In this document: in pieces, positions 1 to 64,000 of the stretch
Position numbering within the stretch: the first letter of the stretch is position 1
How the letters are laid out: each line of letters starts with the position of its first letter
NCBI GenBank assembly: GCA_016865855.1
Contig: VGNX01000001.1
Location: 1,060 to 65,059, forward strand
Source: Chloroflexota bacterium
GTDB taxonomy: Bacteria; Chloroflexota; Dehalococcoidia; GIF9; UBA5629
Length of the DNA stretch: 64,000 bases
Reading direction: 5' to 3'
Position numbers and translations under genes: made by a program
Notes under the pieces: generated by a model
Database searches by the model: none
What the model was told of the DNA's origin: nothing
The model's input: the letters and a program-made list of their open reading frames with translations, nothing else

Positions 1-969
1 TTCAACGGGGCCGACATAGGGATTCTTCAGGCAACGCAGCGCCATACCCTCGAAAGGATGTTTCTCATCGACTTCGTCCCAGTACACTCGGGCCAGTTCC
101 GACATCACTATGCTTGTATTATGCTTGCGCAAGATTTCATTAATATTGGTGCGTTGTGCTGGAAACCAGGCTAGCCACAGCACGCGGAATTCCTCTGGTG
201 CCACCTTGCCCTCCACCATTCTCTGCTCGCATTCTTCGAGTATCTTCTGGTAAAGCTGCTCTTGAAACGGCGTTCCCGAGAACATGTTTCCGATGATGGA
301 GAGATTGCATAGCCGGGAACCATCCCAGGGAAATGGTTTTGTTTTCCATAGCTCGGCAAGCCGGCCATAGGCAGCGCGGGCGCGGTTTGATGCTCTGATG
401 CACTCCTGCAGCCGGTCGAGGTCCAGTTTGTGACCACTTATCTCTTCAAGCTTGCCAGCAATACCCTGAAGTTGCTTTGAGACATAAGCCACCGACTCCT
501 TGCTGAGCTCATTGGGGACATCGAGCATCATGGCCTCTTTACCGTAATACTGGGCGAGTATCTGGTTAGTCTTGGTCTTACCGTCGCAAAAGTAGGATGA
601 AGTCAGCAGCAGGTCTGCCTTGGGAAAATAGCCCAGGAAATAGCTGCCGAGGGCAAGGCGGTGAAAGGAGCAGAGGTCGAGAGAGTAGCCTTTGGCCTCG
701 GCCTTGGTCATGATGTCAACACAGCCCTTGGGGTCAGCACCCGGAAGCAGATTACAGGCGATCTCAAAGTCAAAGGGAACGACATCGAAGGCAGCCAGAA
801 GCTCCATCGGGAAAGCATAGTAGGTAGTCCATACCACCTTGGCATCATCCTCGAAGGCCTTAAGCAAGGTTGATGTAAGTTGAATTGTATACATCAACCA
901 GGCACGGGGTCTCCTTTGGAACTCCTTCTCTGCTGCTTCCTTCATTTGTTCATAAAAATTCTTGAGCAT
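1..969 (-). CDS. 2-hydroxyacyl-CoA dehydratase / benzoyl-CoA reductase family subunit (HGD-D superfamily), 3' end cut by window edge
   Basis: I translated the minus strand from ATG 969-967. It stays open for 323 codons to position 1 (MLKNFYEQMKEAAEKEFQRRPRAWLMY...DLCSFHRLALGSYF...SSYFCDGKTK...WLAWFPAQ...). It is absent from the ORF track only because it has no stop in the window. Its start lies 4 nt after the stop of paralogous subunit 973..2040. Track ORFs 140..403 and 171..437 are off-frame shadows of it. Confidence 0.75.
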   Translation of the reverse strand, partial: MLKNFYEQMKEAAEKEFQRRPRAWLMYTIQLTSTLLKAFEDDAKVVWTTYYAFPMELLAAFDVVPFDFEIACNLLPGADPKGCVDIMTKAEAKGYSLDLCSFHRLALGSYFLGYFPKADLLLTSSYFCDGKTKTNQILAQYYGKEAMMLDVPNELSKESVAYVSKQLQGIAGKLEEISGHKLDLDRLQECIRASNRARAAYGRLAELWKTKPFPWDGSRLCNLSIIGNMFSGTPFQEQLYQKILEECEQRMVEGKVAPEEFRVLWLAWFPAQRTNINEILRKHNTSIVMSELARVYWDEVDEKHPFEGMALRCLKNPYVGPVE

Positions 970-972
970 GAC

Positions 973-2040
973 TCACCTCCTTCTTGTTTCCAACATTTCT
1001 ACAAAGGCCTCTACCCTGGTTTTTAGCTGGCCGATGTTTCCCCACGTGTAATCATTTTCCAAAAATAGAACTGGCACTCCCTCATCCTTAAGTTTTTCCA
1101 CTAGGTAGGGAGCATCAAACAGGTGCTGGTCGCAAAACTTGACCGAGGTGTAGACTACGCCATCAACAGCATAGGCTTTCACCAGTTCTTCCATCTCGTT
1201 AAGGCGCTCCTCAAGTCCAGTCATGCGGGCACAGGAGAGTTCGCCTAGATATCTGTGAGCGAGAGCCAGATAGGGGTCACCGCTATTTTCATCCACCAAG
1301 TGGTCAAAGTGGCGCCGAGCAGTACACAGGTCAGCAGCCACCACATCAGCTCCTGCAGCTTCGATAAGGCGGAAGAGTTCAGGACGGTCTATCACATTAC
1401 CGCTTATCAGTACGCGGGCTTTGCCCTTGTCTCCTCGTTGGGGCACCCGGCTTTCAGCCTTTTTGCAGTACTCTTCCAGTCTCAGGATGAAGGCTTCTTT
1501 GGTCATACCTAATCCATCCAAACCAAGCTGGAACACTTCGCTCCCCGGTAATGGCAGCGGGACATTACGCTGAATCTGGTAGATGCGCTGCATCAACCTC
1601 CTGGCTTTGTTGGTCATCCTGATTGCCTGGTTGAGCGACGCCGGCGTTATATCTACTCTGAATTCCTGCTCCAGGGCATGGGCGAACTTGCGTAACTGGC
1701 CAGCAAAATATTCCACAGCTGCCTCGTCCTTGTTCTTGGGTACCTCCAGCATGTAGACAAAACGCGTGCCCACATATGATTTCCATACATCATACATGCG
1801 GCGCATGCCATCACATGACCTGACGAAGACCAGTCCATCTAGGTGCTTGGCTTTGCCGTTGAGGCCAAGTGCTAAAATGCTTTTAACGTAAGGACATGAG
1901 TTAGCATAGATATAAGCATCGGCCGTGCTCAGTTCCTTCGGGTCTCCGCTGAGCCGCAGCGGAAGCAGTCCAGCGGCCATGACTATCTCCTCTGGGGCAA
2001 AGGCACAAAGCCAGCCGATCTGCGGTTTAGCGTTCTTCAT
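973..2040 (-). CDS. 2-hydroxyacyl-CoA dehydratase / benzoyl-CoA reductase family subunit (BcrC/BadD/HgdB-like)
   Basis: 355-aa ORF with the Cys pattern typical of HGD-D subunits (ANSCPYVKS, LCTARRHF, SVKFCDQHLF). It abuts the second subunit gene. Confidence 0.8.
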   Translation of the reverse strand: MKNAKPQIGWLCAFAPEEIVMAAGLLPLRLSGDPKELSTADAYIYANSCPYVKSILALGLNGKAKHLDGLVFVRSCDGMRRMYDVWKSYVGTRFVYMLEVPKNKDEAAVEYFAGQLRKFAHALEQEFRVDITPASLNQAIRMTNKARRLMQRIYQIQRNVPLPLPGSEVFQLGLDGLGMTKEAFILRLEEYCKKAESRVPQRGDKGKARVLISGNVIDRPELFRLIEAAGADVVAADLCTARRHFDHLVDENSGDPYLALAHRYLGELSCARMTGLEERLNEMEELVKAYAVDGVVYTSVKFCDQHLFDAPYLVEKLKDEGVPVLFLENDYTWGNIGQLKTRVEAFVEMLETRRR

Positions 2041-2075
2041 TCTTCACCTCCTTTTTTCACACCTTTACTCTTCTG

Positions 2076-2201
2076 TCACCACTTAATCTTAAAAACAATT
2101 TCACAAGTCCCATTGCAGTTATTGGTGTTTTTCTCATTAATAACCTCCCCGTCAAGGGCCATAGCTTTACGCCAGGAATTGAATCTCAGCTCGGCCGAAC
2201 T
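2076..2201 (-). pseudogene. 3' fragment (about 40 codons) of a paralog of gene 4707..5210
   Basis: The minus-strand translation reads ...ELRFNSWRKAMALDGEVINEKNTNNCNGTCEIVFKIKW-stop, against ...RLRFDSWRKAMALDGEVINEKNTNNCNGTCEIIFKIKW-stop in the intact gene. 2098..2190 matches 4729..4821 with 2 mismatches in 93 nt. An in-frame stop lies at 2202-2204 and there is no usable start codon. Confidence 0.65.
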
Positions 2202-2206
2202 TTAGC

Positions 2207-3325
2207 TTATAGTCCCAGTTCCTGAGCTACCGCCTCTCGATGGAAGTCAGCATCACCTAGGATGAGTTCAGCTGCTTTGGCTCGCTTCGAATATAGCGGC
2301 ATATCGTGATCCACCATCAAACTCACCCCACCCATACTTTGATGACCTAATTTAGTAACCCGCTTGTAGGCATCGCTTACCCAGGCTTTTGCCATGGATG
2401 CCTCCTTAGCATAAGGTAGGTTCTCACTGATTTTCCATGCTGCTTTGTAGCTAATGAACCTCGATGTATCAATGTCGGTTAGCATGTTGGCGCAGTGATG
2501 CTGAACTGCCTGGAACGCTCCTACGGGTACTCCGAACTGTTTGCGGTCTTTGACGTAATCTACAGTCATTTCAAGGACTTGCTGAGCACCACCGACCATC
2601 TCAACGCATTTAGCTACTGCTGCTTTTCGTAGTACCTCTCGCAGTTGAATGTTCCCCTGCCCTTCTTTTCCAAGAAGGTTTTTACTCGGTACTTTGACTT
2701 TGTCAAATACCACCTCAAATTGTTTGTCACCATCAATGGTCTTGAGTAAGGTATAGCTGATACCTGGGCTCTTACTATCTACTAAGAATAAGGTGACTCC
2801 ATTTGCAGTCTTGGCGACATAGATAATGTGGTCAGCAATATGGGCATAAGGAACAAAAAGCTTGGTGCCACTGATGACGTAGCCGTTTTTTGCATCGGCG
2901 ACGGCCTTTACAGTTACTTTATCAACATTATAGCCTCCACCGGGCTCAGTTAGAGCAAGAGTAACAATCAATTTTCCTTCAGCAATCTTGGGCAGGAGTT
3001 CCTGCTTCTGAGTCTCAGTCCCTGCTTCGAGGATAATCATACCGGCTAGAACCACGGTGGCAAAGAAAGGACCAGGTAAGCAAGCACGCCCCATTTCCTC
3101 TAAGAGAACGGCAAGGTCGAGGAAACTTCCTCCGGTGCCACCGTATTTTTCTGGAAATGCAAGTTCCATCCAACCCAACTCTGCCATCTTATGCCACAGT
3201 TCCGGAGGATAACCTCTGTCATCACTTACCATTTGCCTTACCAAGCTTTTGGGGCATTCAGTGGTAAGGAAATCGCGCGCCATTTTTTTAAGCATTCCTT
3301 GTTGCTCGCTGAGACCATAGTCCAT
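2207..3325 (-). CDS. acyl-CoA dehydrogenase
   Basis: ACAD layout (FPEKYGGTGGS, ISGTKLFVPYAH, C-terminal helical domain). I prefer ATG 3325 (MDYGLSEQQ), which has GGAGGA 9 nt upstream, over the track start at 3370. Confidence 0.85.
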   Translation of the reverse strand: MDYGLSEQQGMLKKMARDFLTTECPKSLVRQMVSDDRGYPPELWHKMAELGWMELAFPEKYGGTGGSFLDLAVLLEEMGRACLPGPFFATVVLAGMIILEAGTETQKQELLPKIAEGKLIVTLALTEPGGGYNVDKVTVKAVADAKNGYVISGTKLFVPYAHIADHIIYVAKTANGVTLFLVDSKSPGISYTLLKTIDGDKQFEVVFDKVKVPSKNLLGKEGQGNIQLREVLRKAAVAKCVEMVGGAQQVLEMTVDYVKDRKQFGVPVGAFQAVQHHCANMLTDIDTSRFISYKAAWKISENLPYAKEASMAKAWVSDAYKRVTKLGHQSMGGVSLMVDHDMPLYSKRAKAAELILGDADFHREAVAQELGL

Positions 3326-3378
3326 AGTGATTATTCCTCCTATATAAATTGCAGTTTGGCAAGAGTTCAAAACTCAAG

Positions 3379-4599
3379 CTAGCCTAGCATAGGTAACGCT
3401 AACCCTCTAAGGGCAATAATATTCCTCATAATTTCTGAAGTGCCAGCATAGACAGTTTCAATAAATCCCCAACGATAGTGAAGTTCTGCCTCACCATTAA
3501 GCGGCGCCCATTTAGAGCCCGTTTGCAGTTGTCCACGGGGGCCTATTATTTGGGTGGCGACATCGGCCAGGCGATGGGCGGTTTCGGTGGCGAACATCTT
3601 TTGCATAGAAGATTGATAATTAGGCACTTCGCTCTTGTCTAACATATAGGCTAGCTGGTAGTAGAGCAGGCTTGCAGCCTCTAGCTCGATTGCCATCTCG
3701 GCCAGTTTTTGCCGGATGATTGGATCATCACTTAAAGGCTTGCCGTCGCGTTTTGTTTCCTTGACATACTCCACGACTTCATCAAATATGCGCTGAAAAC
3801 CACCGACTGGGAACATCCTTTCAAAATCTAGAGCGGTCATTATGTAATAGAATCCGCGGTTTTTTTCCCCCACCAGGTTCTTTTTGGGAACTTTCACATT
3901 GTCGTAGAAGACCTCATTTGTTTTCCATCCAGCCATAGTCGTCATATTGCGGATGGTAATACCTGGACTCTTCAGGTCTACAATCATCAACGAAATCCCA
4001 CGATGGCGTTTAGGATTGTTAGGGTCGGTTCTTGCTCCCAGCCAGTGGTATTCGACAAAATGGGCATGGGTATTGAACATCTTCTGCCCATTCAGCAAAA
4101 AGTAGTCCCCCTTATCCTCGGCCTGTACCTCTCCTTTTTCCATCATAGGTGCCTCTGATTTATCCTCGGCCCGCAGCTCAAGCGCTGCTAGGTCAGACCC
4201 CGCCTGAGGCTCGGTATAGCCCAGGGCCATGTCTATCTCACCTCTGGCGAGACGCGGTAAAAACTCCTTTTTCAGCTCATCGCTACCGAATCTTAAGATG
4301 GTAGGGCCTGCCATGGTGGCACCGACGAGCGATACAGGCGCACCTGCATATGTCATCTCATCACGAATGATAAATCCCACCATCTCTGAGCTATTTATGC
4401 CCCCGTATTCCTTTGGCCAGGTAGGGCAAAGCCACCCCCGTGCTCCCAGCTTCTGAATGAGCCTGCGGCCGAATATTGGGCCAGCCCCACCGCTGTACTC
4501 CGCCACTTCGGCGATGAGTCCCGGCGTAACTTCCTTCTTGAGAAAATCACGAACCTCTTGTCTGAGTTTTTCCTCCTCCGGGGTAAATCCAAAATCCAT
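3379..4599 (-). CDS. acyl-CoA dehydrogenase (divergent paralog)
   Basis: 406-aa ORF with WPKEYGGINSS, LNGQKMFNTHAH and YAGTSEIMRNIIA. It carries a short acidic insertion, AEDKSEAPMMEKGEVQAEDKG. Confidence 0.85.
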   Translation of the reverse strand: MDFGFTPEEEKLRQEVRDFLKKEVTPGLIAEVAEYSGGAGPIFGRRLIQKLGARGWLCPTWPKEYGGINSSEMVGFIIRDEMTYAGAPVSLVGATMAGPTILRFGSDELKKEFLPRLARGEIDMALGYTEPQAGSDLAALELRAEDKSEAPMMEKGEVQAEDKGDYFLLNGQKMFNTHAHFVEYHWLGARTDPNNPKRHRGISLMIVDLKSPGITIRNMTTMAGWKTNEVFYDNVKVPKKNLVGEKNRGFYYIMTALDFERMFPVGGFQRIFDEVVEYVKETKRDGKPLSDDPIIRQKLAEMAIELEAASLLYYQLAYMLDKSEVPNYQSSMQKMFATETAHRLADVATQIIGPRGQLQTGSKWAPLNGEAELHYRWGFIETVYAGTSEIMRNIIALRGLALPMLG

Positions 4600-4706
4600 A
4601 TTATGCCTCCTTATTGTTATACCGGGATGTCATTATAACGCTGATCACACATTCCAGCTCATGCTAAGCCCATACCTGAACATTATGGACGCCTTTATTA
4701 TATCTA

Positions 4707-5210
4707 TTACCATTTGATTTTGAAAATGATTTCACAAGTCCCATTGCAGTTATTGGTGTTTTTCTCATTAATAACCTCCCCGTCAAGGGCCATAGCTTTG
4801 CGCCAGGAATCGAATCTCAGCCTGGCTGCACATTGATGAATGTCTGTGGTTCCCGCTTTACTCACCATCTTATGGACATAGCAGTCCAAGACATACCCCA
4901 CGAATGTGTTATCGTCCATGACCTTAAGTTCATACTTGTGTTCTTCGGGAAAATAGAGGGGAGAGGCGATTTCCATCAATGCTTTCAAATCCTCAATATT
5001 CTTGATCTCTCCGTATCCGGTCTCGGCGAGCAATTGTTTTATTTCTGTTTTTCCGATAAATTCGACCACCTCGAGATTTAGTTTAGTGGCGGTATCGAAA
5101 CCAAATTCTTCTACTGATTTTAAGAACCACCTTCCATCGTGTGAGAGCCATATGTTGCGAAGGAGCCTTTCCCTTTGCTCAGGTGTAAGCTTAACTTCTT
5201 TCGGACTCAT
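4707..5210 (-). CDS. hypothetical protein (no family confidently recognised)
   Basis: 167-aa ORF co-oriented with the ACADs (IWLSHDGRWF, C-terminal NCNGTCEIIFKIKW). A fragment copy exists at 2076..2201, so the sequence is conserved and coding. Confidence 0.6.
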   Translation of the reverse strand: MSPKEVKLTPEQRERLLRNIWLSHDGRWFLKSVEEFGFDTATKLNLEVVEFIGKTEIKQLLAETGYGEIKNIEDLKALMEIASPLYFPEEHKYELKVMDDNTFVGYVLDCYVHKMVSKAGTTDIHQCAARLRFDSWRKAMALDGEVINEKNTNNCNGTCEIIFKIKW

Positions 5211-5254
5211 ATCTCAGTAACCACCTTACATATAGTCAGTTGAGGATTTACAAT

Positions 5255-5686
5255 TTACTCTTTCTTGCGCTCTTCTACTCGCAGTTCCATAGCAATATGC
5301 CCCCAGCCCCCACATCGCACCCCCACATCGGAGCAGCCTACCCTCTTAAACCGCATCTCATTGGGGTCAACGCCGGCATATATTAGCTCATTTGCTGTGT
5401 AGATTAATGTTGCCACTGGAATCAAGGCAAAAATGCAGACCTTATTCGGGCAAAGTTTGGTAATAAGGTTGCCATGCCCACCGATGTAGAACCGGTCACC
5501 CACCTTATGCTGGCTGTTACAGCCGTGAGCTTCCACCACTTCCGCAATGAATGTTTTGCTCAATAGCGCAGCGGTCTTGGAAAGAACATCTGCATTTCTG
5601 GGATCCTCTCTAAATTTCCTCATTTCTTCATCAGTGTAACCTAGGTACTCTTGGCAAGATCTCCAGACATCTTCGCTGACTTTCAT
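5255..5686 (-). CDS. uncharacterised Cys/His-rich protein, paralog 1 (faint TIGR04076-like pattern)
   Basis: 143-aa ORF (HGCNSQHKVGDRFY, LCPNKVC, VGCSDVGVRCGGWGH). A GGGAGGAAA Shine-Dalgarno (SD) sequence precedes the ATG. It is paralogous to 6277..6705. Confidence 0.7.
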   Translation of the reverse strand: MKVSEDVWRSCQEYLGYTDEEMRKFREDPRNADVLSKTAALLSKTFIAEVVEAHGCNSQHKVGDRFYIGGHGNLITKLCPNKVCIFALIPVATLIYTANELIYAGVDPNEMRFKRVGCSDVGVRCGGWGHIAMELRVEERKKE

Positions 5687-5703
5687 TTCTGTTTCCTCCC
5701 TTC

Positions 5704-5774
5704 ATAACATTTTGTTATTACCAGCATAACAAAGCGTGGCTGACTTGTCAATGCGAAATATAACAATTTGTTAT
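5704..5774. promoter_or_regulatory. two perfect ATAACA-N3-TGTTAT palindromes plus one half-site; candidate operators in the divergent intergenic region
   Basis: ATAACATTTTGTTAT lies at 5704..5718, ATAACAATTTGTTAT at 5760..5774, and a half-site ATAACA at 5726..5731. All sit between divergent genes 5255..5686 (-) and XRE 5826..6086 (+). Confidence 0.45.
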
Positions 5775-5825
5775 TTTTCTTATTAATTTTTAGCCAGATA
5801 TTACGAATTGTGATAGAATTCAAAT

Positions 5826-6086
5826 ATGGTCTACCGTAGCATCGGTATGAGAATTCAGCAGGCCAGACAGGAGCTTGGCCTCACCCAGGAAGAACTGGCA
5901 GCCAAGTTAGGCTGTACACAGGCAGCCTTATCCAACTACGAGCTTGGCAAGAGACGACTTTATCTCGCCAGCCTGGAGCAAATCGCAAACATACTGGGCA
6001 AGCCGCTCAGCTATTTCCTGGAATCACTTGCTAGCCCTGATGAAGACGATAGCCAAAACTGGTATTCCCGGTATCCTTATCGCTAA
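5826..6086 (+). CDS. XRE-family helix-turn-helix transcriptional regulator
   Basis: IGMRIQQARQELGLTQEELAAKLGCTQAALSNYELGKRRLYLASLEQIANILGKPLSYF is a classic HTH_3 domain. A TAGAAT box lies 8 nt before the ATG, which suggests a leaderless or near-leaderless transcript. Confidence 0.85.
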   Translation: MVYRSIGMRIQQARQELGLTQEELAAKLGCTQAALSNYELGKRRLYLASLEQIANILGKPLSYFLESLASPDEDDSQNWYSRYPYR

Positions 6087-6159
6087 AGAGTGCGGTGGTG
6101 CAGTCAGTATGCTCACTGCAGTCATCATGATGATAGAGCTAGCTATGGCCTGTGCCAAC
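6037..6159 (+). pseudogene. possible acyl-CoA dehydrogenase N-terminal fragment
   Basis: Frame of track ORF 5944..6219: LMKTIAKTGIPGILIAKECGGAVSMLTAVIMMIELAMACAN mimics the ACAD motif (L..GI.IP.EYGG.G......A...EEL.R.CAS). The similarity stops after about 40 aa. Confidence 0.3.
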
Positions 6160-6276
6160 CATGACCAGCGAGATTCAACGCCGCACCATTGCCGCTTAGC
6201 TTTAAGGCAAGCACACTAGCTCAGACCAGCCAATGCCAGGACGAGTGTCACTCATGCTTTATCTCCCCACGATTCA

Positions 6277-6705
6277 CTATTTCTTGCGCTCTTCTACTCG
6301 TAATTCCATAGCAATATGCCCCCAGCCCCCACATCGCACCCCCACATCGGAACAACCTACCCTCTTAAACCGCATCTCATTGGGGTCAACGCCGGCATAG
6401 AAGAGCTCACTCGATGCCTGAATTAACGCTCCCACTGGGCTCAGAGCGGCGATGCAGATTCTCTTGGGACAAAGCTTGGTTAAAAGGTTGCCCGACCCAT
6501 CGAAATAGAACTTATCGCCCACCTTATGCTGACTGTTGCATCCGTGTGATTCTACCACCTCCACAACCATTGTTCTATTCATTAATGCCGGTGCCTTGGA
6601 AATAACATCTTCATTCCTCGGATTTGCTCTGAATTTCTTCATTTCTGCATCGGTGTACCCTAAATGCTTTTGGTAGAAGTCCCACGTTTCTTGATTAACC
6701 TTCAT
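6277..6705 (-). CDS. uncharacterised Cys/His-rich protein, paralog 2
   Basis: 142-aa ORF collinear with 5255..5686. Its 3'-terminal 120 nt (6280..6399) differ from 5261..5380 at only 4 positions. Confidence 0.7.
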   Translation of the reverse strand: MKVNQETWDFYQKHLGYTDAEMKKFRANPRNEDVISKAPALMNRTMVVEVVESHGCNSQHKVGDKFYFDGSGNLLTKLCPKRICIAALSPVGALIQASSELFYAGVDPNEMRFKRVGCSDVGVRCGGWGHIAMELRVEERKK

Positions 6706-6764
6706 TTCTTACCTCCTTAATTAATTACTATTACCGGCAATATACCAGCTTTTGATTTATGACA

Positions 6765-7664
6765 TTAGTCAGGGCTTGTCTCTGGCGACCTGAACAAAAC
6801 GGAGATTATGATTAACACTATCCCAGCACTAAGAAAACCAATTCCGTACATTCTCATGGGAGGCGTAAGGTCAGCAGCCAGCTGAGGTAACTTTGCCTGA
6901 AGTCCAAACAGCATGCTTGATTCACCAGCAAGACGGCTAAGAGCTTGACTAATCAATAAATCAAGCAGCGAACCTAAAATACAGGTCACGCCGGCTATAA
7001 TGAACACTATGCCGATAGCCCGCGTAATGGGCTTCGGTTGCCACCAGTGCACCAGCGCTATCAGCAATACCAAAAGAACTGCTAAGGCAATCAGAGCCTT
7101 ATACGTCGTGTCTACATAACCGATAGCTTGTTTGACCTGCTCAAGTTGAGCTATCATCTGCGAACCTACAACCGCCTCATTAAGCTCAAAGCTTGCCGGT
7201 ATCGCCTTATCGATTTCAACATACACCTGTGACATATAGGCATCTATCTGGCTTTGGGGAGCACCCTGCAATTCTGGAGGCAGCGACTCAAGTATAGCCT
7301 GCCTTACGTTTTGCTTGACGACAGACCTCACCGGCTCCAGCAGAACAGTCACATTCAGCTCTTGTTCACCTTTGAGGTAGGCATAAACAGCACGAATAAC
7401 AGTGCTAGCTTGCTCTCTGAGCCACGGCTTAAGCTCAGCCAACATGCTATCTACAACTTCAGGCTTGATAAACTCCTGAGCTGGCAGCTGCACTTTCGCC
7501 TGCTCAACTACCACCGAATAGACATCCAATTTATCCAGCTCGGAGACAACAAAGTCAGGATTAAGTATGGTCAGGTTTATGGTAATAGTGATACCCAAGA
7601 GAAAAAGTGCAGTGACCAGCAAAGAAGCAAAAATGCCTGAGAAAAAGCCCCTGACAACGCTCAT
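6765..7664 (-). CDS. integral membrane protein, unknown function
   Basis: 299-aa ORF with an N-terminal TM helix (FFSGIFASLLVTALFLLGITITI), a soluble middle region and about 3 C-terminal TM helices. Confidence 0.65.
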   Translation of the reverse strand: MSVVRGFFSGIFASLLVTALFLLGITITINLTILNPDFVVSELDKLDVYSVVVEQAKVQLPAQEFIKPEVVDSMLAELKPWLREQASTVIRAVYAYLKGEQELNVTVLLEPVRSVVKQNVRQAILESLPPELQGAPQSQIDAYMSQVYVEIDKAIPASFELNEAVVGSQMIAQLEQVKQAIGYVDTTYKALIALAVLLVLLIALVHWWQPKPITRAIGIVFIIAGVTCILGSLLDLLISQALSRLAGESSMLFGLQAKLPQLAADLTPPMRMYGIGFLSAGIVLIIISVLFRSPETSPD

Positions 7665-7732
7665 GTTGAACTATCGGCTAATTATCAACCATAGGCACTT
7701 TTGGAGTCAACTTAGCCAGAGGACTCACCAGA

Positions 7733-7761
7733 GAGATTCTTCGCTTCGCTCAGAATGACAG
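7733..7761. repeat. solitary unit of the GAGATTCTTCG...CAGAATGAC hairpin-repeat family
   Basis: gagattcttcgcttcgctcagaatgacag matches units at 16284..16322, 33888..33990, 50806..50862, 51065..51092 and 61050..61195. Confidence 0.7.
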
Positions 7762-7782
7762 GCTAGTAGCGTTAAATAAATG

Positions 7783-10359
7783 TTAATGCAAGCCTGCCTC
7801 TTTTGCCTTCCGCTTCAATTCGTACAGTTTGGTGATGGCTTCAAGCGGGGACATGGAGTCGATATCGAGCTGGCTGATTTCTTCAACAAGCGGCGACTTA
7901 TCGCCGAAGAGGGGAAGCTGTGGGACTGGCTCTTTTTTAGGTCGACTGGCTTTATGCTGCTTCTGCCGAGGCTGGTCGCTTTCCAATTTTGCCAGAATCT
8001 CCTGAGCCCGGTGCACCACCGATGCCGGCAGCCCCGCCAGTTGAGCCACGTGAATGCCGTAGCTTTTGTCAGCACCACCAGGTACAACTTTGCGCAGGAA
8101 AATAACCTTGCCTTCCTCTTCGGTCACCGCCACGTTGAAATTCTTAACCCGAGGCAAGAAGCTTGCCAGCTCCACGAGTTCATGATAATGGGTGGCGAAA
8201 AGGGTCTTTGCCCTGAGCCTGGGATGATTGTGGATAAACTCGGCTACCGCCCAGGCGATAGAAAGCCCGTCATAAGTGCTCGTACCCCGCCCGATTTCAT
8301 CGAGTATAATCAGCGACTTTGGACTGGCATTATTGAGTATGTTAGCAGCCTCTATCATCTCCACCATAAACGTTGACTGCCCGGCAGCCAAATCTTCCTG
8401 AGCTCCTATCCTGGTAAAAATGCGGTCGACGATGCCTATGGTCGCTATATCAACTGGAACAAAACTGCCAATCTGAGCCAGTAAGACAATCAGCGCCACC
8501 TGCTTCAGATAGGTGGACTTCCCCGACATATTAGGACCAGTAAGGATAATGAGCTGCGTGTCCTTGTTGCACAGGTAAGTATCGTTGGGCACAAAACCAT
8601 CACCGCTCAAGCTCCTCTCCACCACCGGATGTCGTCCCCCTTTGATGGTTATGGCTTCGTCGGCAGTCAGTTCCGGCCTGACATATCTATATCTGACTGC
8701 CGCCTCAGCCAGACTGGAAAAGACATCGATCTCGGCCAGAGCCTTGGCTGAAGATAATATTCGCTCGCCGACGCTGGCTATTTGCTGGCAGACCTGTCGG
8801 AAAATCGCCGTCTCAAGCTCGACTATCCTATCCTGGGCATTGAGAATTACCGACTCATACTCCTTGAGCTCCGGAGTAAAGAACCGCTCCGCCCCGGTGA
8901 GCGTCTGCTTTCGAATATAATTATCAGGCACAAGACCCAGATTAGACTTAGACACCTCGATGTAATAGCCGAAAACCTTGTTATAGCCTACCTTCAAAGA
9001 CTTAATGCCGGTGCGCTCTCGCTCCTGCCGCTCAAGATTCGCTAAGTAGTTTTTAGCCTCTGTTGCCGCTTGTCGGATGCCGTCCAGTTCTTGAGAAAAA
9101 CCAGCTCTTATGACTCCACCCCGCTCCAGACTGGCGCCAGGCTCATCGACAATTGCCTGTGTAATTAAGTCAATGACATCAGGACACGGCTTCAATTCAG
9201 CACTCAACAAGGCTGGAAAACCTTCAACTTCTTCTACTTCTGCCTTCACCTCAGACAGTTTCTCGAGGCTGAAGCGCAGCGCCACCAGGTCCCTGGGAGT
9301 AGCTATGCCGCCTCTTATGCGATTAACCAGCCGCTCCAGGTCGGCAATGCCTCCGAGGAGTGACATGACCTTGTGACGAACCAGCGTATTCTCGCAGAAC
9401 CAGGCTACAGCTTCTTGCCGACTAATCAATTGATTTATGTCAAGAAGCGGCTGCCCCAGCCACTTCTTGAGCAGCCTGCCACCCATCGCCGTCTTAGTTA
9501 AATCGATTACAGAAAGTAGAGACCCAGAGCTGGCTCCCCAGCGAGCGCTGGCAAAAAGCTCAAGGTTGTGCCTGGTATGGGCATCGAGAACCATGAAAGA
9601 TTGAGTTGAATAGGTAGCCAGATGGTCCAATTGACCCAGCGCCGTCTTTTGGTTCGCCTGCAGATAGTGGACGATTGAGCCAGCAGCCCTGATAGCCAGA
9701 GGTAAGTGGGCACAGCCATATCCCTCAAGAGAAGCCACTGCAAAATGGTCAATTAAAGTTTGATTTGCAGTTTCTAAATCAAACCAGTAATCATCGAGCC
9801 TTGTCACTGAGGTTGGCAACGTCAAACCGCCGGCATCCAAGCTCTCGGGGAGTAGAAGCTCAGCCGGGTGAAGACGCTCCAGTTCATCGGAAATTTGACT
9901 AGCCGGAAGTTGAGTAGTGGCAAACTCACCGGTGGTTATGTCCGCATAAGAGATGCCCGCATCATCGCCGTCAACAATCAGGCTGACCAGATAGTTATTA
10001 TTTTTATCGGAAAGAAGCCCCGGTTCAACCACCGTCCCCGGCGTTACCACGCGGATGACCTCACGCTCCACAAGCCCCTTACCTGGCGGGGTCATCTGCT
10101 CACAAATAGCCACCTTATAGCCTTTATTGATGAGCTTAGCCAAGTAGTTATCGAGGGCGTGGAAAGGAATCCCGGCCATGGGCACCCGCTGCCCCTTCCC
10201 CATCTCCCTGGAAGTTAAGGTGATTTCCAGCTCTCGGGCAGTAGTTTTAGCATCATCGTCGAAGGTCTCGTAGAAATCACCCAGTCGGAAAAAGACTATG
10301 GTCTCAGGGTAGCGCTGTTTGATTCTAAGATATTGCCGCCTGAGAGGAGTTATCGGCAT
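7783..10359 (-). CDS. mutS: DNA mismatch repair protein MutS
   Basis: 858 aa. The N-terminus is MPITPLRRQYLRIKQRYPETIVFFRLGDFYETF, with Walker A GPNMSGKST and DEIGRGTSTYDG. Confidence 0.95.
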   Translation of the reverse strand: MPITPLRRQYLRIKQRYPETIVFFRLGDFYETFDDDAKTTARELEITLTSREMGKGQRVPMAGIPFHALDNYLAKLINKGYKVAICEQMTPPGKGLVEREVIRVVTPGTVVEPGLLSDKNNNYLVSLIVDGDDAGISYADITTGEFATTQLPASQISDELERLHPAELLLPESLDAGGLTLPTSVTRLDDYWFDLETANQTLIDHFAVASLEGYGCAHLPLAIRAAGSIVHYLQANQKTALGQLDHLATYSTQSFMVLDAHTRHNLELFASARWGASSGSLLSVIDLTKTAMGGRLLKKWLGQPLLDINQLISRQEAVAWFCENTLVRHKVMSLLGGIADLERLVNRIRGGIATPRDLVALRFSLEKLSEVKAEVEEVEGFPALLSAELKPCPDVIDLITQAIVDEPGASLERGGVIRAGFSQELDGIRQAATEAKNYLANLERQERERTGIKSLKVGYNKVFGYYIEVSKSNLGLVPDNYIRKQTLTGAERFFTPELKEYESVILNAQDRIVELETAIFRQVCQQIASVGERILSSAKALAEIDVFSSLAEAAVRYRYVRPELTADEAITIKGGRHPVVERSLSGDGFVPNDTYLCNKDTQLIILTGPNMSGKSTYLKQVALIVLLAQIGSFVPVDIATIGIVDRIFTRIGAQEDLAAGQSTFMVEMIEAANILNNASPKSLIILDEIGRGTSTYDGLSIAWAVAEFIHNHPRLRAKTLFATHYHELVELASFLPRVKNFNVAVTEEEGKVIFLRKVVPGGADKSYGIHVAQLAGLPASVVHRAQEILAKLESDQPRQKQHKASRPKKEPVPQLPLFGDKSPLVEEISQLDIDSMSPLEAITKLYELKRKAKEAGLH

Positions 10360-10455
10360 GTCCCACCCACCCCTATTTTACTACTTCCCCCACCGACGGC
10401 AAAGGTATTGTACTCGTTCAGTACATCAGTGATATTTCGCTTATTTGCATTTAGC

Positions 10456-10512
10456 ATGTAGCTGCGGGGCTTTAGCCCCACCCAGTGCGACCCTAAAGGG
10501 TCGCAGCTACAT
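10456..10512. repeat. REP-like compound palindrome (ATGTAGC...GGCTTTAGCC...GACCCTAAAGGGTC...GCTACAT)
   Basis: atgtagctgcggggctttagccccacccagtgcgaccctaaagggtcgcagctacat. Related copies are listed in the findings. Confidence 0.8.
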
Positions 10513-10580
10513 TTTGGGATAAATAAACGCATAATTGTGGAGCTGTTTACAGGAACTGCTCATGGCATAGAAGTAGGCCG

Positions 10581-11150
10581 TCACAGTCTTGGCTTGCAGA
10601 TTATCTCTTTCACTCTGAGGGAGAAGGCATCATGAGCATGGGCTGGTTTAACAACGATGGCTGTATCGGCCCCTCTTGCCGTCCCAGCTATTGCTATGAC
10701 CTCCTCATCTGGGCTTATGAGACCAGCGTCGGCGGCCATAAGACTTATCTCAATGGCTACCTTCACGCCCTGGCCAAACATCCGAAGCGTATTGGCCATG
10801 AAATCCCCGAGGACATGGGTGTTAAAAGACTTTCTTACGGCATGGGCTATGCCACCAAAGGCATGGGCGCCTGTAAAAATCTCCGCCCCCAGCTTCTCTA
10901 TCCTTGCCTTGTTTTCAGAAGTAAGTTCCTGAGTGCCCGGAGCCTTGAAGCCAGCGGTGTGGGATACCACAACAACTTTATAGTCCTTGAACTCTTCGGC
11001 AGCCTTAACACCAGTGTCACCCGTCGTTGAAGCCACCACGATTCTCTTTATGCCAAGCTCCTCAGCCCTGGCTTTGGCTAGCTTAAATGTCTCCTCCGTG
11101 TTGTCAGGGCCGAGAGAATCGAAATAAACAACGCTGGCTTCTCTTGTCAT
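10581..11150 (-). CDS. pyruvate kinase alpha/beta (C-terminal) domain-like protein
   Basis: About 189 aa from ATG 11150 (AAGGAG 6 nt upstream): MTREASVVYFDSLGPDNTEETFKLAKARAEELGIKRIVVASTTGDTG. This resembles stand-alone PK_C-domain proteins. The assignment is by recollection only. Confidence 0.55.
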   Translation of the reverse strand: MTREASVVYFDSLGPDNTEETFKLAKARAEELGIKRIVVASTTGDTGVKAAEEFKDYKVVVVSHTAGFKAPGTQELTSENKARIEKLGAEIFTGAHAFGGIAHAVRKSFNTHVLGDFMANTLRMFGQGVKVAIEISLMAADAGLISPDEEVIAIAGTARGADTAIVVKPAHAHDAFSLRVKEIICKPRL

Positions 11151-11200
11151 GGTGGCTCCTTTCAAGTCACAGAACTAGCTGATATTTAGGGCAAGTTCCG

Positions 11201-12046
11201 CTATTCAACCTTGAAAGACGCACTAGCCTTTTCCTCGCCATCAACAGACAGAACCACTTTATAATCCCCTTTCGGCCATTTATAGTCAGGGTTATCTGGA
11301 GGACGCTTCAATGCTATAGAAGTGTAACCATCACCCCCAATAGTTCCAGTGTTCGACTGTAATACGTTGCTTTCGCCAACTTCACCTACCGCCTCGCCCC
11401 CCACATATACCCACTCCGCCTTTATCCTGGTACCAGGTGGAAAATGGGATAACTTAAGCGAGCAGTAAAACGCCTCAGCGTCGGCAGTAAAAACACTGGT
11501 GGAGCGAAGCGGTCGATCATTGCTGTCGACGGCTGTTGCCATTGTAACATCAGTTACAGTGCCATCAGACGAGCTAGCTTCCTTCTCTTTAACCGTGAAA
11601 GGTATGCTTGCATCTTCTTTGCCATTAACATACAAAACTACTTTGCAATCTCCCTTCGGCCACTTGTAGCCGGGCAAAGGAGGACGGAGATAGGATACGA
11701 AAGCGTAGCGCGTCCCTTCAACAGTGATAGTTAGCTCATCCATAACGTAGTTCTTCCCAATCTGCGCTTCTACTTCCCCACTTACGTAAGTCCACTCCCC
11801 TTTTATTTCCGTCTCGGGCGGAGCATCAATGACTTTGAAGGAGCAGTAAAACGCATCGGCGTCGGGAGCAAAGACAGTAGTGGGGTGGAGCGGCCGACCA
11901 TTATCATCCACGGCTGCTGTCATTGTTATCTCTGTTAAAAGGCCACTGGTGGAGATTACTCCCTTTTTTCCACAACCCGTCAGTAAAACAGCCATTAAAA
12001 TCAGAGCTATAAAAATTTGAACTACCAACCAGTATCTTTTATTCAT
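11201..12046 (-). CDS. lipoprotein with two tandem homologous domains
   Basis: ATG 12046 has GGAGGG 5 nt upstream. The signal peptide plus lipobox reads MNKRYWLVVQIFIALILMAVLLTGC. Two roughly 115-aa repeats both end in YKWPKGD(C/Y)KVVL..(N/D)G(K/E)E. Confidence 0.7.
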   Translation of the reverse strand: MNKRYWLVVQIFIALILMAVLLTGCGKKGVISTSGLLTEITMTAAVDDNGRPLHPTTVFAPDADAFYCSFKVIDAPPETEIKGEWTYVSGEVEAQIGKNYVMDELTITVEGTRYAFVSYLRPPLPGYKWPKGDCKVVLYVNGKEDASIPFTVKEKEASSSDGTVTDVTMATAVDSNDRPLRSTSVFTADAEAFYCSLKLSHFPPGTRIKAEWVYVGGEAVGEVGESNVLQSNTGTIGGDGYTSIALKRPPDNPDYKWPKGDYKVVLSVDGEEKASASFKVE

Positions 12047-12200
12047 ATATACCCTCCGCAATGTGTTTTTTAGCGCCGACAAGAAATCGTAAAACTTGTG
12101 GCCACTTTTGTCAAACTGTGATTTATTCACTTTTTTAAAAAGGTAAGATTAAACCCCCCAAAAAATATTGACAAACTGAAAAAAGTATGTTAGCGTATTA

Positions 12201-12232
12201 ATGAAATGTATTTCATTTATGATGTTTCATAA
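12201..12232. promoter_or_regulatory. two adjacent perfect palindromes upstream of kamA
   Basis: ATGAAAT-GT-ATTTCAT lies at 12201..12216 and TTATGA-TGTT-TCATAA at 12217..12232, in an AT-rich leader 44 nt before the kamA ATG. Confidence 0.3.
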
Positions 12233-12275
12233 TTTACTCAGCATTCTATTATAATAAATTGAGGAGAATCAATAG

Positions 12276-13646
12276 ATGACGAAATCAGCGGCATTAAAGA
12301 ACCAAGTCGAGGAAGAAGAACCTCCTGGCATCACCACCACAAGAAATGAAGTGGTGGCTGAGGAAGAAGAACCTCCAGGTAAGATGGCCGTTACCGATGG
12401 TACGGCCGTTATCAATAGAAAAAGGTTCTTTTCCCATATTCCAGAGGAAAATTGGAACGACTGGAAATGGCAATTCCGTAACCGCATTACCACCGTTGAA
12501 GAACTAGTAACTTTTATCCCTCTTTCAGCCAAAGAAAAAGCTCAGCTCAAATTAGTAACCGCAAAATATCCTCTTTCAGTAAGTCCATATTATCTCTCCC
12601 TAATCAACATATACGATCCTGACGACCCTATCAGGAAACAAGCAATACCTTCTTTCGAAGAGGTAACCCTCGGCAACATAGGTTTTGAAGACCCACTTGG
12701 AGAAAAAAGAGACTCCGTGGTCCCAGGTCTGGTCCACCGTTACCCAGACAGGATATTGATGGTGCTCACGGACATCTGTCCCATGCTTTGTCGCCACTGT
12801 ACACGGAAAAGAGAATGGCACAATGGCGGCTGGGTACGCACCCCGGGCGAAATCAAGACAATGCTAGACTACATCCGCAGGCACAAGACCATCAGAGACG
12901 TCATTCTCTCCGGCGGTGACCCCTTAACTCTTTCCACACGCCGCTTAGAAGATGTCATTTCCAAATTGAGACAAATAGACCATATTGAGATAATCCGCAT
13001 CGGCACCAGATTCCCCGTGGTGCTGCCGCAGCGCATAGATGACGAGTTGTGCAGCATGCTGTCAAAGTATGGGCCGATATGGCTTAACACTCAGTTCAAC
13101 CACCCTCGTGAGCTAACGCCTGAATCAGCGGCAGCCTGTGATCGTCTCCTGCGGGCTGGAGTCCCGATAAGCAATCAATCTGTGCTCCTTCGTGGTATAA
13201 ACGATAATGTGGAAACACAGACAAAACTCTGTAATGGACTCCTTAAGATAAAGGTGCGCCCCTACTATCTTTTCCAGTGCGACGAGGTTCAGGGAACGGA
13301 ACACCTACGCACCCCTGTAGAAACCGGAATCAAAATAATAGAGGGCATGCGTGGCCATACCTCAGGCCTGGCCATCCCTACCTTCGTTATAGACCTACCC
13401 GAGGGCGGTGGCAAAGTTCCTCTCCAGCCGAACTATGTGTTGACGCAAACAAAGGAAGACCTGGTATTAAGGAATTATCAGGGACGCTTCGTCTGGTACC
13501 GAAACCCTAAAGACAAAACCGGTTCCGAGCCAGCCGGCGAAGCAGCATTGGCCAACAACCCGCCTACTGAAATGCCTGACGAAACAGAGCGTCAGCTCCA
13601 ACCGGTGAGAGTCAGAAATGAAAATAGGGCTCGCATACGACCTTAA
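12276..13646 (+). CDS. kamA: lysine 2,3-aminomutase family radical SAM enzyme (KamA/AblA-like)
   Basis: Contains CPMLCRHCTRK (CxxxCxxC), WNDWKWQFRNRI, GGDPL and a PEGGGK tail. QCDEVQG and VIDLPEGGGK retain the two Asp positions that, as I recall, bind the lysine epsilon-ammonium in Clostridium LAM. GAGGAG lies 8 nt before ATG 12276. The N-terminus has two EEEEPPG motifs. Confidence 0.85.
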   Translation: MTKSAALKNQVEEEEPPGITTTRNEVVAEEEEPPGKMAVTDGTAVINRKRFFSHIPEENWNDWKWQFRNRITTVEELVTFIPLSAKEKAQLKLVTAKYPLSVSPYYLSLINIYDPDDPIRKQAIPSFEEVTLGNIGFEDPLGEKRDSVVPGLVHRYPDRILMVLTDICPMLCRHCTRKREWHNGGWVRTPGEIKTMLDYIRRHKTIRDVILSGGDPLTLSTRRLEDVISKLRQIDHIEIIRIGTRFPVVLPQRIDDELCSMLSKYGPIWLNTQFNHPRELTPESAAACDRLLRAGVPISNQSVLLRGINDNVETQTKLCNGLLKIKVRPYYLFQCDEVQGTEHLRTPVETGIKIIEGMRGHTSGLAIPTFVIDLPEGGGKVPLQPNYVLTQTKEDLVLRNYQGRFVWYRNPKDKTGSEPAGEAALANNPPTEMPDETERQLQPVRVRNENRARIRP

Positions 13647-14625
13647 AGAGGCGGTCGGCGCTGCACCAGGCTGCCCCGAGGATGCCCTCGAGGAGTATGA
13701 CTCACCTGAAACAGTGGAGGCTATTGCCACTGCATTAGAGCCCTTGGGGCACTCAGTGGTCAAGCTGGGCGGCGGCAGAGAGTTCATAACTAACATTCTC
13801 CAGAATAACATCGATTTTGTCTTCAACATCTCCGAAGGGCTGGGCAATCATCGAAGCCGAGAGGCTCAGGTACCCGCCATCCTGGAAATGCTCGATATAC
13901 CTTATTCAGGTTCAGACCCACAGTGCCTGGCAATATGTCTGGATAAACCCTTAACTAAGAGGTTGGTGGCAACTGCAGGAATTCGCACCCCAAGATGGCA
14001 GTTGGTTACGGATTACAGCCAGTTAAAAGAAATACCCCTCGACGGGTTCCCGCTGCCCGCTTTTGTCAAGCCGGCCTACGAAGGTTCAAGCAAGGGCATT
14101 CGCCTTGGTTCCCGGACTGAGACTGCGGCACAAATAGCCGAAGTAGCAGCAGAACTTCTTGAGCACTACAGGCAGCCGGTGATGGTAGAGGAATTCATCG
14201 CCGGTGATGAGGTGCCGGTGGGCATGGTCGGTAATTCCCCAGCGAAGGTTCTAGGCATAATGCGTGTTCTAGCCAAGAAAAGTAGTGCCTATTTTATCTA
14301 TTCGCTTGAAGTAAAACGGGAATGGGAGCAGCTGGTAGACTACGAATGTCCCGCCCAGTTGGAGACAGGCATCCTGGAGGAAATTGCGAATTCAAGCCTC
14401 AGGGTTTTCAAGGTTTTGGGCTGCCGTGACTTTGCCAGGCTTGACTTCAAACTCAGCTCCGAAGGGGTGCCCTACTTCCTGGAGATAAATCCGCTGGCAG
14501 GGCTCAACCCGAAGAGCGGTGACCTGCCCATTATGGCTAACAAACTGGGCTGGAGCTATCAGACTCTCATCTCAGCTATACTCAATGCCGCTTTGCAAAG
14601 GTACCCGCAGTGTGTCCGAGGATAG
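13618..14625 (+). CDS. D-alanine--D-alanine ligase family ATP-grasp enzyme (paralog 1)
   Basis: 335 aa: MKIGLAYDLKE..., FVKPAYEGSSKGI, ARLDFKLSSEGVPYFLEINPLAGLNP. Its start overlaps the kamA 3' end by 29 nt. Confidence 0.8.
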   Translation: MKIGLAYDLKEAVGAAPGCPEDALEEYDSPETVEAIATALEPLGHSVVKLGGGREFITNILQNNIDFVFNISEGLGNHRSREAQVPAILEMLDIPYSGSDPQCLAICLDKPLTKRLVATAGIRTPRWQLVTDYSQLKEIPLDGFPLPAFVKPAYEGSSKGIRLGSRTETAAQIAEVAAELLEHYRQPVMVEEFIAGDEVPVGMVGNSPAKVLGIMRVLAKKSSAYFIYSLEVKREWEQLVDYECPAQLETGILEEIANSSLRVFKVLGCRDFARLDFKLSSEGVPYFLEINPLAGLNPKSGDLPIMANKLGWSYQTLISAILNAALQRYPQCVRG

Positions 14626-15608
14626 CGATTATCTATAATGAACCCACCCCTGACCTTTATGGGAGCATTGTAGAAAAGAAGGCATCGCTCGCTATTCTCG
14701 ACGGAGTGGAGGCAGTCCACCAAGCCCTGACTGAGTCTGGATACCCTGTTGCTCGCCTACCCCTGCTACCACCACTCGAGTCAGCCAGAGAAAGCCTAAA
14801 AGGCTTAGAAGCAGATTTGGTGTTCAATCTATTCGAAGGCTTTGATGGCAACCCAGAAACTGAGGCTTATGTGGCTGAGTTTCTTTCTGAGCTGGGATTA
14901 ACCTGCACCGGTTGCCCTGGAACTGCCTTGTCCCTGGGATTAGACAAAATAAAAACAAAGGCACACCTAGCAGCAATAGGGATAGACACACCCAGGTACC
15001 AGCTGTTAGGCCCCAAGGCCATATCTTTGTTTCACCTGGACTATCCCTGCATCGTGAAACCGTACGCCGAGGACGGAAGCAACGGCATATCAGAAGAAAG
15101 CGTGGTGCACGACTTCGCCTCACTGGGAAAACAGGTAACAACGCTAAGTAAGTGTTTTGGGAGAAGGGCACTGGTGGAGGAGTTCGTTGATGGCCGTGAA
15201 TTCAATGTTACAGTCCTAGGAACCAGGGAACCCAAGGCCTTACCCATCTCCGAAATAGTATATTCACTGCCGCCTGAGATGCCCAGGATTCTCACCTTCT
15301 CCGCCAAATGGGACTCCCAAAGCATCTATTTCGAGCATACCAAAGCTGTCTGCCCGGCCGAAATAGACATTGAGCTACGAGAGCGCATCATTCAGACTGC
15401 TCTCCTCGCTTTCAGGCTGCTGGGCTCTCGCGGTTACGCCAGGATAGATTTTCGACTGGATACCAAAGAGCAGCTGAAAGTCATAGAGCTAAACCCCAAT
15501 CCTGATATATCCCCTGACGCCGGTGCAGCGCTTCAAGCTCAGGCTGCCGGGATGACCTATAACCGGTTTATTGAACAGATTGTGCAGCTTGCTCTTGAGA
15601 GAAGATGA
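14610..15608 (+). CDS. D-alanine--D-alanine ligase family ATP-grasp enzyme (paralog 2)
   Basis: 332 aa: IVKPYAEDGSNGI, ARIDFRLDTKEQLKVIELNPNPDISP. It overlaps the upstream gene by 16 nt. Confidence 0.8.
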   Translation: MCPRIAIIYNEPTPDLYGSIVEKKASLAILDGVEAVHQALTESGYPVARLPLLPPLESARESLKGLEADLVFNLFEGFDGNPETEAYVAEFLSELGLTCTGCPGTALSLGLDKIKTKAHLAAIGIDTPRYQLLGPKAISLFHLDYPCIVKPYAEDGSNGISEESVVHDFASLGKQVTTLSKCFGRRALVEEFVDGREFNVTVLGTREPKALPISEIVYSLPPEMPRILTFSAKWDSQSIYFEHTKAVCPAEIDIELRERIIQTALLAFRLLGSRGYARIDFRLDTKEQLKVIELNPNPDISPDAGAALQAQAAGMTYNRFIEQIVQLALERR

Positions 15609-16090
15609 GAATGAGACCAAAAGTCAGGCCGATGACCGACGAAGACAAACCAGCCATAATTCAAATGTTACGGAATATTCCGGAATTCAAGCCGGTCGAG
15701 GTAGATATAGCCGAGGAGGTTCTTGATAGCTACCTGTGCGACTCGATTCGGTCGGGCTACCATGTCTTCGTGGCAGAAGTCGGCTCATCAATTGCTGGAT
15801 ATATTTGCTATGGGCCCACCCCACTGACTGAAGGTACCTGGGACATATACTGGTTGGCAGTAGCGCCAACTCAACAAAGCCAAGGCATAGGAAAAGCCCT
15901 GCTGACTTTCGCCGAGGGTAACATTAAAGAAACGCAGGGCAGGCTGGCTCTCATTGAGACATCTTCCAAGCCAGAATATGAGGCAACAAGACGCTTTCAC
16001 CGAGCACAAGGCTACGAACTGGCTTGCCGCATTGCCGACTTCTATGCGCCCGGCGATGATAAACTTGTCTTCCAGAAACGGCTGAGTTAA
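15605..16090 (+). CDS. GNAT family N-acetyltransferase
   Basis: 161 aa with acetyl-CoA motif A (WLAVAPTQQSQGIGKALL). It shares an ATGA start/stop overlap with the preceding ATP-grasp gene. Confidence 0.8.
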   Translation: MRMRPKVRPMTDEDKPAIIQMLRNIPEFKPVEVDIAEEVLDSYLCDSIRSGYHVFVAEVGSSIAGYICYGPTPLTEGTWDIYWLAVAPTQQSQGIGKALLTFAEGNIKETQGRLALIETSSKPEYEATRRFHRAQGYELACRIADFYAPGDDKLVFQKRLS

Positions 16091-16136
16091 GCTATACTTC
16101 AGAACAGGTCAACAAGAGATTTTCCCGATTACCGCC

Positions 16137-16322
16137 TGTCATTGCGAGATACAGAGTGCCGGGCAATCTCGGTTTTCCCTTTCTGTCGTTGCGAAGAGCG
16201 TGAGTGATGTGGCAATCTCCCTTATACCATTCTGTCATTGCGAGGCATGAAATGCCGTGACAATCTCGGCGGGGGGATGACATGAGATTCTTCTCCTTCA
16301 CTTCGTTCAGTGTCAGAATGAC
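16137..16322. repeat. cluster of short hairpin-repeat units (3x GTCATTGCGAG...CAATCTC type, 1x GAGATTCTTC...CAGAATGAC type)
   Basis: Units lie at 16137..16172, 16183..16220, 16232..16269 and 16284..16322. Track ORF 16092..16301 is just their translation. Confidence 0.8.
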
Positions 16323-16338
16323 GGCCTAGATTATTAAC

Positions 16339-16492
16339 AGGCTGTCCGAAAATGTAGTCTCGACCCTTTAGGGTCGGGGGCTCCCGAGGCTAAAGCCTCG
16401 GGGCTACATGTTTAATGTGTATCACCAATGAGCTATAATTTTTCCCACAAAGTGGGAGAGACAGATTGCCAGTTAGAGTTTTCGGACGGCCT
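16339..16492 (+). mobile_element. MITE-like element, copy A (subfamily A/C)
   Basis: Terminal inverted repeats (TIRs) are AGGCTGTCCGAAAA ... TTTTCGGACGGCCT. It carries a nested REP-like palindrome. The element is collinear with copies at 48403..48554, 57722..57873 and 58708..58859. Confidence 0.8.
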
Positions 16493-16517
16493 CTTAAACG
16501 CTCTTTAAAAGGTCAAC

Positions 16518-17132
16518 ATGAAGTCAAGCTTTTGGGATTATAAGGAAAACAACTGGCAGCCATTCGTCGCTGGCATCATCGCGGGCTTCATTCTGGTTGC
16601 CATCATATTTGCCTTACCGCTCAAGACCGTCTCCACTGAGACTACAGAGACCTATTACACTACCGAAATAAAACAGGAACCATATATGGTGAGTGAACCG
16701 TATGTAACCAGAGAAGTCTACGAGCAAACTAAGGTCTTCGCCGATGGGCACTATAAAGTTGTTCCCAGCGGGATTATAATACCTGTTTACATTGACAGAC
16801 CTGATGCCCAGCTTATTGGTAAATTCGAAAATCCGATTCCAGGCAGCTTTGTAATCATTACCACTCCGAATCGTATAATTTGGGAAACATTTGGCTCCCG
16901 AGGCAACATTGATCTACTGATTTCACCAGGACAATACCTGGCTAGATTTCAGGAGAACATAATGTGGGGAGAGGATTGCTATATCTATCTGGCAATGAAA
17001 TGGACTGAGGCGCAAGAAGTAACAAAGTACAAGGAGATTACAAAATACCGGGGAGTCCCTGTGCAGGTAGAAAAGCAAAGGACGATTGTAAAACAAGACA
17101 GAATATCGATATGGAAGCAAATCTTCAAATAA
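16518..17132 (+). CDS. membrane-anchored protein, unknown function
   Basis: 204-aa ORF with a single N-terminal TM helix (FVAGIIAGFILVAIIFALPL). No family recognised. Confidence 0.6.
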   Translation: MKSSFWDYKENNWQPFVAGIIAGFILVAIIFALPLKTVSTETTETYYTTEIKQEPYMVSEPYVTREVYEQTKVFADGHYKVVPSGIIIPVYIDRPDAQLIGKFENPIPGSFVIITTPNRIIWETFGSRGNIDLLISPGQYLARFQENIMWGEDCYIYLAMKWTEAQEVTKYKEITKYRGVPVQVEKQRTIVKQDRISIWKQIFK

Positions 17133-17146
17133 AGAGGAGTGAATAC

Positions 17147-17680
17147 ATGGAAAGGTCAGTAGACGAAATTTTGAACAGGGCATTTGAAAGCGCCAAACAA
17201 CATGAGCTAAAAAGCGGCGGCTGTCCTCAATGCACCATTGCCGGCATCTTCGAAACCCTCGGCATTGAAAATGATGACGTCTTCAGAGCCGCAACTGGTT
17301 TCGCCGACGGAGTTGGGCTAACCGGAGATGGACATTGCGGTGCCCTCTCTGGTGGAACTATGGCCATAAGCTACCTCTTTGGTAGGGAAAAAGAGGATTT
17401 TGGTAACATTATGAAACAATTAAGGGCATGCATACTATCTAAGAAACTGCATGACCAATTTGTTGAAAAATACGGTACCTGCCGATGCGCTGATATTCAA
17501 ACAAAGCTTGTCGGCAGATTTTTCAATCTCTACGAACCAACCGAAATGGAAGCAGCCCTGAAAGCAGGTATGCCGGACAAATGTTCAACTATTATTGGGG
17601 AGATAGCTAAGATGGCAACGAAAATCATCTTGGAGGAAAGAGAAAGGGAGGCTCAAAAGGAGAAGGAGGGAAAGTCTTAG
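17147..17680 (+). CDS. C_GCAxxG_C_C family protein
   Basis: Contains GGCPQCT, GDGHCGALSGG, GTCRCADI and DKCS. ATG 17147 is preceded by AGAGGAG; the track start at 17111 overlaps the upstream gene. Confidence 0.75.
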   Translation: MERSVDEILNRAFESAKQHELKSGGCPQCTIAGIFETLGIENDDVFRAATGFADGVGLTGDGHCGALSGGTMAISYLFGREKEDFGNIMKQLRACILSKKLHDQFVEKYGTCRCADIQTKLVGRFFNLYEPTEMEAALKAGMPDKCSTIIGEIAKMATKIILEEREREAQKEKEGKS

Positions 17681-17734
17681 ACTCGAGGCCGGCAAAGGAC
17701 ACCGTAATCGGGGTCGTGGAAATGGAAATTTGAT

Positions 17735-18853
17735 ATGCTGACAGAAGGTATATCCATAGGCAAGGCATTCGGTATACCTCTAAGGTTGCATTACTCCTGG
17801 TTTATCGTCTTTGTGCTTATAACCTGGTCACTAGCTTACAACTTCTTGCATACTTATCCACAATGGAGCCTGGCCACCTCGATAGTCGCCGGTGTGGTAA
17901 CAAGCCTGCTATTCTTCGCTTCTGTGTTAGCCCATGAGCTATCGCACAGCCTGGTGGCCCAAGCAGCCGGTATTCCGATTCAATCCATAACCCTGTTTAT
18001 CTTCGGCGGTGTTTCCCAGATGGTCGAAGAGCCCAAACAGCCTCAGGTTGAGTTCCGCATGGCTCTGGCCGGCCCGCTGACCAGCCTGGTACTGGGTGGT
18101 ATATTCCTGGCAATCTGGTACTGGCTGGGAGGTGTGTCTGAATTCATAAAAGCAATATGTTTCTGGCTCGGATGGATTAACATCGCTCTGGCCGCTTTCA
18201 ACCTTGTCCCTGGCTTCCCGCTCGACGGCGGTCGGGTGCTACGCTCACTATTATGGTGGCAAAGTCAAGACCTGCGCAGGTCCACCCGGATAGCGTCCAA
18301 TATCGGCCGTGGAATAGGTTATCTGCTCATCTTCATTGGCATAGCGCTTATCTTCTTTGGCAACTGGATCAACGGACTGTGGCTTGCTTTCATCGGCTGG
18401 TTTCTGGAAAACGCCGCTGCCAGCAGCTACCGCCAGCTAGCCCTTCAGGATATACTCAGAGGCCACCGTGTCAGCGAGCTGATGATTCGAGACTGTTCCG
18501 TCGTACTGCCACAGGTCACCATCCAGCAACTGGTGAACGACCAAATCCTGACTTCCGGCCGCCGCTGCTTCCCTGTAGTACAAAATGACCGCGTCCTCGG
18601 CTTGATTACCATACACGATATTAAAGGAGTACCACGCGAGCAATGGCCGGCTAAAACGGTGGGGGAAGCCATGACACCCTTCGCCAATCTGAAGTCGGTG
18701 AGTCCGGATGAAGACCTGGCCACCGTTCTAAAGATATTGACGGAACAGAATATAAATCAACTGCCAGTAGTCAAGGATGGCAACATCATTGGCATGATTG
18801 CCCGCGACAACCTACTTTCCTTCATCAGCGTTCGCAGCGAATTAGGCGCGTAA
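17735..18853 (+). CDS. site-2 protease family (M50) zinc metalloprotease with C-terminal CBS pair
   Basis: Has HELSHSLVA (HExxH), multiple TM helices, FNLVPGFPLDGGRV and a C-terminal CBS-like tandem. Confidence 0.85.
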   Translation: MLTEGISIGKAFGIPLRLHYSWFIVFVLITWSLAYNFLHTYPQWSLATSIVAGVVTSLLFFASVLAHELSHSLVAQAAGIPIQSITLFIFGGVSQMVEEPKQPQVEFRMALAGPLTSLVLGGIFLAIWYWLGGVSEFIKAICFWLGWINIALAAFNLVPGFPLDGGRVLRSLLWWQSQDLRRSTRIASNIGRGIGYLLIFIGIALIFFGNWINGLWLAFIGWFLENAAASSYRQLALQDILRGHRVSELMIRDCSVVLPQVTIQQLVNDQILTSGRRCFPVVQNDRVLGLITIHDIKGVPREQWPAKTVGEAMTPFANLKSVSPDEDLATVLKILTEQNINQLPVVKDGNIIGMIARDNLLSFISVRSELGA

Positions 18854-18908
18854 TCTGTGGATGAGCCCATGCACACCATCTTGCACGTGTGACTAGGATA
18901 ACAACACC

Positions 18909-21275
18909 TTATACCTGCAGGCGAGTGCGGGCGATGATCTCTCGTTTGGCAGCGTCGGGGAGGTCATCGAAATAGGCGCAATAGCCGGAAACGCGCACTA
19001 CCAAATCTGGATACTTGCCGGGATTGCGGCGGGCATCCTCCAGCACGTCGGGATCGAGCACGTTCAACTGCATCTCCAGCCCACCTGAACCGAAGAAGCC
19101 TTTCACCAGACCAGCCAGGATGTTCACCCCTCGGTCACCGGCCAGAGTATTAGGGTCGAAGCGGAGATTCAGAGCATAACCGTTTGGCGACAGGGTAGAG
19201 TCTACATGCGCCACCGAGTTCAGCAAAGCGGTGGGGCCAAGGCGGTCACACCCGTTGGTCGCCCCCAGGCTAGCCGCAAACGGTCCCCTTGCCTTCCTTC
19301 CGCTGGGCAAAGCACCAACACGCTTCCCGAAAGCCACATGGCAGGTCACGGAATAAAACCCAGGCACATAAGGACCGCCACGCGTATTGCGATGTTGAGC
19401 TAAGGCCGAGTGGAAAATATTTACTACCAGATTGGCATAGCCATCGGGCAGATGATGGTCATTCCCGTACTTGGGAGCTTTGAGCAGCTCAGCTCGTAGT
19501 TCAGGAGCGGTGGCAAAATTGTCACGCAGCGCTTCCAGTACTTGGGCCATGGTGTACCTACCCCGCTGAAAAACCACATCATCCAGCGCAGCCAGTGAAT
19601 CGGCCACGTCCGCTACTCCTACCCCCTGAATGCCGCTGGAGTTATACAGGGCTCCGCCGGCAGTTACATCCTTCCCCGACTCCAAACAGCCATCCACCAG
19701 CATCGAAGAAAGCGGGGTGGGATGATACTCACGATTCCCCTTCTCAATCACCTGCAGGTCATAAATCATGCGCGCCACCATGTACTCCACCTGCATACGG
19801 AAGGTCTCGACCACCTGGTCAATGCTGGTGAACGAAGTTGCCTCAGGGGTGACAGCACCAATTTGGTGGCCACCTTTGAGCCGCCTGCCACAATTAAGCG
19901 CCAGCTCGAGACAGAAAGGAAGATTGAAGAGCGCCGCATCTGTGGAAAAGAAGCTCTTTCCCGGCAGGGCTAGCTCCACACAGCCCACTACGGCATAATC
20001 GCGTGCTTCTTCCAGTGGATAGCCATGTGAGACAAACGCGGCTACCGCAGCCTCGTCATTGAACAGCGCCGGTACCCCATTGCCTTTCCTGGCCACATCT
20101 GCCACCCGCCTAAGATAATCTTCTGGAGAACCGGCGTGAATGCGCGCCTGATAGTTTGGATCACGCAGACCGGATTCCTCCATTACATCAAGAAGGAGGT
20201 AGGTAAGCTCATTGACGGCATCCTTTCCCTCTCTGTCCATGCCCCCGACTATCGCTGCCTGCACCACAAGATAGCCGCCATGATACTGGCTGACCCCCTC
20301 GGAAAGCAGGAAGACATGCTCAGTGGCCTTGGCCGAGAAGCAAAGCATAAGCTCACGGGCTTGCTCCGAGGTGATTCTACCTTCCTCAAGGTCGCGCTTG
20401 TAGCAAGGATAAAGATACTGGTCCATCCGCCCAAAGGAGATAGCCGAGTTAAGCCCCTCCAGACACACTGCCATGTGCGTCAGCCACAGCAACTGCAGAG
20501 CTTCATGAAAGGTCTCAGCCGGGCTATATGGAACCTTGTGACATATTCTTGCTATTTCCTTAAGCTCAGCGGCACGCGCCACATCCCTTTCTTCACTGAC
20601 TAGATGCTCAGCCTCCTGTGCCAGGCGCCTGGCAAAATCAACCAGCCCCTCACAGGCAATGTGCGCGGCATTGTAGAGGTCACCTTCTTTTCCTTTTATA
20701 ACCTCCAGGTAACCCTTCACCCCCAGCTTGAGCATCTTTTCGTAGTCAGGCAGAAAATGTCCAATGCCGCCGGCCTCGTTGATCAGGTAACAGGTGGCCT
20801 TAAGCTGCTCCAACACATAGCGCAGCAGCTCTCGCCACCGTGGGGAAAAAGCTTGAACCGGCATATTACGGAAGAGCCAACAGGGGAATACGCCGAAGAG
20901 CAGCTTCAGACGATCACGCCAGGAGATGCGTAAAGGTGTCGTCTTCCTTTTATCTATCCACAGCAAGTCCGTAGCCATGAATACACCGCTCAACTCAGGC
21001 TGAATGAGGGCTGAGATGCGCCGGCTGCCCATATTGCCAACGATAAGCTCATCAGGATAGATGTGCACCGATTTATGCCTCAAAAGATGACGCAATGTCT
21101 TAGCCTTGCGAATCACCATCGGTTCGGTTGGGTCATCGTGATGCTTAAAGTAGTCGGTGATAAGATATGCCCGCTCCGGGCACAAGTAAACCGGGGTAGA
21201 GAGGAGTTCCTGCTTTATGCGCTTGAAGCGCCTAGATTTTTCTTTCCCCTCCAGGCTTTTAACGTCAACTTTCAT
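18909..21275 (-). CDS. glycyl radical enzyme (PFL2/glycerol dehydratase-like family)
   Basis: About 788 aa. The C-terminal glycyl-radical motif is LVVRVSGYCAYF and the thiyl loop is VVGCVELALPG. ATG 21275 has GGGGGAG upstream; the track start at 21329 adds 18 aa. Confidence 0.85.
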   Translation of the reverse strand: MKVDVKSLEGKEKSRRFKRIKQELLSTPVYLCPERAYLITDYFKHHDDPTEPMVIRKAKTLRHLLRHKSVHIYPDELIVGNMGSRRISALIQPELSGVFMATDLLWIDKRKTTPLRISWRDRLKLLFGVFPCWLFRNMPVQAFSPRWRELLRYVLEQLKATCYLINEAGGIGHFLPDYEKMLKLGVKGYLEVIKGKEGDLYNAAHIACEGLVDFARRLAQEAEHLVSEERDVARAAELKEIARICHKVPYSPAETFHEALQLLWLTHMAVCLEGLNSAISFGRMDQYLYPCYKRDLEEGRITSEQARELMLCFSAKATEHVFLLSEGVSQYHGGYLVVQAAIVGGMDREGKDAVNELTYLLLDVMEESGLRDPNYQARIHAGSPEDYLRRVADVARKGNGVPALFNDEAAVAAFVSHGYPLEEARDYAVVGCVELALPGKSFFSTDAALFNLPFCLELALNCGRRLKGGHQIGAVTPEATSFTSIDQVVETFRMQVEYMVARMIYDLQVIEKGNREYHPTPLSSMLVDGCLESGKDVTAGGALYNSSGIQGVGVADVADSLAALDDVVFQRGRYTMAQVLEALRDNFATAPELRAELLKAPKYGNDHHLPDGYANLVVNIFHSALAQHRNTRGGPYVPGFYSVTCHVAFGKRVGALPSGRKARGPFAASLGATNGCDRLGPTALLNSVAHVDSTLSPNGYALNLRFDPNTLAGDRGVNILAGLVKGFFGSGGLEMQLNVLDPDVLEDARRNPGKYPDLVVRVSGYCAYFDDLPDAAKREIIARTRLQV

Positions 21276-21340
21276 GGACACTCCCCCCTTATTCCCTGCA
21301 GAATAGGTCATTGCCCGCCGGAATGTCAAGAATTTGAAAT

Positions 21341-21532
21341 GTCATTGCGAGGGGCCTAAGCCCCAAAGCAATACCTGCGCTTTCCCGTCATTGCGAGGAG
21401 CGCAAGCGACGTGGCAATCTCGGTGGAGAGCACGGGGCATTGAGATTGCTTCGCTGCGCTCGCAATGACACGAAGACAAGCCACGACCCTTTAGGGTCAT
21501 GCTGGCCGAGGCTAAAGCCTCACCACTACATG
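21341..21532. repeat. hairpin-repeat units plus a degenerate REP-like palindrome
   Basis: Three units: gtcattgcgaggggcctaagccccaaagcaat; gtcattgcgaggagcgcaagcgacgtggcaatctcgg paired with gagattgcttcgctgcgctcgcaatgac; then ccacgaccctttagggtc...gaggctaaagcctc...ctacatg. Confidence 0.75.
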
Positions 21533-21739
21533 TCTCGTTCCCCCTCTCCCTTGACGCGAGGAAGGGTGGGCAGGCATCCAGCGAGGATTTACTCCCGCTG
21601 GGATATGGGGAACGGGAAAGGGTCAGGGTGAGGGTGAAATATCCCTCCTGTCTGCATCATTTTGTGCCTTAAAGTATTGACAAATATTATAAAGTGCTGT
21701 AAAATATCTAACAGTGGTCACATTTGCCTGATGCACTGG

Positions 21740-22303
21740 ATGGAGGATAAGAAAGCTGCTATGAGTGAACTTCTTACCGTTAATGAGATAGCCAATTACC
21801 TCAAATTAGACCCGGTGACGGTGAGACGCAAGGCGGCGAAGGGGGAAATGCCGGCGATAAAGCTTGGCAAGCAGTTTCGGTTCGATAGAGACCAGATCGA
21901 TAAATGGCTGCTCCACCAGACAGTGGGCAGACCAGCCCACATCCTAGTCATCGACGACGAACCCGTCGTCGGACAGCTCTTCAGAGATAGCCTGGAGAAA
22001 AGTGGCTGCAAGGTAACAACCACATTGAGCGGTCTCGAGGCATTGGAACTCGCCGCTAGGCAGTGCTTCGATTTGATTTTCCTCGACCTGGTCATGCCAA
22101 AAATTGATGGCAGCGAGCTTTTCCGCCGTATCAGGAAAATAGACAAGCAGGTACCCATAGCCATCATCACCGGCTATCCGGATAGCGAATTGCTCATAAA
22201 AGCTAAGGAGCAAGGCCCTTTTATAATTATGATTAAGCCTTTTACTGGTGACGAGATACTACAAGCAGTCCATACCTTTAGTCGGCAGTCGAACAGTCTG
22301 TAG
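21740..22303 (+). CDS. response regulator with N-terminal excisionase/MerR-type HTH and C-terminal receiver domain
   Basis: LLTVNEIANYLKLDPVTVRRKAAKGEMPAIKLGKQFRFDRDQIDKWL is followed by ILVIDDEPVV...DLIFLDLVMPKIDG. The start is uncertain (ATG 21740 or 21761). Confidence 0.75.
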   Translation: MEDKKAAMSELLTVNEIANYLKLDPVTVRRKAAKGEMPAIKLGKQFRFDRDQIDKWLLHQTVGRPAHILVIDDEPVVGQLFRDSLEKSGCKVTTTLSGLEALELAARQCFDLIFLDLVMPKIDGSELFRRIRKIDKQVPIAIITGYPDSELLIKAKEQGPFIIMIKPFTGDEILQAVHTFSRQSNSL

Positions 22304-22319
22304 TCGGAGATAAGGGCTA

Positions 22320-22847
22320 ATGTCAAAGATTGAGAGTTTTGAGGTAAGCAGCGGCTCGGGTCTGGGGCTCAGTGTCTACCATGACAGCAACACCGAGCAC
22401 GGCGGCAGAATATATGCGGAAAGCAAACCGGGAAGGGGGGCAACCTCCATCATTGAGCCACCAAGCCAAAAAAAGGCAGCGGGCAATATAATAATTGTGG
22501 ATAATGAGCCACTAATTCGCAATATTTTGGCCAGAATTCTCTCAGATAAGGGGCACCAAGCGCAGGTTGTATCCAACGGTAAAGCCGCCTTAGCCAAGCT
22601 AGCTAAAAACGTTTATGACCTCCTCATAGTTGACCTCAAGATGTCTGGGCTGAGCGGGAGGGAGCTATACGAAATTATGAAAAAGAGTCACCCTAACATG
22701 GCCAAAAGAGTCGTGTTTATCACCGGTGATGTCGTCACAGCGGATACCCATGACTTCCTGGTATCAACAGGAAAACCATATTTGAGCAAGCTTTTCAATC
22801 CAAGAGAGATAATAGATATTATTGAAAAGGCCCTGGGCAAAATATAA
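22320..22847 (+). CDS. receiver-domain protein carrying a vestigial HATPase_c tail (probable remnant of a hybrid histidine kinase)
   Basis: The N-terminus SGSGLGLSVYHDSNTEHGGRIYAESKPGRGATSIIEPP parallels [37 protein letters not shown] of the kinase at 24201..26942. A receiver domain follows (IIIVDNEP...DLLIVDLKMSGLSG...VVFITGD). Confidence 0.6.
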   Translation: MSKIESFEVSSGSGLGLSVYHDSNTEHGGRIYAESKPGRGATSIIEPPSQKKAAGNIIIVDNEPLIRNILARILSDKGHQAQVVSNGKAALAKLAKNVYDLLIVDLKMSGLSGRELYEIMKKSHPNMAKRVVFITGDVVTADTHDFLVSTGKPYLSKLFNPREIIDIIEKALGKI

Positions 22848-22849
22848 AA

Positions 22850-23009
22850 ATCAAATACCGAAATGCAAAATGACAGGCCAAAATTCAAAATGGAATACGG
22901 AGGGCAAAAATAAACATTTTTGCATTTTTATTTGTCATTTTGACTTTTAACTTTTGATATAGTCGCCTTGGGTTGGGCTGGGGCGAGGCTAAAGCCTCGC
23001 AACTACATG
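22850..23009. repeat. AT-rich low-complexity repeat plus half REP-like palindrome
   Basis: Contains aaatgcaaaatgaca / tgtcattttgac and GCAAAAAT-aaac-ATTTTTGC hairpins, then ggggcgaggctaaagcctcgcaactacatg (22974..23009). Track ORF 22885..23118 is spurious. Confidence 0.6.
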
Positions 23010-23041
23010 AATAGTATAGGCATAGATAGAGGGTAAGCGCA

Positions 23042-24112
23042 ATGAAAAAGGAACAAAATAAAGCAAAAATCTTAATCGTGGATGATGAGGCACGGGTAAG
23101 AGAAATCCTTTCCCGCAAGCTAGCCGATAAGGGTTACCACTGCCTCACAGCCCCCAATGGTAACAACGCCTTGAAACTGCTGAAAGCTGACCAGGTTGAC
23201 CTGGTTTTGCTGGACATTATGATGCCGGGTAAATCCGGTACAGAGGTATTGAAAGAAATTAAAGCCAAGTATCCAGATACTGCCGTCATCATGGTAACTG
23301 CCATAGCTGATGCCCAGACAGCTATAGGCCTGATGAAGGTGGGTGCCTATGACTATATGATCAAGCCAGTTGAGCTAAACGTGCTCCTGCTTAGCCTGGA
23401 CAGAGCCCTGGAGAAAAGAAGGCTGGTAATTGAAAACAGAGACCACCAACTTCATCTTGAACAGAAGGTCAAAGAGCAGACTAAGAAAATACGCCAGTCA
23501 TTTCTCAACTCTATCACCTCCTTAGCTTACGCCCTAGAAGCCAAGGACAAATATACTCACGGGCATTCGGAGAGGGTGACAGAAATAGCTGTGGCCATAG
23601 CTCGGGAACTAGCTCTCCCGAAATGCATGATCGAGAAGATACAGCTGGCCGGGTTGCTTCACGATGTCGGCAAGATAGGAGTGACCGAATTAATCTTAAA
23701 CAAGCCAGGTAAGCTCACCAATGAGGAGTTCGAACAGGTAAAGTCCCACTGTGAACTAGGAGAGCGCATCCTAAGCCCTATGGTCGAAGATAAAGAAATA
23801 CTGGAGATGGTCAGGCATCACCACGAGCGCTATGATGGCACTGGCTATCCTGATGGGCTATCAGGCAGGCAGATAACAAAAGAGGCTAGCATTATGGCAG
23901 TTGCTGAGGTCTACGCTAGTATATTTTCACCAGGAGCTATGGCTTTAGCTGTAGCCGATGCCTATGATGCCATGACCTCAGACCGTCCGTATCGACCAGC
24001 AATGACCTCTGAAGCCGCCTGCGCCGAACTAAAGAAGGGTAAGGGAAAACAATTTGACCCAATTATAGTCGACGCTCTTCTGAGGCTCCTAAGCAAAGGT
24101 AAAAAACTATGA
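23042..24112 (+). CDS. response regulator with HD-GYP phosphodiesterase domain (RpfG-like)
   Basis: Receiver (ILIVDDEARV...DLVLLDIMMPGKSG), followed by HGHSERV, HDVGKIGV and HHERYDGTGYPDGL. Confidence 0.85.
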   Translation: MKKEQNKAKILIVDDEARVREILSRKLADKGYHCLTAPNGNNALKLLKADQVDLVLLDIMMPGKSGTEVLKEIKAKYPDTAVIMVTAIADAQTAIGLMKVGAYDYMIKPVELNVLLLSLDRALEKRRLVIENRDHQLHLEQKVKEQTKKIRQSFLNSITSLAYALEAKDKYTHGHSERVTEIAVAIARELALPKCMIEKIQLAGLLHDVGKIGVTELILNKPGKLTNEEFEQVKSHCELGERILSPMVEDKEILEMVRHHHERYDGTGYPDGLSGRQITKEASIMAVAEVYASIFSPGAMALAVADAYDAMTSDRPYRPAMTSEAACAELKKGKGKQFDPIIVDALLRLLSKGKKL

Positions 24113-24200
24113 GGTTGATTACTAAATTAAAAACGTCAGAGAGAAAGAAAGACAAGAATTATGGCGTCAGACGAGATGGAGTTAGACAGGGGATGTAAAG

Positions 24201-26942
24201 ATGAAAGGCAATAAACCAAAAGGAAAACCAGCAGGCCTGATTTCTTCCCGAGATAGCACCCGTCAGAAAAAGGCAGAGGAAGCCTTAAGACAGTCGGAGG
24301 AGAGGTACCGGACTATCTTGGAGGACATAAAAGAAGGCTATTGGGAGACAGACCCTGCCGGCAATTTCACCTTTTTCAATGACGCAGTATGCCATCTGCT
24401 GGGATACTCCAAGAAAAAGATGATGGGGATGAATTATCGGGCCTATATCATTGCTGAAGATGTGGATAAAGTGTACAAGGCCTTCAATCAAGTTTATCGA
24501 ACAGATAAGCCAATCGAGAACATGCTCTACAAAACTATCCGAAAGGATAGGAGCGAAAGATTCGCCGAAACCTCAGTTTTTCCAAGGCGAAATGACACGG
24601 GAGAGATAATCGGATTCCGTGGAGTTACCCGTGATGTTACCGAACGCAAGGAGATGGAGAAGGCGCTGCGCGAAAGCGAGGAGAAATTCCGTATTGCCGC
24701 TGCTAGCGTCAGCGATTTGGTCTGGGACTGGGACATTGTAGAAGGAAAACTGGATTGGTTCGGCAATATAGATGAAATGCTTGGCTATGCCCCGGGCGAA
24801 TTCCCTAGGACAATCGACGCCTGGGAAAAGGCAATTCATCCCGATGACCATGACCGCGTAATGGCAGTACTTGACCTGCATCTAACCACACGGACACCTT
24901 ATTTTGAGGAGTACCGCGTGATACGGAAAGATGGGAGTATTCGCTATTGGATAGACCGCGGCGCTGCCTTCTGGGATGAGAAAGGAAATGCTCACAGAAT
25001 GTTCGGGGCTTGCAGTGATATAAGTGAACGCAAGCAGGCCGAGGAAGCCCTGAGACAATCAGAGAAGAGATATCGAACTGTTCTGGAGGATATGGAGGAG
25101 TCCTACTATGAGATAGACCTCGCCGGCAACTTCACTTTTTTCAATGATGCACTGTGTCGCAGGTTGGGATATTCCAGAGAAGAGCTGACGGGAATAAACT
25201 ATCGGGTTTTCACACCACCTGAGAATGTCAAAAAAGTGCTTGAGACCTATAATCGTGTGTATCGTACAGGTAAGCCAGTTAAATCGTTTCCTGTGGAACG
25301 GATTAGAAAGGACGGAACACGAATATTTGCTGAATCATCGGTCTTTTCCTTACAAAATGAGAGGGGCGAGATAATCGGCTTTCGGGGGCTCAGCCGTGAT
25401 GTTACCGAACGCCTGCAGATGATTGAAGCCTTAAGGCGCTCGGGGGAAAGATATCGGACTATTCTGGAGGAGATGCAGGATGGTTACTTTGAGGTTGACC
25501 TTACCGGCAACTTTACTTTCTTCAACGATGCACTGTGCCGCGGGTTAGGCTATTCCAGAGAAGAGCTGATGGGGATGAACTATCGGGTTTACATACCCCC
25601 TGAGCATGTCAAAAAAGTGTTTAAGACCTATAATCGTGTGTATCGTACAGGTGATATAACTAAATGGTTCCCTATAGACCAGATTAGAAAGGACGGGACA
25701 AGGGTATCCACCGAGGACTCGATTTGGCCATTAAGAAACGAGAGGGGCGATATTATTGGATTCCGTGGCATTAGCCGTGATGTTACCGAACGTAAGCAGG
25801 CAGAACTAGAAAGAAGGCAAATTGAGCAGAAAGCTCAGCTTGCCAGCCGATTGGCTTCTGTCGGCGAGTTGGCTTCGGGTATCGCCCATGAGATAAATAA
25901 TCCACTGACCGGGGTTATCGGTTATGCCCACTTGCTATTAGACAGAAAAGATATATCCCAGGACATCAGACACGACTTAGAGATTATCAATGAAGGCGCC
26001 CAACGGGTGGCTGCTATTATAAGGAAACTGCTCACCTTTGCCCGGCAGCAGAAACCGGAGCAAAGATTCGCCAACATTAACGAAATTATAAGTACCACAC
26101 TCGACCTGCGAGCCTATGAGTTAGCATCCAATAGTATAAGGGTGGCTTTCCAACCGGCTCGCGACTTACCCATGACCATCGTCGACTCTGGTCAACTTCA
26201 GCAAGTGTTCCTGAATTTAATCATAAATGCCGAGACGGCGATGAAGTTGACCAAAGGTGGGGGCAAGCTGTCGATTAAGACAGAGCAGGTGGATAACACC
26301 ATCCTGATATCCTTTAAAGACAACGGTCCGGGTATAGCTAAGGAGAACCTGGAGAGGATATTTGACCCCTTCTTTACCACCAGAGAGGTGGGTCAGGGGA
26401 CAGGGCTTGGCTTGAACGTCTGCCACGGGATAATAACCGAACATAAAGGCAGGATATGGGTTAAAAGCAAGTTAGGTAGAGGGGCTACCTTCATTGTGGA
26501 GTTGCCCATAGTCACTGAAGACAGCCAGTTGGTGCTGCTTGAGCCGACAGTCGAAGAGCCTAAGAAGGTGACCAAGGCTAAGATACTGGTGATAGATGAT
26601 GAGCCGGTGATAAGGCAGTTTGTCAGCCGTGTGCTGAGTGAAGAAGGGCATGAGGTGGAAGCTGTGGATAAAGCTGAAGATGCCTTGGAAAAGATTAAGA
26701 GTAAGAGGTACCGTCTCATCCTGCTTGATATCAAGATGCCGGGCATAAGCAGTATTGAGTTGTATAAGCAATTTCAAGAAATAGCTCCGTCTCTGATGAA
26801 GAGAGTAGTCTTCATCACCGGCGATGTCCTGGGGAAACGTACCACGGATTTTCTCGCCAAGACAAAAGCACCTTACATTATGAAGCCGTTTGATGCCGAG
26901 CAATTGAAGACGGAGATAAACCGCATATTAGCCAGAGGGTGA
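24201..26942 (+). CDS. multi-PAS hybrid sensor histidine kinase with C-terminal receiver
   Basis: 913 aa with four PAS modules. H-box IAHEINNPLTGV, N-box LNLIINAETA, G1 DNGPGI, G2 GTGLGLNV, then a receiver (ILVIDDEP...LILLDIKMPG). Confidence 0.9.
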   Translation: MKGNKPKGKPAGLISSRDSTRQKKAEEALRQSEERYRTILEDIKEGYWETDPAGNFTFFNDAVCHLLGYSKKKMMGMNYRAYIIAEDVDKVYKAFNQVYRTDKPIENMLYKTIRKDRSERFAETSVFPRRNDTGEIIGFRGVTRDVTERKEMEKALRESEEKFRIAAASVSDLVWDWDIVEGKLDWFGNIDEMLGYAPGEFPRTIDAWEKAIHPDDHDRVMAVLDLHLTTRTPYFEEYRVIRKDGSIRYWIDRGAAFWDEKGNAHRMFGACSDISERKQAEEALRQSEKRYRTVLEDMEESYYEIDLAGNFTFFNDALCRRLGYSREELTGINYRVFTPPENVKKVLETYNRVYRTGKPVKSFPVERIRKDGTRIFAESSVFSLQNERGEIIGFRGLSRDVTERLQMIEALRRSGERYRTILEEMQDGYFEVDLTGNFTFFNDALCRGLGYSREELMGMNYRVYIPPEHVKKVFKTYNRVYRTGDITKWFPIDQIRKDGTRVSTEDSIWPLRNERGDIIGFRGISRDVTERKQAELERRQIEQKAQLASRLASVGELASGIAHEINNPLTGVIGYAHLLLDRKDISQDIRHDLEIINEGAQRVAAIIRKLLTFARQQKPEQRFANINEIISTTLDLRAYELASNSIRVAFQPARDLPMTIVDSGQLQQVFLNLIINAETAMKLTKGGGKLSIKTEQVDNTILISFKDNGPGIAKENLERIFDPFFTTREVGQGTGLGLNVCHGIITEHKGRIWVKSKLGRGATFIVELPIVTEDSQLVLLEPTVEEPKKVTKAKILVIDDEPVIRQFVSRVLSEEGHEVEAVDKAEDALEKIKSKRYRLILLDIKMPGISSIELYKQFQEIAPSLMKRVVFITGDVLGKRTTDFLAKTKAPYIMKPFDAEQLKTEINRILARG

Positions 26943-26965
26943 CTCTCTGAAACCCAACCGACCTC

Positions 26966-27333
26966 GCGTGGCAATCCCTATCATGATTTCCCTTAGATTG
27001 CCACGTCGCTAACGCTCCTCGCAATGACATAACAAAAGAAGCCCCTAACAATGACCAAAAGCTCCCTCTCCTGTCATTGCAAGCCCTTTGCCCTTTGTCA
27101 TTCTGAGGGAGCGGAGCGGCCGAAGAATCTCATCCCTTGCCTTGAGATCCTTCGCTTCGCTCAGGAGGGACAAGGTCTGTCCGCCTCGAACAGGTCGTGC
27201 CGTAATTTTCTGACTCCAAAGGGCTAAAACCCCACAACTACGTGTTTGTAATCTGACACAGGTTGTGCTCCAACTAATGTAGCCACGACCCTTTAGGGTC
27301 GTGCCCACGAGGCTAAAGCCTCGTGGCTACATG
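26966..27333. repeat. composite repeat block (both hairpin-repeat families plus a full REP-like palindrome 27277..27333)
   Basis: Contains agattgccacgtcgctaacgctcctcgcaatgac, tgtcattctgagggagcggagcggccgaagaatctc and atgtagccacgaccctttagggtcgtgcccacgaggctaaagcctcgtggctacatg. Track ORF 27045..27308 is spurious. Confidence 0.8.
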
Positions 27334-27436
27334 CGTTTAGGACAGCTTCCTTCTTCTCCAAAGAAAGGCCTCAATAGATGATACACGGTCTAGAAAATAG
27401 CCGAAAGGCAAGATTTGGAAGTATAATAACCATGAC

Positions 27437-28600
27437 ATGATATCTGTTTCAAGACTGCTGTGCGATGCAGTTGGGCCAGGCGACAGCCTTCGCTACAGCA
27501 GGCAATATCCAGCCGCCGATAGGCAACGACCTATCGTCGTCTGGAATTGCACCAGAAAATGCAACCTCCATTGTGTCCATTGCTACAGCAGCGCTGGCAA
27601 TAAAGACCCCGCTGAAGTTTTAAACACTGAGCAGGCAAAATCGTTCATACGTGACCTGGCAGATTTCGGCGTGCCGGTGATATTATTCTCGGGCGGTGAG
27701 CCATTGCTCAGAGAGGATATCTTTGAGCTTGCCAACTTCGCCAGGGAACAAGGGATAAGGACTGTCCTATCCACAAACGGTACTCTTATCTCCAAGGAAG
27801 TGGCCAAGAAAATAAGGAATGTTGGCTTTGCCGAGGTGGGCATCAGCCTGGATGGCATCGGTGACAAAAATGACCAATTCCGCAGCAAAAAAGGTGCCTA
27901 CGAAACGGCTTTGCAGGGTATCCGAAACTGCATCGCTCTAGGACTAAGAGTATCTTTGAGACTGACCATCACTCTCTCCAACTATATGGAAATACCTGCT
28001 ATCTTCGACCTTGTAGAAAGAGAAGATGTAAAGCGGGTCTGTTTTTATCATCTCGTCTACGTTGGTCGGGGAAGTGCCCTGAGCACAGACGACTTGAACC
28101 ATTCCCAAACCAGGGCAGTTTTCGACCTAATCTGTGACCGCACCGTAGACCTTTATGAACGCGGTATGCCCAAAGAAGTCCTTACCGTGGATAATCACGC
28201 CGACGGTGTTTACCTTTACCTTAAGCTGAAAAAGCAAGACCCCGCCCGTGCTGAGAAAGTATTGGCTTTGCTACAGGCCAATGGCGGCAACAATTCGGGC
28301 ATCCGCATAGGAGCAGTTGACGAATTGGGGAATGTCCACGCCGACCAATTCTGGCAACACTACTCCTTCGGCAATGTGCGCCAGCAGAAATTCGGCGATA
28401 TCTGGCTGGATACATCAGACCAATTGATGCGCGGGCTTAAGAACCGAAAGGGATTGCTTAAGGGACGCTGCGCCAAATGCCAGTACCTCGACTTGTGCAA
28501 CGGCAACCTGCGGGTGCGAGCTGAGGCAGTTTTTGGCGATGTCTGGGCTGAAGACCCGGCATGTTATCTGACAGATAGCGAGATTGAACTGGTTCAATGA
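27437..28600 (+). CDS. NirJ-like radical SAM/SPASM protein of the alternative heme pathway (AhbC/AhbD type; probably AhbC-like)
   Basis: Has CTRKCNLHCVHCY (CxxxCxxC), SGGEPLL and a C-terminal Cys cluster (RCAKCQYLDLCNG...ACY). It sits within a siroheme/heme gene cluster. Confidence 0.7.
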   Translation: MISVSRLLCDAVGPGDSLRYSRQYPAADRQRPIVVWNCTRKCNLHCVHCYSSAGNKDPAEVLNTEQAKSFIRDLADFGVPVILFSGGEPLLREDIFELANFAREQGIRTVLSTNGTLISKEVAKKIRNVGFAEVGISLDGIGDKNDQFRSKKGAYETALQGIRNCIALGLRVSLRLTITLSNYMEIPAIFDLVEREDVKRVCFYHLVYVGRGSALSTDDLNHSQTRAVFDLICDRTVDLYERGMPKEVLTVDNHADGVYLYLKLKKQDPARAEKVLALLQANGGNNSGIRIGAVDELGNVHADQFWQHYSFGNVRQQKFGDIWLDTSDQLMRGLKNRKGLLKGRCAKCQYLDLCNGNLRVRAEAVFGDVWAEDPACYLTDSEIELVQ

Positions 28601-29733
28601 CAAGAGACATGGTTAGAGAGAGCCAAGTGGAAGAGGAAAACATCACCCCTAGACTACAGATGGTAGCCTGGGAGATAACACGAAGCTGTAACTTGTTTTG
28701 TGCTCACTGCCGCTCCTCCTCTACTGCTGGCGCTTATGAAAACGAACTTTCCACCGAAGAATGTCTCCACCTGATAGATGGCATACTGGAGGTGGGCAAA
28801 CCTGTCATAATCCTCAGCGGTGGCGAACCCCTTCTACGCCACGACCTTTTCCAGATAGCAAAATACGCGGTGGAGAAAGGGCTGCGGGTAGTTATGGGCA
28901 GCAACGGTACCCTCATCACCGAGGAGGTCGCTGCTAAACTGAAGACAATCCCCATATCTAGGGTGGCTGTCAGTATAGATTTTCCCACGCCCGAACTTCA
29001 GGACAAGTTCCGTGGCAAAGCAGGAGCTTTCCAGACGGCTATAGCAGGGATTGCCCGATTACGCCAGGCAGGCATCGAAGTCCAGATTAACAGCACCATC
29101 ACCAGGCTAAACGTCAGGTATCTGAATGGGCTGCTGGACCTTGCCCTTGAAGCAGGGGCCGCGGCTTTCCATCCATTTATGCTGGTGCCGACAGGTCGGG
29201 GCAGAGGGCTTGAAGCGGTAGAGATGTCCCCAGAAGAATATGAGCAAACTCTAAACTGGGTTTATGATAAGCAGAAAGGGCTGGGAAACAGGATATTCTT
29301 TAAGCCGACAGACGCCCCTCATTACCAGCGGATAGTCAGACAGAGAGGCAGCAGAGCCGATCCGCAAGGAGTATTGCTTGGTGAGAAATCAGCAACGAAG
29401 GCTAGAAAAGATGCCCTGAATTCTATGACACGCGGCTGTCTGGCTGGGACTGGTTTTTGCTTCATCTCCCATCGGGGCAGGGTGCAGGGGTGTGGCTATC
29501 TCGATGTGGAAGCCGGGAACATAAGAGACAAGAACTTCGGCGAAATCTGGATGAATTCCACGCTGTTCCGTGAATTGAGAGACCTGTCGAACATCAAGGG
29601 GAAGTGCGGCATCTGTGAATACAAGGGGGTCTGCGGCGGCTGCCGAGCCAGAGCCTACGAATCCACCGGCGATTACCTCGAAGCTGAGCCTTACTGCATT
29701 TATGAGCCGATCACATTACGAAAGAACAGGTAA
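28597..29733 (+). CDS. NirJ-like radical SAM/SPASM protein of the alternative heme pathway (AhbC/AhbD type; probably AhbD-like)
   Basis: Has VAWEITRSCNLFCAHCR, SGGEPLL and C-terminal KCGICEYKGVCGGCRARA...PYC. It shares a 4-nt start/stop overlap with the upstream gene. Confidence 0.7.
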   Translation: MTRDMVRESQVEEENITPRLQMVAWEITRSCNLFCAHCRSSSTAGAYENELSTEECLHLIDGILEVGKPVIILSGGEPLLRHDLFQIAKYAVEKGLRVVMGSNGTLITEEVAAKLKTIPISRVAVSIDFPTPELQDKFRGKAGAFQTAIAGIARLRQAGIEVQINSTITRLNVRYLNGLLDLALEAGAAAFHPFMLVPTGRGRGLEAVEMSPEEYEQTLNWVYDKQKGLGNRIFFKPTDAPHYQRIVRQRGSRADPQGVLLGEKSATKARKDALNSMTRGCLAGTGFCFISHRGRVQGCGYLDVEAGNIRDKNFGEIWMNSTLFRELRDLSNIKGKCGICEYKGVCGGCRARAYESTGDYLEAEPYCIYEPITLRKNR

Positions 29734-29741
29734 ACATAAGA

Positions 29742-30863
29742 ATGCCGACAAAGATCGACAATGTTGACAAAAACCTGCTGAACATCATCCAGGCAGAGTT
29801 CCCCCTGAGCCGAGAGCCGTTCACTGCCTTGGGACTACACCTAAGCGTTAACTGTAATGAGGTAATCCAGAGAATAGAGAGGTTAAAATCAGGAGGAATC
29901 ATACGCCTGATAGGTCCCGTTTTTAATCCAAGAAGGCTCGGCTACCGGACTACCTTGGTAGCGGTGAAAGTACCCGTGGAACGGCTGGATGAGGCGGAAC
30001 AAATCGTCAGCACACATCCGATGGTGAGCCATTGCTACGAACGCGACCATGACTTCAACCTTTGGTTCACATTGGCCATGCCTGTAGCCGAGGACATAGA
30101 GAGCGAGGTACACAAGCTAGGCAGCAGAACCAAGGCCGAGGAAATATTAAACCTACCCGCAGTGAGAGTTTTCAAAATAGGAGCTTTCTTTAACCTCAGC
30201 AGAAGTAATTCCCACCTGTCATTGCGAGCTCTTCACTCCACTGTCATTGCGAGCGAAGCGTGGCAATCTCAATCCCTCCCCCCACCAGAATTGCCACGGC
30301 ATTTCGTGCCTCGCAATGACAATAAACATTTTCATCTAAAAGTGCCGGAACCTGAAATCGAATACCATAGCCCGCTCAACACGTGCTCCGACCTGTCTAT
30401 CGTTGACCGGGCTGTCATCAATGAATTACAGCAAGACCTACCCCTCAGTGAAAAACCGTTTGACCTAATATCAGCAAGACTTTCTATGAACGTGGACAAA
30501 TTTCTCAGCCACTGCCAGGCTCTTTTGCAGCGCGGAATTATGCGACGCTTCAGTGCCTCTATCAACCACAACAAACTTGGATTTACGGCCAATGCTATGG
30601 CTTGCTGGAACATGCCACCTGATATAATAGAGGCAGCAGGCAATAAGATAGCCAAGTTTCCGGAGATAAGCCACTGCTATGAAAGGCAGACAAGCCCCCT
30701 CTGGCCTTATAACCTATTTGCCATGATACATACCGCCACCAAAGAGACCTGCCGAGCCATAGCTAACCGGATACACTCAGAGACCGGGCTTGGTAAAAAT
30801 GACTTGGTGTTGCTTTTCAGCACCAAAGAGATAAAAAAGACGAGGGTTCGATATACGGTATGA
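29742..30863 (+). CDS. fused two-module AsnC/Lrp-like siroheme decarboxylase (AhbA/AhbB, NirDL-like)
   Basis: Two homologous modules: DKNLLNIIQAEFPLSREPF...HCYERDHDFNLWFTL and DRAVINELQQDLPLSEKPF...HCYERQTSPLWPYNLFAMI. They are joined by a linker encoded by hairpin repeats at 30217..30320. Confidence 0.7.
   Translation: MPTKIDNVDKNLLNIIQAEFPLSREPFTALGLHLSVNCNEVIQRIERLKSGGIIRLIGPVFNPRRLGYRTTLVAVKVPVERLDEAEQIVSTHPMVSHCYERDHDFNLWFTLAMPVAEDIESEVHKLGSRTKAEEILNLPAVRVFKIGAFFNLSRSNSHLSLRALHSTVIASEAWQSQSLPPPELPRHFVPRNDNKHFHLKVPEPEIEYHSPLNTCSDLSIVDRAVINELQQDLPLSEKPFDLISARLSMNVDKFLSHCQALLQRGIMRRFSASINHNKLGFTANAMACWNMPPDIIEAAGNKIAKFPEISHCYERQTSPLWPYNLFAMIHTATKETCRAIANRIHSETGLGKNDLVLLFSTKEIKKTRVRYTV
30217..30320. 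repeat. hairpin-repeat units located inside the coding sequence
   Basis: tgtcattgcgagctcttcactccactgtcattgcgagcgaagcgtggcaatctc...attgccacggcatttcgtgcctcgcaatgac. It is translated in-frame as LSLRALHSTVIASEAWQSQSLPPPELPRHFVPRND. Confidence 0.85.
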
Positions 30864-31525
30864 AAAGGGATGAGCCAGCATCTACATACTACCCTATTTT
30901 ACTGAATATTCAAGGTAGGAAGTGCCTGGTGGTCGGTGGGGGGCCAGTAGCTTTGCGCAAAGTAAAGGCACTTCTAGAGCACGGTGCTAATGTGGAGATT
31001 GTCAGTCCCACCTTCTGCCCGGAGCTAAATCAGCTGGCAACAGATGGAGCCATACGAGCCATCCAAAGAGACTACAAGTCAGAAGATTTGCAGCACACCT
31101 TTATCGCCATAGCTGCAACCGATGATGCCAAAACGAATGAACGCGTGGCTGCCGAGGCCAGACGGCAAGGAGTCTTGATGAATGTGGCAGACGACCCAAA
31201 AAACTCCGACTTTATTGTCCCTTCTTACTTAAAGCGTGGTGATGTCATCATCGCTGTTTCCACATCTGGCAGAAGCCCGGCGCTGGCCCGCAAAATCAGG
31301 AGCGAACTGGAAAATGACTTCAAAGCCGAATATGAACAGCTAGCCGTAGTTGCTGACGAAGTTCGCTCTAAGCTGAAGCAACAGGGGATTACAGTCAGCA
31401 GCGACGCCTGGCAAGAAGTCCTGAGCTTAAATTCACTTATGGAACTGCTGAGACAGGGCAAGAACCAAGAAGCCAAAGAAATCATGCTTACGAGATTGAA
31501 GACGTTGGAACAAAATAAGCCATGA
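30860..31525 (+). CDS. precorrin-2 dehydrogenase / sirohydrochlorin ferrochelatase (siroheme synthase N-terminal-domain type)
   Basis: 221 aa. Rossmann motif CLVVGGGPVALRKVKALLEHGANV, plus VSTSGRSPALARKIR. Confidence 0.8.
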   Translation: MKRDEPASTYYPILLNIQGRKCLVVGGGPVALRKVKALLEHGANVEIVSPTFCPELNQLATDGAIRAIQRDYKSEDLQHTFIAIAATDDAKTNERVAAEARRQGVLMNVADDPKNSDFIVPSYLKRGDVIIAVSTSGRSPALARKIRSELENDFKAEYEQLAVVADEVRSKLKQQGITVSSDAWQEVLSLNSLMELLRQGKNQEAKEIMLTRLKTLEQNKP

Positions 31526-32802
31526 AAAAGCCACTTGAAATGCAGATTCATGTGGTGGGCGTGAATCACAGCACAACGCCGATTGAAATTAGAGAGAAGC
31601 TGGCAGTTAGCAGCGACCATGTCCCTGATGCCTTGTCCCTGCTTCGAAAATACGTATCCCAGGGACTCATACTGTCTACCTGCAACCGGACTGAGGTCTA
31701 CTCCATACCCAACAGCGGCGGTTCTTCCCAACCGGGCATAGATTTCCTTAAAGCCTGGGCAAATATCTCCAATGCCGATTTGTCACCTTACGTTTACTGC
31801 TACCATAGTGAAGCAGCAGTCAGGCATCTCTTCCGCGTAGCCTCCGGCCTTGACTCGATGATTATCGGTGAGTTCGAGATCCTGGGACAGGTGAATCAGA
31901 GCTTAGAGGAAGCCAGGAAGGCTCGCATGGTGGAACATCCACTACGGAATCTTTTCCACCAAGCACTTAGAGTAGGCAGGCGTGTCAGGGAGAAGACAGG
32001 AATCAGCAAAAATGCTCTTTCCGTGAGCTCTGTGGCAGTGGCGCTAGCTGCCAAAGCCATCGGAGATTTGACCAGATGCAAAGCCCTTGTCATCGGCACC
32101 GGCGAAGCCGGAAGACTAGTAGCCAAGGCGCTAAAAGAAAGAGGTATTTCACAGATTACGACCACCAGCCGTTCCTATGACAAGGCTTCAACTCTTGCTG
32201 TAGCACTGGGCGGAAGCTCAGTCGATATAGGTAGCCTTGGGCGAGAGCTAGCTACCTGCGATATAGCCATCAGTTGCACTGGAGCACCCCACCTTATACT
32301 TGACCTTAAGTCAGTGGAGAATGCCATGCAAGCTCGTTCCCATCACCCCCTAGTGATTATTGATATCGCTGTCCCTCGGGATGTAGAACCTCAAGTAGGT
32401 CAGATTAGCAATGTATTTCTCTACGACATTGACGACTTCACCCATCTCTCAGAGCTCAACCGCAAACAGAGGGAAACCGAGATTAAAAAAGCTATGGAGA
32501 TTATAGAGGCCGAAGTGAAGAAATTTACCACCTGGTGGCAGGCTATGGAAGTGAAGCCGGTAATCAGCAGTCTGGTGAGAAAGGCGGAAGACATACGCCA
32601 AACACAGCTTGATATGACCCTAAAAAAGTTACGCCACCTCTCCGCAGAAGAGCAACAGAGCTTAGAGGCTATGACTAAAGCCATAGTGCAAAAGATACTC
32701 CATGACCCTATTCAGTACCTTAAGAACAATGCCCACAGGAGAGCTGACTACATTACGCTGGTCAATGACATTTTCCAGCTCGACAAGGATAAGCCCGAAT
32801 GA
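31522..32802 (+). CDS. hemA: glutamyl-tRNA reductase
   Basis: Has VGVNHSTTPIEIREKLAV, the catalytic-Cys context LSTCNRTEVY, and NADPH site VIGTGEAG. Confidence 0.9.
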   Translation: MKKPLEMQIHVVGVNHSTTPIEIREKLAVSSDHVPDALSLLRKYVSQGLILSTCNRTEVYSIPNSGGSSQPGIDFLKAWANISNADLSPYVYCYHSEAAVRHLFRVASGLDSMIIGEFEILGQVNQSLEEARKARMVEHPLRNLFHQALRVGRRVREKTGISKNALSVSSVAVALAAKAIGDLTRCKALVIGTGEAGRLVAKALKERGISQITTTSRSYDKASTLAVALGGSSVDIGSLGRELATCDIAISCTGAPHLILDLKSVENAMQARSHHPLVIIDIAVPRDVEPQVGQISNVFLYDIDDFTHLSELNRKQRETEIKKAMEIIEAEVKKFTTWWQAMEVKPVISSLVRKAEDIRQTQLDMTLKKLRHLSAEEQQSLEAMTKAIVQKILHDPIQYLKNNAHRRADYITLVNDIFQLDKDKPE

Positions 32803-33719
32803 GGAAGATCACTATCGGCACCCGCGGCAGTAAACTGGCTGTCATTCAAGCTGAATGGATACTGACCAAGCTCAGAGAAGCTGACCCCGGACTAGAAGCT
32901 AGCCTTGTCAAAATAACAACCAGAGGCGACCGAGACAGCGGCACTGCCCTTGATAAATTCGCTGGGCAGGGAGTGTTCGTTAAAGAGCTGGAAAAAGCTC
33001 TGATTGATGGTGAGATCGACCTGGCCGTTCACAGCCTCAAGGACCTGCCCACCGAAATCCCCTACGGGCTTTCTCTGGCGGCAGCAACTGCCAGGCTTGA
33101 TCCGAGGGATGTCCTTATCTCCAGAGCCGGTAAGCTTGCCGGACTTGCCCCAGGCTCGAAGATAGGCACGGGGAGTCTTAGGCGCTCGGTTCAACTGTTT
33201 GCCCTCCGCCCTGACCTTGAAATATGCGGGATAAGAGGAAATATTGATACCCGTTTGCGAAAGGTCTCTGAGGGAGAAGTTGATGGCATCATCGTGGCAG
33301 CTGCTGCCTTGATACGTCTCGGCTGGCAAGACAAGATAGCAGAATACTTACCCATAGAACATTTCACTCCGGCGGTAGGACAGGGAGCGCTGGGAATAGA
33401 GATACGCTCCGAAGACAAGGAGACAGCATCGCTTGCCTCGGCAATAAATCACGCGCCGACATGGCAGAATGTTACTGCCGAGCGGACATTTTTACGAGCC
33501 CTCGGTGGCGGCTGCCGCGCCCCTATAGCTGCTCTCGGCATTGTGTCAGACGGTGTCTTGAAGCTAAGTGGGATGGTGGCCAGTGTCGATGGTGTCCACA
33601 TTCTGCGTGCCACCGAAGAGGGAGATGCCCTGGCCCCGGAACAAGTTGGAAAGCGTCTCACCCAGAAAATGGTGGCGATGGGAGCACTTGACTGCATTTC
33701 TGAGTTAAAATCTCGGTGA
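32799..33719 (+). CDS. hemC: hydroxymethylbilane synthase (porphobilinogen deaminase)
   Basis: Has ITIGTRGSKLAVIQAEW, HSLKDLPT and the cofactor Cys in LGGGCRAPIAA. Confidence 0.9.
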   Translation: MRKITIGTRGSKLAVIQAEWILTKLREADPGLEASLVKITTRGDRDSGTALDKFAGQGVFVKELEKALIDGEIDLAVHSLKDLPTEIPYGLSLAAATARLDPRDVLISRAGKLAGLAPGSKIGTGSLRRSVQLFALRPDLEICGIRGNIDTRLRKVSEGEVDGIIVAAAALIRLGWQDKIAEYLPIEHFTPAVGQGALGIEIRSEDKETASLASAINHAPTWQNVTAERTFLRALGGGCRAPIAALGIVSDGVLKLSGMVASVDGVHILRATEEGDALAPEQVGKRLTQKMVAMGALDCISELKSR

Positions 33720-33740
33720 GCCGCCCACCTAAACCAATTT

Positions 33741-34134
33741 GTCATTGCGAGGCACGGGGTGCCGTGGCAATCTAGGTGGCGGGAGGGTGAGGTGAGATTG
33801 CTTCGCTTCGCTCGCAATGACGAGAAGGGAAAAAGCCCTAAACAAATTCAAAATCACAAATTCCAATGAACAAAACATACAAAAAGCTGTCATTCTGAGG
33901 GAGCGAAGCGACCGAAGAATCTCGTAGCCAAGAATCTGAGTGAAACTTTGAGATCCTTCCCCTTCACTTCGTTCAGGGTCAGGATGACAGGGGAAAAGGC
34001 TCGGAAGTTCAATTGCCAAAGACCAAAACTTCGGGTGTTTCGAATTTGGAGAATTTGAATTTTGATATTATTTGGGGTTTAGTATTTCGAATTTCCCATT
34101 GTAGGGGGCGAGGCTAAAGCCTCGCAGCTACATG
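33741..34134. repeat. composite repeat block (hairpin pair 33741..33821, hairpin pair 33888..33990, AT-rich low complexity, half REP 34101..34134)
   Basis: gtcattgcgaggcacggggtgccgtggcaatct...agattgcttcgcttcgctcgcaatgac; tgtcattctgagggagcgaagcgaccgaagaatctc...ttcgttcagggtcaggatgacag; gtagggggcgaggctaaagcctcgcagctacatg. Track ORFs 33449..33817 and 33729..34019 are spurious. Confidence 0.8.
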
Positions 34135-36320
34135 TTATCTTTTGCGGCACCAAGTGGGTTAACCTGCCAGACAAGATTAAACTTAGCTACCCCGCCTGGC
34201 GGCAAATCGAGCGGCAGCAGCATAACCAGGCAACTCTCCTGATATATCCTTTCTATGCCACCTTCGGAATTGGAGACACTTTCCACAGGAAAACGCCACA
34301 AACTGACCCTTGGCATTGCTGTTAGTTCCAGTTCTATGCCCAAATGCCGATTGCCCAGGGTTATTTGTTCAATATCTGCCAGATCACCCCAAGAATCGAG
34401 ATGATAGTCATCCAGGGTAATTCCCGGTACGCGGTAATAGGCCTGTTCATTATGTCCGCCGCCAAGCAAGTTAACATTCCACTCGCTGCCGAAAACAGCC
34501 TGAATTGATGAGCCACTTATGTTCTTCACCTGGTAGCTTATATCCATCTTCTCTTCTCCAGCCACCAGCCTGATTTCTTTCTGCACCTCAAAAGGCAGGT
34601 TTTTCTGGCTTATCCGTAGAATTCCGCTCCGCCATAGCAAAATCTTCAGTTCATTACCTTTCTTCTCTACCGAGAACTTATAAGGTTTACCGACAAAGTT
34701 GTCCAACTCGCTATAAGACTGATTGGCGAATTCCTCTAGTTTCGTGCCCGGGCTGAAGAAATGGTCAATGAGGCTAGAACGAAGATATTTATCATAGACT
34801 AAATAGCGAAGGGAGTCTTTATCTTTTACTCTTATCAGGTCATGTATGCTGGGAACAGCGCTTTTCTCCCCTGTCTGTTTTTCGGGGGGTGGCTCGGTTA
34901 ATACTCGATGGTAAGCCTCTGGCCTCCTGGCTAGCGTGCTATATAGATTATAGCTATGACGGCGAAGGTCCCATTCAAAAATAGAGCCACCTTCCGCAGG
35001 GCTTAAGTAAACAGAAAAGGCGTCGCCATCAACAAGTAACTCTTCATTGCCATCACCATCAAAGTCGCCCTTTTGCCATTCCCGCCAACTGCGGCTTGAA
35101 CGGAAGATTTTCCCTAACCATGAGCGAGGCTGATGGATTATGCTGTCAGCTTTGCTTTCAGCCTGAACGAGATAGCTGTAGGTGGTTGCTCGAATATCAG
35201 CCAGGTAAATTCCGCCGAAGACACCGTGCCAGTAAGGACAGTTGCATTGCGCTTTCCACAGCTCTTCCAGCCCACAGTCGCCTTTATTGATGGTACGAGC
35301 TTGATAAACCTTCTGATGAACGCGGAGCATTTTCTTGTGCATCCGGTTTATCTCCGGGTACTTAACTAAGAAATTACGCCAGATACCGCTGTACATGAAT
35401 TGAGTTATATTCTGACGCCCCTCGGCTTCAAGCTGACGTTTGAGGTTAATATATTCCCAGGACTTGTCGGCTGGCAGAGACCATTCCAGCATTTCATCAT
35501 AAGAAGCGCAGGGCAAATAAAGTCTGCCTAGAGGCAGAAACCGACAGGCATATTCACCCAGCAGGATAGTCTGCAGCCAATCTTGGTTGGCTTCCAATTC
35601 AGTGAAGAATTTCTCCACCCACCCCTTTTGCCAGCAGTATTCATAAGTCCCCGGCCAGATACCAAATTTCTCGCCATCATCACCCAATATAGCTATCTTA
35701 TTTCCCCTGTCCGAAGCCTCCTTGTCCAAATACGCTATAACTTCCTCCACATCATGCCAAGGGATGGAATAGCGTAGCTGCTTGCTGATGGGAAATACCT
35801 TTACAGAGTAACCTTGCTCCTCGGTAATGTAGTAGCCGAAGAGGTCTTTATCATCTAATCCCACTGCCCTGAAGGCAATATCATCAACCAACGTCCATTC
35901 CACGCCTGCCTCTGCCAGAATCTTGGCCAGGTGCGGCTCCCAAACTCGCTCGGCGAGCCACAGCCCTGCCGGTTTAAAGCCAAACCTCCGATTGACGAAG
36001 GTGCTCATTTTAGCAATCTGCCCCAGTTTATCGGCGTCTGGAATAGCCGGCAGAATAGGCTCATAATAGGCACCACCCATGATTTCCACCTGTTTTCGGC
36101 TTACCAATGCAGCCAGCCGGTCCAAAAATTCGGGGTGACTTTGTTCCAGCCAGTCGATAAGGCAACCACTGTAATGTAGAGAAAGGCGGATAGCTGGATA
36201 TTTTTCTAGCGCCTCAACCATAGGCAGATAGGCTTGCTGGTAAGCTTCCTCAAAAACCCAGGGAAAGTTACCTAAAGGCTGATGATTATGGATGGCCAGG
36301 CCAAGATAAATCTGCTTCAT
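34128..36320 (-). CDS. GH57-family alpha-amylase / 4-alpha-glucanotransferase-like protein
   Basis: MKQIYLGLAIHNHQPLGNF...HYSGCLIDWL...GGAYYEPILP is the typical GH57 N-terminal catalytic domain, followed by a long C-terminal extension. The track start 36356 is a TTG inside a hairpin repeat (MPRFARNDNDGC), so I prefer ATG 36320. Confidence 0.8.
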   Translation of the reverse strand: MKQIYLGLAIHNHQPLGNFPWVFEEAYQQAYLPMVEALEKYPAIRLSLHYSGCLIDWLEQSHPEFLDRLAALVSRKQVEIMGGAYYEPILPAIPDADKLGQIAKMSTFVNRRFGFKPAGLWLAERVWEPHLAKILAEAGVEWTLVDDIAFRAVGLDDKDLFGYYITEEQGYSVKVFPISKQLRYSIPWHDVEEVIAYLDKEASDRGNKIAILGDDGEKFGIWPGTYEYCWQKGWVEKFFTELEANQDWLQTILLGEYACRFLPLGRLYLPCASYDEMLEWSLPADKSWEYINLKRQLEAEGRQNITQFMYSGIWRNFLVKYPEINRMHKKMLRVHQKVYQARTINKGDCGLEELWKAQCNCPYWHGVFGGIYLADIRATTYSYLVQAESKADSIIHQPRSWLGKIFRSSRSWREWQKGDFDGDGNEELLVDGDAFSVYLSPAEGGSIFEWDLRRHSYNLYSTLARRPEAYHRVLTEPPPEKQTGEKSAVPSIHDLIRVKDKDSLRYLVYDKYLRSSLIDHFFSPGTKLEEFANQSYSELDNFVGKPYKFSVEKKGNELKILLWRSGILRISQKNLPFEVQKEIRLVAGEEKMDISYQVKNISGSSIQAVFGSEWNVNLLGGGHNEQAYYRVPGITLDDYHLDSWGDLADIEQITLGNRHLGIELELTAMPRVSLWRFPVESVSNSEGGIERIYQESCLVMLLPLDLPPGGVAKFNLVWQVNPLGAAKDNM

Positions 36321-36326
36321 GCATCC

Positions 36327-36399
36327 GTCATTGTCATTGCGAGCGAAGCGTGGCAATCTCTGAGATTGCTTCGGGGGCTTGCGCCCCCTCGTAATGACA
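36327..36399. repeat. inverted pair of GTCATTGCGAG...CAATCTC units
   Basis: gtcattgtcattgcgagcgaagcgtggcaatctc tgagattgcttcgggggcttgcgccccctcgtaatgacag. Confidence 0.8.
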
Positions 36400-36477
36400 G
36401 ATAAACACCTCTATTTAGATAAGTGACGAATATGAGAGGTTTCTGCTCCCAATTTCTCGTCATATCTGAAATTGCAA

Positions 36478-36726
36478 TTATGCTTTCCGTATCTTCTCCT
36501 TGGCAACCTTTAGCACAACCTTATCGCCGATCTTATCGATATCTCCTGGTGGGATTGACATTTTCTTGGTTAAACCCGACTTTACCACAATGCCAAGAAC
36601 TGTCGCTTTACCTATATTCAACTCCATATCCACAATCTTACCTACCACTTTAGCATTGACATCAATAACTTCTTTCCCGAATAACTCCTTGGCTTTTATT
36701 TCTTCCCTCCTTATCAGCGATGTCAT
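36478..36726 (-). CDS. PRC-barrel domain protein
   Basis: 82 aa. LFGKEVIDVNAKVVGKIVDMELNIGKATVLGIVVKSG is the PRC-barrel pattern. Confidence 0.65.
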   Translation of the reverse strand: MTSLIRREEIKAKELFGKEVIDVNAKVVGKIVDMELNIGKATVLGIVVKSGLTKKMSIPPGDIDKIGDKVVLKVAKEKIRKA

Positions 36727-36756
36727 CTATGAGTAGCGTTAACATTCCCTGGAATC

Positions 36757-38058
36757 TTAATCCATATACAGGTTGTCTGTAATCTGGTCAAAGATATGTC
36801 TTGCCGCCACCACCTTGTAATAATATTCCTTTTTCACCTCCGGTTTACTGCCACTGGTAGATATCGCCTTATAAGCGTTCAGCAACGCCGAACGTTGAAG
36901 ATTTAGACCAAGGTAAACCATATTTATATCCCACATCGGCTTCTTGCTTGCCCACCAGAACTGACAACTGTGAAGTGCCGGATCCAGAGTTGCCCTAGCG
37001 ATGTTGGCGAATTGACTGCTGGCATCATTATCAGCCAGTTCTACCGCTTTGTGAGTTACATGCATAGTAATCGAAAGGTGCTCCCATTGCATCTGGTGTA
37101 TCGGGTTATTCTTGTCTTTCCACAAAGGATAGTAGTTTTGCATCTTTATATCATCGGCTGAGGTGCTCCACGACGATGGCCTCGGTTCAATCCGATTTCC
37201 TCTGGGGAAAATTTCGAGCAGCTCACTCATGGTGACAATTTTTATTTGCCTATCTTCCTTATCTTTTTCAAACTCGAATAGTCTTCGATGCTGTTCGGCA
37301 AGAGGCTTCTGTTCATGCATGGTTTTGTCTTGATTTGCCATTGGCTCCAAGGTCTCAAAGACCGGTGACAAAAACAGCTTGCCCCAGTGCTGGATATGAT
37401 GCCCAAAGGTTTCAGCATCCATCGCAGTAACAACATATATGTCATCTTCGCCGTTATACAGCCGTTTTAGATGCTCGATGAAGCCTGCACCGTCAATATC
37501 CCGAAAGCTAATTTTATTGCTCAATACATCATCGCGGAAGAAGACGGCTAGCTTATTTTCCTCGCAACTGATTTCATGAATCACGTCCATTGGCCAGGCC
37601 ATGGGACAGGCTATTCCACTGAGGATAATCCATTCATGGCGGGACTCAATAATCGGGTCAACCATATCATGGGAATAACACATCTCCGGGGGAAAGAAAC
37701 CTTTGGGAACATAAACATCACCCAAGAAATTACGGTTGGTCTGATAATTGAGCTTTATCTGCCTCTCCGCCTCTTCCGTTGGTATCAGGGGCAGCACCGG
37801 ATGATATTTGCCCGAGCCAGTAAATTCAACCTGCCCGTCTTCGGCTAACTTGCGTAACTTAGTCAGTACATCAGAATAGCCGCACTGCCCCAGCATCTCC
37901 GTAAGGACGCCATTGATATTCACAGTAGCTCGGGAATGCGGAAATTCACTGAAGACATCAAGTAATGGACGATATGCCTCATTGCTTATCTTCATAAGCA
38001 TGCTGGCGGTTTGCGTTGGAGGTTGATAGAAATGGAAAAGGGGTGCCCAGTAAATCAT
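36757..38058 (-). CDS. glycoside hydrolase family 57 protein
   Basis: 433 aa. MIYWAPLFHFYQPPTQ..., TGSGKYHPVLPLIP, DAETFGHH. Confidence 0.65.
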   Translation of the reverse strand: MIYWAPLFHFYQPPTQTASMLMKISNEAYRPLLDVFSEFPHSRATVNINGVLTEMLGQCGYSDVLTKLRKLAEDGQVEFTGSGKYHPVLPLIPTEEAERQIKLNYQTNRNFLGDVYVPKGFFPPEMCYSHDMVDPIIESRHEWIILSGIACPMAWPMDVIHEISCEENKLAVFFRDDVLSNKISFRDIDGAGFIEHLKRLYNGEDDIYVVTAMDAETFGHHIQHWGKLFLSPVFETLEPMANQDKTMHEQKPLAEQHRRLFEFEKDKEDRQIKIVTMSELLEIFPRGNRIEPRPSSWSTSADDIKMQNYYPLWKDKNNPIHQMQWEHLSITMHVTHKAVELADNDASSQFANIARATLDPALHSCQFWWASKKPMWDINMVYLGLNLQRSALLNAYKAISTSGSKPEVKKEYYYKVVAARHIFDQITDNLYMD

Positions 38059-39053
38059 GCCTTTCTTCCTCCCTTTGGTTGTTGCTCGAAAACATAAACA
38101 GCAGCACCTATTATCCCGGCATTGCTGCCGAGGCGGGCTCGAACAATACGCGCCGTCCGAGCTGGCAATTTGAAGGCTATCTCCCTTACCGCTTTTCGTG
38201 TGGGAGCAAGTAACATATTCCCCATCTTTGACACGCCACCACCAATAACGATTAGCTCAGGATTAAAAATGTTAACCAGATTCGCCAGGCCGATGCCGAG
38301 GTAATTGGCAGCTCTAGCCACTATGTCACAGGCTAAGGAATCCCCCTGCCTAGCAGCTAAAGATACCGTCTCAGCAGTAATGCTTTCGAGCCTGCCAGCA
38401 ACAAGCTCAACAATAGAACTTTTTTCGCCTTGATTGAGACGTCTCACCGATTCTCTGGTCATGGCTGAGCCTGAAGCCAAAGCTTCAAGACAACCGAACT
38501 TACCGCAATTGCATTGGGGGCCATGGGTCTCTATTATCATGTGGCCTATTTCACCAGCACAGCCATCAGCCCCAGAATAGAGCTCACCGTCTATAATGAT
38601 TCCACCACCAATCCCTGTGCTTACCGTTAGATAAATAAGGTTATCCACTCCCTTTCCGGCTCCAGAACGATGCTCCCCTAGAGCAGCAGCGCTGGCGTCG
38701 TTAATGAGATAGGTGGTCAAGCCCAACCTTTCAGCGATAATATCCCTTAATGGCACGTCGCGCCAGCCGGGTAAGTTAGGAGAGGTAGTTATAATACCCT
38801 CGTTGGTATCTAGAATCCCAGCAGCAGCAATACCGATGCCGACTACGTCAGATGATGTTTTCAGCTTTGCCTGAGCCATTGTCTCAGCCACAGCAGATGA
38901 CAGCCTATTGATTACTGGCCGAGGGCCTTCGTCGGCCAGCGTCAAGGAATATTTGCGGGATATGATCTCGCCGGTGGATAGAACGGCTGCCGCGATAATC
39001 TTAGTCCCACCCAGATCTATAGCCAGAACCGACCGCCGCCTACTTGCTAGCAT
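38055..39053 (-). CDS. ROK-family glucokinase
   Basis: Has AIDLGGTKI, a DASAAALGE-like motif, and the Zn motif CNCGKFGCLEA. Confidence 0.85.
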   Translation of the reverse strand: MLASRRRSVLAIDLGGTKIIAAAVLSTGEIISRKYSLTLADEGPRPVINRLSSAVAETMAQAKLKTSSDVVGIGIAAAGILDTNEGIITTSPNLPGWRDVPLRDIIAERLGLTTYLINDASAAALGEHRSGAGKGVDNLIYLTVSTGIGGGIIIDGELYSGADGCAGEIGHMIIETHGPQCNCGKFGCLEALASGSAMTRESVRRLNQGEKSSIVELVAGRLESITAETVSLAARQGDSLACDIVARAANYLGIGLANLVNIFNPELIVIGGGVSKMGNMLLAPTRKAVREIAFKLPARTARIVRARLGSNAGIIGAAVYVFEQQPKGGRKA

Positions 39054-40470
39054 GTTCTTTTAACTCCAGAGCCCTTTGATAAAGAGACTCATACTTCCTG
39101 GCAGAAGCTTGCCAGGAAAAGTCAAGCGTCATTATGCGTCGCATCACATTGTGCCAAGCTTTCTTTTTGTAGCTATTTACTGCACGCCGAATAGTAGTTG
39201 ATATAGCCTTATAATCATACTCCTGAAAGACAAAGCCGGTGCCCTTATTAAGGTCTCTACTCAAATCCTGGACAGTATCAGCCAGACCACCGGTACGGCG
39301 GACTATAGGCACTGCCCCATAGCGCATGGCAATAAGCTGCCCTAAACCACACGGCTCGAATCGAGACGGCATCAAAAACATGTCGCAGCCAGCATAAATA
39401 AGATGAGCTAAAGGATCATCAAAGTCGATAAACACAGCCAAGTGCTGCGGATATCTAGCCGCCGCTTGCCTGAGCAGACTATGATATTGCTCTCTGCCTC
39501 TGCCCAGGATAATCATCTGAGCCTCAGCTTTCGGAAGCCAAGAATCAAGGCTCCCAACCACAATGTCCAGGCCTTTCTGCTCATCAAGGCGAGACACCAT
39601 GCCGATAAGGGGCGTCTCAGCATTCTTAGCAAACTCAGCTCGTTCCTGAAGAGCTAGTTTATTGGCGAGCCTTTTGTTCAATGTTGAAGCGTCATACTCA
39701 GCCGGGATGAAAGGGTCGGTTGCTGGGTTATATTCGTCATAATCCAAGCCATTGACTATACCAAAGAGTTTATCCTGTCGGTAGCGCAAAAGATGGTCAA
39801 GCCCTGCACCATATTCTGGGGTTAAGATCTCTTTTGCATAGGTCTCGCTGACCGTGGTTACCATGTCAGCCCAAAGAATTCCCTGGCCCATGAAATTGAG
39901 TGGGGGCTCAGGTGCACCGGCTGAGCGCCATTGCCAGTCTTGCTCCAGCCCAGAATCAACCAGAAAGTCGCGGTCAAAGAATCCTTGATAGGCTAGATTG
40001 TGAATGGTGAAAATCGAGGGATAAGCATAGTTATTTTTCTTCAACTGCAGAGGAATCAACGCTGTGTGCCAGTCGTGACAATGGACTATCTCAGGTTGCC
40101 AGTCCAATTTGGGCAATATCTCCAAAACAGCTCGGCAGAATAACAAAAAATCCCATAGCTCGTCTTTACCGTATATCTCCGTAGAATTATAGAATTCATC
40201 GCTATCTACCAGGTAAACTTTGACCTTATCATCAAGCTCGGTTAACTTTAAAGAGACAGGTTTGGTGGTTTTCATTTCCTGTACGTTCAAATTATCAATT
40301 ACTGGTGATGGGGGGAATCTGTCAGCATCGATAATGCCATATCTCGGCATTATAACTCGCACATCGTGTCCCAGTCTGTTCAAAGCTTTGGGTAAAGAGC
40401 CAACAATATCTGCCAGACCACCCACCTTGACCAGCGGAGTGGCTTCAGCGGCGACAAACAGGATTCTCAT
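39040..40470 (-). CDS. glgA: glycogen synthase (ADP-glucose type)
   Basis: MRILFVAAEATPLVKVGGLADIVGSLPKAL, with a GT5 layout; 476 aa. Confidence 0.9.
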   Translation of the reverse strand: MRILFVAAEATPLVKVGGLADIVGSLPKALNRLGHDVRVIMPRYGIIDADRFPPSPVIDNLNVQEMKTTKPVSLKLTELDDKVKVYLVDSDEFYNSTEIYGKDELWDFLLFCRAVLEILPKLDWQPEIVHCHDWHTALIPLQLKKNNYAYPSIFTIHNLAYQGFFDRDFLVDSGLEQDWQWRSAGAPEPPLNFMGQGILWADMVTTVSETYAKEILTPEYGAGLDHLLRYRQDKLFGIVNGLDYDEYNPATDPFIPAEYDASTLNKRLANKLALQERAEFAKNAETPLIGMVSRLDEQKGLDIVVGSLDSWLPKAEAQMIILGRGREQYHSLLRQAAARYPQHLAVFIDFDDPLAHLIYAGCDMFLMPSRFEPCGLGQLIAMRYGAVPIVRRTGGLADTVQDLSRDLNKGTGFVFQEYDYKAISTTIRRAVNSYKKKAWHNVMRRIMTLDFSWQASARKYESLYQRALELKEHASK

Positions 40471-42164
40471 TATGGGGTTTGGCCTTCCCTCTCAGCGAAG
40501 GAACGGTAATCGATATCGGGGAAGATTTTATCCAGCTCCCATAACTGGTGACAAAGAGCCAAGGCGGCTTCATCCGGCTTCCCTGATTCAGCGATATCAG
40601 CCAATTGCTGAAAGCGTTTGACATGCTCCAAAAAACGATTCTCCGCATAGAAACGAGCCTGGCCCGTCGTTATTAAAAAGGGCCAGTCGCTGGACTGCAG
40701 CAATATCAGTTCCCTGGCTGCCTGATTCAGGATTTCCTTTATCGCTCGATTGGCTTTGGGATATTTGGCTACCAGCTTTTCCATCCTCACTTCGGCTGAG
40801 TGGATTATCGGCCATATCCAGTCGGTATCAGCATTTTGCCAGGTAAAATGACCACCACCCAATCCCCAAGAACTCTCAGGCAAAGCCAGCACGTCCTCCG
40901 GCGGATGCTTTTTAATGAACTCGCTGGCAGTGGTCAATTCCACAAGCTCACTTCCGCTGAGTTGACGTAGAACTTCTTTGATCCAGTCAACGCCTTCAAA
41001 CCACCAATGCCCAAAAAGTTCAGTATCATAAGCTGCAGCGATGATGCCAAATTTTCCAGTTTCCTGATAGAAGTTGGTCACCAACTCGTCGACCAAATGG
41101 GCATAATGAGAGCTGTGTTCAGCGACACGCTGACCTGCCCAATACGGATCATAATATTCCTTATATGCCAGATCCAATTTAGCTCCGGTAATCTTCCAGT
41201 AGTGAAGCCCGGAGATCCCGTCCTTCTTATGAAACTCACGGTAATAGAAGTCGCCGGGATAACCCCATTCAGCGGACCACACCTGCATGCTGGTTCGATT
41301 ATCCCTGCCAATGACAGCGACCTCTGGAGTTTGCACCCAGTAAGGCAAATAGGTAGTTCTCTGCGTCGGCTCAGGATATTGAGCCAGCGGCACCACATAG
41401 CGCCTTGGTATACTAGCATAAGGTCCGATAACTTCTTCCCTAGCTTTGCCGACTGGCTCACCACCCTCAACCGTATGAGTTTCAGCAAAGAAACAGCTCA
41501 TACCGAGTTGGGATAGAAAAGATTCCACACCTGGCTTAACGTAGCGCTTGCCTTGGCTGTCAACATAGTAGGCAGGTCGATAACCGCACTCAGGAAGCCA
41601 GACCGACGACGGGGCTATACCGAAATGGCGCCGATAGCTTTCTTTCCCCACCTTCAGTTGACCGTAGATAGAAGAATCACGCTCTAACAATGGTAGGTAG
41701 GCATGCGTGGCTGCGCTCGTAGTTATTTCTATATGCCCTTCGTCTTGCAGTTGTTTGAAGGCAGAGATTATGTTTCGGCTGAACCTCTCGTTGAAGCTAT
41801 TCAATATATGCTGATATCTGTCAAGGTAAAATTGAGCTAAGTAAAGGAGATGACCTTCTCCGGCTTTCTCGAAGCGGCTTACGTCTTTTTGAGCCCGACG
41901 GATTTTGTCCTCGATGAATGCCGCCATATGGTCAATCACTAGTGAATCGGCTAGCTGTTCAACCAAAACTGGACTAATGCCTAAGGTTAGTTTGAAAGGG
42001 CAGCCTTCCTGTTTTAGGTCATAAAGGGCATCAAGCAAGGGAATATAAGTTTCTGAAGCTGCCTCATGAAGCCACTCCTCACCATGCGGCCAGCGCCCGG
42101 CGTTACGGCAATAAGGAAGATGACTATGTAAGACAAAGGTAAATCCTCCAACTTTCATTTTCAC
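40470..42164 (-). CDS. GH57-family 1,4-alpha-glucan branching enzyme
   Basis: GGFTFVLHSHLPYCRNAGRWPHGEEWLHEAASETYIPLL and YDTELFGHWWFEG. 564 aa, typical GH57 branching-enzyme architecture. Confidence 0.8.
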   Translation of the reverse strand: MKMKVGGFTFVLHSHLPYCRNAGRWPHGEEWLHEAASETYIPLLDALYDLKQEGCPFKLTLGISPVLVEQLADSLVIDHMAAFIEDKIRRAQKDVSRFEKAGEGHLLYLAQFYLDRYQHILNSFNERFSRNIISAFKQLQDEGHIEITTSAATHAYLPLLERDSSIYGQLKVGKESYRRHFGIAPSSVWLPECGYRPAYYVDSQGKRYVKPGVESFLSQLGMSCFFAETHTVEGGEPVGKAREEVIGPYASIPRRYVVPLAQYPEPTQRTTYLPYWVQTPEVAVIGRDNRTSMQVWSAEWGYPGDFYYREFHKKDGISGLHYWKITGAKLDLAYKEYYDPYWAGQRVAEHSSHYAHLVDELVTNFYQETGKFGIIAAAYDTELFGHWWFEGVDWIKEVLRQLSGSELVELTTASEFIKKHPPEDVLALPESSWGLGGGHFTWQNADTDWIWPIIHSAEVRMEKLVAKYPKANRAIKEILNQAARELILLQSSDWPFLITTGQARFYAENRFLEHVKRFQQLADIAESGKPDEAALALCHQLWELDKIFPDIDYRSFAEREGQTP

Positions 42165-42167
42165 CTC

Positions 42168-43448
42168 CTACAACGGATGACGTCGCGGTGCTTTACTGGC
42201 CACACTCTCTCCACTAGGGATGACCTTAGATGGGAAATCAGCACCTTCCACCCAACAGCCGATCTTACAATTTCGGCCGATTTTCACATCACCTGGTATT
42301 CTGGCGCCTTTACCTACTATAGTTATGCCGGCATTCAGGTTCTCTGGCTCTTCTTTGTTAGGTGCAAGGTCATCACCATAACCGATATAGCATCCGGGAC
42401 TGATCCAAACTTGCTTATCAACAATAGACCGGTCAACAACAGCCCCTCTGCCCACAGTGGTATCATCAAAAATGATCGAATCCGTTACAACTGCACCGTC
42501 TTCAATAAATACACTAGGAGAGATAACAGACCCTTCCACACGCCCATTAATAATGGCACCGTTAGACACCAGACTCCTCGATATCTGAGCATTTAGTCCT
42601 AGCTTTGCTGGAGGCTTATCTCGGTGCACAGTTCGTATTTCAGCTGCCGGGTCATAAAGGTTCAGGTCAGGCAAATCAACAATCAAATCCATATTGGCCT
42701 GCCAGTAAGACTCAACAGTACCCACATCCCGCCAGTAGCCGCGGTATCTGTAGCCATAGACTTTATGCTTTCCAATAATTTCCGGCAGAATATCATGACC
42801 AAAATCATGACCACCTTCCCTCTGAGCATACTCTTCAAGGCAATTAACAAGGACACTTTTGTCAAAGACATATATTCCCATGGAGGCAAGATTGCTTTTA
42901 GCCGTCTTCGGCTTCTCCTGGAAACTGATTACATGCTCATTATGGTCCAGGGTGATAATCCCAAATCTCGAAACTTCTGACAAGGGCACTTCGGTTACCG
43001 CCACAGTAACATCAGCTCGCCTGGTACGATGAGTCGATATCATGTGGTCATAACGCATGGTATAAATATGGTCGCCAGACAGAATAAGGACTTCGTCTAC
43101 TCTCTGGTCTTCGATAAAATAAAGATTTTGGTAGACAGCATCAGCCGTGCCTTTGTACCAGTCTCGAGTTGACCGACTTAAAAAAGGTTGAAGCAGGACG
43201 ACCCCACCAGTAGCCCTATCCAAGTCCCAGGGTCTGCCTATGCCAATATGCTGGGTCAATGAGCGAGGATTATATTGGGTAAGCACTGCCACATTATAAA
43301 TACCGGAGTTAACACAATTGCTCAAGCTGAAATCGATAATACGGTATTTGCCACCAAAGGGCACTGCCGGTTTAGCTCTTTCCGCAGACAGAATACTCAA
43401 TCTCTCGCTGGCACCGCCGGCCAAAATCATAGCTACTACCCGGTTCAT
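42168..43448 (-). CDS. glgC: glucose-1-phosphate adenylyltransferase
   Basis: ILAGGASERLSILSAERAKPAVPFGGKYRIIDFSLSNCVNSG, with a C-terminal left-handed beta-helix region. Confidence 0.9.
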   Translation of the reverse strand: MNRVVAMILAGGASERLSILSAERAKPAVPFGGKYRIIDFSLSNCVNSGIYNVAVLTQYNPRSLTQHIGIGRPWDLDRATGGVVLLQPFLSRSTRDWYKGTADAVYQNLYFIEDQRVDEVLILSGDHIYTMRYDHMISTHRTRRADVTVAVTEVPLSEVSRFGIITLDHNEHVISFQEKPKTAKSNLASMGIYVFDKSVLVNCLEEYAQREGGHDFGHDILPEIIGKHKVYGYRYRGYWRDVGTVESYWQANMDLIVDLPDLNLYDPAAEIRTVHRDKPPAKLGLNAQISRSLVSNGAIINGRVEGSVISPSVFIEDGAVVTDSIIFDDTTVGRGAVVDRSIVDKQVWISPGCYIGYGDDLAPNKEEPENLNAGITIVGKGARIPGDVKIGRNCKIGCWVEGADFPSKVIPSGESVASKAPRRHPL

Positions 43449-43478
43449 GTCATCACCTCCCCGCTGGCTTCGTCTCCC

Positions 43479-43508
43479 ATTTTAACCCAAATTCGCCACG
43501 TTTGTCGA
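43479..43508 (-). promoter_or_regulatory. sigma70-like promoter candidate for the glgC operon
   Basis: On the minus strand: TCGACA (43508..43503), N18, TAAAAT (43484..43479), about 30 nt before the glgC ATG. Confidence 0.3.
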
Positions 43509-43630
43509 ATTATCCGTATTTGCCGTGAAGGGGATGAGCGCTTGCTGAGGGGAGGGAAATTCTGCGAGCCTTGCAGATTTTCAAATACTGCCACTTGAAC
43601 CTAAGATGACATGGTAAACAAAAACACTTG

Positions 43631-46141
43631 CTAGGTGTCAAATAGTAGCTTCAAGGTGACTATCTCAAATGGATTAACTTCCATCCTCAGTTCCCCATTC
43701 TCAACTTTCAGCTCGGATTCCTCTTCCTCTAGTAGATTAACACATTTGGCTGCCTTAATCTGAACCGGCATTTGCAGCTGTGCTTGGCACGTCTGCCCCT
43801 TGGTTTCGAAGAACCTCAGAATTACAGCATCTTCTTTCTCCGCCTTCTTGAGAGCAGAGATGATTAAATTGTCTGGTTCAAGCGTAAAACTCCGTAGCTC
43901 TTTGTCCAAAGCCGTAGTGTCCATCTGAAAAGCCAGTAAATGATAGGTGAATTCATGGCCTCGCCTGTGAATCTCCGTTTCTTTCCAATCGCCGGAATGG
44001 GGATAAACTGCATAGATGTAAGTGTGTTCGCCTAGCTCCATGGCATAGGGGGTGGGTATTAGTGGCCCACTCGAACCATCGGTGGACAGGACAGAGACGC
44101 TTCTCAACAATGTGCAGTAGATTTCCCCGGCCTTTATCTCGTTTAGCGGTACCCCTCGGGTGAAAAATGCCAGACCACGCCTCCCCTCTTGACAATTGAC
44201 CCAGTTGACTGATGGAGCCTTAATGGAGTAGTCCAAGCTGGTCGGCAAGGGCAAGTCAATAACACCGAACTGAGTCTGACGGCAATAGGCAGGAATCACC
44301 ATGCAGGTGTCAAATTTTAACCGAATTCGTATGTGAGACTGCTGGGAGTTTATGGTCGTGATGAAATCAATTCGAGGTATGTCATTATAAACAATGACTT
44401 TCTTAAGAACGTCTATGGTTTTGTGTCGCTGCAATATCGAACCAAATTTCTTGGTAAGGTAGTAAGGCCATTGCAGGCAATAGAATGAGTCCTTGAAAGT
44501 AATAACTGTCCGTACCGGGCTTGTTTCTATTTTGCATTCATCCGGCTTAAAGGTACCGAAATGAATGCCTTCACCACTCTCTGAATGGATCAAGCCATCA
44601 AACTCGCTCCTATGAAAGTAGAGGTCACCGATTTCCTGGTCTATTACTAATTCGTTCCCTTCAAGAATCTTTCTGTCATCCATGTCGAACACCTCTAGAA
44701 CACCTGTCTTGTCATCTATCGCCAGTTTGAAGTATTTGTTTACCACCCCATTTCCCCGAACTTCTACATCGGACTGAAATTGCTTATTCTTTTTAACTAT
44801 CTGGTAGACACGGTACCCCAGTGATGGAACGGTTGCCACGAAGCAGAGCTTGGCCTTACATACACTTCCATCCTCCCTTCGCTGAACCTGAATCACTTCG
44901 CTGGCGATCTCTTCTCCATTAAGCGCTACACCCAATTCCTCATTCCAACCCTCGCCAAGCTGCACTTCGGTCTCTACCCAATCTGTAACCTCCCAATTAT
45001 TCGGATTGAGAACAACAATACCATTTCCAGGGCCACTGTCCTTTAAGAAATGCTCTGCAGCATCCTTTAACAGAACCTTTGCCATCTTGTTCATATCGGC
45101 GATATAGTCCCAGGCCTCCTCATAGATTTCATCAATGCCACAGCTTGGTAAGACATCATGGTTAGCCAAAAAGAGCATCTTTCTCCACATTTCTGTCATC
45201 GCATCTGATGGATACTGCATGCCAAAAATCCAGGCTACCGTAGATATTTTTTCCGAGGTAAGCAGTAAGTTTTCACAATTCTTGATGGCCAATTTAAGTC
45301 CTATCCGGCTGGAAACCACATCAGGAAAAATATTCTGCAAATCTGAACTATATAGCTCACCGTGAAACGTCGCAAACTCGTCACCATCCTCTTCCAAGTT
45401 CTTGAAGAAGTCACTCGGTGTTGAGATTATCATCCTCGAATCATCGTGTTCCCTGTTCCATTGGGCTACCTTATCTGGAGTCTCCTCCTGAGGCGGGACA
45501 CCGCCACTCCCGCACGGCATAAGCATATGGGAGGTTATGGCAAAAGCTGATAACTTCTCGTAGGCCTCATCCCACTTATCGAGGTCCAGCCCAGCACGGT
45601 ACCCCAGAGGCATCCAGTGGCTGAGGATTTGCGAACCATCGAGCCCCTCCCACATGAACTCGCTCACTCGGTAACCAATGGTTTCTGGTAATCCACGCCG
45701 GAAGGCAAGCCACTTATATCCAGACTTCTTGTAGACCTGCGGCATCTGAGCATTAAGACCAAAGCCATCAGCCGCCCAAGCTACTGGCACATCTATACCG
45801 AATTTCTCTTTGCAATATCTTTTCCCGAATAGTATCTCCCGGACGAGCACTTCTGCAGCCGGTATCATTAGGTCAGGCATAATGTATTGACCATCGGCTA
45901 TTTCGATTTTCCCCACGGCGATAGCTTTTTTGATGCCGGCAAAAAGCTTGGGATTCCTTTCCTCAATCATCTCCAAAAGGTAAGTTTGCTCTATCAGAAA
46001 CTTGAAATCTGACTCTTTTATCATCTTAACCGCATTCGTCAAAATCATCTCATTGATAAAGTAATAGTCTTCTTTGGTAAAAGCCCAAACGACGTCGTAG
46101 TGAGAATGCGGTACCAGGTAAATTGTTTTCATCTCGTTCAT
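43631..46141 (-). CDS. GH38-family alpha-mannosidase-like glycoside hydrolase
   Basis: About 836 aa. The N-terminus IYLVPHSHYDVVW (HxHxD-type GH38 start) and the overall length fit bacterial/archaeal GH38. The start is uncertain (46141 or 46132). Confidence 0.65.
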   Translation of the reverse strand: MNEMKTIYLVPHSHYDVVWAFTKEDYYFINEMILTNAVKMIKESDFKFLIEQTYLLEMIEERNPKLFAGIKKAIAVGKIEIADGQYIMPDLMIPAAEVLVREILFGKRYCKEKFGIDVPVAWAADGFGLNAQMPQVYKKSGYKWLAFRRGLPETIGYRVSEFMWEGLDGSQILSHWMPLGYRAGLDLDKWDEAYEKLSAFAITSHMLMPCGSGGVPPQEETPDKVAQWNREHDDSRMIISTPSDFFKNLEEDGDEFATFHGELYSSDLQNIFPDVVSSRIGLKLAIKNCENLLLTSEKISTVAWIFGMQYPSDAMTEMWRKMLFLANHDVLPSCGIDEIYEEAWDYIADMNKMAKVLLKDAAEHFLKDSGPGNGIVVLNPNNWEVTDWVETEVQLGEGWNEELGVALNGEEIASEVIQVQRREDGSVCKAKLCFVATVPSLGYRVYQIVKKNKQFQSDVEVRGNGVVNKYFKLAIDDKTGVLEVFDMDDRKILEGNELVIDQEIGDLYFHRSEFDGLIHSESGEGIHFGTFKPDECKIETSPVRTVITFKDSFYCLQWPYYLTKKFGSILQRHKTIDVLKKVIVYNDIPRIDFITTINSQQSHIRIRLKFDTCMVIPAYCRQTQFGVIDLPLPTSLDYSIKAPSVNWVNCQEGRRGLAFFTRGVPLNEIKAGEIYCTLLRSVSVLSTDGSSGPLIPTPYAMELGEHTYIYAVYPHSGDWKETEIHRRGHEFTYHLLAFQMDTTALDKELRSFTLEPDNLIISALKKAEKEDAVILRFFETKGQTCQAQLQMPVQIKAAKCVNLLEEEESELKVENGELRMEVNPFEIVTLKLLFDT

Positions 46142-46344
46142 GGCTTCTATTTTAGCACACGCCCCATTTAGATTCATTTTTCGTAATATGCTTAACAGCT
46201 GCTAGTCCTTTTCGAGACGCTACCTGAAAGTTAAATCTAACCACAGTCCAATATTAAATTCATCATCTGTCTGAGCGAACTCAATTTATCAACTGGCAAA
46301 CTGTATCACTTTTTGTTACAATCCAGACAAGAAGGAGAGTGCCT

Positions 46345-47289
46345 ATGGACTGGAATCCCATCATAAACTGGCTCTTAGAACACGGCCCACGTATCCTGTT
46401 CATCATCGCTATATCGGTGGCTGTCTATTACCTTCTGCGTCATTTTGTACCCATCGTGGTAAAGAGAACCGTCACGGGCACCATGGTGGGCAAGCCAAAA
46501 TCGGCTATTAAGAAAAGAACTGATACTCTAAGCAACGTATTCATCCAGACCGGGATGGTTTTTGTCGGCGTAGTGGCGATTTTTACAATCGTCGCAGAGC
46601 TGGGAATAAATATCGCTCCAGCGTTGGCTGGACTTGGCATCGCTGGTATCGCCGTCGGCTTCGGTGCCCAGAGCCTGGTCAAAGATATATTCAACGGCGT
46701 TCTCATACTGCTGGAAAACCAGTACGGCATAGGCGACGTTGTCAAAATCGCTGGAATTGCCGGGTTAGTCGAGGACGTAACCATGCGAAGAACAGTCCTC
46801 AGAGACCTGGACGGCATAGTCCACAGTATTCCCAACAGCGAGATTGGGGTTGCCAGCAACTACACTAAAGAATGGGCGCGGGTGAATATGAATATCTCGG
46901 TGGGCTACGGCGAGAACCTCGACCATGTTATTGAGGTCATCAACAGGGTAGGTAAAGAGCTGGCGGAAGACCCTGACTGGGCACCGCGGATTCTCAAGGC
47001 GCCACAAGTGCTTAGAGTCGATGATTTCGGAGACTCGGGAATTGCCCTTAAGATACTTGGTGAAACTGGACCACTGGCCCAGTGGGATGTAATGGGAGAA
47101 CTGCGCCTGAGATTAAAGAAAGTCTTCGATGAGGAAGGCATCGAAATCCCCTGGCCGCATATTAAAGTCTTCTTCGGTCATGTTCCTGAAATAGGTATCA
47201 AGGGGTCTATTGAGCAAGAATTGCCACTGACAACGCCTGCTCAACAACCAAGCAAGAGAAAGAGACGCAGAAAACTCCCGCCAGACTAA
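46345..47289 (+). CDS. small-conductance mechanosensitive channel (MscS family)
   Basis: Three TM helices, then GIGDVVKIAGIAGLVEDVTMRRTVLRDLDG. AGGAGA lies 6 nt before ATG 46345; the track start is GTG 46339. Confidence 0.85.
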   Translation: MDWNPIINWLLEHGPRILFIIAISVAVYYLLRHFVPIVVKRTVTGTMVGKPKSAIKKRTDTLSNVFIQTGMVFVGVVAIFTIVAELGINIAPALAGLGIAGIAVGFGAQSLVKDIFNGVLILLENQYGIGDVVKIAGIAGLVEDVTMRRTVLRDLDGIVHSIPNSEIGVASNYTKEWARVNMNISVGYGENLDHVIEVINRVGKELAEDPDWAPRILKAPQVLRVDDFGDSGIALKILGETGPLAQWDVMGELRLRLKKVFDEEGIEIPWPHIKVFFGHVPEIGIKGSIEQELPLTTPAQQPSKRKRRRKLPPD

Positions 47290-47310
47290 AGTAGAAGCTT
47301 AAAGAGTATC

Positions 47311-48321
47311 TCAACCCTGCCCTAGCTCGACAACCAGAAGGTCAAGGGCGAGGTCACCATCATATTTCCCCGTCTTGATAGCAACATCAGCTTCCAGAAG
47401 CTTATGATAAGTCTTCTTTACCCGTTCTAAAGTATATGCCTTGGATTGCCTTACTGCTTTCTCCAAACCATAGTCTGAAGCCGGCTCCAACCTACCCCGA
47501 ATTTCCGGCCGAAACAATCCTTGGCCAAGCTCTTTAGCCATGACTATCAGACGAAGTTGTCGGGTAATCATAGCCAGAACATAAGAAGGAGATGCCCCCT
47601 CCTGAATTAACCGATGGAGCATCTGCTGAGCCACCTTCATTCGCCCTTCAAGGATTGCATCCACCAGAGCAAAGATATTAGCCTCTCTGGCATAACTTGT
47701 TACCTGCTTGACACTGTCCTCAGTGATAACCTGCCCTGCACAATAGGCAAGAAGCTTATCTATTTCGCCGCTCATAGCCCACAAATCTGCACCAACCAGC
47801 CCAACCAGCAGCTTGACTGCTACTGGAGATATGTCACCACCGCCTTGCTTTACCCGGTCTTGTATCCAGCTGCTTAGCTCTTTATCTTTTAGTGGGCGAA
47901 AGGTCATGACTTTGGCCAGCGCCGCCAGAGACTTCAATAGACGATTATTAGCCTTTATTTCACCATCAACTAGAACCAACGCAGTGGTCGGTGACATCTG
48001 CTTAACACAGTCAGCCAGACCCATCCATTCTTCCAGCCCTGAATTGAGTTTTGCTCGAGAGCGGGTCACCCTCCGTTCTAGCCCAGATCTCTGTTCGAAG
48101 CGTCCCAGCAAGCCTTTAACAATGACTAGCCTATTTGGGCACAAGAATGGGATGGCACTACAAGCATCTCTGAGTTGGATTAAGCTTAGCTGCTGGCCAT
48201 CTAATATGCTGGTATTAACCTCCAGCATCTCTCGGTTACCCAACTCATTTTTTATCTCCTCCAGCGCCTGCTGGAGAGAGAAATCGTCTTTTCCGTAGAG
48301 TATATAGAACAAGGCTTGCAC
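47311..48321 (-). CDS. holA: DNA polymerase III delta subunit
   Basis: 336 aa with a delta-subunit-like N-terminus (YILYGKDDFSLQQALEEIK) and domain organisation. Confidence 0.75.
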   Translation of the reverse strand: MQALFYILYGKDDFSLQQALEEIKNELGNREMLEVNTSILDGQQLSLIQLRDACSAIPFLCPNRLVIVKGLLGRFEQRSGLERRVTRSRAKLNSGLEEWMGLADCVKQMSPTTALVLVDGEIKANNRLLKSLAALAKVMTFRPLKDKELSSWIQDRVKQGGGDISPVAVKLLVGLVGADLWAMSGEIDKLLAYCAGQVITEDSVKQVTSYAREANIFALVDAILEGRMKVAQQMLHRLIQEGASPSYVLAMITRQLRLIVMAKELGQGLFRPEIRGRLEPASDYGLEKAVRQSKAYTLERVKKTYHKLLEADVAIKTGKYDGDLALDLLVVELGQG

Positions 48322-48402
48322 CCCCTACATTGTATCATAGGGTGCTTGAGTGCCGCCTTGAGCAACGATTGTGTATCATCTATTCAGGCTTTTCTTTTGA
48401 AC

Positions 48403-48554
48403 AGGCTGTCCGAAAATGTAGTCCCGACCCTTTAGGGTCGGGTTCCCGAGGCTAAAGCCTCGGGTCTACATGTTTAATGTGTATCACCAATGTAGCTATA
48501 ACTTCTCCCACAAAGTGGAGAGAAAAATTGTCACATAGAGTTTTCGGACAGTCT
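48403..48554 (+). mobile_element. MITE-like element, copy B (subfamily B/D)
   Basis: TIRs are AGGCTGTCCGAAAA ... TTTTCGGACAGTCT. The flanking hexamers are TTGAAC and CTGAAC (5/6 match). Confidence 0.8.
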
Positions 48555-48596
48555 CTGAACAACTGTTATCATTAGCAGGGCGGTTTTTTCTGGAGC

Positions 48597-48651
48597 TGTA
48601 GCCACGAGGCTTTAGCCTCGCTAGAGCGACCCTTCAGGGTCACAACTACAT
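48597..48651. repeat. REP-like compound palindrome
   Basis: tgtagccacgaggctttagcctcgctagagcgacccttcagggtcacaactacat. Confidence 0.75.
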
Positions 48652-48691
48652 TGAAAATGGATTGTTCATAAACACTCTCCAAAAACTCCTC

Positions 48692-48720
48692 TTGATTTTA
48701 CCCTCCACACTAGATATACT
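48692..48720 (+). promoter_or_regulatory. sigma70-like promoter candidate
   Basis: TTGATT (48692..48697), N17, TATACT (48715..48720), 55 nt upstream of ATG 48776. Confidence 0.35.
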
Positions 48721-48775
48721 CAATTAAACTGGCGGAGGCCGGGAAGATTACATCCAAGTATTCAAGGAGGCAGAG

Positions 48776-49036
48776 ATGAGTTATTCTTTTGATGAAAAAA
48801 CTGGTATCGAGGATGGGAGAGAGCTTGACTTGGAGATGCTTCGTGAAGATTTGATAGCCGAATTGCAGGCCATAAACCAGTACCAGGAGCATATCGAGGC
48901 CTTAGAAGATGAGGAGGCTATAAGGGCTCTGGAACATATACGAGATGATGAAAAGGAACATGTCGCCGAACTGGTTAAATTGATTCAAATGCTTGACCCA
49001 GTTCAGGCAGAAAAATTCACCAAAGGGATCCTGTGA
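48776..49036 (+). CDS. small ferritin-like protein resembling encapsulated ferritin (EncFtn)
   Basis: 86 aa. LIAELQAINQYQEHIEALEDEEAIRALEHIRDDEKEHVAELVKLIQMLDP parallels the EncFtn core as I recall it (E..A..WY......D.........H.RDEEKEH). AGGAGG lies before the ATG. Confidence 0.5.
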   Translation: MSYSFDEKTGIEDGRELDLEMLREDLIAELQAINQYQEHIEALEDEEAIRALEHIRDDEKEHVAELVKLIQMLDPVQAEKFTKGIL

Positions 49037-49072
49037 TCAGAACAGCGTATACATAATAGGGAGAAGATCGGT

Positions 49073-50338
49073 TTGAAAGTAATGGTTATTGGTAGTGGGG
49101 CTCGGGAGCACGCACTTGCCTGGAAAATCGCCCAAAGCCCCAATGTCACCGAACTCTATGTAGCCCCAGGCAACGTTGGCACAGCGGCCATCGCCCGCAA
49201 CTTGAACATCCGCCCCAATGATATAGAGGCTTTAGCCAAAGCTGCCCAAGACATCGGTATTGACCTCACTGTTGTTGGCCCAGAAGCACCCCTAGCTTCA
49301 GGCATTGTAGACCACTTCGAGCATCTCGGGATACCTATTTTCGGGCCAACAAAAGCCGCTACCCGGATAGAATCAAGCAAAGTCTTTGCCAAAAAACTAA
49401 TGCAAAAATATGCTATCCCCTGCCCCAAAGGTGTCACTTTCTCCAATTACGCCGAAGGTAAGAAATATCTTGAGTCTCAGCCAGTACCGATCGTGGTTAA
49501 GGCTGATGGGCTGGCAGCCGGGAAGGGAGTAATAGTAGCTGGTTCGAGAGGAGAAGCTTTAAAAGCTCTGTCAGATATCTTGGAAGCTAAGATTTTTGGT
49601 TCGGCTGGTGACAGTGTAGTGATCGAGGAATGCCTCACCGGCAGAGAGGTAAGCCTCCTGGCTTTCACCGATGGCAAAACGGTCGTTCCTATGGTTCCAG
49701 CTTGCGATTACAAGAGGATATTTGATAATGACCAGGGCCCTAACACCGGTGGCATGGGCAGCTATAGCCCACCTGGATTTTTCGACGCTAAACTGACTCA
49801 GCGGGTAATGGAGACAATCCTAAAACCGGCGGTAAGAGCAATGGCCAACGAAGGAATACCTTACAAAGGGGTGCTTTATGCCGGACTGATGATAGCGTCT
49901 GATAGGCCAAAAGTGTTAGAATTTAACGCCAGATTCGGTGACCCGGAGACTCAGGCGATTTTACCTCGTCTGCAGACTGATTTAGTAGACATTCTTCTCG
50001 CCGTAATAGATAATAGGCTCGGTGAAGCAACCATAAAATGGACTGATGATGCCTGCGTTGGGGTGGTAATGGCATCAGCCGGATATCCGGGAAACTACAA
50101 GACAGGCTTCCCCATAACGGGGCTGAACAACTTGGACAAGGATATCCTGGTCTTTCATGCCGGGACTAAGCTTGGCGATAATTCACAGGTATATACTGAT
50201 GGAGGACGAGTGCTCACAGTAACAACTACTGGCAAAAACATGGCTGAAGCCAGAGCTAAAGTCTACCAAAATCTGCCTCATATCCACTTCGATGGCTGCC
50301 ATTACCGCAAGGACATTGCAGCCAGGGAGGTCAACTAA
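49073..50338 (+). CDS. purD: phosphoribosylamine--glycine ligase
   Basis: MKVMVIGSGAREHALAWKIAQSP..., ATP-grasp core, 421 aa. TTG start as given by the track; ATG 49082 is the alternative. Confidence 0.9.
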   Translation: MKVMVIGSGAREHALAWKIAQSPNVTELYVAPGNVGTAAIARNLNIRPNDIEALAKAAQDIGIDLTVVGPEAPLASGIVDHFEHLGIPIFGPTKAATRIESSKVFAKKLMQKYAIPCPKGVTFSNYAEGKKYLESQPVPIVVKADGLAAGKGVIVAGSRGEALKALSDILEAKIFGSAGDSVVIEECLTGREVSLLAFTDGKTVVPMVPACDYKRIFDNDQGPNTGGMGSYSPPGFFDAKLTQRVMETILKPAVRAMANEGIPYKGVLYAGLMIASDRPKVLEFNARFGDPETQAILPRLQTDLVDILLAVIDNRLGEATIKWTDDACVGVVMASAGYPGNYKTGFPITGLNNLDKDILVFHAGTKLGDNSQVYTDGGRVLTVTTTGKNMAEARAKVYQNLPHIHFDGCHYRKDIAAREVN

Positions 50339-50340
50339 AA

Positions 50341-50799
50341 ATGCCTTTAGTCGGCGTAGTCATAGGCAGCAAAACCGACGAGCCATCAATACAGCCAGCC
50401 TTAGATATGCTACAGCAACTAAATATCAAATATGAATTCTCAGTCCTGTCAGCACACAGAAACCCTGAGAAGGTTCGCGAATACGGTTCTAAAGCCAGAG
50501 AACATGGAATAGAAGTCATTATTGCCGCTGCCGGTGCCGCCGCTCATCTCCCCGGAGTTTTAGCTAGCTGGACGACACTGCCGGTCATCGGCGTGCCGCT
50601 ACCTACCAGCGAATTCAAAGGTGTGGATTCGCTTTACTCTATTGTCCAGATGCCAGCCGGAGTGCCTGTGGCATGCGTTGGCATCGGCACTTCTGGCGCC
50701 AAAAACGCCGCTCTGCTGGCCGCCCAAATCCTCGGCGTAAAATACGAAGAGATAAGAGACGCCTATGAGAAATACAAAAGGAAACTGGCTGAAACATAA
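50341..50799 (+). CDS. purE: 5-(carboxyamino)imidazole ribonucleotide mutase
   Basis: VGVVIGSKTDEP, SAHRNPEKV, AGAAAHLPGV. Confidence 0.9.
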   Translation: MPLVGVVIGSKTDEPSIQPALDMLQQLNIKYEFSVLSAHRNPEKVREYGSKAREHGIEVIIAAAGAAAHLPGVLASWTTLPVIGVPLPTSEFKGVDSLYSIVQMPAGVPVACVGIGTSGAKNAALLAAQILGVKYEEIRDAYEKYKRKLAET

Positions 50800-50805
50800 T
50801 GACTT

Positions 50806-51092
50806 TTCCTGCCATTCTGAGCCCTTCGCTTTTTGTCATTCTGAGCGAAGCGAAGAATCTCGAAAACATGTAGGGACAGGTCTTCAGACCTGTCCGATAT
50901 GGGTTAGGGACAGACCTGAAGGTTTGTCCCTACATTGGTTTGGCTGGGAATAAATCAAAACATGTAGCCACGGGGCTTTAGCCCCGTGAACCCGACCCTA
51001 AAGGGTCGGGGCTACATTGGTGTGGTAAATTACCGACCTTAAAGGGTCAGGGCTGAGCTGTCTTTGTCATTCTGAGCGAGGCGAAGAATCTC
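50806..51092. repeat. composite repeat block
   Basis: Contains units of the GTCATTCTGAG...GAAGAATCTC type at 50806..50862 and 51065..51092. A variant palindrome lies at 50868..50935 (atgtagggacaggtcttcagacctgtcc...gggacagacctgaaggtttgtccctacat). A REP-like palindrome lies at 50962..51017, with a partial copy at 51033..51054. Confidence 0.8.
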
Positions 51093-51138
51093 AAGCCCTC
51101 ACCTAGGGGTGGCAAAATAGACAGTACCGGAGAGAAAC

Positions 51139-52485
51139 ATGATTGAGCGCTATTCTCGGCCACAAATGAAAAAGGTATGGTCTGAAGAAAGCAAGTTCGA
51201 TAAATGGCTTCAGGTAGAGATAGCTGTCTGTGAAGCCTGGGCTGAGCTAGGCGCTATACCTAAAGAAGCCATCCCCAAAATAAATGTGGCTAACTACAAC
51301 CTGGAGCGCATTGCTGAAATACTCAAAGTGACCCACCATGATATGACTGCTTTCCTCCAAGCCGTAAGCGAAAGCCTTGGTGAAGAATCTCGCTTTATCC
51401 ACCTCGGCCTCACTTCCTCCGATGTCATGGATACTGCACTCAGCCTCCAACTAAAAGAGGCTTCAAAACTCTTGGCCCAAGACGTTACTGAGCTTACCAC
51501 AGTTCTGGAAGACAAAGCTATTGAGCATAAGCACACCATAATGATAGGGCGGACTCACGGCGTTCATGCTGAGCCCATTACCTTCGGCCTCAAACTAGCT
51601 ATATGGGCACAGGAGATGAAACGCAATGCCGCCCGCCTAGCCGAAGCTGAAAAAGCTATCAGCGTTGGCAAAATCTCTGGAGCTGTAGGCACTTACGCTA
51701 CTGTGCCGCCAGAAGTCGAAGAGAAAGCTTGCGCTAAACTTGGGCTTGCTCCAGCACCGATATCAAGTCAGATAATCCAGCGCGACCGCCACGCTCAGTT
51801 TGTCACTACTCTAGCCATCATCGCCAGTTCACTAGAGAAGTTTGCCACTGAAATCAGAAGCCTCCAGCGAACTGAAGTTCTGGAAGCCGAAGAGCCATTC
51901 GCAGCCGGGCAAACCGGCTCCTCGGCTATGCCGCATAAGCGCAATCCAGAGCTCTGCGAGCGCGTCTGCGGACTGGCACGGCTGGTAAGAGGACATGCCT
52001 TAACTTCTATGGAAAATGTCGCTCTGTGGCATGAGAGGGACATCAGCCATTCTTCCAACGAACGCATCATTCTCCCTGATTCCTGCCTAGTCTTGGACTA
52101 CATCCTGAACATCTTCACTTCAGTGATTAAAGGACTTCAGGTCTATCCCGAGAACATGCGCCGAAATCTTGAGCTTACTCAAGGCCTAGTTTTCTCCCAA
52201 CGAGTACTCATAGCACTAATAGATAAAGGCTTAAGTCGGCAAAAAGCTTACGAATTAGTCCAGCACAATGCCATGAAAGCGTGGAAACAGAGAACCAGCT
52301 TCTTAGAGCTGCTCAAAGCTGACCCTGAGGTAAAGGCTCATCTATCAGAGAAGGAACTCGAATCCCTTTTCGACTATAACTACTTCATCAGGCATGTTGA
52401 CAAGGTCTTTCGCAGGCTAGGTTTAACCGAGAAAAAGAGGGCTAAAGCGGTTAAAGCAGCGGAACTGGCACCGCAAGCATTCTGA
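51139..52485 (+). CDS. purB: adenylosuccinate lyase
   Basis: MIERYSRPQMKKVWSEESKF..., fumarate-lyase signature GSSAMPHKRNP. Confidence 0.92.
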   Translation: MIERYSRPQMKKVWSEESKFDKWLQVEIAVCEAWAELGAIPKEAIPKINVANYNLERIAEILKVTHHDMTAFLQAVSESLGEESRFIHLGLTSSDVMDTALSLQLKEASKLLAQDVTELTTVLEDKAIEHKHTIMIGRTHGVHAEPITFGLKLAIWAQEMKRNAARLAEAEKAISVGKISGAVGTYATVPPEVEEKACAKLGLAPAPISSQIIQRDRHAQFVTTLAIIASSLEKFATEIRSLQRTEVLEAEEPFAAGQTGSSAMPHKRNPELCERVCGLARLVRGHALTSMENVALWHERDISHSSNERIILPDSCLVLDYILNIFTSVIKGLQVYPENMRRNLELTQGLVFSQRVLIALIDKGLSRQKAYELVQHNAMKAWKQRTSFLELLKADPEVKAHLSEKELESLFDYNYFIRHVDKVFRRLGLTEKKRAKAVKAAELAPQAF

Positions 52486-52499
52486 GCTTCGTTAACATT

Positions 52500-53399
52500 A
52501 TGTCAATAATTTTATCAGAGGCCAACTTACCCCTTCCTCTATTCTGTCGGGGAAAAGTACGGGACACTTACGACTTGGGCGATAAGTTGCTTATTATTTC
52601 TACCGACCGTCTCTCCGCATTCGATGTTGTCCTGCCATGCCCTATTCCAGATAAAGGTCTGGTTCTCAACCAGCTCTCATGCTTCTGGTTTAAAAAGACG
52701 AGCCACGTTATGCCCAACCATTTGGTAGTATCTGTTGACACAGCGGATTCGCTTAAGCGCTATTTTCCGCCAGGAATCACTCCGCCAGACTATCTCCTTG
52801 GTCGGTCAATGATTACTCTCAAAGCTGAGCGCGTCCCCGTTGAGTGCGTGGTTCGGGGCTATCTTTCAGGTTCAGCCTGGGCGGAATACAAGGAAACTGG
52901 CACCATCTCAGGTATATCCCTACCCAAGGGGCTGGAAGAGAGCCAGGAATTACCTCAACCCTTGTTTACTCCAACTACCAAAGCCGATAGTGGACACGAC
53001 CTGCCCCTCGATAAAAAAGAGCTGGAAAATCTGGTGGGAAAAACTTTAGCTCGTGATTTGGAGGAAAAGAGCCTTGCCGTTTACCAATACGCCCGAGACT
53101 ATGCTCGGGGACGAGGTGTTATCATCGCCGATACCAAGTTCGAGTTCGGCTTTGTTGATGGCAAGCTTATCCTTATTGACGAATTGCTGACGCCGGACTC
53201 AAGCCGCTTCTGGGATGCCGCCCAATATGTTGTCGGACGTTCACAACCCAGCTTCGACAAGCAGCCAGTTCGCGATTGGCTGGTAGCCTCAGGCTGGAAC
53301 AAAGAGCCCCCAGCACCAATGCTGCCACCCGAAGTAATCGAGGCTACAACTCGCCGGTACCGCGAGGCTTATCACCGTCTGACTGGAAAGACACTGTAG
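52500..53399 (+). CDS. purC: phosphoribosylaminoimidazole-succinocarboxamide synthase
   Basis: GKVRDTYDLGDKLLIISTDRLSAFD, ADTKFEFG. Confidence 0.92.
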   Translation: MSIILSEANLPLPLFCRGKVRDTYDLGDKLLIISTDRLSAFDVVLPCPIPDKGLVLNQLSCFWFKKTSHVMPNHLVVSVDTADSLKRYFPPGITPPDYLLGRSMITLKAERVPVECVVRGYLSGSAWAEYKETGTISGISLPKGLEESQELPQPLFTPTTKADSGHDLPLDKKELENLVGKTLARDLEEKSLAVYQYARDYARGRGVIIADTKFEFGFVDGKLILIDELLTPDSSRFWDAAQYVVGRSQPSFDKQPVRDWLVASGWNKEPPAPMLPPEVIEATTRRYREAYHRLTGKTL

Positions 53400-53400
53400 A

Positions 53401-53649
53401 ATGTACCTAGCTAAGGTCTATATCACGCTCAAGCCAACGGTAAATGACCCGCAAGGCCTGACCATAAAAGGGGCACTGCACAATCTCGGCTTTGCCTCAG
53501 TAGAGGATGTCCGTGCCGGCAAGTATATCGAAGTCCGAATTGATGGAAACGACATCGGCGAAGCCCGCAAACAGGTTGATGAGATGTGCCGCAAGCTATT
53601 AGCTAACCCGGTCATCGAAAAATACAGCTTCGACCTGGAGAAGGTTTAG
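53401..53649 (+). CDS. purS: phosphoribosylformylglycinamidine synthase subunit PurS
   Basis: 82 aa. VYITLKPTVNDPQGLTIKGALHNLGF is the PurS pattern. It sits directly after purC. Confidence 0.85.
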   Translation: MYLAKVYITLKPTVNDPQGLTIKGALHNLGFASVEDVRAGKYIEVRIDGNDIGEARKQVDEMCRKLLANPVIEKYSFDLEKV

Positions 53650-53733
53650 CCTATCCTTCGTCGTTTACCCCTGGGCCTCTGGCCCCATGCTATCGCTGAA
53701 ACTCTGAACCATCTCCTTCATTTGTGCTCCACT

Positions 53734-55431
53734 CTATGGTAACTTGTATTTTATAGCCAGTGTTGCACCGGTAAAGCATAGAAAATCTATATTATTGTCG
53801 TTATCGGTTGGTATACTAAACTGGAACCTGAGCTGGAAACGAGGATTTCCACCATTTACCAGGTTTTGCAGCACAGGCGTGCCATCGTACGACTCTTTGA
53901 CATCCCACTTCCATGGAGAAAACGGGTAGGCTGAAAAGCGCCCTCCCTTTACCAGTTTAGCTGCTGCTTCGTAGTCAGTTGCATCGAGGTCTGCATATGT
54001 GCCGTACTGATAATGATAAACCTCAAAGAACCCCAATGTGGCAAAGGTCGGGTCTCCGTCTTTAGTCCAGGCACTAAGGTCTAACATGGCTTCTGTAATC
54101 GTTGAGCCCGCTGGTATCCCTGAAATATCAAAGCTAAGGAATCCTCTTCTCGTACCATTTGCCGGAGTGTCGCCAGCACAAGGGCCGGCATATCTGGTGT
54201 ATGTAGCCCCCTCCTTTTGCACTCCCCCATCCTCAGCCGATATTGTATTCAATGTCACTGTCTTTTCAGGGCATGACCATGTTTTAGAAAATGCGTTGTT
54301 GCCCTCGTTATTTTCAGCCACCACGTTGTCCTTATCGGCATGCACCACTATGGTATCCGAAGCACCGGAACAAGCATACGAATAAGCAAAGCTCTCGGTG
54401 CTTGAGGCGCCAACAGCCAGAGAACCCACAGCATCAAACCCTTTTACAACGCCATCGACAACTAGAGCTGAAGTCGTTGCACCTGCTGACACAGCACCTT
54501 GATTCTTAATCTTATAATAAATTGTGTTTCCTGACTGCCAAACATCTTCGATAATAAGGTCAGGTTGCCCTACGGGCGGCGGTGCCCCAGTAACCAGAAC
54601 CGCAATCGTGAGGCTGTACAATCCCGCGGCGTTGGTAGCCGTCAAAGTGTAATTGGTGCTCGTCGCCGGTGATACAGGTGCTGTCCCCACAAGGCCAACA
54701 GAGCCTGCTCCAGGGTCAATAGTAACCAATGTCGCATTAGACACGCTCCAGCTCAATATACTCGAACCACCAGCAGATATAACAGGTGGGTTAGCCGTGA
54801 AATAATTGACAATCGGTAGACCGGCAGGCGGTGATGGCGTTCCCGAAACTGTAACCTGCGTCATTGCCGTAGTGCTTCCAGCCACATTGGTAGCCGTCAG
54901 GATATAAGTAGTGGTCACTGCTGGTAAGACTATCGTGGTTCCGGAAGAGGCAAATGTGCCCACACCAGGGTCAATAGTCACCGATGTCGCATTCGACACA
55001 TTCCAACTCAAAGTAGCCGAACTGCCGGCAGTGATACCAGGCGGGCTAGCCGTGAAATAATTGACAACCGGCAGAACAGCAGGTGTTGGCGGCAATGGTG
55101 CTCCGGAAACTATGACCTGAGCCGTAGCCGTAGCGCTCATACCGGCCGCATTGGTCGCCGTCAAGGTATAAACAGTGGTCACGCTCGGCATTACGGCTCT
55201 ACTGCCGGTCAAAGCCACATTGCCTATATCCTGGTCTATGCTAACCGTGGTAGCCCCAGACACTTTCCAGGTAAGCGTTGAAGACCCTCCGGCCGAAATG
55301 CTTGGCGGACTAACGTCGAAGGAGTTTATGACCGGCGGCTGACCAGAAGTGGTTACAGTAATTGGGCCACCCGGTAGGCAGCCGGCAGTAAACAGCACCG
55401 CCAGCAAAAGCAAAGGAATTAACTTCTTCAT
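53734..55431 (-). CDS. secreted lipoprotein with three tandem Ig-like repeats, a CARDB-like domain and an uncharacterised C-terminal domain
   Basis: Signal peptide plus lipobox MKKLIPLLLLAVLFTAGC. Three repeats of about 85 aa (..VNxF.A.PP.I.AG.S..LSW.VS.AT.V.ID..G.....G......T..Y.LTATN.AG). PDLIIEDVW...YKIKNQG is CARDB-like. The C-terminus ends NPRFQLRFQF... Confidence 0.75.
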   Translation of the reverse strand: MKKLIPLLLLAVLFTAGCLPGGPITVTTSGQPPVINSFDVSPPSISAGGSSTLTWKVSGATTVSIDQDIGNVALTGSRAVMPSVTTVYTLTATNAAGMSATATAQVIVSGAPLPPTPAVLPVVNYFTASPPGITAGSSATLSWNVSNATSVTIDPGVGTFASSGTTIVLPAVTTTYILTATNVAGSTTAMTQVTVSGTPSPPAGLPIVNYFTANPPVISAGGSSILSWSVSNATLVTIDPGAGSVGLVGTAPVSPATSTNYTLTATNAAGLYSLTIAVLVTGAPPPVGQPDLIIEDVWQSGNTIYYKIKNQGAVSAGATTSALVVDGVVKGFDAVGSLAVGASSTESFAYSYACSGASDTIVVHADKDNVVAENNEGNNAFSKTWSCPEKTVTLNTISAEDGGVQKEGATYTRYAGPCAGDTPANGTRRGFLSFDISGIPAGSTITEAMLDLSAWTKDGDPTFATLGFFEVYHYQYGTYADLDATDYEAAAKLVKGGRFSAYPFSPWKWDVKESYDGTPVLQNLVNGGNPRFQLRFQFSIPTDNDNNIDFLCFTGATLAIKYKLP

Positions 55432-55498
55432 GTTTCACCTCCCCAAATAATTTAAATGCTCAAAGACCATAATCACAACAAGCTATTCACATTACATA

Positions 55499-56596
55499 TC
55501 AATCTTGATACTCAATGATAAGCCGGGTTCTACCTTCTCCCAATGCCATGTAGTCAGCCTGATTATTATAGAACTGAGGTTTTTCAAACTGAAAGCGAAG
55601 CTGAAAGCGGGGATTTCCAGCGTCAACTTGCTTCTGAACAGCGGTAGCCAATAGATAAGAAGTGATAGGCTGCGACGGTGGCACGGGAATAGTCTGTAAA
55701 GCTCCAAGTGCTGGACCAATAACAAAATCGCGGTTGCTTAAAGTCCGATATTGGCAATCGTAAACCAAAACCATACCGAGCTTATTGAACGGATCGCCGA
55801 ACAAAGAAGCGGCAGTTAAATCAAGCGTGGCCGACGTAATAATGGCATCTTTCGGTATCATAGAAATATCGAAGCTCAAAAATGCCTGTATGGCAACACC
55901 TGACTTTGTGTCGCCAACATCCGGCTCCTGCCCAACATAGCCATCTCGTCTTACTTGACCATCCTCTGCAGCAATGGAATAAAGTTCCAGTTTATGCGCA
56001 GGCGATTCAGCAATCACAACCTGAGCGGTAGCCTTCACAGTTCCAACCACATTGGTAGCCGTCAATGTATAGGTCGTTGTCTTGGCCGGCAATACCACCC
56101 TGGTCCCGCTCAAGGCAATGTTGCCGATTTGCTGGTCTATGCTGACCGTTGCAGCACCGGAAACATTCCAGCTAAGCGTGGAGAACCCGCCTGGAACAAT
56201 ACGCCCTGGGCTAGCATCAAAGGAGTTCACAACCGGCTGGCCAACCTCAATAGGAACAACAATGACGGTTGCTAAAACCTGCTTTGACCACTCTCCCTTA
56301 TCGTCCTGAACCTTAAACCAAATTGTGTGAGTCCCCGGCGATAAAGATGAAGTTTTAAAGCTCGCCGAAGTGCTCAAATCTCCGTCCAAGCTCGACAGCC
56401 AATTATAAGCGGCTATGCTGCCATCGGGATCAATGCCGTGGCCGGTGAAAGTCACCGTTTCACCCGGGGCGACATTGGTCGGCGATACCAAATCTATATA
56501 AGCAGTGGGCGGTTCATTCGGCGACGGTGGAGCAAAAGGCAGACAACCAACAGCTACAGTCAAAACCATAACGATTGGAAATAACAACTTTTTCAT
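55499..56596 (-). CDS. secreted lipoprotein, paralog sharing the Ig-like repeat and C-terminal domain
   Basis: ATG 56596 has GGAGG 7 nt upstream. MKKLLFPIVMVLTVAVGC, a PKD-like N-terminal domain, one Ig-like repeat, and the same C-terminal domain (FLSFDIS..P....I..A.LDL.A....GDP; NPRFQLRFQF). Confidence 0.75.
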   Translation of the reverse strand: MKKLLFPIVMVLTVAVGCLPFAPPSPNEPPTAYIDLVSPTNVAPGETVTFTGHGIDPDGSIAAYNWLSSLDGDLSTSASFKTSSLSPGTHTIWFKVQDDKGEWSKQVLATVIVVPIEVGQPVVNSFDASPGRIVPGGFSTLSWNVSGAATVSIDQQIGNIALSGTRVVLPAKTTTYTLTATNVVGTVKATAQVVIAESPAHKLELYSIAAEDGQVRRDGYVGQEPDVGDTKSGVAIQAFLSFDISMIPKDAIITSATLDLTAASLFGDPFNKLGMVLVYDCQYRTLSNRDFVIGPALGALQTIPVPPSQPITSYLLATAVQKQVDAGNPRFQLRFQFEKPQFYNNQADYMALGEGRTRLIIEYQD

Positions 56597-56828
56597 ATCC
56601 TTACCTCCAAACAAAATTTAAATTGTCTAAACGTAATATCATAAAAGCCTTTTAGACTGTCTTGCACAGTTACTTCTTTTCCCTTAGCCTCCGCCGGATA
56701 ACATTCTGGTATATAACTCTAAGGCTGCCGCCGTGGAGCCTGAATTTCCTTTTGGCTTTCTTCTGCTGCCTTCGCTCAGCTTTGCCCTTCTTTTCAACGT
56801 TGTCTTCCATTTCTTAATGAACCCTGTT

Positions 56829-57611
56829 TCAAGCTGATAACCGACTTTTTACCCTTTCCACAATCCTGGCCATTGCCTCCCCGGCTTTGCTATCAATATG
56901 CACCGTAGCCTTAGAATCCATGGGTGTAGGACTGAGGTTAATAATGACCAGCTTAGCTCCAGATTCAACAGCATACATGGGCATATAGGCTGCCGGATAA
57001 ACAATGAGAGTGGAACCAATAACGATGAAAAGGTCACAGTGTCGAGAATGGTGGATAGCATCATTTAGCGTCTTTTGCGGCAATGCCTCACCGAAGAAAA
57101 CTGCGTCTGGCTTCAAAATGCCACGGCAGAGATGGCAATCAGGCACTTCTTCTTTCTCCAGCCTTGGGAGAATACTCTCGATAGGAAAGCGATTATCGCA
57201 GCCCATACATCTCACCCATTGCATATTACCATGGAGCTCAAAGACCTTGTCCGGAGAGTTTCCTGCCTTTTGATGGAGATTGTCAATATTCTGGGTGATG
57301 ACACAGGTTAACCTGCCAAGTTTCTCGAGTTCAGCAACAGCATGATGAGCTTGATTCGGCTCAGCGGCTTTTAGAAGGCTACCCTCCGCCAGCATCTGCC
57401 ATTGCATTTTCCGTGTCTTCTCACTGCTCATGAACTTCTGAATTGTAAAATCATCAGGGTCAAACCTTGTCCAGATTCCGCCGGGACTGCGGAAGTCAGG
57501 TATTCCTGACTCTGTGCTGATACCAGCTCCGGTGAAGACTACAATCCTACTCGCCTCCACAATCAAGGTAGCAACTTTATCAGCCAGATAATCCAACTCC
57601 TTTGTTTCCAC
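56829..57611 (-). CDS. NAD-dependent protein deacylase (Sir2/CobB family)
   Basis: FTGAGISTESGIPDFRSPGGIW, QNIDNLH, and the Zn ribbon CMGC...CHLC. Confidence 0.88.
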   Translation of the reverse strand: METKELDYLADKVATLIVEASRIVVFTGAGISTESGIPDFRSPGGIWTRFDPDDFTIQKFMSSEKTRKMQWQMLAEGSLLKAAEPNQAHHAVAELEKLGRLTCVITQNIDNLHQKAGNSPDKVFELHGNMQWVRCMGCDNRFPIESILPRLEKEEVPDCHLCRGILKPDAVFFGEALPQKTLNDAIHHSRHCDLFIVIGSTLIVYPAAYMPMYAVESGAKLVIINLSPTPMDSKATVHIDSKAGEAMARIVERVKSRLSA

Positions 57612-57721
57612 GGCTTACCTCTACCTTTTTACGCCTTAAAAACAATAGTAATTCGCTTCGGCTATAATGTCAAGATGTCTCCCTTGAAGTCAATAGACAT
57701 AACCTAAGGCTATCGCTATAC

Positions 57722-57873
57722 AGGCTATCCGAAAATGTAGTCCCGACCCTTTAGGGTCGGGCTCCCGAGGCTAAAGCCTCGGGGCTACATGTTTAATGTG
57801 CATCACCAATGAGCTATAATTTTTCCCACAAAGTGGGAAAGACAGATTGCCAGTTAGAGTTTTCGGACAGCCT
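57722..57873 (+). mobile_element. MITE-like element, copy C (subfamily A/C)
   Basis: TIRs are AGGCTATCCGAAAA ... TTTTCGGACAGCCT. A perfect 6-bp direct repeat CTATAC lies on both flanks (57716..57721 and 57874..57879). Confidence 0.85.
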
Positions 57874-57916
57874 CTATACTAACTAGGAAATTAGATTGTC
57901 TGAGGAAACGGTAAAT

Positions 57917-58699
57917 ATGCTAAATGGCCAAGATATAAAAACCTACATCAAAAGCCATTTGAACACCAAATTTGTTGGGCGACAGCTATATTACTATCAC
58001 CGACTTGCCACGACCATGGAGACGGCCAAGGAACTGGCAAAGAAAAAAACTGCTGAGGGAACTGTGATAATAGCTGATACGCAGACAGCAGGTAGAGGAC
58101 GCCTGAGTAGAGCCTGGCTATCACCTGAAGGCAGTCTAGCTATGTCGGTTATCCTCAAGCCTTCTCTGGATAACCTGCCACAGCTTGTCATGATAGCTTC
58201 TCTGGCTGTGGTCAGAGCTATTAGAAAAGTCGCTGGCCTCGAGACACAGATCAAATGGCCCAACGACGTCCTAATTAAAGGCAAAAAGGTCTGCGGCATC
58301 CTGATAGAAAGCGAAGTAAAAGGAGACAGAGTAAATTTTGCCATCATAGGCATAGGAATAAATGTTAATTTCGACCCCCTGGCTTTCCCCGACATTTCAG
58401 ACATAGCTACCAGCCTGTCACATGAGCTAGGAGCAAGGATATCAAAGGCTGCGTTTATCAGTACCCTGTTACCTGAACTGGAACAACTATATTTAGAGGC
58501 TCAAGCTGGAGCACCTGTATACAAAGAATGGCAAGAGAATATGGAGACGCTGGGCAGGCGGATACAGGTCAAAACTGGGGAAGCAGTCGAGCAGGGCAAA
58601 GCCGAAACCGTGACCGAACACGGCAATCTCATCTTGCGCCGGTCCGACGGCAGCCTAACTGAAATCGTGGCCGGCGATGTCACGGTAATAAAAGATTGA
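57917..58699 (+). CDS. birA: biotin--[acetyl-CoA-carboxylase] ligase
   Basis: TQTAGRGRLSRAWLSPEGS, KWPNDVLIKGKKVCGILIE. ATG 57917 has GAGGA 8 nt upstream; the track start is TTG 57896. Confidence 0.88.
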   Translation: MLNGQDIKTYIKSHLNTKFVGRQLYYYHRLATTMETAKELAKKKTAEGTVIIADTQTAGRGRLSRAWLSPEGSLAMSVILKPSLDNLPQLVMIASLAVVRAIRKVAGLETQIKWPNDVLIKGKKVCGILIESEVKGDRVNFAIIGIGINVNFDPLAFPDISDIATSLSHELGARISKAAFISTLLPELEQLYLEAQAGAPVYKEWQENMETLGRRIQVKTGEAVEQGKAETVTEHGNLILRRSDGSLTEIVAGDVTVIKD

Positions 58700-58707
58700 T
58701 TCCCCTT

Positions 58708-58859
58708 AGGCTGTCCGAAAATGTAGCCCCGACCCTTTAGGGTCGGGTTCCCGAGGCTAAAGCCTCGGGTCTACATATTTAATGTGTATCACCAATATAG
58801 CTATAACTTCTCCCACAAAGTGGAGAGAAAAATTATCACATAGAGTTTTCGGACAGCCT
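58708..58859 (+). mobile_element. MITE-like element, copy D (subfamily B/D)
   Basis: TIRs are AGGCTGTCCGAAAA ... TTTTCGGACAGCCT. No matching flanking hexamers. Confidence 0.8.
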
Positions 58860-58875
58860 CAGGAGTACAGGTCAA

Positions 58876-59637
58876 CTACTTCTTCGACTCACTGAGCTTG
58901 CCGAGCATTGGCATTATCAAATCTATCGGCAAGGGAAACACTATAGTATTAGTTTTTTCGGTAGAGATCTGGGTCAGAGTCTGAAGATAGCGAAGTTGAA
59001 TGGCGGCAGGTTGCCTGCCAATAATCTTCGCCGCCTCAGCCAGCTTCTCTGCAGCCTGGAACTCACCTTCAGCATGCACGATTTTGGCTCGCCTTTCCCG
59101 TTCCGCTTCAGCCTGAGCCGCCATTGCCCGCTTCATCGTCTCAGGCATCTCCACATCTCTAACCTCCACCATGCTTACTTTGATGCCCCACAGCTCTGTG
59201 CCTTCGTCGATCAGCGTCTGCAGTTTTTCATTGATTCTATCTCGGTGAGCCAGCAAATCTTCAAGCTCCGATTGTCCCACCACATTTCGCAGAGTGGTCT
59301 GTGACAGCAGCGAAGTTGCCCTAATATATTGCTCCACATTGAGCACAGCGTCTTCAGGTTTCATGACCCTGAAATATACTACAGCATCTACTTTAACGGT
59401 TACCGTGTCCAGTGTAATGCATTCCTGGCTTGGAACATCCATGGTGACAACACGGAGGTCAACCTTCACCATACGCTCAATAAACGGAATTAGCAGGATA
59501 AACCCAGGCCCTCTGACACCGACAAATCGGCCTAAGCGAAAAATGACTCCGCGCTCATACTCATTGACAATCCTTATAGCTGCTGACAGGATTATTATCA
59601 CAAATATGACAATGGCGAAAATAAGAATTAAATTCAT
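58876..59637 (-). CDS. SPFH/band-7 (stomatin-like) membrane protein
   Basis: An N-terminal TM helix, then IVNEYERGVIFRLGRF and a coiled-coil AQAEAERERRAKI. Confidence 0.88.
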   Translation of the reverse strand: MNLILIFAIVIFVIIILSAAIRIVNEYERGVIFRLGRFVGVRGPGFILLIPFIERMVKVDLRVVTMDVPSQECITLDTVTVKVDAVVYFRVMKPEDAVLNVEQYIRATSLLSQTTLRNVVGQSELEDLLAHRDRINEKLQTLIDEGTELWGIKVSMVEVRDVEMPETMKRAMAAQAEAERERRAKIVHAEGEFQAAEKLAEAAKIIGRQPAAIQLRYLQTLTQISTEKTNTIVFPLPIDLIMPMLGKLSESKK

Positions 59638-60959
59638 CTTCTCCTCCTTTTAGTTTTCCTTGTAGTCACTAACAGTTTCAGTCCTTCGACCTTGGTTATC
59701 GTCACCTCCTCTCCTGGCTCTATTTTGCCACTGTCGACCATGGCTGTCCAGTGCTCACCATCGACAAGAACTGTACCCTTGGGATCAAGACGCGTCTTAG
59801 CTACGGCCACTCTGCCAATCAACCCCTCAGCACCAGTCGCTATTTTCCGCCTCTGACCGCGAACGATAGCACCGATGACAAAGATTACGAAAGCAGCCAT
59901 AATAATAGTCACCCCGGCAATTAAGCCCCTGTTTACTTCCATTGCTGGCGAACTATGACTGAACAGGACAAGAGAGCCAAAAACCAAAGAGGTAAGCCCA
60001 CCGGCTGTCAGTATACCAAAAGCCGGCGTGAAAAGCTCAGCGACAAATAGTCCAAAGGCAAGAAGTATAAGCAACACCCCAGCCCAGTAAGCATTGAGCA
60101 CACCCAGAGAATAGAAGGCTAGCAAAAGGCAAACGCCACCGACAGTTCCAGGAAATATCAACCCGGGATTTGAAATCTCGGTAATTAAGCCTATCGTAGC
60201 CAGGCTGAGCAGGATATAAGCGATATTAGGGTCACTGATGACATGCAGGAAGCGCTCAACCGGATTCATCTCATTCCTGCTTGGTACATAATCGGTAGTA
60301 TCTATAATGACCTCTTCGCCAGTGGCTAAAGTTACTTTCCTGCCATCTATTTGCCGAATTAAACTCTCTAAGTCATCAGCCTGGAAATCAATAAGTCTGG
60401 CCTCTAACGCCTCGGACGAGGTGAACGACTTGCTTTCTGTAACCGCTAGTTCGGCCTGTTCAGGGTCACGCCCTCGTATTTCAGCGATACTTCTGATCCA
60501 GGCAGACGAATACTCGGTTACTTTCTTTTTTACTTCTTCAGGCATCTCCTGGCCGACAGCTACCGGATGTGCCGCTCCGATACTTGTCCCCGGAGCCATA
60601 ACCGCTACATGCGCGGCTACGGTGATAAAAGTTCCGGCTGAAGCTGCCCAGCTACCACTAGGTGAGACATAGACTACAATCGGCACTTTAGCATTCAGAA
60701 TCCGCTGCACAATATCTTCTGTGGCATTAAGAAGCCCTCCAGGAGTATTCAATTCAATGATGCAGGCGACGGCACCTTCGGATTCGGCTCGGCTGATACC
60801 ACGGTCTAGATAATTGGCAACGACAGGGACAATTGTGCCATCAACACTGAGGATTTCTATATCCGACGAGTCAGCATTGACCACGCTGGAAATGAAGGCT
60901 ATGACTGACAAGCCAGCCAGAAAAAGAATAAGGGCGAATCTAAGCCTAGTTTTGAGCAT
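59634..60959 (-). CDS. NfeD-family membrane-bound ClpP-class serine protease
   Basis: 441 aa with an N-terminal ClpP-like domain (GGLLNATEDIV, ASAGTFI), a TM block and a C-terminal OB/NfeD domain. It shares a 4-nt overlap with the SPFH gene. Confidence 0.85.
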   Translation of the reverse strand: MLKTRLRFALILFLAGLSVIAFISSVVNADSSDIEILSVDGTIVPVVANYLDRGISRAESEGAVACIIELNTPGGLLNATEDIVQRILNAKVPIVVYVSPSGSWAASAGTFITVAAHVAVMAPGTSIGAAHPVAVGQEMPEEVKKKVTEYSSAWIRSIAEIRGRDPEQAELAVTESKSFTSSEALEARLIDFQADDLESLIRQIDGRKVTLATGEEVIIDTTDYVPSRNEMNPVERFLHVISDPNIAYILLSLATIGLITEISNPGLIFPGTVGGVCLLLAFYSLGVLNAYWAGVLLILLAFGLFVAELFTPAFGILTAGGLTSLVFGSLVLFSHSSPAMEVNRGLIAGVTIIMAAFVIFVIGAIVRGQRRKIATGAEGLIGRVAVAKTRLDPKGTVLVDGEHWTAMVDSGKIEPGEEVTITKVEGLKLLVTTRKTKRRRR

Positions 60960-60978
60960 CTGTTAGCAGCGTAGCTCA

Positions 60979-61007
60979 ATTATACTTTACGCAATAGCTA
61001 ACAGCAA
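60979..61007 (-). promoter_or_regulatory. sigma70-like promoter candidate for the nfeD-SPFH operon
   Basis: On the minus strand: TTGCTG (61007..61002), N17, TATAAT (60984..60979). It is only about 20 nt from the ATG and no SD is visible, so the call is weak. Confidence 0.25.
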
Positions 61008-61049
61008 ACAGGTTGTCCGTTCACGACTGCGGTGACAGCGATGGGTTTC

Positions 61050-61257
61050 GAGATTCTTAGCGGAGCCTGCCCTGAGCTATGTGAGATTCTTCGCGGAGTT
61101 TACCCTGAGTGAGATTCTTCGGTCGCTTCGCTCCCTCAGAATGACAGAAAACGAAGGGCTCAGAATGACAACGGCGAAGGACTCATAATGACAAGAATGT
61201 AGCTGCGACTCTTTAGGGTCGCCTTTCTGCAGCGAGGCTAAAGCCTCGCCACCACAT
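61050..61257. repeat. composite repeat block (5 units of the GAGATTCTTCG / CAGAATGAC family, then REP-like palindrome 61197..61257)
   Basis: gagattcttagcgg..., gagattcttcgcgg..., gagattcttcggtcgcttcgctccctcagaatgacag, ggctcagaatgacaa, ctcataatgacaag; atgtagctgcgactctttagggtcgcctttctgcagcgaggctaaagcctcgccaccacat. Confidence 0.8.
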
Positions 61258-61284
61258 TAGTTAAACAACCTCAAGAAATCTAAA

Positions 61285-61313
61285 TTGAACGAGAAAGCTC
61301 GTTAGTGTAGAAT
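61285..61313 (+). promoter_or_regulatory. sigma70-like promoter candidate for hisZ-hisG
   Basis: TTGAAC (61285..61290), N17, TAGAAT (61308..61313), 27 nt upstream of the hisZ ATG. Confidence 0.35.
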
Positions 61314-61340
61314 AGGTCAACCTAGGTAAGGTTTAAAATT

Positions 61341-62579
61341 ATGACAAGTCAAAAATGCAAAGGGGCTCGAGATTTACTTCCCAAAGACACAGAGGCCTTT
61401 CGTTTTATAGAGGATGTCTTTCGCAGGTCGTGTCTCAGCTGGGGTTATCAGGAAGTGCGGACTCCAACTCTGGAATATCTGTACCTGTTCACCGCCGCCG
61501 GCACACTTACTCCCAATATGCTGAGCAAAGTATATTCTTTTCTCGATTGGGATGGCTGGAGTGGTGAAAGGGTAGTGCTGAGACCTGATGGCACTATACC
61601 TATCGCCAGGCTATACATAGAGAACTTGTCCCAGCAAGAAATAGCCAGACTTTTTTATGTCACCAATGTTTTCGCTTTTGAAGAGACAGGCAAGGAGAAC
61701 AGAGAACGGTGGCAATGCGGGGTCGAGCTTATAGGCAGTGACAAACCAGCATCAGATGTAGAATTGATTCTGCTGGCTATCGAAACTCTACGCAGCTTAA
61801 ATGTCGGTGATGTTCAGATACAATTATCCCACGCCGGAGTACTGAAGGCTTTGCTCAAGGAGTTGAAGCTGAATCCCGACAAAGAAATCAGGTTGCTGGA
61901 CCAGGTTTTTGACGGCAACTGGCAAGTGCTGACGGAAACGAAGCCGAGCAACTCAGATATCGGCAGGCTGATATCATTGTTTCTCGATTTGAGGGGAAAA
62001 ACCAGTGGTTTCTTAGAAAACCTGAAGGCTCTGCCTCAGATTCCCGTTACCTTGAAGCCTGCGCTCGACAATTTCTCTGAAATTGCCAGCCTTCTCGATG
62101 CCCTTAGCTGTAATTACCGGATTGACATCACATCCACCCGGGGTTTCGAGTATTACACCGGACTTTGCTTCCAGTTTTCAGCTAGGGGAGAAAAAATTGG
62201 CAGCGGTGGTAGGTATGACAACCTTATCCCGCTCATAGGTGGGAAGAGCACGCCAGCCTGTGGTTTCGCTCTCTATGTTGACCCTATTATTAATTTGATT
62301 CAACCTCAAGCCAAACGAAAGACGGGACAGGGAATCCTGGTTAAATGCGATAAAACGACGCCGGATTCAATAAAAACCAGCTTTCAGTTAGCTCAGTCAC
62401 TTCGCCAGGCTGGATATGCGACTGAGCTTGACTTCAGCGGTCGCCAGTCAGACTGGCGCTGGATAATCGCTGTTCAAGAAAAGCCGCCACCATTTCTTGT
62501 TATTGACCAAGCCCGAAACCAGAAGAAAGAGGCGTCCTCAATTGCTGACGCCATCAAGACGGTAGGAGGCTCCGCATAA
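61341..62579 (+). CDS. hisZ: ATP phosphoribosyltransferase regulatory subunit (HisRS paralog)
   Basis: GARDLLPKDTEAFRFIED, EVRTPTLEY, LRPDGTIPIAR. 412 aa, directly upstream of hisG. Confidence 0.85.
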   Translation: MTSQKCKGARDLLPKDTEAFRFIEDVFRRSCLSWGYQEVRTPTLEYLYLFTAAGTLTPNMLSKVYSFLDWDGWSGERVVLRPDGTIPIARLYIENLSQQEIARLFYVTNVFAFEETGKENRERWQCGVELIGSDKPASDVELILLAIETLRSLNVGDVQIQLSHAGVLKALLKELKLNPDKEIRLLDQVFDGNWQVLTETKPSNSDIGRLISLFLDLRGKTSGFLENLKALPQIPVTLKPALDNFSEIASLLDALSCNYRIDITSTRGFEYYTGLCFQFSARGEKIGSGGRYDNLIPLIGGKSTPACGFALYVDPIINLIQPQAKRKTGQGILVKCDKTTPDSIKTSFQLAQSLRQAGYATELDFSGRQSDWRWIIAVQEKPPPFLVIDQARNQKKEASSIADAIKTVGGSA

Positions 62580-62598
62580 CTTGCTAACTGGAGGACAG

Positions 62599-64000
62599 TT
62601 GGACTACGTTAGGATAGCTTTACCCAAGGGAAGACTTCTGCCGGCTACCGCCTGTCTATTGAAAGAGACGGAGCTTGAATTCAAAGACTACACTCAAGGG
62701 ACACGAGCCTATCGGCTCAAATCAACAAAGCTTCCTTATCTTTCAGCCAAGATATTTCAAGAAAAAGACATCCCCATCCAGGTAGCTGTAGGCAATTACG
62801 ATTTGGGCATCTGCAGCCTGGACTGGATTGAAGAGCTTTTGGCTAAGTACCCGGCCAGTGCCTTGATCAAGGTAGCCGACTTGGAATACAGCAAAGGAAA
62901 CCTATATCTAGCCGCCAGCCGCTACAGAAACATATCCAGCCTACAGGAATTGTCAACCGGGCAATATAGCTGGCGAATAGTGACTGAGTATCCCAATTTG
63001 GCAGAGATTGCAGCTTTGAATCTCAGACTGAGGAGGTTCAGGATCTTCCCCGTGTGGGGCGCTGCCGAAGTCTATCCACCGGAAAACGCTGACCTGGCTC
63101 TACTATGGGCAAGAGATGATTCAGAAATAAGGGCACAGAGCTTGTTTCCGCTGAAGACTTTGCTCTCTTCCACTGCCTTTCTTATCGCCAATCAAGAAAG
63201 CTGGCAAGCCAAGAATTTCAGCCAGGTAATAGCCTATTTCAGCCAGGGTCTTGAGATGAAAGCCAAGCCGTGGCTGAAAATCAAGCCAGACGTGGCCAAA
63301 AGCTCCAACAGTTTTCGTCCTGATTTTAATGAGGAAAAGGTTTGGCTGGCTCTTCCCGACGGGCATCAGCAACCCCCAACTTCAGAGTTCCTGAACAAAG
63401 CTGGATTGAAACTACAGGGCTATTCAGAGAACAAGCTAAATCGTCGTCCACGTCTCAATCTGGATTGGGTTAATGTTAAGGTGATCAGACCACAGGATAT
63501 GCCACTCCAGGTAGCCAACGGGAATTTCGACCTGGCTATAACAGGTAAAGACTGGCTCCTTGACCATCTCTGTCGCTTTCCTTCAAGTCCAGTTGTAGAG
63601 CTTGTTGACCTCGGCTTCGGCCAAGTAAAAGTAGTGGCGGTAGTCAGCCAGGACTTACCTGTGGCTAATATCGACCAATTGAAGCAGGTACAAGATGTCA
63701 ATTTATCACCACTTAGAGTCGTTTCAGAATACGTCAATATCGCTGACAAATACCTTCATGACAACCATGTCAGCCGGTATAAACTGATTCCTACCTGGGG
63801 AGCCAGTGAAGCCTTCTTACCTGAAGATGCCGACTTACTTATAGAAAACACTCAGACTGGAAAGACATTGGCCAAGCATAATCTCAAAATCATGGACACA
63901 CTTTTTCAATCCACAGCTTGCCTTATCGGCAACAGGAACAGTGTGGAGTCATTACCCAAAAAAGAGAAAATAGCCTCTCTGGTTGAGAGCTTCCGTCAGG
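62599..64000 (+). CDS. hisG: ATP phosphoribosyltransferase with two tandem HisG-like modules, 3' end cut by window edge
   Basis: I translated from TTG 62599 (GGAGGA at 62590..62595). The frame is open to the window end (more than 467 codons), which is why it is absent from the ORF track. Module 1 reads DYVRIALPKGRLLPAT...VAVGNYDLGIC. Module 2 starts at about 63340 and reads VWLALPDGHQQP...VANGNFDLAITG...DADLLIENTQTGKTLAKHNL. Confidence 0.8.
   Translation, partial: MDYVRIALPKGRLLPATACLLKETELEFKDYTQGTRAYRLKSTKLPYLSAKIFQEKDIPIQVAVGNYDLGICSLDWIEELLAKYPASALIKVADLEYSKGNLYLAASRYRNISSLQELSTGQYSWRIVTEYPNLAEIAALNLRLRRFRIFPVWGAAEVYPPENADLALLWARDDSEIRAQSLFPLKTLLSSTAFLIANQESWQAKNFSQVIAYFSQGLEMKAKPWLKIKPDVAKSSNSFRPDFNEEKVWLALPDGHQQPPTSEFLNKAGLKLQGYSENKLNRRPRLNLDWVNVKVIRPQDMPLQVANGNFDLAITGKDWLLDHLCRFPSSPVVELVDLGFGQVKVVAVVSQDLPVANIDQLKQVQDVNLSPLRVVSEYVNIADKYLHDNHVSRYKLIPTWGASEAFLPEDADLLIENTQTGKTLAKHNLKIMDTLFQSTACLIGNRNSVESLPKKEKIASLVESFRQ

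Follow-up and report, generated by a model that had tools for sequence, protein, structure and literature searches.

In the pyrrolysine pathway, a radical SAM lysine mutase (PylB) acts first, and a Ddl-like ATP-grasp enzyme (PylC) then joins the mutated amino acid to the epsilon-amine of lysine. N-acetylglutaminylglutamine amide (NAGGN) is synthesized by Ngg and AsnO, where Ngg is a single bifunctional protein that works on glutamine and has an amidotransferase as its partner. In the EpmA/EpmB system, beta-lysine is made by a KamA-family aminomutase and an ATP-dependent ligation to EF-P follows. A KamA-type lysine 2,3-aminomutase and a GNAT also form the AblA/AblB operon (PMC1224877), and NAGGN is a solute described in the same paper.

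Here we describe a four-gene cassette, kamA-ligA-ligB-gnat, located in a 64-kb stretch of DNA (the window). A first-pass annotation had read it as a route in which beta-lysine is ligated and N-acetylated, and our comparisons with the aminomutase clades, with Ddl and with AblB support this reading and left it standing.

Results

The ORF list of the window places the cassette at 12276-16090 (Table 1), with overlaps of 29 nt, 16 nt and 4 nt (ATGA) between successive ORFs, confirming the four overlapping plus-strand genes described before. The leader, which had been called promoter-like and AT-rich, deserves both terms, as its 145 nt have a GC content of 24% compared with 51% in the cassette, and a sigma-70-like TTCATA-18-TATAAT match is found at 12226-12255. 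A Shine-Dalgarno sequence (GAGGAG, 12262-12267) is located 8 nt before the kamA ATG, and an Rfam search of the leader found no riboswitch or known leader. The palindrome ATGAAATGTATTTCAT occurs a single time in the window (0.07 expected). Loci L001, L002, L003, L004, L006 and L007 also have it once each, in the corresponding position 47-80 nt ahead of kamA. On the right flank, a terminator-like hairpin (16158-16173) is found within the repeats. The earlier label of a repeat block is right because copies of the repeat core TGTCATTGCGAG are scattered over the window (29 matches at ≤2 mismatches, 4.9 expected), while the accompanying label of MITE is not supported by this. These repeats are outside the pathway.

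Table 1. Features of the cassette and of its flanks, in coordinates of the window.
Feature	Coordinates	Strand	Description
AT-rich leader	12131..12275	+	promoter-like site and Shine-Dalgarno
Palindrome ATGAAATGTATTTCAT, candidate operator	12201..12216	.	unique in window
kamA, KamA-family radical SAM/PLP lysine 2,3-aminomutase-type enzyme	12276..13646	+	456 aa, ATG; Pfam, NCBIfam, 2A5H match
ligA, Ddl-fold ATP-grasp ligase	13618..14625	+	335 aa, ATG; PF07478, 115 bits
ligB, second paralogous Ddl-fold ATP-grasp ligase	14610..15608	+	332 aa, GTG; PF07478, 97.5 bits
Small GNAT N-acetyltransferase	15605..16090	+	161 aa, ATG; orthologue of PDB 2R7H
Right boundary, three repeat copies (direct-repeat families D1 and D2)	16136..16257	.	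dispersed intergenic repeat, core TGTCATTGCGAG

The kamA product has Radical_SAM and LAM_C domains (Pfam/NCBIfam), matches the Clostridium lysine 2,3-aminomutase 2A5H with an E-value of 3.7e-135 and scores 338 bits against the generic KamA model TIGR00238 (cut-off 199), bearing out its assignment to the KamA-family radical SAM aminomutases. The best model was that of AblA, with 484 bits, below the cut-off of 525; the match spans model positions 4-366 of 417, and the shortfall coincides with a C-terminal segment that is missing from the kamA product. EpmB (242 bits, cut-off 369) and glutamate 2,3-aminomutase (449 bits, cut-off 650) were both rejected, and the score against the arginine aminomutase model was far below its cut-off, so the enzyme stays outside the EpmB and glutamate clades, with the lysine-type AblA as its best model. 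The motifs QCD and VID..GGGK, said earlier to retain two lysine-binding Asp residues, do align to Asp293, Asp330 and Lys337 of 2A5H. Among 72 cassette KamAs, C125/C129/C132 (Fe-S), R134, D293, D330 and K337 (PLP lysine) are invariant, C268 is replaced, and the zinc-site cysteines are absent; by these residues, the kamA product belongs to a distinct KamA subclade without the zinc site.

Each ligase matches Dala_Dala_lig_C (PF07478) by Pfam, the same search gave no Dala_Dala_lig_N match in either, and they are 31% identical to each other, in agreement with their description as two paralogous Ddl-type ATP-grasp ligases of 332-335 aa. Their closest solved relatives are found in the Ddl/VanA family (e.g., E. 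coli DdlB 2DLN and VanA 1E4E, E-values of 1e-27 to 1e-15), and the best Ddl model gave 170 bits for ligA and 140 bits for ligB against a cut-off of 243. The pockets were compared through an alignment to DdlB, with the roles of its residues taken from the literature. The ATP, Mg and catalytic residues of DdlB (K97, K144, E180, E187, R255, D257, E270 and N272) are invariant in the ligases, and the D-Ala contacts E15/S150/Y216 are missing from both. Relative to DdlB, ligA has lost E15 and carries Glu for H63 and Asp for L282 in all phyla, and ligB carries Glu for H63, Trp for Y216 and Ala/Gly for S281/L282. Judged from sequence, neither protein is a D-Ala-D-Ala ligase. The pockets appear to have been rebuilt with new invariant acidic residues and, being acidic, would not be suited to D-alanine but to a positively charged substrate, for example a diamino acid.

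The two ligases also keep their identities in other genomes. Orthologues of ligA in Desulfovibrio and Woeseia share 38-40% identity with it and orthologues of ligB in other phyla share 31-36%, and across phyla ligA pairs with the first ligases and ligB with the second. Among the best 150 cluster representatives we detected 16 ligA-ligB fusions and three KamA-ligA fusions; the latter are all singleton metagenome proteins and could be frameshift artefacts. One Myxococcota ligA-ligB fusion is encoded between kamA and the GNAT gene.

The product of the fourth gene matches PF13508 and PF00583 above their thresholds and, at E≤1e-3, has no match to the AblB model TIGR03827 in NCBIfam; the earlier annotation had described it as a small GNAT, shorter than AblB. 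It matches PDB 2R7H with an E-value of 1.6e-35 and is its direct orthologue. 2R7H is a structural-genomics entry from Desulfovibrio G20, titled "putative D-alanine N-acetyltransferase of GNAT family", with no function established. In another copy of the cassette, the fourth gene encodes a protein that shares 99% identity with 2R7H, and the name of the entry appears to derive from the annotation of neighbouring genes as "Ddl".

Of 80 Dehalococcoidia loci, 73 have the complete order kamA-ligA-ligB-gnat and the remaining seven end at a contig edge within 0-281 nt, so the arrangement is far beyond chance. The ligases are never missing from the 73 testable loci, and loci whose ligA is as little as 58% identical still have the same order, although their flanking genes differ. 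The same order is present outside Dehalococcoidia in Desulfovibrio mangrovi, a G20-like Desulfovibrio, Woeseia, a Myxococcota MAG and one further genome, and part of it in one Spirochaetales contig. The linkage claimed for the four genes is thus conserved, and together with the Ddl scores and the lost substrate residues it refutes the reading of the ligases as bona fide Ddl genes that are merely adjacent. In Dehalococcoidia, where hundreds of members keep it intact, the cassette was found in at least 581 species, and it is also intact in four or more further bacterial lineages. Habitat gives no reason to infer an osmolyte role, since MAGs with the cassette come from freshwater, peat and groundwater as well as from marine sites.

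An acetylpolyamine-amidohydrolase-like deacetylase gene lies beside the cassette in 17 of 80 Dehalococcoidia loci and three of five non-Chloroflexota loci, and the closest solved relatives of its product are acetylpolyamine amidohydrolases (E-values of 1e-66 to 1e-63). Genes for MarC and MFS membrane proteins recur in a minority of loci, and regulator genes, encoding a divergent wHTH protein or a sigma-54 activator, recur as well. Deacetylase and transporter genes of this kind are absent from this window and from most other loci. Beyond the first-pass annotation, the cassette proved to be widespread, one of its components has a crystal structure (2R7H), and the deacetylase is a frequent fifth gene.

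Discussion

We propose, with a probability of roughly 0.55, that the cassette is a self-contained, co-transcribed operon for a small cytoplasmic molecule derived from beta-lysine, an N-acetylated di- or tri-pseudopeptide. In the first step, which is well supported, the KamA enzyme would convert L-lysine to beta-lysine (3,6-diaminohexanoate). The two ATP-grasp ligases, which we infer to be non-redundant, would each form one amide bond via an acyl-phosphate, with beta-lysine taking part in at least one of these bonds, and the small GNAT would N-acetylate beta-lysine or the conjugate at a free amine, giving the predicted product. The GNAT gene is the last in order, and the order of reactions is not fixed by gene order. 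Where present, the deacetylase could take the acetyl group off the product, and MarC or MFS proteins could move the compound. A dedicated regulator would control synthesis, presumably through the palindromic operator ATGAAATGTATTTCAT in this window, and would be the divergent wHTH protein or the sigma-54 activator in other loci. As for its role, the earlier annotation offered a solute, a storage compound or an envelope modification as possibilities; we would think first of a solute of anaerobes that protects against stress or balances charge, or else of a metabolite that resembles polyamines. A search of an open-access library gave no paper or characterised pathway matching the cassette, as had been suggested earlier.

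It is rather unlikely that the operon makes a bioactive or chelating natural product for export, for instance a polycationic oligomer of beta-lysine that resembles the side chain of streptothricin. For such a product, acetylation by the GNAT would be self-protection and the deacetylase would reactivate the compound. Resistance to streptothricin by acetylation of the beta-lysine amine speaks for this possibility, along with the acidic ligase pockets and the recurrence of MarC and MFS proteins as neighbours. However, such transporters accompany a minority of loci, and the cassette is vertically conserved throughout the class (581 species or more) with a stable core, a pattern typical of housekeeping or physiological metabolism and not of a sporadic secondary-metabolite cluster.

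It is unlikely that the cassette modifies a macromolecule. In this reading, a protein would receive beta-lysine, or a residue on beta-lysine, from the ligases, and the adduct would be capped by the GNAT. Possible targets are a translation factor (EpmA/EpmB-like), a protein C-terminus (RimK-like) or a LysW-type carrier, and some ATP-grasp enzymes, such as RimK and LysX, do modify proteins. In one locus (L087), a KamA-ligA fusion is encoded 600 nt downstream of the gene for a LysW-like protein, a zinc ribbon of 66 aa whose C-terminal tail is acidic, and this is a hint of chemistry tethered to a protein. The LysW-like gene is present in that one variant only, however, and no EF-P gene was found in any of 90 loci or in the window, nor EpmA or a carrier protein among the recurrent cassette neighbours. 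In addition, KamA fails EpmB membership, and the recurrent partners are a small-molecule-type APAH-like deacetylase and transporters.

It is quite improbable that the aminomutase acts on another basic amino acid (ornithine, arginine or a lysine derivative), in a pathway that would not be based on beta-lysine. The score under the AblA equivalog cut-off and the distinct KamA subclade without a zinc site are consistent with this idea, but the shortfall coincides with the missing C-terminal segment, the 2A5H match is strong (E 4e-135), both Asp residues holding the lysine epsilon-amine and Arg134 are invariant, and the arginine and glutamate aminomutase models score lower and are much further under their cut-offs. 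Scarcely credible is an AblA/AblB-type N-epsilon-acetyl-beta-lysine osmolyte pathway with ordinary cell-wall Ddl genes in between by chance, which would agree with the public annotation of the ligases as "D-alanine--D-alanine ligase" and with AblA as the closest model for KamA, but is already contradicted by ligases that score far under all Ddl cut-offs, lack E15/S150/Y216, overlap the flanking genes translationally, are never missing and, in other lineages, occur as fusions with each other or with KamA, and by a GNAT without an AblB match.

The pathway that we favour, leading to an acetylated beta-lysine pseudopeptide, can be set against the described systems. The lysine-binding residues are common to the AblA-type enzyme and the cassette KamA, but the cassette has two always-present ATP-grasp ligases and a 161-aa GNAT unmatched by AblB, and its KamA is under the AblA cut-off and without zinc-site cysteines. 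With Ddl/VanA, the cassette ligases have in common the ATP-grasp fold and all ATP, Mg and acyl-phosphate residues, whereas the D-Ala-binding residues E15, H63, Y216 and S281/L282 are replaced and the genes sit in a putative beta-lysine operon instead of a mur/ftsQ context. The EpmA-type ligase is a LysRS paralogue, unlike the ATP-grasp ligases of the cassette, no efp is near any cassette, and the EpmB model falls short (242 vs 369 bits). As in NAGGN synthesis, a GNAT and an ATP-grasp activity would give an N-acetylated dipeptide solute, but no amidotransferase was found among the cassette neighbours and the building block would be beta-lysine. In the case of pyrrolysine, PylB is outside the KamA family and no sequence relationship of PylC to ligA was detected at E≤0.01. 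In place of PylD, PylS and a tRNA, the cassette has a second ligase and a GNAT, but the logic would be the same, with the radical SAM rearrangement of lysine followed by ATP-grasp amide formation.

RESULTS

A conserved four-gene operon

The cassette is a single operon of an aminomutase gene (kamA), two ligase genes (ligA and ligB) and a GNAT gene, its linkage is conserved across genomes, and in some of them its members are fused. The first-pass annotation had described four plus-strand ORFs overlapping by 29, 16 and 4 nt, which our ORF listing and the junction sequences reproduced exactly. It had also proposed an AT-rich, promoter-like leader, and this was borne out: the 145-nt region 5′ of kamA has a GC content of 24%, versus 51% for the cassette, and carries a sigma-70-like match (TTCATA-18-TATAAT) and a ribosome-binding site, GAGGAG, 8 nt ahead of the kamA ATG. 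Within the leader, 60 nt ahead of the kamA start, lies a palindrome without mismatches, ATGAAATGTATTTCAT, a candidate operator for some regulator. It is found once in the 64-kb window, and six of the nearest loci (L001-L004, L006 and L007) likewise carry one copy each, placed equally with respect to kamA. On the right flank, the "repeat/MITE block" stood as far as the repeat is concerned, with three copies 3′ of the last cassette stop codon; the element may be a MITE, REP-like or of another kind. The repeat core, TGTCATTGCGAG, has 29 matches in the window with at most two mismatches, versus 4.9 expected; they are intergenic, dispersed and often grouped in twos or threes in both orientations. 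No credible riboswitch or other known RNA was detected in the leader or the right flank, the sole match being to a snoRNA (E 0.32).

One genome per GTDB species was scanned with patterns from a ligA alignment (A1); at least 599 stretches matched, and at least 581 were confirmed as relatives. The loci that we inspected are the best 80 of these at least 581 genome matches, and all of them come from Dehalococcoidia/Chloroflexota MAGs except one bin labelled Deltaproteobacteria. Using tblastn with the four window proteins, we found kamA, ligA, ligB and gnat collinear and equally oriented in 73 of the 80, that is, complete in every testable locus; in the other seven, the contig runs out within 0-281 nt at the place of the missing gene, and there was no counter-example to the four-gene linkage among the best 80. 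Flanking genes, mutS and others, are common only to the approximately eight closest relatives in this set. Genomes with the cassette come from marine, groundwater, peat and lake habitats, a spread that does not single out salinity.

Loci outside the Chloroflexota were reached by a search with the sequence of 2R7H, a PDB entry orthologous to the fourth gene, followed by contig look-up. In Desulfovibrio mangrovi, a sigma-54 activator is followed by KamA, a pair of Ddl-like genes, GNAT and a GNAT-HDAC fusion, and in a Desulfovibrio-like contig the fourth cassette gene encodes a protein 99% identical to 2R7H. One Desulfovibrio version of the cassette lies on CP104208.1, at approximately 3558300-3562260. 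One further genome has KamA, ligA, ligB, the GNAT-HDAC fusion and GNAT, with a divergent MFS gene; a Woeseia MAG (L082) has KamA, ligA, a fragmented ligB, HDAC and GNAT; a Spirochaetales contig begins with a ligB-like gene followed by GNAT, a partial cassette; and in Planctomycetota GNAT was found alone. In every non-Chloroflexota case compared, ligA resembled the first ligase most and ligB the second one; the duplication is therefore older than the cassette's spread, and the two paralogues have separate roles. The Woeseia ligB orthologue is broken across several frames, with the remaining cassette and the HDAC gene intact, which reflects pseudogenization or else a fault of the assembly.

Coordinates of the cassette and of other features in the window and in the compared loci
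Feature	Sequence	Position	Strand	Remark
Palindrome ATGAAATGTATTTCAT	window	12201-12216		leader
Shadow ORF	window	12269-12532	-	
kamA	window	12276-13646	+	456 aa
Direct repeat GAGGAAGAAGAACCTCC(T/A)GG	window	12309-12329; 12360-12380		inside kamA
ligA	window	13618-14625	+	335 aa
ligB	window	14610-15608	+	332 aa, GTG start
GNAT gene	window	15605-16090	+	161 aa
TGTCATTGCGAG repeat sites	window	16137-16244; 21340-21470; 27018-27107; 30217-30321; 33740-33899; 36332-36399; 61135-61193	both	
PFL-like glycyl-radical enzyme	window	18909-21329	-	
ORF with weak match to Desulfovibrio ligB	window	49073-50338	+	421 aa; match at 49286-49702
GNAT-APAH-like fusion	L081	8629-10386		
GNAT-APAH-like fusion	L088	6268-8004		
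GNAT-APAH-like fusion	L014	4558-6300		
Broken ligB orthologue	L082	5384-6178		Woeseia MAG
Glycyl-radical enzyme	L085	189-2615	-	Desulfovibrio G20-like
LysW-like protein	L087	6164-6364		66 aa
KamA-ligA fusion	L087	7001-9220		739 aa
Genes downstream of fusion	L087	9199-10119; 10129-11253		
Tandem double ATP-grasp	L089	3181-6368		proteins of 682-724 aa plus S58 gene (both loci)
Tandem double ATP-grasp	L090	8001-11432		

The aminomutase and the acetyltransferase

The kamA product has Radical_SAM and LAM_C Pfam domains and scores 337.6 bits on the KamA-family model TIGR00238 (cut-off 199.2), a generic subfamily model and the only KamA-type model that it passes. The best-scoring specific model was TIGR03820 (AblA/KamA), at 484.4 bits and below the cut-off of 525.4, with a match spanning model positions 4-366 of 417, and the Desulfovibrio and Woeseia cassette KamAs showed the same sub-cut-off pattern (447-473 bits). 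The protein falls outside EpmB (TIGR03821, 241.7 bits versus a cut-off of 369.3), arginine 2,3-aminomutase (TIGR04468, 419 versus 600) and glutamate 2,3-aminomutase (TIGR04368, 449 versus 650), the last also on account of a retained Asp pair, so that the lysine-type assignment made in the first-pass annotation survives against the EpmB and glutamate clades. Among solved structures, the sole match was Clostridium subterminale lysine 2,3-aminomutase, 2A5H (E 3.7e-135).

An alignment of 72 cassette aminomutases, drawn from Dehalococcoidia, Desulfovibrio and Woeseia, was read in 2A5H numbering. The CxxxCxxC cysteines (C125, C129 and C132) and the PLP lysine K337 are invariant, and so are Arg134, Asp293 and Asp330 (72 of 72). 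In 2A5H, we take Asp293 and Asp330 to bind the epsilon-amine of lysine and Arg134 to bind the carboxylate; glutamate 2,3-aminomutase has Lys/Asn at the Asp-pair positions. The predicted active site is of the lysine type, and KamA would supply beta-lysine. The zinc site of 2A5H presumably consists of Cys268 and a C-terminal Cys triad. Every aligned cassette KamA has N, D, S or T in place of Cys268, and 52 of 69 C-terminal tails have no Cys at all, so the cassette enzymes form a distinct lysine-type subclade with no zinc site and a short C-terminus.

The window KamA also has an acidic N-terminal extension in which a 21-bp direct repeat codes EEEEPPG twice (residues 12-18 and 29-35). This extension is common to the closest relatives, more distant orthologues begin approximately 20-25 residues later, and a minus-strand ORF at this place is a shadow of the repeat region.

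The product of gene 4 belongs to the GNAT superfamily (PF13508, Acetyltransf_7, 45.7 bits versus a threshold of 27; PF00583, Acetyltransf_1, 44.2 versus 20.7). It is distinct from AblB, an identity ruled out by the absence of any match to the AblB model TIGR03827 at E<=1e-3; the top NCBIfam match, RimI, is weak (30 bits versus a cut-off of 86). A close solved relative is 2R7H (E 1.6e-35), which we take to come from Desulfovibrio G20 and which was deposited as a "putative D-alanine N-acetyltransferase".

Two ligases that depart from Ddl

The products of ligA and ligB are 31% identical, and their fold is clear from sequence alone. Both exceed the threshold of 24 bits for PF07478, the Ddl-type C-terminal ATP-grasp domain (114.9 for ligA and 97.5 for ligB), and among solved structures Ddl and VanA come nearest (E 1e-27 to 1e-15). 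Both lie below the cut-offs of two Ddl models, NF002378, the broadest, and TIGR01205 (243 and 245.65 bits), with 170.5 and 147.3 bits for ligA and 139.8 and 108.6 for ligB. We aligned E. coli DdlB (identical to 2DLN) with 68 ligA and 65 ligB orthologues, plus orthologues from other phyla. The equivalents of K97, K144, E180, E187, R255, D257, E270 and N272 are invariant in both families, also across phyla, and since these are the ATP, Mg and acyl-phosphate residues, both ligases have intact catalytic residues and should be active.

The residues that bind D-Ala in DdlB, which we take to be E15, S150, Y216, H63 and S281/L282, are altered. E15 has no conserved counterpart in ligA or ligB, H63 corresponds to an invariant Glu in each, Y216 to L or Y in ligA and to an invariant Trp in ligB, L282 to an invariant Asp in ligA and to Gly in ligB, and S150 to Ala or Gly in ligB. 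As read from this alignment, in which the omega-loop region of ligA aligns poorly, the predicted pockets are not Ddl pockets, and the new acidic residues would accommodate a substrate of positive charge, with Glu73/Glu76 and Asp302 as candidate contacts of its amines. By these features ligA and ligB are not D-Ala-D-Ala ligases, and the name "D-alanine--D-alanine ligase", which they bear in all public annotations seen, is very probably wrong. Elsewhere in the window, the Desulfovibrio ligB gave a weak tblastn match (E 4e-4) inside an ORF that may encode a further ATP-grasp protein.

Neighbours, fusions and variant loci

In a survey of neighbours, all ORFs of the 80 loci were clustered. Recurrent among them were a divergent winged-helix regulator of approximately 100 aa upstream of kamA (28 of 80), a protein of approximately 580 aa that joins a GNAT-like N-terminus to a histone-deacetylase-family domain, mostly directly downstream of GNAT (17 of 80), a MarC membrane protein (13 of 80) and an MFS transporter (7 of 80). 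Acetylpolyamine amidohydrolases (APAH; E 1e-66 to 1e-63) are the closest matches to the deacetylase domain, with protein deacetylases far behind. The GNAT-APAH-like fusion recurs across several phyla as the cassette's fifth gene, and no NCBIfam model covers it. In the 64-kb window itself, tblastn gave no match to the APAH-like deacetylase, the winged-helix regulator, MarC or MFS. A PFL-like glycyl-radical enzyme is encoded 2.8 kb downstream of the cassette, and in a Desulfovibrio G20-like locus (L085) a glycyl-radical enzyme adjoins the sigma-54 activator of the cassette, which may be coincidence.

An exhaustive ligA search of 1.84 billion cluster representatives returned 869 clusters at E<=1e-30. 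The best 150 of these 869 representatives include 16 ligA-ligB fusions in cassette order, three KamA-ligA fusions and 24 proteins with another ATP-grasp domain in tandem with a ligA-like domain. A Myxococcota MAG carries a 789-aa ligA-ligB fusion between kamA and GNAT, so this fusion is genuine; each of the KamA-ligA fusions is a singleton, which calls for some caution. In the variant locus L087, where no GNAT is present, the KamA-ligA fusion lies downstream of a zinc-ribbon protein that is LysW-like and has an acidic tail at its C-terminus. Behind the fusion come an S66 (LD-carboxypeptidase-type) peptidase and a protein of 374 aa resembling a very divergent ATP-grasp. This locus hints at a carrier-protein-tethered version of the cassette chemistry.

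The 24 tandem ATP-grasp fusions belong to a different system (two loci looked up, L089 and L090). The C-terminal half of the tandem proteins is 37-44% identical to ligA, and the gene next downstream of each encodes an S58 (DmpA/BapA-type aminopeptidase) protein, while neither KamA nor GNAT is found at the locus. The tandem ATP-grasp and the S58 peptidase are a ligase-peptidase pair of their own, apparently undescribed so far.

DISCUSSION

We propose that the product of the cassette is an N-acetylated pseudopeptide of beta-lysine, put together by two dedicated Ddl-fold ligases and representing a metabolite class not known before. It would belong to the core physiology of Dehalococcoidia, of sulfate reducers and of further sediment bacteria, and an APAH-like deacetylase would make its acetylation a reversible switch; we give this reading somewhat less than an even chance, roughly 45%. 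Starting from beta-lysine as acyl donor and/or amine acceptor, ligA and ligB would form one amide bond each by an acyl-phosphate route, and the GNAT would acetylate an amine left free. That one partner is APAH-like speaks for a small molecule acetylated on an aliphatic amine, and the MarC and MFS neighbours argue that the compound crosses a membrane in some lineages. As for its role, we can offer a guess: a solute that protects or balances charge, or a metabolite resembling polyamines. If the proposal is correct, the pseudopeptide could be, for example, a new compatible solute, a polyamine substitute or a low-molecular-weight cofactor.

Modification of a macromolecule by the cassette is an alternative that we keep alive, as one variant locus, L087, places a LysW-like protein upstream of its KamA-ligA fusion and an S66 peptidase after it. 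However, efp, EpmA and carrier genes are absent elsewhere among the loci: tblastn found no EF-P in the window or in any locus, and neither EpmA nor carrier genes are among the recurrent neighbours of the 80. For EF-P in particular, an EpmB-type modification is ruled out by the model score and by the lack of efp or EpmA nearby. Export of a bioactive oligo-beta-lysine would agree with the transporters and with a protective acetylation, but fits poorly with class-wide vertical conservation. A substrate of the aminomutase other than lysine is unlikely given the invariant Asp pair. That the ligases are ordinary Ddl or murein genes merely adjacent to kamA is excluded by their sub-cut-off scores, the altered substrate residues and a linkage without counter-example among the best 80 loci. 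None of the four proteins matched any PADLOC family, which rules out the anti-phage defence systems modelled there.

Only a handful of fates are known for beta-lysine, and the cassette points to another. Its distribution shows that it is no curiosity: at least 581 species-level genomes matched the ligA patterns, the 73 testable loci of the best 80 all have it complete, and it recurs in Desulfovibrio, Woeseia and Myxococcota and partly in a Spirochaetales contig. It comes with an orphan crystal structure, 2R7H, yet it is undescribed. In agreement with the first-pass annotation, we found no characterised pathway that matches the cassette and no description of it in the open-access full-text literature, though a subscription journal may carry one. 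The enzyme families and their chemistry are familiar; their combination is undescribed. The mislabelling as "D-alanine--D-alanine ligase" matters for Dehalococcoidia, where the cell-wall gene content is debated. As the cassette is present in cultured Desulfovibrio and 2R7H is a structure without a function, the pseudopeptide proposal is directly testable, and one result would assign a function to four widespread gene families together.

Among known systems, EpmB and Ddl do not accommodate the cassette members, which score below the cut-offs of both. PylB/PylC is alike in logic, in that a Ddl-like ligase acts after a lysine mutase, but the cassette ligase falls outside PylC, with no sequence relationship at E<=0.01 and no PylC chain among its PDB matches at that threshold, and no PylD-type dehydrogenase partner is among the recurrent neighbours of the 80 loci. 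NAGGN synthesis is alike in the type of output, an acetylated dipeptide. The cassette KamA differs from AblA in scoring below the cut-off and having no zinc site, and gene 4 differs from AblB in leaving its model unmatched; the cassette would work like an extended version of the AblA/AblB pathway (described in PMC1224877).

Follow-up and report, generated by a model that had tools for sequence, protein, structure and literature searches.

REPINs and GTAG-tagged REP doublets with RAYT transposases are known in E. coli and Pseudomonas. IS5, the sister family of IS1182, typically generates 4 bp target duplications at YTAR-like or TTAA-like sites (ISfinder), and clean 4 bp duplications characterise the IS5 group more than the IS1182 members studied so far (ISfinder family table). 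IS1272/TnSha1 of the staphylococci, which belongs to the IS1182 family, enters the stems of hairpins, where some of the target is lost and none of it duplicated (PMC4923244, PMC5678879); such behaviour belongs to only some members of the family. Type II MITEs such as Correia, MITEAba12 and RUP are shorter than 500 bp, non-coding, bounded by inverted repeats and flanked by direct repeats; they lie only in intergenic DNA, form strong stem-loops, share with their parent IS no homology beyond the inverted repeats and may carry a sigma-70-like box (PMC10969869). The 2024 review of prokaryotic MITEs from which this description is taken mentions neither IS1182 nor Chloroflexota (PMC10969869).

The element described here resembles the type II MITEs in all of these respects and differs from them in its parent family and in its interior, a REP doublet that is also dispersed independently; Correia elements duplicate TA, whereas 4 bp at TTAA-like sites are duplicated here. 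The window, by which is meant the whole stretch of 64 000 nucleotides that was analysed, is part of contig C1 of a MAG (G000; 2.0 Mb, 84 contigs, 91% complete); the related genomes of the same family are MAGs titled 'Chloroflexi bacterium'. A sequence-only reading of the window had described a non-autonomous MITE with inverted repeats, target duplications, no nearby transposase and a nested REP-like palindrome, and the genome-wide copies, the empty sites and a candidate partner IS agree with this core. The element satisfies the size limit for MITEs (<500 bp; PMC10969869) and is almost certainly a MITE with a 4 bp target duplication; among bacterial repeats its kind is ordinary, and it is not a new type of element. 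The full reading, a type II MITE mobilised by an IS1182-family element and carrying REP sequence as passive cargo, is likely to be correct.

The window contains four intergenic copies, each on the + strand, at the places first given for them (16339-16492, 48403-48554, 57722-57873 and 58708-58859). With the borders as redrawn below they are as follows.

16338..16493, + strand: MITE copy A, A/C subfamily, 156 bp including a 2 bp internal insertion; TTAA at 16334-16337 and 16494-16497
48402..48555, + strand: MITE copy B, B/D subfamily; TGAA at 48398-48401 and 48556-48559
57721..57874, + strand: MITE copy C, A/C subfamily, 154 bp; TATA at 57717-57720 and 57875-57878
58707..58860, + strand: MITE copy D, B/D subfamily; flanked by CCCT-t ... 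c-AGGA, without a target duplication
57722..57735, + strand: left terminal inverted repeat of copy C, AGGCTATCCGAAAA (family consensus AGGCTGTCCGAAAA)
57860..57874, + strand: right terminal inverted repeat of copy C, TTTTCGGACAGCCT-C

Aligned with their flanks included, the four copies show a mean column identity of 87%. The 14 nt terminal inverted repeats, AGGCT(G/A)TCCGAAAA ... TTTTCGGAC(A/G)G(C/T)CT, are present in each of them as the sequence-only reading had stated. A length of 152-154 bp was given there; the element is 154 bp long when a terminal C at each end is included, with the layout 5'-C-AGGCTGTCCGAAAA...TTTTCGGACAGCCT-C-3'. Copy C ends 22-43 nt before the start of birA and copy D is placed between the convergent birA and SPFH genes. 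The birA gene (57896-58699) is thus bracketed by two copies of the same orientation and of different subfamilies; there is no sign of a composite transposon made up of copy C, birA and copy D, as copy C has its own TATA duplication, copy D has none and the outer flanks do not match.

Copies were counted in the whole MAG with blastn, which returned 53 of at least 100 bp, far above chance. The two subfamilies noticed in the window recur throughout the genome (A/C type, n = 38; B/D type, n = 15), with 95% identity within a subfamily and 89% between the two. Both ends are kept in 30-31 of the 53 copies, and the consensus inverted repeats of these complete copies are the 14 nt sequences AGGCTGTCCGAAAA and TTTTCGGACAGCCT. 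The element is non-coding (152-156 bp, longest stop-free stretch 33 codons) and without a family match in Rfam. All 53 copies are intergenic: 27 lie in spacers between tandem genes, 13 between convergent and five between divergent genes, and of the 27 copies in tandem spacers 19 point the same way as the genes and eight do not. Orientations are mixed within single contigs, against a replication-polar arrangement. Seven copies sit at contig ends of the MAG, so that the repeat evidently breaks the assembly. Four metagenome contigs from the same population (L109, L111, L112 and L114) join MAG contigs across copies of the element, namely the end of C19 to the start of C27, the end of C3 to the start of C19, the end of C28 to the end of C20 and the start of C21 to the start of C7; such joins are usable for scaffolding.

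The target duplication is 4 bp long and not 6 bp as had been proposed. The hexamer matches quoted in the window are literally present, but a perfect 6 bp repeat flanks only one of 30 complete copies, whereas a perfect 4 bp direct repeat was found at 23 of the 30 (87% per-base identity). When the pairing of the flanks was permuted, the mean number of perfect 4 bp matches was 2.4 and the maximum in 10 000 permutations was 8. The duplication is offset by one base from AGGCT/AGCCT, giving the flank pattern N-[XXXX]-C-AGGCT...AGCCT-C-[XXXX], in which the intervening base is C in 27/30 cases on one side and in 27/31 on the other; both of these C residues arrive with the element, as judged from the empty sites, and the element is therefore 154 bp long. 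The duplicated target is T-W-W-R, i.e. T-(T/A)-(A/T)-(A/G), with TTAA the commonest, and non-palindromic targets (CTCA, TGAA, TTTG, TAGG and CATA) also occur; in the window the pairs are TTAA/TTAA (A), TGAA/TGAA (B) and TATA/TATA (C), with none for D. Copies in this MAG show no preference for hairpin targets, the flanking stems having a mean of 1.7 against 1.9 when permuted.

Insertion polymorphism was observed directly by comparing filled with empty sites in related DNA. A metagenome scan with a 26-mer internal to the MITE yielded 44 contigs, which were compared with the MAG; some were 100% identical to it and others, from a second sample set, belonged to relatives 75-97% identical. Four filled/empty pairs were obtained, three from metagenome contigs and the fourth from the related genome GCA_041642995.1, and in three of the four the empty site holds a single copy of the tetranucleotide (one duplicate with a later substitution). 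Contig L097 is filled where the MAG (C4:~37915) is empty, ...atcTTAGatg... becoming atcTTAG-C[AGGCT..AGCCT]C-TTAGatg. The copy at C11:4359-4510 duplicates TAGG, and its empty counterpart in L078 is a REP hairpin, GACCCTT-TAGG-GTCGC. The copy at C12:22224-22373 corresponds to an empty cttac-CCAG-gtgg in L194 (GCA_041642995.1), with flanks 96-97% identical. The remaining pair, C2:30604-30743 against an empty L116 (flanks 97-99% identical), concerns a copy with a truncated right end that is flanked by a 25-27 bp direct duplication, TTGGCAAAAGGGCAAAAGCTAGATTGA, and is an aberrant insertion or repair event. A further site, C27:~5920, had to be set aside since L084, L088 and L103 are too rearranged for comparison. 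Copy A is also present in L089, from a relative 88-97% identical, and is therefore an older insertion. The MITE is real and has recently been mobile.

Nested in each of the four window copies is the REP-like compound palindrome that the sequence-only reading had noted. It occupies element positions 16-72 with the form TGTAG-N-CCCGACCC-TTTA-GGGTCGGG / CCCGAGGC-TAAA-GCCTCGGG-N-CTACA, and consists of two inverted GTAG-headed palindromes with stems that differ by compensatory changes. The copy in element C and the six stand-alone doublets of the window, which are 77-90% identical to the MITE-internal doublet, are listed here.

57736..57792, + strand: nested REP doublet of copy C, TGTAG-T-CCCGACCC-TTTA-GGGTCGGG / CT / CCCGAGGC-TAAA-GCCTCGGG-G-CTACA
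~10448-10521, - strand: stand-alone REP doublet (blastn census)
~21484-21533, + strand: stand-alone REP doublet (blastn census)
~27276-27333, + strand: stand-alone REP doublet (blastn census)
48597-48652, - strand: stand-alone REP doublet, diverged, 43 nt downstream of MITE copy B
~50958-51018, - strand: stand-alone REP doublet (blastn census)
~61196-61248, + strand: stand-alone REP doublet (blastn census)

The doublet of ~57 nt occurs alone at ~90 further loci in the MAG, and it recurs in most of the species that make up the genus as well as in several further genera of the same family. In this dispersal, and in its pair of inverted GTAG-headed palindromes, it resembles the REPINs, and RAYT-like Y1 genes likewise exist in sister genomes that bear the doublet. 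It differs from REPINs in that the stems of its two hairpins are not the same (GACCC versus GAGGC), so that a three-way junction would form instead of one long hairpin. The RAYT-like genes were found in G003, G008 and G011 and have flanking REPs at just one of five loci; those at L044:1405-1887 (G008) and in L043, L045 and L046 encode 160-residue Y1 transposases with an HLHLL motif. A search of the MAG (91% complete) for a Y1_Tnp gene (RAYT type, PF01797) gave no match, and the MAG appears to have lost its RAYT. Some sister species contain the doublet together with remnants of the left MITE end and 12-20 nt of the sequence that follows (MITE positions 4-85), and right-truncated MITE copies are present in the MAG, which makes it probable that the lineage of the MITE is older than the species.

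A likely partner element was identified through the inverted repeat, which the sequence-only reading had not assigned to any named IS family and which matches the left end of a 1.65 kb element of the IS1182 family. An exact match to the 14-mer lies 230 bp upstream of a transposase gene in G049, a genome of another family of the same order, and the IS extends over L159:1256-2909 (1,654 bp) as TTAA-GAGGCTGTCCGAAAACTAG ... GAGTTTTTGGACAACTTC-TTAA. Its first 17 nt, GAGGCTGTCCGAAAACT, equal the right MITE end in reverse complement at 17/17 positions; the match takes in two bases inside the right repeat of copy C (AG, 57858-57859). On NF033551, the IS1182 model of NCBIfam with a cut-off of 270, the G049 transposase reaches 331.7 bits and aligns to positions 42-487 of the 488 in the model, compared with 73.8 bits on the best IS5 model; model positions 1-41 lie in an upstream frame as the result of a single frameshift in this copy. 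Pfam domains are DUF772, DDE_Tnp_1 and DDE_Tnp_1_6, and the precomputed annotations of the homologues P0001-P0030 agree. A protein search returned intact homologues of 470-471 residues in ~30 protein clusters (81-88% identical), while identity to the other IS1182 members of the order is 32-42%. Ten further IS copies with conserved repeats were found, and the eight of them that could be read from end to end are all 1,609-1,654 bp long; the ends in nine both-ended copies read GAGGCTGTCCGAAAACTAG ... GAGTTTTTGGACAAYTTC. The candidate partner thus falls within the IS1182 family in its length (family range ~1.3-2 kb with inverted repeats), in its inverted repeats of ~17 bp, in its equivalog match and in its DUF772 and DDE_Tnp_1_6 domains.

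An intact copy of the IS, with a 471-residue transposase, is present on contig JBGGHL010000018.1 of the near-conspecific genome GCA_041642995.1 (L194:9899-11550), where the adjacent 9.5 kb are 96-97% identical to contig C12 of the MAG. A second intact copy was found in metagenome Ga0315280, a sample that also contains MITE-bearing contigs, with a flank 86% identical to contig C33, and a remnant lies in G201, a member of the window's own family. In GCA_041642995.1 synteny with the MAG (C12:~17431) begins exactly at the right end of the IS, and nothing beside C12:17431 corresponds to the sequence on the left of the IS, which suggests an IS-associated rearrangement or a variable region.

Several other candidates for the partner were discarded. 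The IS4, IS5, IS1380, IS1182 and IS1634 elements of G200, whose transposases other than that of IS5 lie on small contigs, lack exact MITE ends, and a 4.6 kb repeat pair in G041:C10 is merely two decayed MITE ends around ordinary genes; no inverted-repeat pairs of IS scale were detected in the MAG, in G041/G042 or at the 44 metagenome loci. The sole DDE_Tnp_1 match in the MAG is an open reading frame on contig C78 that has no MITE-type ends. Contig C78 (2,729 bp, 56% GC versus 48.5% for the genome) holds a single open frame of 746 residues with a weak match that fills it, and probably represents an IS fragment of foreign origin, a mis-binned one or contamination.

The distribution of the ends was followed through 202 genomes of the order. 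Exact 14-mer counts were 52 in the window's genome, 13 each in G200 and G018, which represent two other genera of the window's family, and five each in G203 and G179; elsewhere in the order they were near chance. Among 13 other species of the window's genus the 14-mer was absent apart from a single hit, and the full 152-154 bp unit was absent from all 13. At least four other MITE families in G200 and G018 are bounded by the same ends and have other interiors (140 bp, 158 bp and others), so that at least five families across three genera have common inverted repeats and different interiors, as predicted if the transposase recognises the ends only and acts in trans. These sister families (L068-L071 and L073-L076; three to four copies each) either lie directly against ATGTAG REP heads or are enclosed by 'GTCATTCTTGAG' repeats in inverted orientation. 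Their sites, at which no 4 bp duplication was seen, are reminiscent of hairpin replacement of the IS1272 type, and two insertion modes, one with a 4 bp duplication and one free of duplication, may both exist.

The following course of events is proposed. The 154 bp type II MITE would have both its ends derived as copies of the left inverted repeat of the 1.65 kb IS1182-family IS. A DDE transposase of ~471 residues (DUF772, DDE_Tnp_1 and DDE_Tnp_1_6), supplied in trans by the IS, would bind the two (C/G)AGGCTGTCCGAAAA ends and integrate the element at T-W-W-R tetranucleotides, with TTAA preferred, through 4 bp staggered cuts, and gap repair would leave the 4 bp duplication. The element has been amplified to ~50 copies in the species, in two subfamilies and in intergenic DNA only. 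The GTAG-headed REP doublet, presumably drawn from an older REP repertoire of the lineage, would have travelled as passive cargo.

The IS1182 clade is probably the mobiliser of the MITE, and its transposase is the presumed mover. There is evidence to set against this assignment. Neither a transposase nor a remnant of the candidate partner IS was found in the MAG (91% complete); conversely, the 21 kb examined of GCA_041642995.1 hold the IS and no MITE. Similarity between the MITE interior and the subterminal DNA of the IS is not significant beyond the 15-17 nt inverted repeat; homology confined in this way makes the element a type II MITE in the terminology of PMC10969869. The left terminal base is C in the MITE and G in the IS. 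Flanks of the IS are always T-W-W-A-like, but in the eight copies with both flanks available (including that of G049) the tetranucleotides are identical in just two (TTAA/TTAA), agree at 3/4 positions in one and at 2/4 in the rest, a comparison that is weak either way because metagenome contigs of a multi-copy IS may be chimeric. The sister MITE families have the same repeats and lack the 4 bp duplication. IS1272, which is the IS1182 member studied best, inserts into hairpins without duplication (PMC4923244, PMC5678879), unlike the MITE here, which makes a clean 4 bp duplication at T-W-W-R; the insertion of some related MITEs into REP hairpins nevertheless echoes the hairpin targeting of IS1272 (PMC4923244, PMC5678879).

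A rival view is that the MITE is genuine but is moved by another transposase, for instance of the IS5 family, and that the IS1182 element merely has a similar inverted repeat. The clean 4 bp duplication is closer to the behaviour of the IS5 group than to that of IS1272 or of the other studied IS1182 members (PMC4923244, PMC5678879), and matching flanks are seen in only two of the eight IS1182-clade copies. A complete IS5-family element of ~1.27 kb is present in G200 (L124:1258-2531, G200:C28), with inverted repeats GAGACTGCTGAAA and the 4 bp duplication ATAT; the likeness lies in inverted repeats that start GAG...TG...GAAA, as they do in this element. The IS5-type repeat agrees with that of the MITE, however, at only ~12/15 positions and with a gap, compared with 17/17 for the left repeat of the IS1182 clade, and the 202 genomes searched in the order yielded no IS5 element with the exact repeat. 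Flanks of the same T-W-W-A kind are seen in the IS1182 clade, which occurs in a relative that is 96% identical, and its transposase is set apart from IS5 by the model scores given above and by a length of ~471 residues that includes a long coiled central stretch, as is typical of IS1182. An IS5-type mover is accordingly considered unlikely, and the IS1182 clade is retained as the probable mobiliser.

A second possibility accepts the mobility and adds co-option: a promoter-like box of the element would provide a portable promoter directed outwards or form a small-RNA gene, or its hairpins would stabilise the 3' end of the upstream gene or terminate its transcription. The features concerned were read in copy C.

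57794..57822, + strand: promoter-like TTTAAT-N17-TATAAT, pointing to the right end
57826-57840, + strand: hairpin TCCCAC-AAA-GTGGGA, after the promoter-like box

Several MITEs of prokaryotes are known to contain sigma-70-like promoters (PMC10969869). In the window a co-oriented gene follows three of the four copies, and tandem spacers show the 19 to eight excess of co-oriented copies; on the minus strand a terminator-like hairpin with a T-run was called inside the REP doublet. Single strands of copy C fold with z = -8.7 as RNA and -7.7 as DNA. Genome-wide, however, the downstream gene is co-oriented with the MITE in just 26 of 49 cases, the -10 box reads TATAAC in the B/D subfamily, a consensus promoter scan did not call the TTTAAT-N17-TATAAT box, and the Rfam search gave no match. 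Co-option thus seems improbable, and regulatory roles of the MITE are putative and unproven. The weakest alternative, that the unit is a structured intergenic repeat of the REP/BIME kind whose spread or persistence would be due to a RAYT-type (Y1/HUH) enzyme or to selection on a structured motif and not to a DDE mechanism, could appeal to the GTAG-headed doublet, to folding far better than that of shuffles, to the ~90 solitary doublets conserved across the genus and to the RAYT-like genes of sister genomes, but it is already contradicted by the duplications at 23/30 copies and the three pairs with a single tetranucleotide at the empty site, since RAYT-mobilised REPs have neither target duplications nor terminal inverted repeats identical to an IS end, no Y1_Tnp gene was found in the MAG and the absence of the full unit from the 13 other species argues against a conserved motif, so that it is regarded as extremely improbable.

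The preferred reading, an IS1182-mobilised type II MITE in which the REP doublet would be mere cargo, can be extended to a broader suggestion that is considered unlikely: MITEs of the IS1182-type transposase might serve as vehicles for REP-type hairpins, REP doublets being spread by a DDE enzyme in genomes without RAYT. Hairpin seeking is an established trait of IS1182 transposases. Three of the at least five same-ended MITE families carry differing hairpin-repeat cargo, namely the GTAG doublet (G000), other GTAG hairpins (G018) and 'GTCGTTGCGAG' hairpins (L067). If this were true, insertion beside or into REP hairpins would repeatedly make new units bounded by terminal inverted repeats, and one transposase would have two integration modes, one with a 4 bp duplication at TTAA-like sites and one replacing hairpins without duplication.

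For the family, an IS1182-clade element associated with clean 4 bp duplications widens the known range of behaviour. For the organism, the MITE explains part of the fragmentation of the assembly, and its insertion polymorphisms can serve as strain markers in lake metagenomes. Together, the MITE and the autonomous IS make up a concrete and testable pair for uncultured small-genome Chloroflexota of the Dehalococcoidia type, in which mobile elements have barely been described.

Follow-up and report, generated by a model that had tools for sequence, protein, structure and literature searches.

REPs are lineage-specific repeats with GTAG-like heads, which are mobilised by RAYT (Y1) transposases. 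Of the Rickettsia palindromic elements (RPEs), nearly half are intragenic (Ogata et al. 2000, via PMC10969869), and the hairpins called NTS or Ssn-related motifs (SRM) go with Ssn GIY-YIG single-strand DNA nucleases (PMC11893778). As for siroheme decarboxylase, AhbA and AhbB are separate subunits in some organisms (4CZD; PMC3942049), and fused AhbAB proteins of non-methanogen archaea are already known (PMC3942049). We have analysed a 64,000-nt stretch of a Chloroflexota bacterium contig (the window), where a hairpin repeat is read in frame within the gene of a predicted fused siroheme decarboxylase. From the sequence comparisons below we consider it likely, with a probability of about 0.8, that this repeat is a tolerated selfish or passenger element in the linker of an enzyme that was already fused.

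The decarboxylase gene and its repeat insert

The gene of the fused siroheme decarboxylase (AhbA/B, NirDL-like) lies at 29742..30863 on the + strand as an ORF of 373 aa; it is single copy, with one match in its own genome, and is part of a conserved heme operon. The Pfam domains NirdL-like_HTH and AsnC_trans_reg2 (PF22451 and PF17805) are each found twice in this ORF, and the fused NirD-like protein of PDB 4CH7 matches query residues 10-150 and 211-371 (E 4.4e-67). Module 1 (AhbA/NirD-like; 29742..30191, + strand, residues 1-150) matches residues 6-147 of 4CH7 as well as 4CZD_A, and module 2 (AhbB/NirL-like; 30372..30854, + strand, residues 211-371) matches residues 161-319 of 4CH7 and 4CZD_B. 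The ORF thus has the architecture of a fused siroheme decarboxylase, i.e., two tandem modules of NirDL-like HTH plus AsnC-like ligand-binding domain, and its product is predicted to convert siroheme to didecarboxysiroheme. Two radical SAM/SPASM genes are located upstream, and genes for a SirC-like precorrin-2 dehydrogenase, HemA and HemC are located downstream. This order is common to five related contigs, and the context is that of siroheme-dependent heme synthesis.

The first-pass annotation had claimed that hairpin repeats of intergenic type are translated in frame between the two AsnC-like modules, and this holds. The ORF is open across 30217-30320 (translated ...LSLRALHSTVIASEAWQSQSLPPPELPRHFVPRND...), three exact cores GTCATTGCGAG lie within this segment at 30218 (+), 30243 (+) and 30310 (-), and the matches to 4CH7, whose own linker has ~13 residues, place the segment between the modules. 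Relative to the native repeat-free linker, the in-frame insertion covers 30208..30333 on the + strand (~126 nt, with ends uncertain by a few nt), and the linker measures 225 nt in the window versus 99 nt in repeat-free orthologs. The insertion contains a solo core or terminal repeat CTGTCATTGCGAGC (30216..30229, +; direct repeat D1, a core match, translated LSLRA) and a complete 81-nt inverted doublet (30241..30321, +; inverted repeats I2 and I3). The doublet is composed of a short arm with the unit GTCATTGCGAGCGAAGCGTGGCAATCTC (30241-30270), a C-rich spacer (30271-30289) and an inverted long arm (30290-30321), with inner arms at 30259-67 and 30290-98. The terminal inverted repeats TGTCATTGCGAG and CTCGCAATGACA are 12 nt long and 100% complementary, as is typical of MITEs. 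Downstream of the insert, the window keeps what is left of the native linker (type A), ...VPEPEIEYHSPLNTCSDLSIV, at 30334..30404 (+), which aligns with the repeat-free linkers of the orthologs P0045, P0046 and P0098. The hairpin was suspected to be strong, and the predicted RNA fold of the segment agrees (-40.1 kcal/mol, z -5.5; none of 200 shuffles is as strong); the 81-nt doublet as ssDNA gives -23 kcal/mol (z -6.6). No Rfam family reaches the gathering threshold across the whole window, and a permissive search of 30100-30450 returned only noise.

In the 2.0-Mb genome we have found 125 exact cores versus ~0.9 expected, and in the window 14 cores with at most one mismatch versus 0.89 expected, a number reached by 0 of 100 shuffles. 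The cores form 123 repeat clusters genome-wide, 122 of which are outside genes; in no cluster but that of the decarboxylase gene do exact units lie deep within a long ORF. Another 11 in-ORF matches in the genome were rejected, being either chance single one-mismatch cores without a unit or located upstream of the real start. The insert's doublet is one of 45 inverted doublets in the genome, which fall into two size classes. Its full-length paralogues (83-86% identical) are intergenic and are located at C32:11476-11566, C1:134195-134277 and 33740-33821 of the window, the last being an 81-nt doublet in the opposite orientation (33741..33821). The window further holds intergenic clusters of the family at 16138..16270, at 21341..21469 with an 83-nt doublet, and at 27000..27127, where one unit of a sister family, GTCATTCTGAG...GAAGAATCTC, occupies 27093-27127; a 66-nt doublet of the spacer-less class is found between genes at 36333..36398. 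The genome has 54 full units of the form TGTC-ATTGC...GCAAT-C, and the unit is stop-free in five of six frames. The exact 28-mer, which recurs in many phyla, is also part of the reading frame of two unrelated genes elsewhere. No consistent target-site duplication was seen at six copies in the window or at the junction in the comparison of P0011 with P0046, and no parent element bearing a transposase was found. Literature searches with the core sequence or the repeat-derived peptides gave chance matches only.

Relative age of fusion and repeat

Among the related genomes, 23 have the decarboxylase gene, and in each of them it forms one stop-free frame of 316-380 aa, split in one case by a contig break only. 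Altogether 5601 homologues were matched; both modules are present in all 120 listed, most of which are 329-335 aa long, and most orthologs among these 120 have a homologous, repeat-free linker of 28 residues. When the insert-bearing P0011 is aligned with its repeat-free sister P0046, the insert appears as a single clean 126-nt in-frame gap in the native linker. The ortholog P0003 has domains 95.5-97% identical to the window's at the nucleotide level, yet its 28-residue linker is free of the repeat. Since the fused frame is found in all the related genomes and most orthologs have repeat-free linkers, the gene is, by these alignments, ancestrally fused; that is, the fusion predates the repeat and was not created by it. 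Translation through the insert into a ~42-kDa product would be expected, given that the frame is open and conserved.

The first-pass annotation had offered another history, in which separate ahbA-like and ahbB-like genes were joined when a repeat-filled spacer between them became an open frame. The family is otherwise intergenic and its unit is open in most frames, so reading through a spacer is conceivable. However, the comparison of orthologs, which was to tell separate from fused genes, returned the fused form in every relative with the gene, with or without the repeat; the native linker persists beside the insert, and fused AhbAB/NirDL enzymes are widespread and known (4CH7; PMC3942049). 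We therefore regard a fusion through the repeat as hardly tenable, and the repeat as a later insertion. It was also thought that two proteins might be made, either with module 2 translated apart, e.g., from GTG 30342, or with termination or processing at the hairpin giving two cistrons. Such an arrangement would suit the strong predicted hairpin and the organisms whose AhbA and AhbB act as separate subunits, but none of the more than 120 orthologs has a stop in the linker, and no ortholog has a start or Shine-Dalgarno sequence at this place. GTG 30342, as had been remarked, is not preceded by a Shine-Dalgarno sequence, repeat-free orthologs show no internal start signal either, and the + strand has no intrinsic terminator at the hairpin, all of which makes two products very unlikely. 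As metagenome assemblers can be confused by repeats and metagenome contigs may in principle be chimeric at them, the repeat might instead have been mis-assembled into the gene. Against this, the same 104 nt (104/104 identical) stand in frame and in the same context in two other independent assemblies (JGI 3300032020, ENA ERZ27247703), so a sequencing or assembly error is unlikely; a 94% identical copy exists in an NCBI MAG, and both frame and flanks are intact. The stop or frameshift that might have split the segment is absent from the two assemblies, and the chance of an artefact is practically negligible.

Probable turnover of the linker and origin of the insert

Overall, the repeat-bearing linker seems to be one allele class of the decarboxylase gene. 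The tree of the domains needs at least nine changes of linker type, and in AU tests, trees in which the carriers form one clade are rejected (p 0.0027, 0.00026 and 3.8e-5, for groups named after the tree was seen). Between the window and P0011, the insert is identical at 98 of 104 positions (94%) versus 76-78% for the domains (dS 0.82), and no other 100-nt stretch of the 6.2-kb operon alignment, which is 79% identical overall, is as conserved. Actually, the divergence of the insert (0.058) is about nine times below the synonymous difference (0.50). P0059, with 83% identity in the domains, stands nearer to P0011, but its insert of the same architecture has decayed (84/103 identical). In P0002, whose domains are 96% identical to those of the window, a 63-nt spacer-less doublet, that is, a different element class, is found at identical junctions, and P0012 and P0007 seem to have arisen by internal deletion. 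In an entire clade, linkers of the form SLRAKRGNL...APRN are drifting. We have also considered whether a master copy that is active at present was inserted independently, and rejected this: in 241 million metagenome records the spacer-specific pattern was found on the P0001 contig only, and searching 5.8 billion proteins with the linker alone returned only P0001 and P0011.

All the repeat-type linkers share a left junction (AAYTCCCAC to CTGTCATTGCGAG) and a right junction (CTCGCAATGACA to ATAAAC), hence the repeat-bearing alleles probably descend from one insertion. From the anomalous conservation of the insert and the conflict between linker type and tree, we infer that linkers have turned over and have been exchanged laterally between lineages. 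A purely vertical history, with one ancient insertion, many independent precise losses and no lateral exchange, would agree with the common junctions; it is improbable, however, considering the number of state changes required and the low divergence of the insert between the window and P0011. Moreover, several repeat alleles are without the native linker tail while their sisters keep the homologous 28-residue linker (P0037/P0050, P0023/P0028), and alleles of this kind cannot regenerate that linker by loss. Between the window and P0003, the homologous linker tail is only 48% identical, far below the domains. A more far-reaching possibility, which we put forward tentatively, is that the linker is a laterally exchanged cassette, whose perfectly conserved cores would serve as portable homology anchors or as hot spots for nuclease or recombination. 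If true, patches of ~100 nt could be swapped between species that are ~20% diverged, even in a single-copy essential gene, and this would account both for the insert being the operon's most conserved stretch and for the conflict of linker type with the gene tree. In a stronger version, selection would keep the hairpin through its action on ssDNA or mRNA. Selection of the insert for a nucleic-acid function, for instance as an mRNA hairpin that adjusts expression within the heme operon, or as an ssDNA hairpin serving an Ssn-type nuclease or recombination as target or anchor, would fit the same conservation and the finding that all six differences between the window and P0011 are outside the predicted stems. 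Family members show compensatory changes in their inner stems, conservation of the core extends over an entire order and that of the 28-mer over many phyla, and in Neisseria, NTS hairpins modulate transformation (PMC11893778). On the other hand, most orthologs, including the nearly identical P0003, do without the insert, the P0059 copy is decaying, the repeat-derived linker of the large clade is drifting as ordinary protein sequence, and an ssn-like gene is missing from the own genome, which leaves such selection rather unlikely.

The preferred reading, a tolerated passenger in an existing linker, accords with what is predicted for the protein. In the AlphaFold model, both modules are folded, and residues 141-216 have pLDDT below 50 and no secondary structure; the model is of moderate quality (mean pLDDT 60.5, from an alignment of 25 sequences). 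For the domains of genes that carry the insert, dN/dS is 0.19-0.35. The native linker may be described as short, poorly constrained and probably disordered. According to this reading, a block of ~126 nt, i.e., a solo terminal repeat plus one 81-nt inverted doublet, would have been inserted in frame into the pre-existing linker, the block belonging to a dispersed hairpin family (core GTCATTGCGAG, tail GGCAATCTC) that resembles REP/MITE and NTS/SRM hairpins. The insertion would have survived since its length is a multiple of three, its unit is mostly free of stops and the ~42 flexible residues were added at a tolerant place. The alleles may then have been remodelled by internal deletions and a swap of element class, and moved by recombination at the repeat cores or the domain flanks. 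The sequences show the anatomy of the insert and its in-frame status, the earlier fusion, the insertion relative to repeat-free sisters, the disagreement of linker type with the domain tree and the unusual conservation; neutrality, the recombination route and a repeat-spreading enzyme are the parts of this best explanation that we infer.

The locus is a clean and datable natural experiment on the entry of selfish hairpin repeats into proteins, where repeat-free and repeat-bearing alleles of a single-copy essential gene differ by only 3-4% outside the linker. Its remodelled alleles comprise the composite of 126 nt, the doublet of 63 nt, a form with one unit, and remnants that have decayed to protein sequence only. 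It shows that the inter-domain linker of a fusion protein acts like an intergenic spacer for hairpin repeats, and that repeat-derived peptides can turn into ordinary linker sequence. For annotation, the peptides SLRAKRGNL, VIASEAWQS and PRND in predicted proteins should mark translated repeats.

Comparison with known enzymes and repeat systems

As an enzyme, the predicted protein is like NirDL of Hydrogenobacter thermophilus (PDB 4CH7/4CZC), with two HTH/AsnC-like modules in one chain, both of which are matched, and like other operons of fused siroheme decarboxylases, that of the window contains AhbC/D-like radical SAM genes. The difference is in the linker, which owing to the repeat has 60-70 residues, versus ~13-28 in other fused siroheme decarboxylases.

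As a repeat, the family shares with REP, BIME and REPIN elements the dispersed, mostly extragenic palindromes, the frequent inverted doublets forming long hairpins, the conserved heads and the covarying stems. Unlike REPs, its head is GTCATT rather than GTAG-like, and its exact 28-mer is common to many phyla rather than lineage-specific. RAYT (Y1_Tnp, PF01797) has 0 matches in the own genome, while control genomes were matched.

The repeat also resembles, by analogy, the NTS/SRM hairpins linked to Ssn GIY-YIG nucleases. Its unit is oriented as in NTS, with a GTC head, a hairpin palindrome and a C directly after it: NTS reads CGTCATTCCCGCGMAVGCGGGAATCYRG and the unit here TGTCATTGCGAGCGAAGCGTGGCAATCTCG, both with a YGTC head and a palindrome from ATT... 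to ...AAT followed by C. Both have a variable loop and are mostly intergenic with hundreds of copies, but the stem sequence of NTS/SRM differs from that of the window's units. The published degenerate SRM pattern HGTCWYN(0-2)YYVSBRH... matches the NTS control and none of the three unit types of the genome. In a genome of the same genus (G003), cores lie 40-109 nt from a single-domain GIY-YIG gene of ~95 aa (L167:1495-1779), and of 119 distant loci, 4 have units flanking such a gene (Pfam GIY-YIG, E 1e-13 to 1e-17). The own genome, a 91% complete assembly, contains UvrC and three other GIY-YIG genes, none of them Ssn-like, and no small GIY-YIG gene stands beside its repeats; copy number shows no relation to the presence of an ssn-like gene among 41 relatives (G027 has 178 cores and no gene). 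These likenesses would extend hairpin repeats of the NTS/SRM-Ssn type to Dehalococcoidia-like bacteria and to coding sequence.

The closest parallel to the insert itself is given by the RPEs. In both cases a short, dispersed palindromic repeat has entered a housekeeping or metabolic gene in frame, with extra residues at a tolerant place and the gene functional, and as judged from the alignments and the protein model, the present insert is likewise an in-frame repeat in a conserved gene, absent from orthologs and at a permissive site. In contrast to the RPEs, only 1 of 123 clusters is intragenic in the window's genome, the host is a Chloroflexota/Dehalococcoidia-like bacterium, the repeat sequence is unrelated, and the site is the inter-module linker of a fusion protein, where the insert has been remodelled and apparently exchanged between lineages.

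The fused gene and its repeat-bearing linker

The siroheme decarboxylase ORF 29742..30863 (+ strand) encodes 373 aa and is open throughout. Pfam detects a NirDL-like HTH domain and an AsnC-like ligand-binding domain twice each. Residues 10-150 and 211-371 align with PDB 4CH7, a fused NirD-like protein, and, of the separate chains in 4CZD, AhbA corresponds to the first half and AhbB to the second. Since these structural matches flank 30217-30320, this repeat segment lies exactly between both modules, where the ORF reads LSLRALHSTVIASEAWQSQSLPPPELPRHFVPRND. The proposal of the first-pass annotation that the segment would be read in frame as part of the inter-module linker therefore stands, and two independent assemblies have the identical 104 nt in frame.

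The linker contains three exact copies of GTCATTGCGAG, the 11-mer core of a dispersed hairpin repeat family, at 30218 (+), 30243 (+) and 30310 (-). Allowing at most one mismatch, 14 cores are observed in the window against 0.89 expected, and exact cores in the 2.0-Mb genome number 125 against ~0.9. Each unit runs from the core through a variable inner hairpin to GTGGCAATCTC, and the inner stems show compensatory changes between copies (e.g., GGCAC/GTGCC, GGCAT/ATGCC, GGTA/TACC). We have found 123 repeat clusters in the genome, 45 inverted doublets among them, which fall into two size classes, i.e., ~63-66 nt without spacer and ~76-95 nt with a C/T-rich spacer. In the linker, a solo core occupies 30216-30229 and is followed at 30241-30321 by a complete 81-nt doublet of the class with spacer, which is 83-86% identical to its intergenic paralogues. 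As the 11 other cores within long ORFs either match by chance with one mismatch or precede the true start, the linker cluster is the only truly intragenic one among the 123, and the units are otherwise intergenic in this genome, as had been claimed. The claimed strong mid-gene hairpin is confirmed as a prediction, with -40.1 kcal/mol (z -5.5) for the segment as RNA and -23 kcal/mol (z -6.6) for the doublet as ssDNA.

Several start annotations deserve a remark. Homologues P0002 and P0003 start 8 codons upstream relative to the window (MKEQVNIR-MPTK); at 29718-29744 the relatives' upstream ATG reads ACG here, so that the first usable start is ATG 29742, which closely follows the stop codon of the radical SAM gene before it. 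The 66-nt doublet at 36333-36398 extends into the initial codons of ORF 34128..36356 (- strand), listed with a TTG start; translation of this ORF probably begins further downstream. Repeat units upstream of orthologous genes (L043:2700-3000; protein P0009) give spurious translated N-terminal extensions or a displaced called start: the first ~60 residues of P0009 are translated repeat (CHSEGAERPKNL...). The called start of P0059 is truncated.

Age and tolerance of the insert

We have surveyed the 40 nearest species genomes together with the window's own. The gene is present in 22 of the 40 (23 counting the window's own), and in all 23 a single frame of 316-380 aa runs through both halves without a stop, apart from a contig break in one gene. 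Among 5.8 billion proteins searched, 5601 homologues fall in the length range; both modules are found in all 120 listed, most of which are 329-335 aa long and come from Chloroflexota/Dehalococcoidia MAGs. In most homologues the linker is homologous, repeat-free and 28 residues long (e.g., GGSYASMPNMVAPNNRLSNIDSELSPT), including P0003, both modules of which are 95.5-97% identical to the window at nucleotide level. P0011, which has the same insert as the window, differs from its sister P0046, which lacks it, by a single 126-nt gap; the linker is 225 nt in the window against 99 nt, and the native tail ...VPEPEIEYHSPLNTCSDLSIV is retained in the window. In addition, fused AhbAB and NirDL enzymes are already known (PMC3942049; PDB 4CH7). 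As judged from these alignments, the fusion predates the repeat. The suggestion that a repeat-filled spacer between separate genes created the fusion is thus unsupported, as the orthologues in these two surveys are all fused, most without repeat.

Structure modelling, selection on the domains and the gene's status as the only copy in its genome, within a conserved heme operon, all indicate that the insert (30208-30333) is tolerated by the protein. In an AlphaFold model of moderate confidence (mean pLDDT 60.5), both modules are folded and residues 141-216 are predicted as coil (pLDDT <50; 26-29 across residues 160-210). The domains of insert carriers show dN/dS of 0.19-0.35, i.e., purifying selection. 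Read directly from sequence, the unit is stop-free in 5/6 frames, so its in-frame survival is unsurprising. The coding strand has no terminator-like site at the hairpin, GTG 30342 is not preceded by a Shine-Dalgarno sequence, and Rfam gave no match.

Linker alleles among orthologues

Many orthologues have repeat-derived linkers, in which SLRAKRGNL results where the unit is read forward in frame 2 and ...DCFV.HAPRND where it is reversed. Thirty-three sequences forming a well-supported clade show 30-residue SLRAKRGNLS.APRN.NKLS linkers at all decay stages, the result of an old insertion turned ordinary linker sequence. On a tree of domain columns only, with the linker left out, repeat and repeat-free types are intermixed, and well-supported branches require at least nine changes; linkers of opposite type occur in sister pairs including P0037/P0050 and P0023/P0028 (both support 100), and P0011/P0046. 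In AU tests, for which the groups were picked with the tree already known, monophyly is rejected for the 126-nt insert carriers (p 0.0027), for the linkers of clear repeat type as a whole (p 0.00026) and for those inside the window's own clade (p 3.8e-5). On the other hand, the junctions common to all repeat linkers (left AAYTCCCAC/CTGTCATTGCGAG, right CTCGCAATGACA/ATAAAC, the slash marking the joint) point to a single origin.

The window and P0003 are 96-97% identical in the domains and 48% in the homologous linker tail. Between the window and P0011, identity is 76-78% in the domains (dS 0.82, pS 0.50) and falls to 60% in the native linker tail, but reaches 98/104 (94%) in the repeat. No other 100-nt stretch in a 6.2-kb operon alignment (79% identical overall) is as conserved as the repeat. 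P0059 has the same architecture and, by its domains, is nearer to P0011 (83%), yet it matches the P0011 repeat at only 84/103 positions. P0002, with domains 96% identical to the window, has at the same junctions a 63-nt spacer-less doublet, the family's other standard class, and P0012 and P0007 look like internal-deletion derivatives. These alleles probably go back to one insertion into the linker, after which elements turned over and the linker or repeat patch was exchanged laterally via recombination. That an abundant master copy was inserted independently is unlikely, because the window-type spacer is unique among 241 million metagenome records and, among 5.8 billion proteins, the linker peptide is common only to P0001 and P0011. 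Part of the conservation could alternatively be due to selection on the hairpin; in favour of this, all six window-P0011 differences in the insert lie outside predicted stems.

The repeat family and known hairpin elements

The core occurs in 36/41 genomes of the order, at 1-178 copies, with a reversed-sequence control near zero. The exact 28-mer GTCATTGCGAGCGAAGCGTGGCAATCTC, the unit at 30243-30270, is found in at least 119 stretches (loci L045-L163) from many phyla, including Dehalococcoidia, SAR202, Nitrospirota, Bacteroidota (cultured Mucilaginibacter, Formosa, Sinomicrobium), Gammaproteobacteria, Clostridia, Aminicenantes, Saccharibacteria, Planctomycetota, Sulfurimonas and Nostoc, across which it is conserved letter for letter. 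A sister family, GTCATTCTGAG...GAAGAATCTC, has one copy in the window (27093-27127).

NTS/SRM hairpin repeats (NTS = CGTCATTCCCGCGMAVGCGGGAATCYRG) flank ssn nuclease genes and are bound and cut as ssDNA by the small GIY-YIG Ssn nucleases (PMC11893778). The units here share with NTS the GTC head, the palindrome starting with ATT and ending with AAT, and the C next after it, although the published degenerate pattern does not match them. Four distant loci have a single-domain GIY-YIG gene of ~95 aa (Pfam E 1e-13 to 1e-17) no more than 160 nt from a unit, and such genes occur in 19/41 relatives and 9/13 same-genus genomes. In G003, of the same genus, the gene is flanked by units of the present family, and in other relatives by the sister family GTCATTCTGAG...GAAGAATC (seen in G039, G004 and G010, loci L164, L166 and L169), an indication that this order has several repeat/nuclease pairs. 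In an unclassified MAG (L064:1460-2003), six tandem 28-nt units with a 34-nt period immediately precede a small GIY-YIG gene. In the window's genome, with its 125 cores and 45 doublets, neither a small Ssn-like GIY-YIG gene nor a RAYT gene was detected; the repeats are either orphans, or the GIY-YIG gene lies within the missing 9% of the assembly. Given the NTS-like features and the nearby small GIY-YIG genes elsewhere, the repeat probably works like, and is related to, SRM hairpins, as a candidate member only.

The 28-mer also lies in frame in a Glucosamine_iso/6-phosphogluconolactonase gene of a Gammaproteobacteria MAG (L159:1138-1165, - strand) and an ECF-transporter S-component gene of a Dehalococcoidia MAG (L133:3188-3215), with Pfam matches on both sides in both genes. 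Palindromic repeats inserted in frame in genes are already known, notably the Rickettsia palindromic elements (review PMC10969869). Considering these elements and the two other genes, the insert is a further case of a known phenomenon, to which it adds the dynamics of its linker alleles and its anomalous conservation.
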